A stretch of 59,258 bases of DNA, the filler included, from Sluysia triapertura (taxonomy: Eukaryota), in assembly GCA_046118255.1 (NCBI GenBank). It is 4 parts of 4 records of this genome, joined end to end, with 100 filler letters (N's around TTAATTAATTAA, not from the genome) between each part and the next. Parts side by side here need not be neighbours in the genome. Positions count along the whole stretch, not along the records: positions 45,503 to 59,258 come from JBJNIA010022181.1; 3 more parts are not named here. The stretch is one strand, 5' to 3'. Positions within the stretch are counted from its first letter, which is position 1, and every line of letters begins with the position of its first letter. Shown here piece by piece: positions 1 through 59,258 of the stretch. The translations under genes were made by a program, and so were the position numbers. The notes beneath the pieces are model-generated. The model had not been told where the DNA came from. It saw nothing but the letters and a program-made list of their open reading frames with translations, and did not search any database.

Positions 1-24924: not shown

Positions 24925-25280
24925 CAGGATGAGTCATAAGTAACCGGGCAGTCAAAACGACACAAGATATTATTACATATTATGTAGATAATCTAACGGA
25001 ATAAATGCTCAAAATGTTTGCCTTCTTCTTCAGTGCATTTTGCAGTGCTTCGAACGACATAATAGCAAACTCTTCGACATATGTTTTCACTAATTCCTGT
25101 TCAAGAATTCATTATCATTTCGTTCTCGGCTTTTTGGCAAACACGGAATTTTTTAACACACCCCAAAGAAAAAAATCAGGAAGAGTATTCACATGCATTC
25201 AGATGTGTTGACATGATCTAAATCAAGAAATCAACCAACTGATCGGTGTAAACGTATTTTTGTACACTTAGATCACGGTT
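24925..25280 (-). mobile_element. Deleted Tc1/mariner element (GxHFEHL C-terminus)
   Basis: caggatgagtcataagtaaccg end; minus-strand DFFLWGV and EEEGKHFEHLF remnants. Confidence 0.72.
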
Positions 25281-26115
25281 ACTATTATTATTATTGTTTT
25301 AGAAAAATGTCCAATGATGATAATTTACCGTCCGCTAAATTCAAAATAATCTAAAATAGGTTTATAAATGTGTTAATAAATGAAAAATACGTTAATCGCA
25401 CTTTTGATTCAAATATAAGTAACTTAGTCAAAATACGTAAACGTACATATATATTTTAATAATCGCATGACATGATAAATAATATATCATATTTTTTAAA
25501 AAATCAATAATAATAATAATAATAATAATCTCGTAGAAACTAATTGTACGATACCAGCAGATCCAGACAAGACAGCAGCAGAAACAGCAGCACTGAGAAG
25601 CCACTTAAGAGTTAGTTGATGATGAGTTGCTTGGTAAGCGTGAGATACATTGAGCAAATTCAATATTGCGTTTCTGTTAGTACTGTTTAAATAATCGTCA
25701 CCAAATTGAGATACTAAAGAATAAACTGTATTATTTAGAATTCGGAAATAATACTATAAAGGTAGGATTGAACGTAGTGAATCAAAAATTTTTATTCTTT
25801 GGATATTAAAACAACAGAATGAAATATTCAAATAACATCAAGTTCACTAAGTCATTCATGTTTCATTGTTTTGTTGCACAAATTGCACCTGCTTTTAAAT
25901 CAATTAACTCATAACTGGCCGCTAAAAATTCTTAATCGACTGTTTGATGGCAACACAAAGCTATTCTGTGAAAAAAACGCGGTTACTGAATTTCGAATAA
26001 AAAATGACCTGTTACTACGTCAACAGCCAGTAATTAATTAATACAATGCATGGATGTAAGTTATTCTTTATGGATCAACAGTCAAATCTTTAATTTTCAT
26101 TCGATGTTATAACTA

Positions 26116-26646
26116 CAGTGGTGGCCAAATTATAAGACTAAAACAGGAAAAATATGCTTCTCGATGATCATGGTGCTACCCAGGCCTTGAAACTCTCCAA
26201 ACACGAATCCCATAGAAAATATCTGGGAGATTGTCAAAAGGAGAGTTTTTACCCATAAACCAACCCTGATAAAAGTATGGCATATCATGATGACGAGATC
26301 AAAGACTTGTGCACCAAGCTCATCCGTGGCATGCCTTTAAGAACCAGGAAATTATTGGATAACAAAGGAGAGCAAACAAAGTAGTGATACAACAGTTTGT
26401 ACATATTTGATTTGTAGTAAATTGTGTTATCCACTCAACATGAATAAAATTTCTGTATGTTTTGAATCTCAGTATTTTTATCTATTATTTTACTTTCACC
26501 AGAATTTTTTTTGGGGAAAGTAGTTATTTTCTAACATTTTACATGTTCCGTGACTACTGTCGATAAATGACAAGTATTTATATAATTGAAAAATGTTGAA
26601 TTTTATCATAAAAAAGATCTTTAGTCTAATAATTTTGCTACCACTA
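26116..26646 (+). mobile_element. Internally deleted Tc1 element with both TIRs
   Basis: ta|cagtggtggccaaattataagactaaa ... tttagtctaataattttgctaccact; NSP..NPIENIWEIVKRR. Confidence 0.9.
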
Positions 26647-27190
26647 GAAAATTCTACTATTTTTTAATTCCAGTTATTTTTGTTCAATAACTTTTTGCAA
26701 CTGTTTACAAAGTATGTCAATCCATTTCTAAAATATCTAGTATGAATAACAAGATTATTTTAAGTACGATTATTATTATTATGATGCGATCTCAACAAGT
26801 CTGTAGTGCATACTTGTTTAAGAAAAAAGAGAACGTCATAGCATAAAAAAGGAGAGCAAAACTTACTTCATCTTTGGTAAGACTGATAGATTCATTCGTT
26901 TTTCTATTTTCAAATAATTCTGAAAAATAGAAAATTAAATGCATTATTAAATTAAATACAAATGTAAATTCTATACAAACTAGATAGACATGCTCGCATT
27001 AAATCGACTTTGACTACTCATTGACTATTTATTAACAAATTCAATACTTTCATTTTAACATTCTACCAAGCAGGTCATTACAAAACAATCAACCAATCAG
27101 ATTCCCTCACATTTATGTCAATGCTAAACCACTTTATTACAACCAATCAGACTTTTTTAATTTTTAAATACATATTTGATTGCACTTTTT

Positions 27191-27546
27191 TCCGCTAGAA
27201 AAGCGGAAATTTTGAGGGTTAGATGAGATCATGAATAATATAGTAAAATGCATGTTTTAGGTTCTATTTGATACCACATCATGGAAGGAGACAGAAAACA
27301 GCTTTCAGACTTTCAAAGGCAAGTGATTATTCTTTTCAAAAGTGAAAATCCGACTTGGGAACTGTCAAAAATTCTAGTTGTGTGTTACCAGCTTTTTTTC
27401 AACAATTACAAGGCATCAGTTTAATAATGTTGTAATAATAAGTTTAATAAGATTTTGAGCATCTACGAGTATAATATAACATAAGATTTTAAAAAACTTT
27501 GTAAAAATAAATAGAGCTGTGACACATTTTCCGCTTTTCTGGCGGA
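27191..27546. mobile_element. MITE with TIRs tccgctagaaaagcggaaa / tttccgcttttctggcgga
   Basis: TIRs are visible; inverted homolog of 5391-5711. Confidence 0.8.
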
Positions 27547-27779
27547 TAAAATATGAGGTTAGAATTATAATTTACAAAATTGTGGTTTACTACTGGCGAA
27601 TAATATCGAGCGCAAGTCAATTATCATATAATGAGATTGTTGATCATGGAAATTGATAAAGAAAAAGTAGTATAAATTAGTGAAAGGAAAACTCTATTTG
27701 TTTGGAATATATCCGAGGAAATGCGAAAGCGTAAATTCATGGAGAGGATTTTCGAATAATTACTATTAATATTTGTTAC

Positions 27780-28214
27780 CCTAGCCTGGAAACCCTCCAG
27801 ACATGAATCCCAGTAGAATTTCTACCCATAAACTAACTACCATGACAGAACTTATTGAAAAGTATGGCACCACAATGAGATCAAAGCTCATCCGTGACAT
27901 ATCTTTAAGGATCAGGAAATTATTGGTTAACAAAGGAGGGCAAACAAAGTACTGATACAAAGTACAATTTGTACATATTTGATTTGTAGAAAATTGTATT
28001 ATCACATTCTGAATGAATAAAATGTCTGTATGATTTGGATTTCAGTATTTTTATCTATTATTTTACTTTCAGCAGAATTTTTTTGGAGAAAATAGTTATT
28101 TTCCAACATTTTACATGTTTCGTGACAATATTTTTATATACTTTTGATTAATAGTTTCATAGTATCCTTGAAAAATGTTATCTCAAAAAAGGTCTTTAGT
28201 CTAATAATTTGGTC
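27780..28214 (+). mobile_element. Tc1 element right part (same family as 26116-26646)
   Basis: PGNPPDMNP remnant; right TIR tttagtctaataatttgg. Confidence 0.85.
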
Positions 28215-28544
28215 TAATATTAAACATATATAATATATATAGCAAAAGATTTACTATCCAATATCATGAATATTTGCTGCACGATCAAATCGAACATCAA
28301 GCTGAAGAATCACTAGCTGACGATGTTTTAGAAGTAAACGATGAAAAATTGAATTGATTAGATTTTGTCTAAAAAAGATTTAATTGACTAGTTTTGTATT
28401 AAAATAATTACACTTGTATGATTATAAGTAAGAATTATTAAATTTTTGATGTTTCAAATATTGTTATATGAACAATACAAATTCTACAAATACAAAATCA
28501 ATTTAGACAAAGTAAATTAGTAATGCGTTAATGATTTTACTAAC

Positions 28545-29002
28545 CGATATGCTTACTAATAATAGCCAAAATGTGTACATATCCCGACACAGATACATAT
28601 CCTGCTCCATTACTGAATCTTCTCACCAACTGAATCAATGCTTGTTCTGGAATCGAATAGTTCTGTCCCGATGCTGCACGACCTGTTAAACCAAGAGCAT
28701 CAATAGCGACTCGCAAGGCCATAGGACCGAGTGAATCTGCTCGTTGAACATACTTCAGAGCTCGTAATAACCAGCTCCACAAAGGCGCTATATGTTCCTC
28801 TTTAATTCGCAAAGTAGATGATGAAGAAAATAAAACAATAAGTGCTCGACAACAATCGAGACTAAGTTCGTGATCAATACTTCGTTCTCTAAGTAAACTA
28901 TTTAGTAGACGTTGAAGCTGATTAGGGGATAATGAATTATTCAAAGTCATTTGGTCGCCATTGTTTCGATAAATCTGACGAATATTCGAATCTAATTGGT
29001 CA
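28545..29002 (-). CDS. Large open exon of the HEAT-repeat locus (152 codons)
   Basis: ctag| DQLDSNIRQIY...AIISKHI |gttagt; amphipathic helical pattern. Confidence 0.75.
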
Positions 29003-30177
29003 CTAGAATTTAAATAGTAAACGAATCCCGAATTATTATTATTAAATTTGTTTAACCTTATTCTTCTATGAATTATCTCAATCGATTTAATTTGCGCAAT
29101 ATCTCTACATCACGAAGAGTAATTCAAACTCGTCTTTGACAGTAAAGATCGAAGTGCTAAATTTAATATTGTAACTTTCTCTAATACAAATAATACCTAT
29201 TCAAAATTGACTAATTTATAAAATAATTGTAATAAATTGACTTATTAAATGCAAAACTCTTTGTTCTGACCCATGAATATTGTTACTCTATTTGAGATGA
29301 TTTCGACCTAGATTTGTTTCTTTATTCAAATAGCGGATATTTAAATAGTTTAAATATTTAAACTCAATAATATCATCTAGATTTGATTCAAACTAGGAAG
29401 ATTGTCATAACGTATATGGTAAAAGATTCTGTGAGTCTATTTTTGATAAAGAAGAGTATGATCAGGACGATGATTTCAGATTTCTGGTCGAAAAAAATGA
29501 AAGCATCAAATAACATCACTAAATAGTATCACTAAATGTCAAAAATTCTTAGCGATACTATTTGACGATATTTATTTAATATATAAAATAAATGCTTATC
29601 CGAATAGCCTACATGATCTAATACAAATTGTATCAACTTTTACACTTGCTTATGTTTTTTATAATAAATATAATATAGTTAATTCTTCCTTACTGATAAC
29701 TAATTTTCTTCTTTAGTCTCAAGTTGCAAGTGTGGCTAAAGCCGACAAAAATAATCCCATTAATAAAAGCGGACCCTAATAAACACAGAATTTACTAGTG
29801 CATTAATGCAGTCTGCCAATCAACAACAAAAATAAAACATTTTATACTTAACAGATAAGAACATTTTTTGTACGAATATTAATGTGTTGAGCAAGGCAGA
29901 ACATTATGTTATGACAAACCGTCAAGAGTTTACCTCAAAACATTTTGAAAATGAGTGATAATTTTAGTTTTTAGACATACAAGTTATGCTTATTTGATCA
30001 AGGGGCAACATCAAATAATTTTAAAAAGTGCGTTTTTGGGCAAGATGAGGAAAAAAAGTGTACGAAAACGTGTTAATAAAGTCGTAATTTTGAGTGTGGT
30101 GCTTTTTTTGTTTTTTGGTTCTTTATAAAATGCTAAAATATTTTTGGAATCTATTTAATTTGTTTTATAAATATGTA

Positions 30178-30376
30178 AACTTTTATATTTTATATTCTTT
30201 TATATTTACAAACTTTCATATTTTATATTCTTTTATATTTACAAACTTTTATATTTTATATTCTTTTATATTTACAAACTTTTTTATTTTATATTCTTTT
30301 ATATTTACAAACTTTTATATTTTATATTCTTTTATATTTAAAAACTTTTATATTTTATATTCTTTTATATTTACAA
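30178..30376. repeat. Minisatellite, 33-bp unit x6
   Basis: aacttttatattttatattcttttatatttaca, head-to-tail with no spacers. Confidence 0.95.
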
Positions 30377-30559
30377 GTGTTATTCATACCAATTATTATC
30401 AGAAATTATCAGATTGAAGAAACCCAAATGCTCATGTGCATTACAATTCTTTTATTGTGCTTCTTCTTATTACTATTCTTTTATTCATTAATTGATCAAA
30501 CATTAAATTATAAATGCAAAAGAAGCACATAACGAATTTGAATTAAAGAAAATTAATGA

Positions 30560-30860
30560 GGATGATTTAATGCAGATTATGTCGAAAATGTCAAAAACAA
30601 GTTCTATCAAACTTATCAAAAATAATTCAATTTTGACTAAAGTTATTCTGATTTTATTGAAAATTATTAATAATTCATTATATAGTCTAAAATTTCCTTC
30701 AAGTGAAAAAATATCCGTTATAATATCTCAGCTGAAACATGGTGGTCCATTGCTTTTAAATAATTACAGACCCGTATCAAATATAACACTCTTATCAAAA
30801 TTGATTGAAAAGCAGTTTTCCAACAATTTAAAAATTATCATTGTGTTTTGTTATCAAGTC
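30560..30860 (+). mobile_element. Non-LTR retrotransposon (CR1/L2/Jockey-type) RT fragment
   Basis: IINNSL..LKFPSSEKISVI...K......NNYRPVSNITLLSKLIEK, the RT domain 0-1 motif. Confidence 0.85.
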
Positions 30861-31698
30861 TAGATTAACTCTCTTGCAGTACAATAAATTTCATAGTTTC
30901 AACATATTTAACATACGCGAAAACATCATAAGTTATAAGTTTATTTTTATAAACATTTAAATATTCAAATAAGTTAGATCGTTTTAGATCAAATATAAAA
31001 TGCTAAATAATTTACTCTCTATCTACCGAACTTAAATCAGCTGAGAATTTTTTTTCTTTATTGACTTCCAAAAAACTTACATCCTCATTTTTTCGCTTAC
31101 ACTTATGAGCGGGTCTTTAATTGTGTAAGCCCAAAATAGCAGGGGACTCATAATATAATCTTTAAAAGTAAAAGTCAAAACTAAATGTCAAAAGTAAATT
31201 TCGCAATATGTTATTCTCTCATGTACACACAAGTTGCACTAAATTATTAATTTAAGCAATTTTTAATTAATTAATAAATGTACTTTTATACTTTCAAAGT
31301 GTTGATTTTAAAATTTAATGAATTTAACATTTAAATATTTGTTTAAACTCTTATTTTCATTTATAAAAGTTTCAGATTTTAAATTTATAATAATTTTAGA
31401 ATTTAAATTAATAAATAAAATATGATAAATAAAGTAAATAAAAGCTTTAGAATTTAAAATTAATAAATAAAATATAAAAGTTTTAGAATCCATAAAATTT
31501 AGAATTTAATAATTAAAGTTAAATTTTAAAAATTTATATTTTTGTTTTACTGAAATAAAATTTATATTTGTTTTGTTTCTCAAATCCAACGTGGCTACCT
31601 AAATTTCATTATAAATATTGAAATTTTGGAGAAGCAAACGCACAACAAAAACCAATAATGTCGCAACAGTGTATTTTCCATGAATACAAGTTTGTTAT

Positions 31699-32640
31699 TG
31701 TAGTGTACTCATCTACACATCACAATCACAAACACAATTCATAACAAATCAGCACTTCATACATAAATAAAATGCTAAACAAGTTACTTGATACACTCAA
31801 AACATAAACATCGTCATAATCTATAATTGCCGTAAATTTACAGTTATTGTTATCATAATTCCTATCATAACAATAATTTCCATTTTTAGTTAGAAATTAA
31901 AATGGCAAAATAATGCTTATAAACTGGCAGAAGTAGAGAGACAATATAAGCAAGCAGAATTAGATAAATATATAAATGCAGAAGCAACATATCATTACAA
32001 TAATTCACTATCAAGATATAAAACTCGCGTCGGGTGGTGGATTTAATAAAGCCGAGGAAATTGAAAATGATACATCGAAAAATGCTAACTATGAATTGAT
32101 TCTTTATAAAAGAGGACGTCCTCTAAACTTATACTCGGAATTACAATGTTCGGAAATGTCTCAGATGGCTGAAGACATGAAAAATCAGAAGACGAAAAAC
32201 TAGGGCTACTTAAACAGATTAATGAACTAAAGAAACAACTAGAAGCAAGTCAGTGAAATAATCAACAAAATCAAGATAAGCTCGAAGAATTACGAAGTCA
32301 ACTGAATGCTCAAACGATAATGGACAGTTTGATAAATGTAAATGGAGGATCTATTGGTATTGTAGTAGCTCCACAAAAAGGAAATCTTGATTCAGGAGTT
32401 ATGAATGAATCTGCATACAATAACATTGGGACTATTTCAATGTGAATCAACAGCCTTTATAATTGATTCAAGAATCGAATTAGTCTCAAGCAGATGTCTA
32501 ATATTCAATTGGAATTAAAGAGATCATAAACGTGAAAATATTGATCGCAAATTCCTTACAGAAGAAGGGTTAAAAGAAATTATTCGCCTATAAGAATTAG
32601 ACGAAATTAATTTACCATTACCAATTAAATACAACAAATA
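31699..32640 (+). mobile_element. Decayed LTR-like end (TGTAGTG plus C/A-rich tract) followed by a disrupted coiled-coil (gag-like?) ORF
   Basis: Intronless frame with stops and a frameshift: ...KQINELKKQLEASQ*NNQQNQDKLEELRSQLNAQ... Confidence 0.4.
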
Positions 32641-33660
32641 ATAATTTTTATAATTTATCTAAAGATGTTTTTATTATATAGGGAATTTATTTCTAAGGAC
32701 CTTTTAAATAATGTCTATATTAATTAAATAATTTTTATTTAAGAATTATTTTGATTCGAAATGTCAAATTCAAATTGCCGTTTTAAAAATATAGTTAAAA
32801 GGAATAATTTAAAAATGATCCAGCCAAACATGGATTAAACTTGTTAGATGAAATTGCTGGTTTGAAAAATGAAATTAATGAAAAAGATAACAAATTTGAA
32901 AGATTGGAATCTGAAAATATAAAAATAAAAACTTATCAATTATAAAACTAGACATAAAAAATCAACTTAAATATGAAATGTAATGGTATTTATTATCTTT
33001 TCATATACCATTTATATCTATAAATTTCTAATCTACCCAATTTCTTAATTTGGTTATTTTTAAATCTTATATTACAAAACGTTATTAATGTTGTTTTGTC
33101 AACATTTATTACATTCAATATTAATTTTCCTACAATTTTGTTAGTTTTAATAATTTCAAGTCATAAATCTTGGAATTTTTTAATACCAATTATTGATTTA
33201 AATATAATGAATAACTTATTAAAAGACCATACAAACTCTGTTTTATGTTCAACAAAAATACAAAAAACTGACTTCACTTTAACGTTTGCGATTTTTTTCG
33301 TATTCATTTTGCTATATAATATAAAACTGATTGTTTATTTGGTTAATTTAGTATTATTAAAATTATTAGAAGGCCGCAAGGCTAATGTTATAATTAAATT
33401 GGTCTTGTTAATTATTGTTAATTTAAAGTTAAGGTTACAGGTTTAAATTACATAAAATTCTTCCATTTTAAAGTTTTGAGTTTACGCCCTCACTAAAGTT
33501 ATATTAGGCGTAATGTCCTTATTTTAAATTAGAAGGACCTAAAATCTACTCAAAATACTTGGATTTCTTCGCTACACCTTACAGGCTAGCTTAGCATAAA
33601 TTCTAATTTACTTAAATATCAGAATAATTCTGAATATTTTAATTTCATTATCGTTATTAT

Positions 33661-33734
33661 TGTTGGGGTAAAAGGCCTAAAAAGTGCCAAGTAGTATAAT
33701 TGAATATATTAAAAATGAAATTGTTAGACGGGGC
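33661..33734 (+). mobile_element. 5' part of the tRNA-containing repeat, cut by the contig end
   Basis: tgttggggtaaaaggcctaaaaagtgcca...tagtataattg...ttgttagacggggc. Confidence 0.75.
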
Positions 33735-33834
33735 NNNNNNNNNNNNNNNNNNNNNNNNNNNNNNNNNNNNNNNNNNNNTTAATTAATTAANNNNNNNNNN
33801 NNNNNNNNNNNNNNNNNNNNNNNNNNNNNNNNNN
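33735..33834. other. Artificial contig linker
   Basis: N44-TTAATTAATTAA-N44. Confidence 0.97.
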
Positions 33835-33883
33835 TAAATTCATACTATCATTAAATAAAAACAAATATATATTAAAGACTAAC

Positions 33884-34024
33884 AGAAAATAATGGTCCAA
33901 CATCCACATCAAATCCCAAATCTGAAAATCCTGTAGCAATAACTTTACCACCACGATCATGACCATCTTGACCTAATTTCGCAATCAAAATTCGAGGTCG
34001 ACGTCCATCCATCTTAGAAAAATC
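33884..34024 (-). CDS. MMUT: Methylmalonyl-CoA mutase exon (B12-binding DxHxxG motif)
   Basis: [47 protein letters not shown]|gttagt. Confidence 0.97.
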
Positions 34025-34079
34025 CTGGTACAAAAATTATCAATTAATTAAACGTATATTCTTTAATTTATAATCTTAC

Positions 34080-34307
34080 ATCAACTTTCTTGATGACTTC
34101 TTGCATTTCTTTATCTAATCCAAATTCTGATTTATATGCACCACTGACTAAACGATCTACTGATACATGTCTACCATACACTTCAGTCATAGCATCAGTT
34201 ATTTCTCCTACAGTGGCACGATTACGAGAAGCTTCAATTGCCAGTTCTAACAAGTTGCCATTTCCACTGCGACACGCATCTGTAATCTTTCTTAAACTAG
34301 CTTGAGT
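34080..34307 (-). CDS. MMUT: Methylmalonyl-CoA mutase exon
   Basis: TQASLRKITDACRSGNGNLLELAIEASRNRATVGEITDAMTEVYGRHVSVDRLVSGAYKSEFG...|gtaaga. Confidence 0.97.
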
Positions 34308-34481
34308 CTATCACAAAATTGTATGTAATTTGTTATTTAGCAATAAAGATCCTGATTAATAATCATAAAAGAATTATATATCAACATAAAATAAGATGTA
34401 ATATTAATCCTTTCAACTCTAGAAATAATTTTCGGTAATTATTTAAAATGGTTGTTCAAATCAGACATCAATTACATTATA

Positions 34482-35981
34482 CTGCATCTGTTCGAACATT
34501 GGGTGTACATTTGGATTTTTGTACTTATCCGAATCCAAATTTAACGATTTTATTAAAAAACAAATTCTTCAGTTATACAAACTATAAAAGCAAGAGTATG
34601 AATAAGATAAATGCAACAAAATAAACAAGAATATTTCAATTTAACAATGATGACACTGAATCAACAGTTTCTATGGAACATCGTAAAGTTAATGTGGTGA
34701 ATCTTATAGGAATTCCTTCTTTTGCTAACATGTTTGCTTCTAGACAAGATTGAAATGTCATAAATTTATTGTCGAGTGTTTCTATATTTAATTCAGTAAA
34801 TGTATACTGCACACATTCAATTAATTCATCAATTGTACTCGGTGACGCTGTATGTTGTAACGATTGAAGTGAATTGAAAAAACCAAGATCCAATACATTG
34901 AAATCTGGACTATTGGGAGGTTGCAATTTAGGCTGGTTTGACAACCATATGTTGACCCTTCTCTTAAAACTTCACAAAAAGAGTGAGCTTTTGCATTATC
35001 ATCTGCATGTAAATTGTTTTGTGCTTCTCACTTCTTGGAAATTACTTTTGTCATGATTATTTTCTTGCATTTTTTTGCCGTAACTGACTCAATACTTTGT
35101 TCTATTTTTTGAATTTCTTTTGGCCGGCTCTTGACAGACAAAAGGCCATCTACCAAATTTTCCATCGAAACTTCGATTTTTGTGTGAATCATAGCGTGGC
35201 CTAGCTACAGTTGCCATGAATTTTACTTTCGTAATGAAACGTTTACTTTTACAACTTCTATGGGATTCTTCTTCATCCAACATAAGGTAATATGAACGTT
35301 TGGTTTGTGTTAAATAGAACCATTTTAGTCAATATGAACATATTTTCAAAATAGCCATCTGGCTTAACATGAATCAAGCAAAACGTTAATCTCATCAACT
35401 TATTTTATTCCGTTAAATATGGCCTAATAGCCGAAGATATACGTTTAAAACAAGTACTACGATTAAAAGTATCAAAAATTGTTGACTTTGGGATGTCAAA
35501 GTCAAATCTTCCGAATAATTTTTAGGTTTTCTTCCGCATTTTTCTTTTTTTGATGAAACATCCGCAAAAATTTGGCCGTCACTAAATTGTTTTTTTAGCT
35601 ATGTTCCAAATTCCGGAAACAGTTAATCTACTAACCTCGAAGTCAGCGGCAACAATGTTTATTGCACCATATTGCAATTTATTTCCTTTTTTGTATTGCA
35701 ATAACCATTAGTTGTGATTATTTTGATCTTTCTGATCACAATTTTCATTATGGTTTGCCATGTTGTACCCAAAGTGGATGAAATTTAAATTTAATTAAAA
35801 TGGTCATTTGTTTTTATTTTATTAATTTTGAAATTTGTTAATTATTGCAGCTCCATCTATTTGATTATTTTCTAACTAACACTTATTTGTATTTAAAATG
35901 AAAAAAAGGCTTAAATATTAACTACTTTCAATAATCCCGTATTTTTTTAGAAATGTATACCACATTTTCGGACAAAAGTAG
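34482..35981 (-). mobile_element. DD39D (plant-type) mariner transposon, near full length, decayed, in an MMUT intron
   Basis: HID.KWFY, HRSCKSKRFITKV.F...VARPR, FDGKFGRWPF, PAKRNSKNR, QPPNSPDFNVLDLGFFNSLQSLQ. Degenerate TIRs ctgcatctgttcgaacattgggtgtacattt / reverse complement ctacttttgtccgaaaatgtggtatacattt, each flanked by TA. Confidence 0.9.
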
Positions 35982-36127
35982 TAATAAATAACAAATTTCA
36001 TTTCATTTCATTTCTCAATATACTTAAGTTCTTACATTTTATTTGTAGTCAAGCCAAAACTAGACTAGAGTAAATTGATATAAATCATATGATAAATAGA
36101 TGTGTAAAAAATATAATTTTGACTAAC

Positions 36128-36264
36128 CTTTGAATTAACTCTTGTTCTCTTTAATTCATTTATTTTTGCAATTTGTGATTCTCTTACTTTCGTATTGTCA
36201 ATATGGAGAACATCGACACGTTGTTCTTTTTCCAAACGATACTTATTTACTCCGACAATTACCT
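36128..36264 (-). CDS. MMUT: Methylmalonyl-CoA mutase exon
   Basis: [46 protein letters not shown]|gttagt. Confidence 0.95.
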
Positions 36265-36315
36265 CTATAAAATTAACGTATATAGTGTTGAAATTAAAGA
36301 TAATGATAATATAAA

Positions 36316-36364
<49 letters not shown>

Positions 36365-37671
36365 TAACATTATATTGATTCATTTTTCAAATTCTCAAAT
36401 TTTCGAGTTTGAAATAAATGAATAATTTTCAAGTTTAAAAACTATTTAATTCAAATTCATTTAAAATAAAAATTGTTTAATTCATTTTAAATAAAATTAT
36501 TTTAAAAAGAAAAATTAAAATTATTAAAGCATTATTAAAGATTATAATGCTTTAAATCAATTTAAAATGAGATTTAATAGAGTTAATATAAATTCGAAAT
36601 TGAATAACAAATAGTAACCAGTTTTTGATTGAATTTAAACAAATAATCATCTTAAGATGAGATTCTCTAAAGAAAATGTAAAATCAAACTTTTAGAACAC
36701 AAAATCCAAGTAAAACTATTCTAATACGAAAGTGAAAATTTATATTAAATTGAAATTGAATAAAACCAGTATGTAATGAAAAAATTAACATTCTCGATCA
36801 AAATCATCGTAAATTAAAGATCTGGTAGAACAGAGAGAATAGTGTGATATCAAATTTAAAAGCATTTTAATCAAGAAAAATCATCATAGTCAAATAAGAA
36901 TGAATATAAATTATAATTTAATTCAGACAAAAGTCAATTATTATTATACAATATTTGATTAATACTACTATTGAATTCCTGTAATTAATTATTATAATTA
37001 ATTAATTATAATAATAATAATTATTATTATTATTACTTACTTACTTACTTACTTACAGTTATTAGAATACTATTATATTATTAAATTTGTGTTTTTATCC
37101 ATAATTGATCGTTAGAAAAGAGAGCCCCACAGAGAAAATAAACTAAAATAATATTAATCAAAGTTGAATCGGAGTGTCCTCACTAAATAAAGAAAAATTC
37201 GATTTTAAAAAATAAAATAAAGGCTTACTTTCCCGCACACGAGTAAACAAGTACACGATCTCATGCTTCTATATAATAAGTTTGACATATAAGCATTACT
37301 TTTAAAGTGAAATAATAGAGTCTATACGTCATAAAGTAAAATAATTACTAGGAAAACTTAAGTTGCTAATGACAAATAATTTATTTAAGTGAAGATATTT
37401 ACACTATTATCGAAGACTAAAGGTGCATATTAGTCAACGTTAAGATTCAGTATAAAGTAATTCAAAAACATTGAAGAATAATAACATTTTATAAAGAGCT
37501 TGAAACTTTACTGTTATAAAAGATAACAGTTAAAATTAGAATAAAGTGATCATATTGATAAAGAGATTTAGACATTAAGAATCCATAAAGGAACTTACAT
37601 TGAACTTACATTCGACTTTGAAAGAACCATTTTTAATTACTTTAAACACAACTTATTTAACTTTCACAATG

Positions 37672-37727
<56 letters not shown>

Positions 37728-39340
37728 TCAAGATTATAAAATAAGAGTATGGAAATTTCTGATGTCTTGAAACATACAGGCGAAACGAAAATGAGAAAAT
37801 AGCGTTGACTATTTTTACGAAATTAAAAATTAATTTTCTACCTTTATAATAATAATTATGATTATAATTATTTCAAAAACAATTACCTAAGCTTCTACTG
37901 AATTATTTAATTTTGTGCTATGAGAGAATTACGAATGAATAAATGTAATCGATAAATACATGTACAAAAATAATATCTCTGGATAAATAATAAATAATAA
38001 TAATAATAAAGCAAAATTTTAACTTAACATTTGCTGTTTGAATTTAGGTAAAGTTTTTGGTATGACATTTACTATTTTTCTCAGTTGAACATTAGATTCT
38101 TACTAATATTTTACAATATTCAAGTGAAATTTTTAGTTTATTTTGGCTAGTAATTAATTTATTCTATCAATCTGTTCATTATATTTAGTAATCGTAAGAT
38201 TAATCCCAATTTAAAAAATCCAAACAGGACTTATTGAAAATAAATCGTAATGCATTTTAGGAATAGTTCATCCAGCTTTTGTTATTTCTTTATTGGAACT
38301 AAAGACAATTTTAAAAGTTTATTCGCACTTAATTACAAGTTTACCGATAAATACCTTTTATTTAATGCATTTAAAATCATTTGATATTTGTTAAAGTATT
38401 GTTCCAGTTTAAATAACTTAGTCAACAACTAGAAAGTTAAAGTTATATAAAGCTTAGAATTGCATAAAGTTTACAAATAAGTCATTAATTAGTAGCATAA
38501 CTTTAAAATTTGTAAATCTAATGTTAATTTAAAATAATAATTTAGAATAATAATACTAGAAGATAACTTAACAGAAAGCTTTTTTTAGAAAATTCAGTAA
38601 ATGTTCTATGCACAAATATTATGCAACAAACTATTGTCAAATAAAAATAATGACTTCATTGTACAAATTTCGATTTTACAATATCCTCAAATAATAAAAG
38701 AAAAATAGATAATAAAATTATATATTAAAATTTCTTATTCTTTATATTAATATATGAAACTTGACAATGATTTTACAGCACTATAATAAATTGCTGTTAA
38801 AATGAAATATTCTTATATATGCCTACTTTAACTAAACTTAACCTTATAAACTTATGCAGTTAATAATGTGAGACCTCAAAACAGATACGATGTAATCGAA
38901 ATCGTTTAGTTGTGATCCAAAAGATTATTCTGAGTAACAAATTAAAAATTATTGTGTAAATCTTTACCCAAAATATCCCAAATTTTTCTGTTCAAATATT
39001 GTGTTGCAAATCACTACTGAATTTTGAACTTGTTAATCTTTGCGAATTATAGCAGCTACAAATCAATATCTTCTAGTATTAAAATTATTTTTGTCAAACT
39101 TTTTTAAATTAGAGTGTACAAATTTTCTTTCAAATGTGTCAAATTAAAATTCAATAATTAAAATTAAATATTCAGTGTTAAATTTTGTCTTTTACAAAAT
39201 TTCGTTATTAAAATATTGTTCAAATAATGCTGTTTTTCTCAGCTTTTACACAGAAAATTGATACATATAGGCGTAATATCTTAGGATATAATTATTAATA
39301 TTGTAGGCTGTATAGGTCAGTTTTATATTATTGTTGTTGA

Positions 39341-39401
<61 letters not shown>

Positions 39402-39458
39402 GTCATTATTATTATTATCTTTATTATTATGAACAAATTTATAATCTTTTATTTTCAG

Positions 39459-42036
39459 ACACAGTTTCCACTTCTCGTGAAACTCCCTCTCGAAAAAACG
39501 TATCTTTGAAATCTAAACGGAAATGCTGTTGTAATAACAGCAAACCAGGTAAGAATTGAATTTTGATATAAGATTTCATTTATAACTGAAAATATGATTC
39601 TGTTAAAATTGCTATTAAACATAATTTAATTACTCTACATACCAGTGGGTCACGAGAAATTTCAAAGTTACAGTAAAGTATTCTTAAGAAAAGTAGTACT
39701 GACACCAGCCATCACTGATGTTTCATGCCAGAATTTTAAAAATCGTTATTATTAAATAAATATTTAATTTTTTGGTGTTAAAAATATTTTTTATTAAAAA
39801 AATTTACTTTTTTATTTTTATTTTAGTCCGAAAAAATTTTGACTCGTAAAGTGGAATCAAAAAGCATGAAGACCAGATTTTCTTATTCAATGTGAAATAT
39901 GCGCCCACTATGTTTTATAACACTCTTAACCATTTAGAGGGCTAATTTAAAATTCAATCTTCGTATCATACCTAGAAAATGCACCATCGAGCTGAATAAA
40001 TGATAATTTAACGGCGCACGATCTGTAATACAGTGACTTCATTTTTTCAATTTTTTGTGTTACGTCAATATTCGTCATCAATATCTTTTCATATTGATCG
40101 CTTACCATACAGTGATCCATTATTTTTTAACGTATTAAGTTTATCTTTAATGAAACTGTAAGCAATTTATGAATAATTTCTACTTTATTTAGCTTCTGAT
40201 ACTGAAGATTCTGAAGTCAGCTACTCAAATGATGGTTAGTTATTTCAATTAGTATTGAGTAACAGAAATTATTGGCCAATTTTTCCGAAGCTTGAAAATA
40301 GAAAAAGATACGTAAAAATAAAAGAGATCATATTCTTCCTGGCATGTTTCAAAAATGACTAAAAGATAAGTAGAAATTGGATTATCATTATTCTGAAGTT
40401 ATTAATGTAGACTTCCTCAATTTTTGTAATATTTTCTTTCATTTGATTATCTCATTAACTGAACTTTAATGTTGACTAGAAAACAAACACGATCTTTTTT
40501 TGTTTCCTGGAGAAAATCTTTATGCTATTCGTAGATTATTCTTAACTCATTCACTGCCAATCTTAAATTGTATGAAGTTATTCGCTTTGCTATTTCTGTT
40601 TTTTGAATGTTATTGTTTATCTAAGTTTTATTATTTCAAGATAAATAAATAAACATATTTTGTCATAAAAAATCAAACACGAATATGGGAATGCAGCAGG
40701 ACTCGATATTCTTTTTCTTATTTGCAATCAAATAGATGAAAGTATAAAAAAAAGGAACACAATTTTCTCTAAATTACTTAGATTCTATTTGTCTCAAAGA
40801 TATTACTGGATCATGTAATATTGAACAATTTAACTCTGAGTTTATCTGTGCAACATCTCTCATCAGTAAGTAGCTATCAATGAGTTATTAGTTGGGTGAA
40901 ATAAACATAACAAATTAATAAATAAAGTAGAATTTTTGTAAAAACAATTTATTTGTAGCCCTTTTTTCAAGTTTTTACAATTGTATATTTATGTTTGCAA
41001 GCTCTCCATAAGTTGAAAGTATCACGAGTTCCCAGCAAATGAATAAATTGATTCTACTTCTTCAAGTAACATATTGGTGGGCCCTGATCTAAGCCAAAAC
41101 TTTTCATTTTTGTCTAAAATATCCTAAATCTTGTACAATTGTCACAAACAATTCTAATTGGCTACTGAGTAATTTCTGGATTACAATCTTCACCAATTAC
41201 AATCTTTAGGTGCATAATAATGTTTGATTTTTCTAAATTTCAGATTTTTCAGAAATGAGTGACACCGATTTTAACGCTAAAATGAATCAGGCACGACGCA
41301 ATCGTCATAAAGAAAAACGTCGTATGTTATCGACAAATGCTTCAGTAACAAATATCAGTCGCCATGGAAATAACAACAGTAATAATAATAATAGTAATAA
41401 TAACAATAACAATAATAATAAATCATCCATTTTATCTAATTCTTCATCACTATCGTCGAAATATCGCAATAATAAATCTCTCCAATCAAAATCTCGTATT
41501 AACAGTATTACACGTGCCCCACATTCTGATCATGTTTATGCTTTTTTACAGGTTATTTTTAGGTATTATATTTCTCGAAATTTGACAAAATTTGATAAAG
41601 ATACATATATTATGTTCATTTTGAACTAAAAAGTGCTGCCACTCAAAGAAATTGTATAATAAAGTGTTAAACGCGCATTTCATTAAGAAAAATAGTGATA
41701 ATTTCTTATCGGGACAAAATAAAATCACTCAAGAAAACTGGTGGAGACATAAATCGAATATTCACCTCTTCACATTGATTCCACTGATTAACTTGTTGAG
41801 TAATAGATCCGATGGATCTACTGAACATAATTTTGCCTTATGAGCGACGTTATGTGTCGAATATGCTGCATCTGTTATTTTAGTAATATCAAGAATGAAA
41901 TTTGATAAAAATAATTATACTTTATATTTAGGAATACCGTTTAATGGAACTAAAAATACCAAGATCTAAGTCATTTGAGCCGACAATAGAAGCAATACTA
42001 CGTTTTAAGAAATATACTCTAAGCAATCATTTCTAA
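39459..42036 (+). CDS. Unidentified gene, exons join(39459-39548,40193-40234,41244-41551,41932-42036); low-complexity basic/acidic protein with poly-Asn
   Basis: Phase-consistent GT-AG exons: TVSTSRETPSRKNVSLKSKRKCCCNNSKP-ASDTEDSEVSYSND-DFSEMSDTDFNAKMNQARRNRHKEKRR...SDHVYAFLQ-EYRLMELKIP... The last exon is less certain. Confidence 0.65.
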
Positions 42037-42372
42037 TATGTACACACGAAATGTGGGCGAATCCTTTTTAGGAAATATGATATTCGTGTTTTAATCAGAA
42101 TTAAATCTTTAGAAGAAAATACAATTCACAAAAGCTTCGAATTAAGTACTCCATAATGAAATTTGAATGATGCATCTCTTATATACCCTTTCAAGGTATC
42201 TAAGGTTTAGTGAATCTTCACTTAAGTTCCGATATTCTCGAAGAATTCTTTCACGAAAATAATACAGTGTTCTTAGATGAAGCATGTTCGTTTTATACAG
42301 ATATCAGACGAATATAAAGAATAAAATATTATCGAAATTCTTCAACATTTCACATAACATGATATCACGACT

Positions 42373-42763
42373 TGTGTTTCCTCGAAAATAAGATAGGGCT
42401 TATATTTAATGTTAAAATCAAAATATGACACTAAGGGGTTGTGTCTTATTTTCATCTATCGAAAAACAAAGTTACAAAGTAGAGAAATTTCTTACAGATA
42501 ATTACAGATATTTAAAAATTAAACGTGTTTCTGTCACAATGAACATTCTTATTCTCATGGATATTGTGCGACAAAGGAGAAATGCTTTGATAATTGCTGA
42601 TAAAATCTTATTTGGATGATTGTCTGAAAGTGAATCACAATCAGAATGCTTTGACAATGACAGTATCTCAGGAAGTCTATGCTAATATATGCATTTTAGG
42701 GGTAGGTCTTAAATTAAAATCATCCTGAAACATCACACTAATCCTATTTTCGGGGAAACATAC
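42373..42763. mobile_element. pogo-derived non-autonomous element
   Basis: TIR-like tgtttcctcgaaaataaga / cctattttcggggaaaca. Confidence 0.65.
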
Positions 42764-43269
42764 AGTATTTATTGAAAATATGTGAAATAATGTCTTTTTT
42801 ATTTTTATATACTTGTAGGGTTTTTTTCAGTAATATATTGATAACAAAAGAAGCAAAGTCGTGGTTTTTAGAAAAATAAAAATAAAAAGCTACAAATAGC
42901 AATAACATTAGTAAACCAAAGAAGGATTTATATTTCTTTTTACAGATTTTTCAATGCTACCTCTATACAGTTCAGAAGCCTTAAGTTAAATGATGACGTT
43001 TTAATATATCTATATATTTTTTAATATTAATAGATTTTGTAATATTTTTTCTGCGTTTTCTTTTTCATTTGATTTTACATAGTTTAAAAAAGTATCAGTA
43101 AAAAAACCAAAGAGTTAATGTGTTAAACATGTTGAATTGAAATTATCAGATTTGTCAATTGTTTGATTTATGAACTAAAACTTTGTGAAGCAACTACCTA
43201 TAGTGTTCTTAAACAATGGATCTTAAATTTTGCATTTGTTAGCATAATAACCCAGAAATCAAACTTTAA

Positions 43270-43600
43270 TGAAAAGCAACAATTTGACAGCATAGGTTCA
43301 TGCTTGTAGTAACATTTATAAGCTTCCAAGATTGCACAACAAATATTGATGATTAGCAAGGTCTATAAGTTGTTAGTAGTAGACATTTGAATAGTCGGAA
43401 GTATATTGCTACAATTATACATTTTCTTGAATAATGACATTATAAGTTACTATAGATATTAGGAATAGAAGATAGTCGAATGTGTGCTCAGCTGAAATGC
43501 GTTCATGGATCTATAACAATAAGCAGCGTTTTGTTTGCTTATGGTGTTAGTTTGTCGAATCTCTTTGGTGTCTGATGAATACCAACAGCAGCTGTAAACT
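43270..43600 (+). mobile_element. Highly decayed LINE RT remnant
   Basis: Broken motifs resembling LD......I.LD, LL..L...GI, NN.Q and GIPQ. Confidence 0.35.
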
Positions 43601-43779
43601 TTCTACAAGTTAGGAATAACTTAAAATGTGCCATTCCAAATATCGAATCTTATAAAACATAAAATGTTAAATTTTGAATTTAGTTAATATAATTCAGTGA
43701 AAAAATTTAAACACTCAAAGAATAACAAACCGAATTTTCCGCTCATCTGCTTTTATTATACTGTTTTAATCTTTTAACC

Positions 43780-44470
43780 CAATCTTGAAAAATTGTTAAC
43801 GTCATCCAAGACTTTGTATTCCAACAGATAGTTTTTCTATATAGAAATCTTTAAAACAACAATGTTTCTCCGATCAGCCTATCACTAAGGGCTTTAACTT
43901 TTCTCCTAACATATTTACTCCCAAGAGTATGGTAATTCGATCTTTAGAAAACTTACCATTTGCCTTATCCTCTTTAGAAATTATACATGTTCTGTTTAAT
44001 GAACATTTCTAGAATAGTCCGGTTTCGTCACAATTATAATATTCTTTTAACTTTGACACACAATTCTTTTCATCCACGGTTTTTGATTCCCCAATAATTC
44101 TTTTAGACGATATCATGTCTGGAAAGAAAAGAATTAAGCCAACCGTTTGATGCTTTAAAATCATGATTTACTAAGTGCTATGCTAATTCTAATGCCTTCT
44201 GATGCTGATATTTCTTGCTCTCTGAATCTGGAACCATTCATACAGGATGACAACTTGATATCCACTACTTAAATGTGTTTTTCTTTTCTGTTTGGTATTC
44301 AAGTTTGACTTCAAAATGGAGTCTCTAGATTTCATAAAAGATTGTATTTTGATGAAAGAAAGTGTTGAGAGCAACCTTTATCTTCAACAAATAATTTTAA
44401 CAATTTCTGTTTCTTTTCTATGCTTAAATCCTTTCTCTTTCGTTTTGAATTTGTATTTTTCATGTTCATG
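43780..44470 (-). mobile_element. pogo/Tigger (CENP-B-like) transposase pseudogene
   Basis: KRKRKDLSIEKK, LYEWF, FKASNGWL, DETGLF, SKDRIT, GEKLKPLVIG. Confidence 0.9.
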
Positions 44471-45119
44471 AAAGATAGTTAAAAATGAATATTTAAACAA
44501 AATAATGGAGAAATTATTAATTTATTTTACACTAATTATTGCTCATTATTCAAAATAAAATGTGTGTTCATATTATAAAACTCAATTTTTCATGAAAACC
44601 ATATGGTTATTATTATTATTATTATTAAATAATAAATATTTCCAAAACTATTAAAAATACCATGATAAATAATAAATATTGATATAATATTGACTATAAT
44701 GAGTAGTAAGATTTATAATTTTAGATTTATAATTTTTTGTTGAAATTTTCTTAATTATCTTTTAATCACACACTTTATGAGTTATTGTGAGTACTTTTAA
44801 CTTTATTCACTTTTTGGTGAAATTTCCACGTTTTATTGACATTTGTATTTAATATGTGATAATTTCTGGCTGGATGTTTGTTTAATTTTTAATTTCTACT
44901 TTCTTTCTTAGTACTTTTTGATACTTGTGACGATATTTGTTGTGTTTTAATAGTTTGACCAATCAAAACATTCCCTTATAAAGTTTCTTCATTGGTTGCT
45001 TGTTGAGACTGTTCTGAATTGAACGGTGTATTTATTATAGTTTGTTTAATTTTATTAAATAAGCAATTTTTAAAGTAATTGTGTGTATGTGTGTGTAATA
45101 TTTTTGCTTTATTATTTTA

Positions 45120-45402
45120 GATGAGGCATGCGCAAACTTTTTAAGTGGTGTCCCCAATTTCAACATATTTATTTTTGGCGCCCCTAATTTAATAAAAAAT
45201 CATAACGCCACTGTAAAAAGAACTTCACAAATAAAATAAACACCTCTTTTTAATAACAAAATGTATTTTTCTGTTTCTTATAAATTAAATATTATTAACA
45301 ACAACAGTTCTAAGTCTTTAGCAAGAAAATAAAGAAAAATTAACAAAATTAAATTTTAATTCTTTATATCAAAAATGCAATATTATGTCTGTTAATATAT
45401 TT
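45120..45402 (+). mobile_element. DNA-transposon fragment homologous to 8010-8245
   Basis: Reverse-complement identity; begins gaggcatgcgcaaacttttt. Confidence 0.7.
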
Positions 45403-45502
45403 NNNNNNNNNNNNNNNNNNNNNNNNNNNNNNNNNNNNNNNNNNNNTTAATTAATTAANNNNNNNNNNNNNNNNNNNNNNNNNNNNNNNNNNNNNNNNNN
45501 NN
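45403..45502. other. Artificial contig linker
   Basis: N44-TTAATTAATTAA-N44. Confidence 0.97.
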
Positions 45503-46194
45503 TATTATATTATACTACATTATAATCTAGTGTATTTCGAATAATTCATTTTCCTCGATTTCTTTTTTCAAGCAATATTAAAATACTACTACTATTTTTC
45601 ATTGTCAGTAACAAACCTAAATGTACAGTTCATTTTTCTGTTTTTATTATATTAAATTGTTTCAATGTTAAGTGACACTCAGAATTTCCAAATCTCATCC
45701 ATATGTTTATTTACTATATAAATTATTGCATGTTTATGTGCTCTTTTTAAGTTACACTTCCAATAAAATCACTGTAAAGATATTATCAAATGAATTTCAT
45801 TTTGTCATTGTTTAAGAAAATGAAATAAATTCCTACAGTTATCACGATTCAATTTTTTTGAATATGTGTTGTTTTTATTTACTTAATTTTACAATTTACT
45901 TCTGTTTTTCTTCACACAGGCTTGTTTCCAACTATACTGCATCAATTTATATTAGTTTTAATATTTTTTTGATTATTTACTTCAAAGTTTGTAAATCGAT
46001 TGTTAACTTTAATATTAATTTTTTGTTTTTTTGTTTCATTTATTACAATCATGCTATTTTCTAAAAGCATGTTTATTTTATTAAAAGAAAAGCTAATAAA
46101 CTATTTCAAAATTTCTGTTGTGTGCATCTGGGCCTTCTTTCTTCTGTATCTGCTTCTCCTTCTTCTGTACCTTATATATAACACATATGCAATA

Positions 46195-46752
46195 CAGTGG
46201 TGGCCAAATTATTAGACTAAAGACCATTTTTGTGATAAAATTCAACATTTTTCAAGGATACTATCAAACTATTAATCAAAAATGTATAAAAACATTGTCA
46301 CGGAAAATGTAAATGTTGGAAAATAACTACTTTCTACAAAAAAATTCTGGTGAAAGTAAAATAATAGATAAAAATACTGTGATCCAAAACATACAGAAAT
46401 TTTATTCATGTAGAATGATAACACTATTTACTACAAATCTATTGTGTACAAACTGTTGTATCAGTACTTTGTTTGCCTTCCTTTGTTATCCATAATTTCC
46501 TGATCCTTAAAGACGTGCCACGGATAAGCTTGGGGTACAATTCTTTGATCTCGTCATCGTGATGCCATTCTTTTATTAGGGTTTCAATAAGTTCCATCCT
46601 GGTAGTTGGTTTATGGGTAGAAACTCTCCTTTTGAGAATCTCCCAGATATTTTATTTGAGATTTATGACTGGAGAGTTTCCAGGACAGCGTAGCAAATAT
46701 TAAGAAAACCAAAGATAATCATATTTTTCCTGTTTTAGTCTGATAATTTGAC
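46195..46752 (-). mobile_element. Internally deleted Tc1 element (family of 26116-26646), reverse orientation
   Basis: ta|cagtggtggccaaattattagactaaa ... ttttagtctgataatttg; minus-strand PGNSP...NIWEILKRR. Confidence 0.9.
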
Positions 46753-46762
46753 TAATAATATG

Positions 46763-46886
46763 TGTTAGACTTCATAAAATTGACTGACCGGAAATCGATC
46801 CAGGAGCCTCTCGCTACGATACATCAGCCCCGACTAACAATTTACACTATCATTATTCTATGGCACTTTAGGCGTATATCCCAAGA
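46763..46886 (-). mobile_element. tRNA-containing repeat copy with an internal deletion
   Basis: tgttagacttcataaaattgactgaccgg...atcagccccgactaacaa...tggcactttaggcgtatatccc. Confidence 0.8.
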
Positions 46887-46945
46887 CACATATATGTTAT
46901 ATGCCCATAAATACTTAATCACCGAAATAATGTTTACTTCAAATT

Positions 46946-46999
<54 letters not shown>

Positions 47000-47821
47000 T
47001 AAAATTGTAAAGTAAATAATTGCAATATATTTACTTTCAATATCAAAAAATTTAAAAAATTCCAGAAACTATCTCTATACTACTTACAATTATTATTTTA
47101 AGACATAAATCGTTCCAAATAGATATACCAATGAATTTCAAAGTGCATTAGGAAATCATCAAGCTGTAATTTTATATCCCAAAAAATAAATTGATTTTCA
47201 AACAAGTTTGTACTGGTTTAATAAATTCTAAATCCAAGATGGCTCTTTAGGGAGGATGTTCCTCAGCAGTATTATTAAAATCATTAAACCTATAGTTCAT
47301 TTATTCTAGAAGGACCAGCGAAATGAACATGAATTTAAAATCACAATGATTGCAGTAAAATTAAAATTGAAATCGATAATGTAGTAATAATATTACATTA
47401 TTTTAATTTACGTGATTTTAAATACTTGGAAACAACTGATAAAAGTCAACCAAGTTTATTATTACAAATTTATGGTAATATTATTGATTTTGTTAAGAAC
47501 TAGCTGTAGTCGAAATGTAATGGAAAATGTTTAGGACTGGAAATGCGAAGAAAGTGGGATGCGTCGTGAAATCATCACAATGAGCGAGAATATTTCTGAA
47601 CGTTTGAAGATTATAAATAAATGTATTGTGTTTTTTATGATTTCATAAAATAATTTTATAAATTAACTTAAACTGCGATTTAAATTTTGATAGGCTTCTA
47701 TTGTGTATATGTTGTTATCCCTGGATTTGAGTATTATAATTTATATTGATTGATTGAGTTATTGCACTTAGTGATTATTGATTTTATATTGAGTTTTATT
47801 GAATTATATTGCTATTTACAG

Positions 47822-48313
47822 GTAACTGTGTTTGACCGTGATAATGCCAAAGTAAACGGCCACATAGAGTGCCATGAACCTTCTCTTGTTTCAGGTCATC
47901 AGGATGTTTCATTCTATTTATCTAATCCCACTCAAAATCGTCGATCTGATTCCTGTGAATTTGAAGTTCGTACCAGGTACAAATTTGATCGAGAAGATAT
48001 GACCAATCAAAATCGTCAAATTAAAACAGTTATTGTGATGGATCAGAACGAATCTCAATCGGATTTGCTTAGTAAATCGACCAGATATTTGCATAACAAA
48101 GAAGTCTATATTAAGGCATATTTAGTTTGTATAGATGGAGTCGGATTGGAGGATAAATCAACAAATCGAGATCAAGTTTCAATTCGATTAACATCGACAT
48201 TAACTTTATCAGTTTTAATTGAAGATGTAAATGATAATTCACCTGTATTTGAAACAAATCTTTATCAAGCACAAATCCGTGAAAATTTAGAAGCTGGATC
48301 AGCTTGCATACAG
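47822..48313 (+). CDS. Protocadherin-like exon (cadherin EC repeat with a long insertion)
   Basis: VTVFDRD..VNG, FDRE, C.DG, IEDVNDNSPVF, IREN cadherin Ca2+-binding motifs; cag|...|gtcgat. Confidence 0.93.
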
Positions 48314-48539
48314 GTCGATTTTAATTATTTTTGAAACATGCTTCTAAGTTACTGTTTTTATGATTATTTGGATATGATTTATGTGATTTTTTCCTTTTTA
48401 TTGATTTAAAAATTTGATCTTCATTGAATCTCTTGCGCGACTAATAAATGTTTTTACATATTTTAATTTATGAACTTACAATTGCACAATAGAAACCTCC
48501 ATAAGTGGTTTACTATAGTATATATAAACAAAAAACGTA

Positions 48540-48748
48540 CAGTGTGTCCCAAAAGTAACCGAACCGCAAACTTAAATAAAAATTAGATATCAAAAAAGAC
48601 AAATGTAATTTTTTCTTCTATGCCATTTTATGTTATCTTCGTTACTATTTGAATAGTAGTCTTTGGAATGACTTTTGTTCTGACGTTATCGTGGATATTT
48701 TGAACATTTGTAAATACTCAATATACCTATTAAATTTGAGACACACTG
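48540..48748. mobile_element. Short deletion derivative of the 49777-50568 mariner-like family
   Basis: ta|cagtgtgtc ... gacacactg|ta. Confidence 0.85.
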
Positions 48749-49106
48749 TATATATAATATGAGATCTCTGAGTGTGTGATGATCAATGTGGGAAGCCATT
48801 GAATCTGATAGGGTAGTCATTGTGGTTAACCAACAAGAGCACATGAATGTATCGGGATAGTTGCGGAAGGAATTAAAATAAAGTAATTCTTTTCAATAAA
48901 CATTGCGCTGCTGTTTATTTGATGAAGTTTATAAGTAATATAATTTCATTAAATTACGTAAAATTGATATAAAATCAATTTAAAGTAATAAAATGAATTA
49001 AAATTTGTAGAATATCTTGAAAAAACACAAATAAATTGTAAATTGTAGATTGTAGATTGTAAACTGTGGTACGATTTTAATAAATTAATTTAGTTATATA
49101 ATTTAG

Positions 49107-49250
49107 GTTAAAGCAAATGATAATGATTACGGGGAAAATTCAAAATTGTTTTATTATATCAAAGGAACTGACGACTTTAGTATTGATCCTGTTACAGGAT
49201 GGATAAAAACGAAGCGTAAGTTTGATCGCGAAACGGAGAATAATTTTCTA
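49107..49250 (+). CDS. Protocadherin-like exon
   Basis: VKANDNDYGENSKLFYYIKGTDDFSIDPVTGWIKTKRKFDRETENNFL|gtacgt, in phase with the previous exon. Confidence 0.93.
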
Positions 49251-49329
49251 GTACGTTTTATTATTATTTTATTTATTTATTTTAAAAAAGTTTCTATAAA
49301 TTTAGATTTTTTATTAGAGAAATTTCCAA

Positions 49330-49649
49330 TACAATGAAAATCATATTTACCTTCAAAATCTATAATTCACATTTTTAAATTCATTATAAACACTTTCTTA
49401 CATAGTTCAATACCAACATAACCAAAATCATATTTTTTTCAACATCACACAATTATCTTTTAGAATGTACCAAAAGATAGGCTACATTTATCTTCTTTAC
49501 ATCCACTAAACCACATTTTTAAGTCACAATCTCCTAACATCCAAACATTACTTTCAATCAAAACATCAATGTTTTTTTAAAAATCCATATAAAACATTTT
49601 CAAGAAAAGTTTAATAAGATTTGTAAAAAGTAATAGGTTGGCCATCGCA
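49330..49649 (+). mobile_element. C/A-rich tract ending GTTGGCCATCGCA: short derivative of the TGT...ACA family
   Basis: Resembles the reverse complement of about 58860-59000 and ends in the inverted terminal motif. Confidence 0.45.
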
Positions 49650-49776
49650 GTGTGAAAATAAAATAATAGTAAAAAATATTTATTTAATTAATTTTGAAAA
49701 ATTACAAATTAATTTTATAAATATTTGATTGATGTTTTTGTTTGATTCCAAGTACACACGTTTATATTATACTAAA

Positions 49777-50568
49777 CACGTTGTCACAAAAGTAATCGAA
49801 CAGCAAACTTAAATAAGAATTATATATCAAAAACGACAAATTTAATGGATATATTTAGTATTTACAAATGTTCAAAATGTCCACCTTGTACTTCAATACA
49901 AGCATGACATCTTTTGACAACACTGCGACATACTTTCTGACAAGTTTCCTCTGAAATTTGATTCCATTCGTGCTGAATGATTTGTTTTAGTTTATCAATT
50001 GTCCTAGGCTTTTTAGCATCAACTGCATTCTTTAGAACTCCCCATAGAAAAAATTCAGGAGCTGGCAGGCCAGGAAATGTTTCATCAAGCCATTGTCGAA
50101 CATCTTTGGTAAAACAAGATACTCCATCTTGTTGAAAATGAAGATCACCGAGATAGAAACTCAATAACAATAGAGAACACTTCAAATTTGGATAAAAGAT
50201 TGAATATTGTCGACTTACTTGGTACAGGTGTTCTGAAATTTACCCGATCTTACTTCAACATGCTTGTAGCTAGACCTTGCATAGCAATCCTTAATAACGA
50301 AGATACATTCGTTTAAATCTAAAGTCCTTCGCTGCATTTGTAAGAATGAGGGTCCAGAACCGCTAGCTGAACAAATATTAAACAATGACGTCAAAACAAA
50401 ATCAATAAGATCACGTAACAGAAGTCATTCCCATGACTACTATTCGCAGAAGGAAATGAATGGTAGCGAAGATAACATAAAATGACATAAAAGAAGAAAT
50501 TACATTTGTGGCTTTTGATATCTAATTTTTATTTAAGTTTGCGGTTCGGTTACTTTTGGGACAACCTG
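49777..50568 (-). mobile_element. Tc1/mariner-superfamily element (rosa/DD41D-like C-terminus), internally deleted, both TIRs present
   Basis: FQQDG, WLDETFPG, FFLWGVLK, GGHFEHL; TIRs ca.gttgtc.caaaagtaa.cgaac.gcaaacttaaata. Confidence 0.9.
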
Positions 50569-51129
50569 TATTATTAGACTGGTGATATTTCTTCTGAACG
50601 AAGCCCATTCTCCTAAGAAGGTTGTCAATCCTTGTTTAAACATAAATAAGACTTCAAAGAAAAATTTTGATTTTAAGAAGATAATCGAAACGAGCATCAT
50701 TAATGAAGGCAATTTATTTAAGTCGACTGAATTTAGTTCACATTTTCACATTTTCATTATACAAAATAATCAGTACTTTCAATATAAATACATAATACAT
50801 AATAATAAGATTGTTCAACATTAATTGTGTATCAATCAAATGTTCAGATGCTTTTGAAGATTTCTACTAATTCTAAACATCTTTTTAATTCAATAAAATG
50901 TGATTTGTGAAACATTGCTTTGATATTTAAATAAATCATTTGAATATTGATAAACGTAGTAGTATCTATAATATAATTGGTCTAAAACGTGCCAATTAAA
51001 AACTTGTATAATTATAGTAATGAAAATAAAATGATCAGAACATCGAATTGTGCGGTGAAAGGTTCTCATGTTCGCACATTGAAAACAAAATTTAAATATT
51101 CAGTTATTTTGCTTTTATTTTATAATAAT

Positions 51130-51167
<38 letters not shown>

Positions 51168-54100
51168 TAATAATCAAATGATATAGAGCGGTTCTTACAA
51201 AGAACATAACGATATCTTGTAAGGGAAGTATAGTGTAGAAGATTTTATAAGATTAAATAAAGTAATAATAATTATTATTATAATTATTATTATATAAATA
51301 TAATGATAAAAATAGAAAAAAATAATTAGTTAATTTCAGACAATTTAAGCCTCATTTCTTTGTAAATAGTTTAAATAATGTTACATAACGATACATAAAT
51401 AATTAAATTTATAAAAATTATTATTAGTAATTATTATTTTCGTTTAGAATTATTTTTTAACTAAACGTAGCACTAAAAATAAAAAAATTAAAAATTAAAA
51501 AATCTATATGAAACTGGAAAATATTTAAAGTAGAATAAAGCAAAAGTTTTAACGTGAGTCCACCAACGTACTGGGATTACCAGTTAAGTTCAGCCGTTGG
51601 ATTTGTAGATAAAAGTAAAAGGTAAAAAGAATTGCCTCAAAATGTAGCGTTAGTTGAAATCTTCTTTATTTGATTTTATTATTATTATTAGTTTTTCGAA
51701 TCTTTTAGAAATATAAAAGTACTAATAATAATTTAATAGATATTTTACGTGGATCCTGTGAAAAGGATCGTTTATAGATATTTTACGAAGTTAGAATTAA
51801 AATCTAACTAGGGAAATCGTTTCGTAGTATCAATTTTATATTTAAGGCTATTTAATTTAATAATAAGAACAATAATTTTACGGAAAATTGTACTGAACAG
51901 TAAGAAAAATGAAATGACTTTTACAAATAAAAATAATAATATAATTTACAAAGAAATTATTCTATGTAAGTCCTATCTCAATAATATTTTTATCAAAAGA
52001 GTTTATTATGAGATCCAAATAGTTATTAAATAATTTAAGTCTATTTTAAGTTGATATCTCTAGGATATCTAAACTTATTATAAATAAACTAACTGATTAC
52101 TTTTTAAAAAGAAATTATCGATTGATCTGGCCACTATTGAGTGCTTGAAAACATAGATTATCGTAGATGGGGACCAAATTATGCTTCAGTGATCTATACC
52201 AAATTTCTGTTTCCAAATTTTACGAAATACCAAATGATTATGAAGATTTTGTGTAAAATTGTGTTGTTTCCAATTGATATAAAATTATTGTGTCAAATTG
52301 AGATTTATTCTATCCTTATATATAAATTTTACTGACCTTGGCCAGATCATTCTTTAAAATAAAATTTTAATTTAATAAAACAAAATTGCATAAATTTAAA
52401 ATTTAAAAATTTAATAGATAATGAACATGTCAATAATATATACAAAAATAAAAAATTAATATTTACAAAAGTTCAAAATTTAACATTTACAAAATAAAAA
52501 ATAAAACATACTTTTGATAATGATGAATATTTAAAATAATTGTCCGAAATGAAATAAAAATTTCTAATAAAAAATCAATAATTATAAATATTAAAAGTTT
52601 TACATGTATATAAGTCAATAAATCAAAGATCATTATTAAAAGTCATCTATAAATCAAAGTATTAAAAGTTATCAATTAATCAAAGACCATGATTCACTTG
52701 TAAATTAAAAACGAACCTATTCTTTTCCAATTAATGAACACCAAATCCAAATTTAATATACTCACTTTAACCAATAAAATACTGCTGCGATTTCTACTTG
52801 AACCTAGCAAATATGATTAAGTTATATGGGTTAACCTGAAATCAACGGTTTATATGCAAGAAGACGTTGTTCCATGTTTTTATCAGTTAAGTAGTTTATG
52901 CAGTTAAGTTTCCTCTAATCTTGATTCAAAATAAAATTAATATTTCAAATGAGGGTCTGTCTTTTAATAATTGAATTTTATCATTAATTATCTTTCCTAA
53001 TTGTGTTAGTTTACTATGCTTCTTTCAGTTATTTACTATTCTTAATCTTTAAATATACTTAAAGCTAAAAGATGTTATGTATATTCTTATTAACAAATGA
53101 ACACCAAAGTACTCGAAAATTTTATTAAACACAATTAAATAAAATAATGTGGTAAGCAATGATAGATATAATAATAAATTCAATATTTAAAATTTCTCTT
53201 AATTTGTTGTTTTATATTTTAAATTAGATTTTAATCCAGGAGGACATCTTGGATTTTTTAAATATTCAATATTGTGAGTAGAAGCTTAATGCTTACGATT
53301 GATTATAAATCCTCGATAAGCGTCAGTGTCCAATGGATTGTTATAGTCAATCGAATTTGTAAATTGACAGTGGAAAAACCAAATTAGATGAATTATCGAA
53401 TGATTTGACTTCACAAGAATCAACATAAAAGCTCTGTGAAGATTAACTTTTGTAAAATTATTGTGTGTAACGATTAACTTTTGTAAAATTATTGTGTGTA
53501 ACGATTAACTTGTGGTATCATTTTATATTTCATAAAATCGTAGGTTAAATAATGATAAAATAGTAATAATAAAAAGTTTATTACACATTTTTATAGCATA
53601 AATAAAATATGCTATGTTTACTTCTATTTAATTATTCTATTTATTTACAAAATAAAAGATAATTATAAATATTTACAAACTAATAATTATTGTAAATATT
53701 TATGAATTATATATTTACATTTAAAGACAAAAACAAGATATTAAATTTTTTTACAATTGTAATTAAACTTTAAAGAAAATTACATTAAATTTTTACAATT
53801 AGAACAATTTATAGAAACTGAAATTACGCACACAAGGAGTACACTAAACCAGGAAGCCCACACTTCCTCCCTTGGGATGATTGTTTTTCTTGGACATTTT
53901 TATCCACTCATAACACTAATCTTTAATCATTAAAACTCAATTTAGATTTTCTATAACGAAAGGTAAATGCTCACATAGTCTCGATTAATGATAAGTAAAA
54001 ATCTTTATCATCAAGCTCTCAACGATTATTTTAACTTATACAAAAGATGAGTTGACAAGTATAAGTTCAGATTCAATAATGATAAAGTCTATATTCTGAT

Positions 54101-55023
54101 TCATAACAGTGAAGGTCTTATAAGTTTTCCAAATAAAATTTTCGTACTTTCAATTTATTGGGTTTAATTTCAATTCATTCAAAATTCTGATATCAACTAT
54201 AGTATATTATTATGTCACTTCGGCCATACTCCCTGAAAAAATAATATCTTCTTATAAATTGTGTTTGCATGGCCTACTTTCTGTTCGTACTTGCAAGAGA
54301 TTGTATATTTTAAATTATAATCTCTATCTTTTAACATCTGAAAATATTTTCAGTACGGAAACAACATTTAATATTTAATTGATTCATACAATATCACAAT
54401 ATATGAATTTAAGCTTTGAAATAAATATAATATACGAAACATACATCAACTAAAATATCAGTCTGAATATCTATTGTCTCTAATTTTCCTCAGTAAGGAG
54501 TAAAATTTCATTCATAATTTTAAATGATTTAAATAAAAATGTATATAAGCATAAATCATATAATCAGTCAAAAATAAATTTATTTATCAACACTTTTTAA
54601 TCAGGAAATAAAATGAATAAGAACTTATCCAACTACATATTTCTTCAACTTCATTGTAAGCGATGTTTCTTCTTCGTTTGATGAATCCATATATATATAT
54701 ATATATATATATATTTAATGTCTTTAAAATGTTAAATCACAGTAATTGTTTTGAAAAATTAAATATATTTTTAAATAATTTATTTCGAATTTATAAATCT
54801 TGGTAAAAATACAATTTTGTAAGCATGCAACACACAAATTACTCTTTGTGAGTGAGACTATTTGAAAATGTATGTTTATTTTATTTGGTGACAATGTTAG
54901 CTTGTTTCCCTGCTATTATTAGCTGCATTGTAAATCAAGAATAAGTTGTGCACCTCATATATGACTGAGATTACTAATGAGAAAATATGTTTAATATAAT
55001 GTCGATTCATATAATATATTTAG

Positions 55024-55081
<58 letters not shown>

Positions 55082-56913
55082 TTCGTATTTAAATACTAAA
55101 TCGAAAACAATATAAAACTTGCATGATACAAAATAGAGTTTATATTATTATTATATTAGATATTTAACGAATAATTTGCCAGTTAGTATTAATCAAATAA
55201 TTGTTTGCCTATTGGTTAACAACTCAATATTTTATATGAATTTAATAAATCATCACGGATTTTCAGTTTTCTGTAATTGGGAAAAAATCGATGATTTTTT
55301 TTTCATGAAATAAAATTTCATTTAATCTGAGAGTTTTACACTTGTAATGCCTGGATTTTTTTCTAAACGAGACAATAATACAACGACAAGTACTGATTCT
55401 GGTATTGGAAATAGTATCATGAAATCGGATTCTGTTGATGAATTTGATAAGGGTTGGTGTCTCATTATTTTAGAAATAAATATTTTTATTATTTTCTGTT
55501 GAAAAATATACATCATTGGATTTTGAATGTATTTTATCATTTCATTAAATTTTATTTTAATTAATTACAGAATCGCAGAATAGTTTCTGTGAATTAAATA
55601 AATAATATAAATTTACTTAATAAAAATATAAATATTAATTATAAATTATAAATTTTAAATAAAAATTTGATTGATCAATAATTTTTTTGGGAGTGGTGTT
55701 CGGTTTTTGTAGCAAGTAAGTATCCATACTAAGCCAATTAAATTTTTTATAAAGGGTATTACAAGAAATTGAGCACTGCAGTTATAATTAATGATGTCAA
55801 AAGAAGCTGCTAAGAAAAAATGTCCCAAAGATCACGACTTTTCTCCCGTAATGCTTATATTATTTATTCATTTCTATCAAAGGAAGTTGCCAGTGGAAAT
55901 CCTTGTGAAAAATTGAAATAAGTCGTTCATTAATTGTGGATTAAGTGAATTATTTCATAAATATATGCACCCGGAGATATTTAAGATTATTATGACCGAG
56001 TAGAGTCTAAGAAGTGTTATGGGGATATATGAAAAACCAATGATTTTGGATTCATCTTTGAAAGATCGTTCAAATACGTTTTCTCTCCTTGAACTACAAT
56101 ATAAACATTGTAGGAACAAAATAATATCAGACAAAAACCAAAATGAAAAATAATTTGATATTAGTAACTTATCGCAACCTGATGAACCCTTCTATGTAAA
56201 CAATGAATGAATTTGTAAACAATGTTTCAAGATATTCTATAATTTTCTTGTATTCATAAATAAAATATTTTCATAAAAATATCATAAAAATATTTTCTGA
56301 TGTTTACAAGAAAAGTTATCTTTATAAACGCATGATACTAACAACCCTAAGGATACACAACAGGTTCGAAATTAGTCAATGGATTTACTTTACACATGTT
56401 ATTTAATAAATATTAATAAATCTTTAAAGTTTCAAATTAGTTTGAAACACTTTGTGAAGTTAGTAATTTTTAGTAATATTTAGTAATATTTAGTAATATT
56501 TTACAGAAATAATCAATGCTAACAAAATATTTTCAATTTTTTAAAATTTTATTTATATTTAATAATTTTATTTTACATTATTGTAAAGCCAGTATTTGTA
56601 TTGATGGTGTTGTAGTTTATGTTTATATATAATGTCTATTACTTTTAAATTGAAATAAATTTTTACGTTTTTTTGAGTTATGTTTACATTAGAATTAAAA
56701 TCATAATATCCGTTTTCAAATTTAATTAATTTGCAATCATTTTTAGCTTTAAATGAATTAAGAAAAACATTAATATTTATTGTATTTAAATTTAAAATTT
56801 TATGGATAGCTAAATTTGAAATTATTTTTTTGCACATTCCCTTGAGCAATCTGTCCACGTTTCTAAAAAATATTAAAGAATAATAAAACATGAATATAAG
56901 AGTATCAACAAGT

Positions 56914-57575
56914 TTAGAATGAAATAATATGATTACTTTTAAGTTGACATTTCTTGTCCAGAGATATCTCTCTCAATGATGAAACAAGCTGTCGAATTCG
57001 ATGATTGTGATTTGTTAAGTGTGACGTCCAAGAGAAGTTATCCGTGAGTTCAGTTGCATTGTGTGCGTGTAGACAGTTATTGCCATACTTTGCACAATGT
57101 CCGTCTAGAGTCACAGCATACATACACCAACCAGAATTGAAGTGTCGTGACTCATCATCCAGATTTGATCTTGTCCTTTGAGTTTCGTTAGTGGACGTAT
57201 CAGTTTGAACGACGTTCTCTTTTAAAAGCAATTTTTTAATGATTGGAATTTTTGGCGTTTTAAGTTTTAAAATTTTGGAAATTTTAAGTTCTTCAATTAT
57301 TTCCGGTCTTACTAATGATTTCAACAATTCAAATTGACATATATACGATCGATTATGTTGAATTCGTTTCTTTTTTCCAACATAATGAAAACATCTTGCG
57401 GGGTCTTTAATGTCCCATTCGAATCACGTCTATCAAATAAATAACACATAAAAAATAAGTCATTATTATTTAACTTAAAATTTTTATGAATAATTTCTAA
57501 TTCGTTTTTATTATCAATAATTAAACTTAAAAGAGTAGCACTTAGAGCATCATATTTTTGCAAGTCTACATAAAA
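56914..57575 (-). pseudogene. Death effector domain plus CCCH zinc-finger ORF with one frameshift near 57335-57345
   Basis: Joined frames: NELEIIHKNFKLNNNDLFFMCYLFDRRDSNGTLKTPQDVFIMLEKRNEFNIIDRI/CQFELLKSLVRPEIIEEL (DED-like), then C-x9-C-x6-C-x3-H followed by NATEL. Confidence 0.6.
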
Positions 57576-57751
57576 CTCACAAAATCGTTTTTCTTAGTTT
57601 CAAAACTATTTTTTTTCAAAACAAATATAAAGACATAAATTTACTTCAAACTTTCGCTTAAATTTATCACGTACATGTCTTCCTTTACATTTGACCAAGT
57701 ACGTTCACCACTAATATTTTCTAGATCATCGGCATTTCTTCAACACGTGAA

Positions 57752-58150
57752 TCAGATTGTTCCAGAATTCTTTCTAAAATGTGGTAAAATACTTAAATAA
57801 TCTTCTTGGATTCGAACAAAACGAATATTATTTTCTAAATCTTTAGTACCACCAATTTGATCATACATAAAATCATCTTCATCTATAACTAATGAGTTAA
57901 TAGTTAAATCATTTCTTAAGACATTTATTTTCCTATCTTTTGTAAATTGACCTTGTGCTCTGTGGCCATCAGTTATAGCATCTAATCGTAGAGTAGTTAT
58001 TTCAACATTTACTTTATCATTGCTTCCAACATTTGTTGATTCTGTGAGGGCTTTTAATCTAAGCTCAATGTCTTCATTATTATTAATTGCCATTTGACGA
58101 TCTACATTTAATCTACGGAATATTTTCGTATCTTTTAAAATCAATTGCAA
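57752..58150 (-). pseudogene. Intronless ORF of unknown function directly upstream of the DED ORF
   Basis: 132 open codons in AT-rich DNA; continues downstream with stops and frameshifts. Confidence 0.45.
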
Positions 58151-58399
58151 TATCGTTAAAGCAAATTTTATTTTTTATGAAACACCAAAAAATGATTACA
58201 CACTACTGGTTAAGTGATAACAGTAATCTTTAAAGTAAGTTTTATTATTAATATAAAATCAATAAATTGTATATGTGTCCTGTCTGATTAATAAAATTAA
58301 CTTGTACATAAATTTTGATGATAAATCTTTTTTGTATACCGTGATTGGATACCCAATCAAAAGAAGAAAAACAAACATTAATAATCATGATTGGGCAGA

Positions 58400-59148
58400 T
58401 GGATAGAGAGTGCATGTAATGAACTGTCATCAGTCGACAGTTAGTAAAGTAACATCAATTGATTAAATTTCTGTCGACTGATGGCAGATTAACTAATGTA
58501 AATTTTAGTGTGTGTTGAATTTAGGACCATTATAAGTAGTGACAATAAGCTGTAATTATGAATTAATGATGTCACCACTGGTAGTGGTAGTTACAAAGTT
58601 AGTAAATTGATAAAATCTTTAATGAAATAATGTAGAATAAAAATGATGATAGTAATAATAATAACACAAATCCTTTAAACTTAACATGATCTTCCTAATC
58701 TTTAGCTTTTTTTCTCAACATATTTGAATTGTCTTTATTTACTGAAATGCTAGTTCTTAAAATATTTGAAGTTCTTTTTTGATTACTAAGTTTAAAATTA
58801 ATTTTATAACGTGACTTTAATATTTTTCGATGATCTACAAGATTGAGTGTTGAAAATTATGAGCTTGAAATGTTTTGAATTAGTTTTAAATGCGTATTTG
58901 ATAGTTTAAGATATAAATTGTAGTTCTAATGTTGCGAGATTATAAGTTAAAATGTTCTAAATGAAATTTAAATGTGCATTAATTATTTTGGACATAAGTA
59001 TGGTTTTGATGTAAGATTGTGAATTTAAAATGTTTTGAAATGTAAAAAGGTTTTAATAGATCTGAGAAAGTAAAATGTAAGATGTAAAAAATGTGATATT
59101 TTGTATGAATTAATAGTTTAAATTCCAAGTGAAACGTTGGCCACCACA
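58400..59148 (-). mobile_element. Terminal region of the TGT...ACA element family (LTR-like) with two long hairpins
   Basis: Minus strand starts TGTGGTGGCCAAC, then a C/A-rich tract; hairpins at 58526-58588 and 58424-58487. Confidence 0.55.
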
Positions 59149-59258
59149 GATGGCATTTTATTAATATTATGAAACTAGTTTTAAAACAGTTATTTATTAC
59201 TTATTTAAATAAAATCGAATAAAAATTTTATTTGATAAATTTTAGTCTAGGTTATAAT

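Follow-up and report, generated by a model that had tools for sequence, protein, structure and literature searches.

About 1 kb inside the sharp TG end of a multi-copy repeat, the genome of Sluysia triapertura carries a cargo in which part of the CCA-adding enzyme TRNT1 (one half of its head, its neck and its apparent body) is followed by one CCCH zinc finger of the Unkempt type. The stretch likely represents dead gene shuffling rather than an anti-apoptosis cargo, and the repeat that carries it is probably a non-autonomous mobile element of the gene-capturing kind, for which we infer an LTR class, an RNA route and passive spread. The DNA read, hereafter the window, comprises 59,258 nt, filler included, in four joined parts of assembly GCA_046118255.1, within which positions 45,503–59,258 belong to JBJNIA010022181.1. 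Its composition is AT-rich and animal-like, and it contains spliced host genes at 255–6308 (plus strand; RNase III by Pfam, Drosha-like by eye), 36065–36379 (minus strand; methylmalonyl-CoA mutase by Pfam) and 47750–48334 (plus strand; protocadherin-like cadherin by Pfam). The features of the cargo and its surroundings are listed below.

59136–59148, minus strand: element terminus TGTGGTGGCCAAC, marked by loose contig ends and a drop in depth
58600–59135, minus strand: C-rich, G-poor non-coding leader (about 550 nt), the most repeated part, marked by skew and depth
58515–58590, minus strand: hairpin or palindrome 1 (z −3.7 on the minus strand, −2.6 on the plus strand)
58420–58492, minus strand: hairpin or palindrome 2, with a stem of 13–17 bp and a loop of about 30 nt (z −5.5 on the minus strand, −6.2 on the plus strand)
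58018–57773 (match) in ORF 57752–58174, minus strand: second half only of the TRNT1 head, profile columns 120–206, E 1.5e-22
57644–57739, minus strand: TRNT1 neck with SGER motif, profile columns 229–255, E 0.0027
about 57566–57390 (match) in ORF 57321–57593, minus strand: probable TRNT1 body, first half of the supposed death effector domain, columns 287–350, E 1.2
57199–57360, minus strand: probable end of the TRNT1 body (ELLK ... PKxP), second half of the supposed death effector domain, columns 359–405
57049–57147, minus strand: single Unkempt-type CCCH finger, Pfam zf-CCCH_UNK E 2.3e-5
56914–57048, minus strand: 44-residue tail and stop codon, still multi-copy

A preliminary description of this locus had proposed a gene for a death effector domain (DED) followed by a TIS11-like finger, in two overlapping minus-strand ORFs. 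Both ORFs are present, at 57321–57593 (90 aa) and 56914–57423 (169 aa), in different frames, and the peptides quoted from them were found; the adjoining upstream ORF at 57752–58174 (minus strand), which encodes the TRNT1 head, had been overlooked, and the true start, with the head of a CCA-adding enzyme, lies about 0.45–0.6 kb further upstream than the extent given for the gene. This upstream ORF matches Pfam PolyA_pol above the cut-off (E 3.6e-8) and human TRNT1 in the PDB (E 5.5e-15). The animal TRNT1 profile was built from five of the six head-domain homologues, the distant P0007 being left out and four of the six being named TRNT1, and was scanned against all stop-to-stop ORFs of at least 25 aa in the whole window. 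Only four of these 1219 ORFs matched at E ≤ 5, and the four are adjacent, all on the minus strand and collinear from 58174 to 56917; the last of them, 56917–57423, which holds the end of the body, scored E 0.73. The neck piece is in the frame of the head, with two stops between them, and over head and neck together the identity to animal TRNT1 is 37–43%.

The body is weak when taken alone: the best blastp E-value against the six homologues was 0.092, tblastn alignments with TRNT1 stop at the neck and do not reach the body, and a phmmer search of the "DED" stretch against the PDB gave no match, TRNT1 included. Read through the frame break with an X, the same stretch reached 17.9 bits with a profile restricted to the half of the enzyme that follows the neck; none of 2000 shuffles reached this value (1881 of them were listed by HMMER, the best at 12.4 bits), and the reversed stretch scored −1.1 bits. 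The ELLK and PKxP residues at its end are conserved in the TRNT1 body, where E, L, P and P are invariant in the six-row alignment. Judged by profile score, position and order, the stretch that had been described as a DED is very probably the body of TRNT1.

The same residues, which fit the TRNT1 body collinearly behind the head and neck, gave no DED in Pfam, neither with the ORFs searched singly (E ≤ 1) nor with both joined by an X across the break (E ≤ 10, a search in which the HMMER filters remove most matches above an E of about 0.1), and none in the PDB, whether as halves or as read-through. The tetrapeptide RxDL is a motif of the last helix of DEDs; the position equated with it reads RPEI and aligns to the TRNT1 helix that follows ELLK. 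For the first ORF, AlphaFold run on the single sequence gave an all-strand model (pLDDT 65.5, pTM 0.47, the five models ranging from 39 to 66), a quality too poor to judge the fold. In the ESM Atlas the "DED" ORF reached a recognition value of 1997, below 2300; the best rows listed were phage DUF7207, rows 6, 7 and 14 were C-terminal families of CCA enzymes, which we take as a lead only, and there was no DED among the rows listed. No relatives of this ORF were found among 86 candidates. It is thus extremely unlikely that a Burro-like element carries here an inhibitor of caspase-8 signalling with DED-CCCH architecture, as had been suggested. In favour of that reading, the stretch is leucine-rich and helical in pattern, and passages of PMC6431247 describe Burro elements that carry BIR, BCL2-like and MATH domains; against it stand the missing Pfam and PDB matches, split or read across the break, the ESM Atlas rows listed, the absent RxDL, and the register with TRNT1 behind its head and neck. 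As no DED was found in Pfam or the PDB, the reading of the cargo as an apoptosis modulator resembling viral FLIPs fails as well.

Class II CCA-adding enzymes, according to passages of PMC12166844 and PMC2910056, depend on three motifs, namely A (GGxVRD, DxD), B (RRD) and D (EDxxR). Motif A is missing from the copy described here: it was not recognisable in the three upstream frames, and an 88-column N-terminal profile gave no positive score. In the alignment to TRNT1 in the PDB, motif B reads RND instead of RRD and motif D, EDxxR, reads EDYLS. Of the 449 profile columns, the TRNT1 match reaches no further than 405, and the tail domain is therefore gone. A single frameshift had been reported, whereas the enzyme part is interrupted by at least two frameshifts and several stops. 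In line with the description of the locus as intronless, unlike the host genes, 818 nt span 285 profile columns, which leaves no room for an intron, and the host genes of the window consist of short exons. A candidate intron with GT...AG ends at about 57640–57600 was rejected, as the profile needs about 32 residues where there are about 26 codons; the frame test on this candidate was weak (0.4 bits). In relation to animal TRNT1 (8cbm_E, 4x4w_A, 1ou5_A; PF01743), a class II CCA-adding enzyme, the copy thus shares the order of second half of the head, neck and body, and differs from it in lacking motif A and the tail, in its altered motifs B and D, in its broken frame, in its fusion to a zinc finger and in being multi-copy. 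As far as its sequence can tell, the TRNT1 copy is truncated, intron-free and dead, presumably having lost the introns of the host TRNT1 gene, and without the catalytic motif A the protein of the founder, too, was probably unable to add CCA.

The zinc finger has the described form, C-x9-C-x6-C-x3-H followed by NATEL; its start is at 57126, and no other CCCH-like motif was found in the six frames of the window. With zf-CCCH_UNK (PF25427) it scores 24.7 bits, below the cut-off of 31.1, and its sole PDB match is Unkempt (5elh_A 93–127, E 2.5), in exact register. TIS11/ZFP36 proteins have two fingers with x8-x5-x3 spacing. The assignment to that type had to be revised, as the finger is single, with no tandem pair, and its x9-x6-x3 spacing agrees with Unkempt finger 3, with which it also shares the G-C-K motif and the lead-in residues; it differs from Unkempt in standing alone, outside a three-finger cluster, and in falling below the Pfam cut-off. 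The finger is in frame with the TRNT1 body, across a linker of about 17 residues. It is of an RNA-binding type, and for this part the earlier proposal of an RNA-binding cargo stands. Passages of PMC12136788 report that, of the two Unkempt clusters, 4–6 is the stronger binder of A/U-rich RNA and 1–3 the weaker, and from this a lone finger would be expected to bind RNA weakly. No relatives of the finger ORF were found among 582 candidates, which were longer proteins. One match among 1.84 billion representatives was to a repetitive protein, aligned outside the finger, and was judged to be due to chance.

The terminus that had been pointed out, TGTGGTGGCCAAC, is present on the minus strand at 59148–59136; the first ORF starts 1555 nt away from it. 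Copy evidence was taken from the public run X1; run X2, with a small share and low depth, was left out. All of 56700–59148 is multi-copy in run X1. Right behind 59148, 25 contigs of this run depart from the window with flanks that disagree among themselves (agreement 0.45), which fixes the end at the TGT, and the summed depth past this point drops from thousands to 60. On 56700–59258 there are 3197 contigs, 269 of them at least 99% alike, 598 at 95–99%, 1151 at 90–95% and 1179 below 90%, so that 2330 of the 3197 are less than 95% alike. One and the same variant is common to up to 51 contigs near the finger, 47 in the body and 70 near the terminus. The summed depths, which are not copy numbers, amount to 350–2,350 over the ORFs, 3,600–4,100 over the hairpins and about 10,000–25,000 over 58850–59107, and this rise suggests that the end and the hairpins are common to more elements than is the cargo.

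The joint between body and finger is spanned by one 190-nt contig with 29 differences. Between the two parts the depth dips to 346, as against about 1,700–1,800 on either side, and 6 of the 15 contig joints listed connect the finger side to other points of TRNT1; not all copies, therefore, need share the exact fusion. Some contigs have small indels near the frame breaks, and the breaks thus differ among copies. Among 40 listed differences from the contigs of run X1 (500 further differences lie outside the listing), 21 are in the coding pieces, and 6 of these 21 are synonymous where a fraction of 0.28 is expected at random; a share so near to chance fits neutral decay of this copy. Most of the listed differences are private to this copy; they document its decay and carry no information about selection in the founder. 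Six of the 40 are CpG sites that are kept here (58893–58894 and five others in 56700–59258) and lost in most other copies, which may point to CpG decay within the family.

For hairpin 2, none of 200 shuffles was as good; it matched no Rfam family at the gathering score. Two Rfam matches fell below the threshold. The hairpins in 58420–58590 and a third one at 22555–22645, an arm of which resembles hairpin 1 of the leader behind 59148, have facing TGACA/TGTCA-like cores over a loop of 20–30 nt, and two of the three have the better z-score on the strand opposite the cargo. Rather than RNA stems, the three hairpins may be pairs of DNA sites to which proteins bind.

The mobile-element context that had been proposed is upheld as far as the multi-copy region and its sharp end at the TGT terminus are concerned; a link to Burro or Gypsy, an RT or integrase and a second end were not found. 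The far end of the element was not seen in 49–58 kb, and the window ends 110 nt past the terminus. A second LTR and a primer-binding site were not found, nor were a transposase for this element or a pair of terminal inverted repeats (TIRs) with target-site duplication around the cargo. For this one copy, Gag, RT and integrase were absent both by Pfam in 22 ORFs and by a motif scan of the window, and 56400–58400, read with X at the stops, gave no Gag, RT, integrase or transposase. A metagenome match to the terminus, in one contig of 51% GC and over 25 nt only, was judged to be due to chance.

A second end, at 23456, is homologous to that at 59148, with a local score of 177 compared with 121 ± 11 for shuffles (best of 60, 154). 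It closes a unit of 3.3 kb, 20132–23456, with inverted TGT(A/G)GTGGCCA ends that match at 11 of 13 nt and with no protein cargo seen. The flanking 4-mers of the unit match at 3 of 4 positions, and the sequence inward of each end is rich in C. It contains assembly gaps, and its two ends may therefore not belong together. A solo LTR and an empty relative are both conceivable for this unit; protein comparison between it and the 59148 element gave low-complexity matches only. The ends at 20132 and 49649 have nothing beyond the motif in common with the 59148 end (z −0.1 and 0.5). A variant terminus, TGCGATGGCCAAC, on the minus strand at 49300–49649, is G-rich inward, a skew opposite to that of the ends at 59148 and 23456, and apart from the motif it resembles neither of them.

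Several other repeats occur in the window. Sites with TACAGTGGTGGCCAAA at 26117 and 46196, and a variant at 19819, were considered and set aside as belonging to another repeat family and not to this terminus. Members of the family that starts with TACAGTGGTGGCCAAA are about 80% alike (19816, 26114–26645, 27812–28212 and 46196–46750) and have a GTGGCCAA core in common with the TG-ended family; they have the look of ends of the Tc1/mariner type. Decayed pieces that by eye resemble C-termini of Tc1/mariner DDE transposases lie at 49862–50239 (minus strand), 2882–3346, 48538–48738 and 34636–34971 (minus strand); Pfam does not name these pieces, and there are inverted ends around 48538–50570. A tRNA-like unit at 23697–23768 (minus strand) has an odd anticodon loop and is itself a repeat, with partial matches at about 15025–15370 and 46765–46811.

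The explanation that we favour, with moderate confidence, is that a non-autonomous TG-ended element captured a fragment of TRNT1 through RNA, by template switching, and was then spread in trans. A piece of the host TRNT1 mRNA would have been copied into the transcript of the element, most likely by template switching during reverse transcription of the LTR type, and would have landed between the hairpin-bearing leader and the finger segment. Enzymes supplied in trans would have carried the chimera to dozens of places, where it then decayed. The protein of the founder would have been at most an RNA-binding chimera incapable of CCA addition, and the present copy would make nothing intact. LTR-mediated chimeric retrocopies, including ones that join several genes, are known across animals, as passages of PMC5131818 describe. 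The same cargo may instead lie in a DNA transposon with TGT...ACA ends, by capture at the DNA level or by uptake of an existing retrocopy, a minor but real possibility; such a carrier would be Pack-TIR-like or, under a label that we assume, Ginger-like. The 20132–23456 unit lends this alternative its inverted ends, its flanking 4-mers and its inward C-richness at both ends, and multi-copy Pack-TIRs exist in animals, according to passages of PMC8277862. It is weakened by the fact that an inverted match of 13 nt only is found in LTR ends as well, by the weakness of a flank match at 3 of 4 positions, by the gaps in the unit, whose ends may not pair, and by a cargo without room for introns and with no transposase of the family seen.

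Two related readings grant the protein a use. It is unlikely that a family of animal mobile elements serves as a standing exon-shuffling platform, taking up host mRNAs in frame into a slot between an invariable hairpin leader and an invariable Unkempt finger, with one lineage that kept a dead CCA enzyme as a tether or protector of the tRNA primer. That the present chimera was itself kept for a function, its dead CCA-enzyme body binding tRNA and its finger binding the RNA of the element, so as to load or shield the tRNA primer, is quite unlikely. For the latter it can be said that the body domain binds the acceptor stem and T loop of tRNA (passages of PMC12166844), that LTR elements, which need tRNAs as primers, are a target of 3'-tRNA fragments (passages of PMC7472051), and that the fusion is in frame and multi-copy; this copy, on the other hand, is broken, shows no synonymous bias and has lost the tail domain, and a lone finger of the Unkempt cluster 1–3 should bind RNA weakly (passages of PMC12136788). 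A host retro-pseudogene or small gene family, segmentally duplicated and next to a repeat end by chance, would agree with the failure to find a far end; it is very unlikely, given that the cover runs unbroken from the cargo through the leader to the sharp end at 59148 and then drops, and that the copies are mostly 80–95% alike with unlike flanks.

Among known systems, the LTR-mediated chimeric retrocopies of Tan et al. 2016 (described in passages of PMC5131818) share with the captured TRNT1 fragment a truncated, intron-free host piece within an element and the joining of two host genes; those have a flanking LTR pair and microsimilarity at the junctions, and here the chimera itself has been amplified to many copies. 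The animal Pack-TIRs of Tan et al. 2021 (passages of PMC8277862) have in common with it the multi-copy state and the host sequence, and the related unit has short inverted ends, whereas for this copy no TIR pair or transposase was found and the cargo looks RNA-derived. The giant Gypsy elements of planarians, Burro (passages of PMC6431247), likewise combine host-derived domains with an AT-rich animal host, but no counterpart was found here of their polyproteins, which are Gag-Pol-Env-like, measure about 5,000 aa and include BIR, BCL2 or MATH domains; in the text of that review neither "CCCH" nor "death effector" occurs. Gene capture by transposons is already known, and apoptosis regulators are among the host domains of Burro (passages of PMC6431247). 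In the open-access literature, supplements aside, we found neither a transposon-borne CCA-adding enzyme nor a DED-CCCH element.

The identification of the enzyme body removes a false DED-CCCH architecture. In its place stands a clear animal case of a mobile element that has multiplied a fusion between two RNA-binding host genes with no relation to each other. Should there be intact copies under selection, counter-defence by a cargo that binds tRNA, in an element primed by tRNA, would be a new idea.
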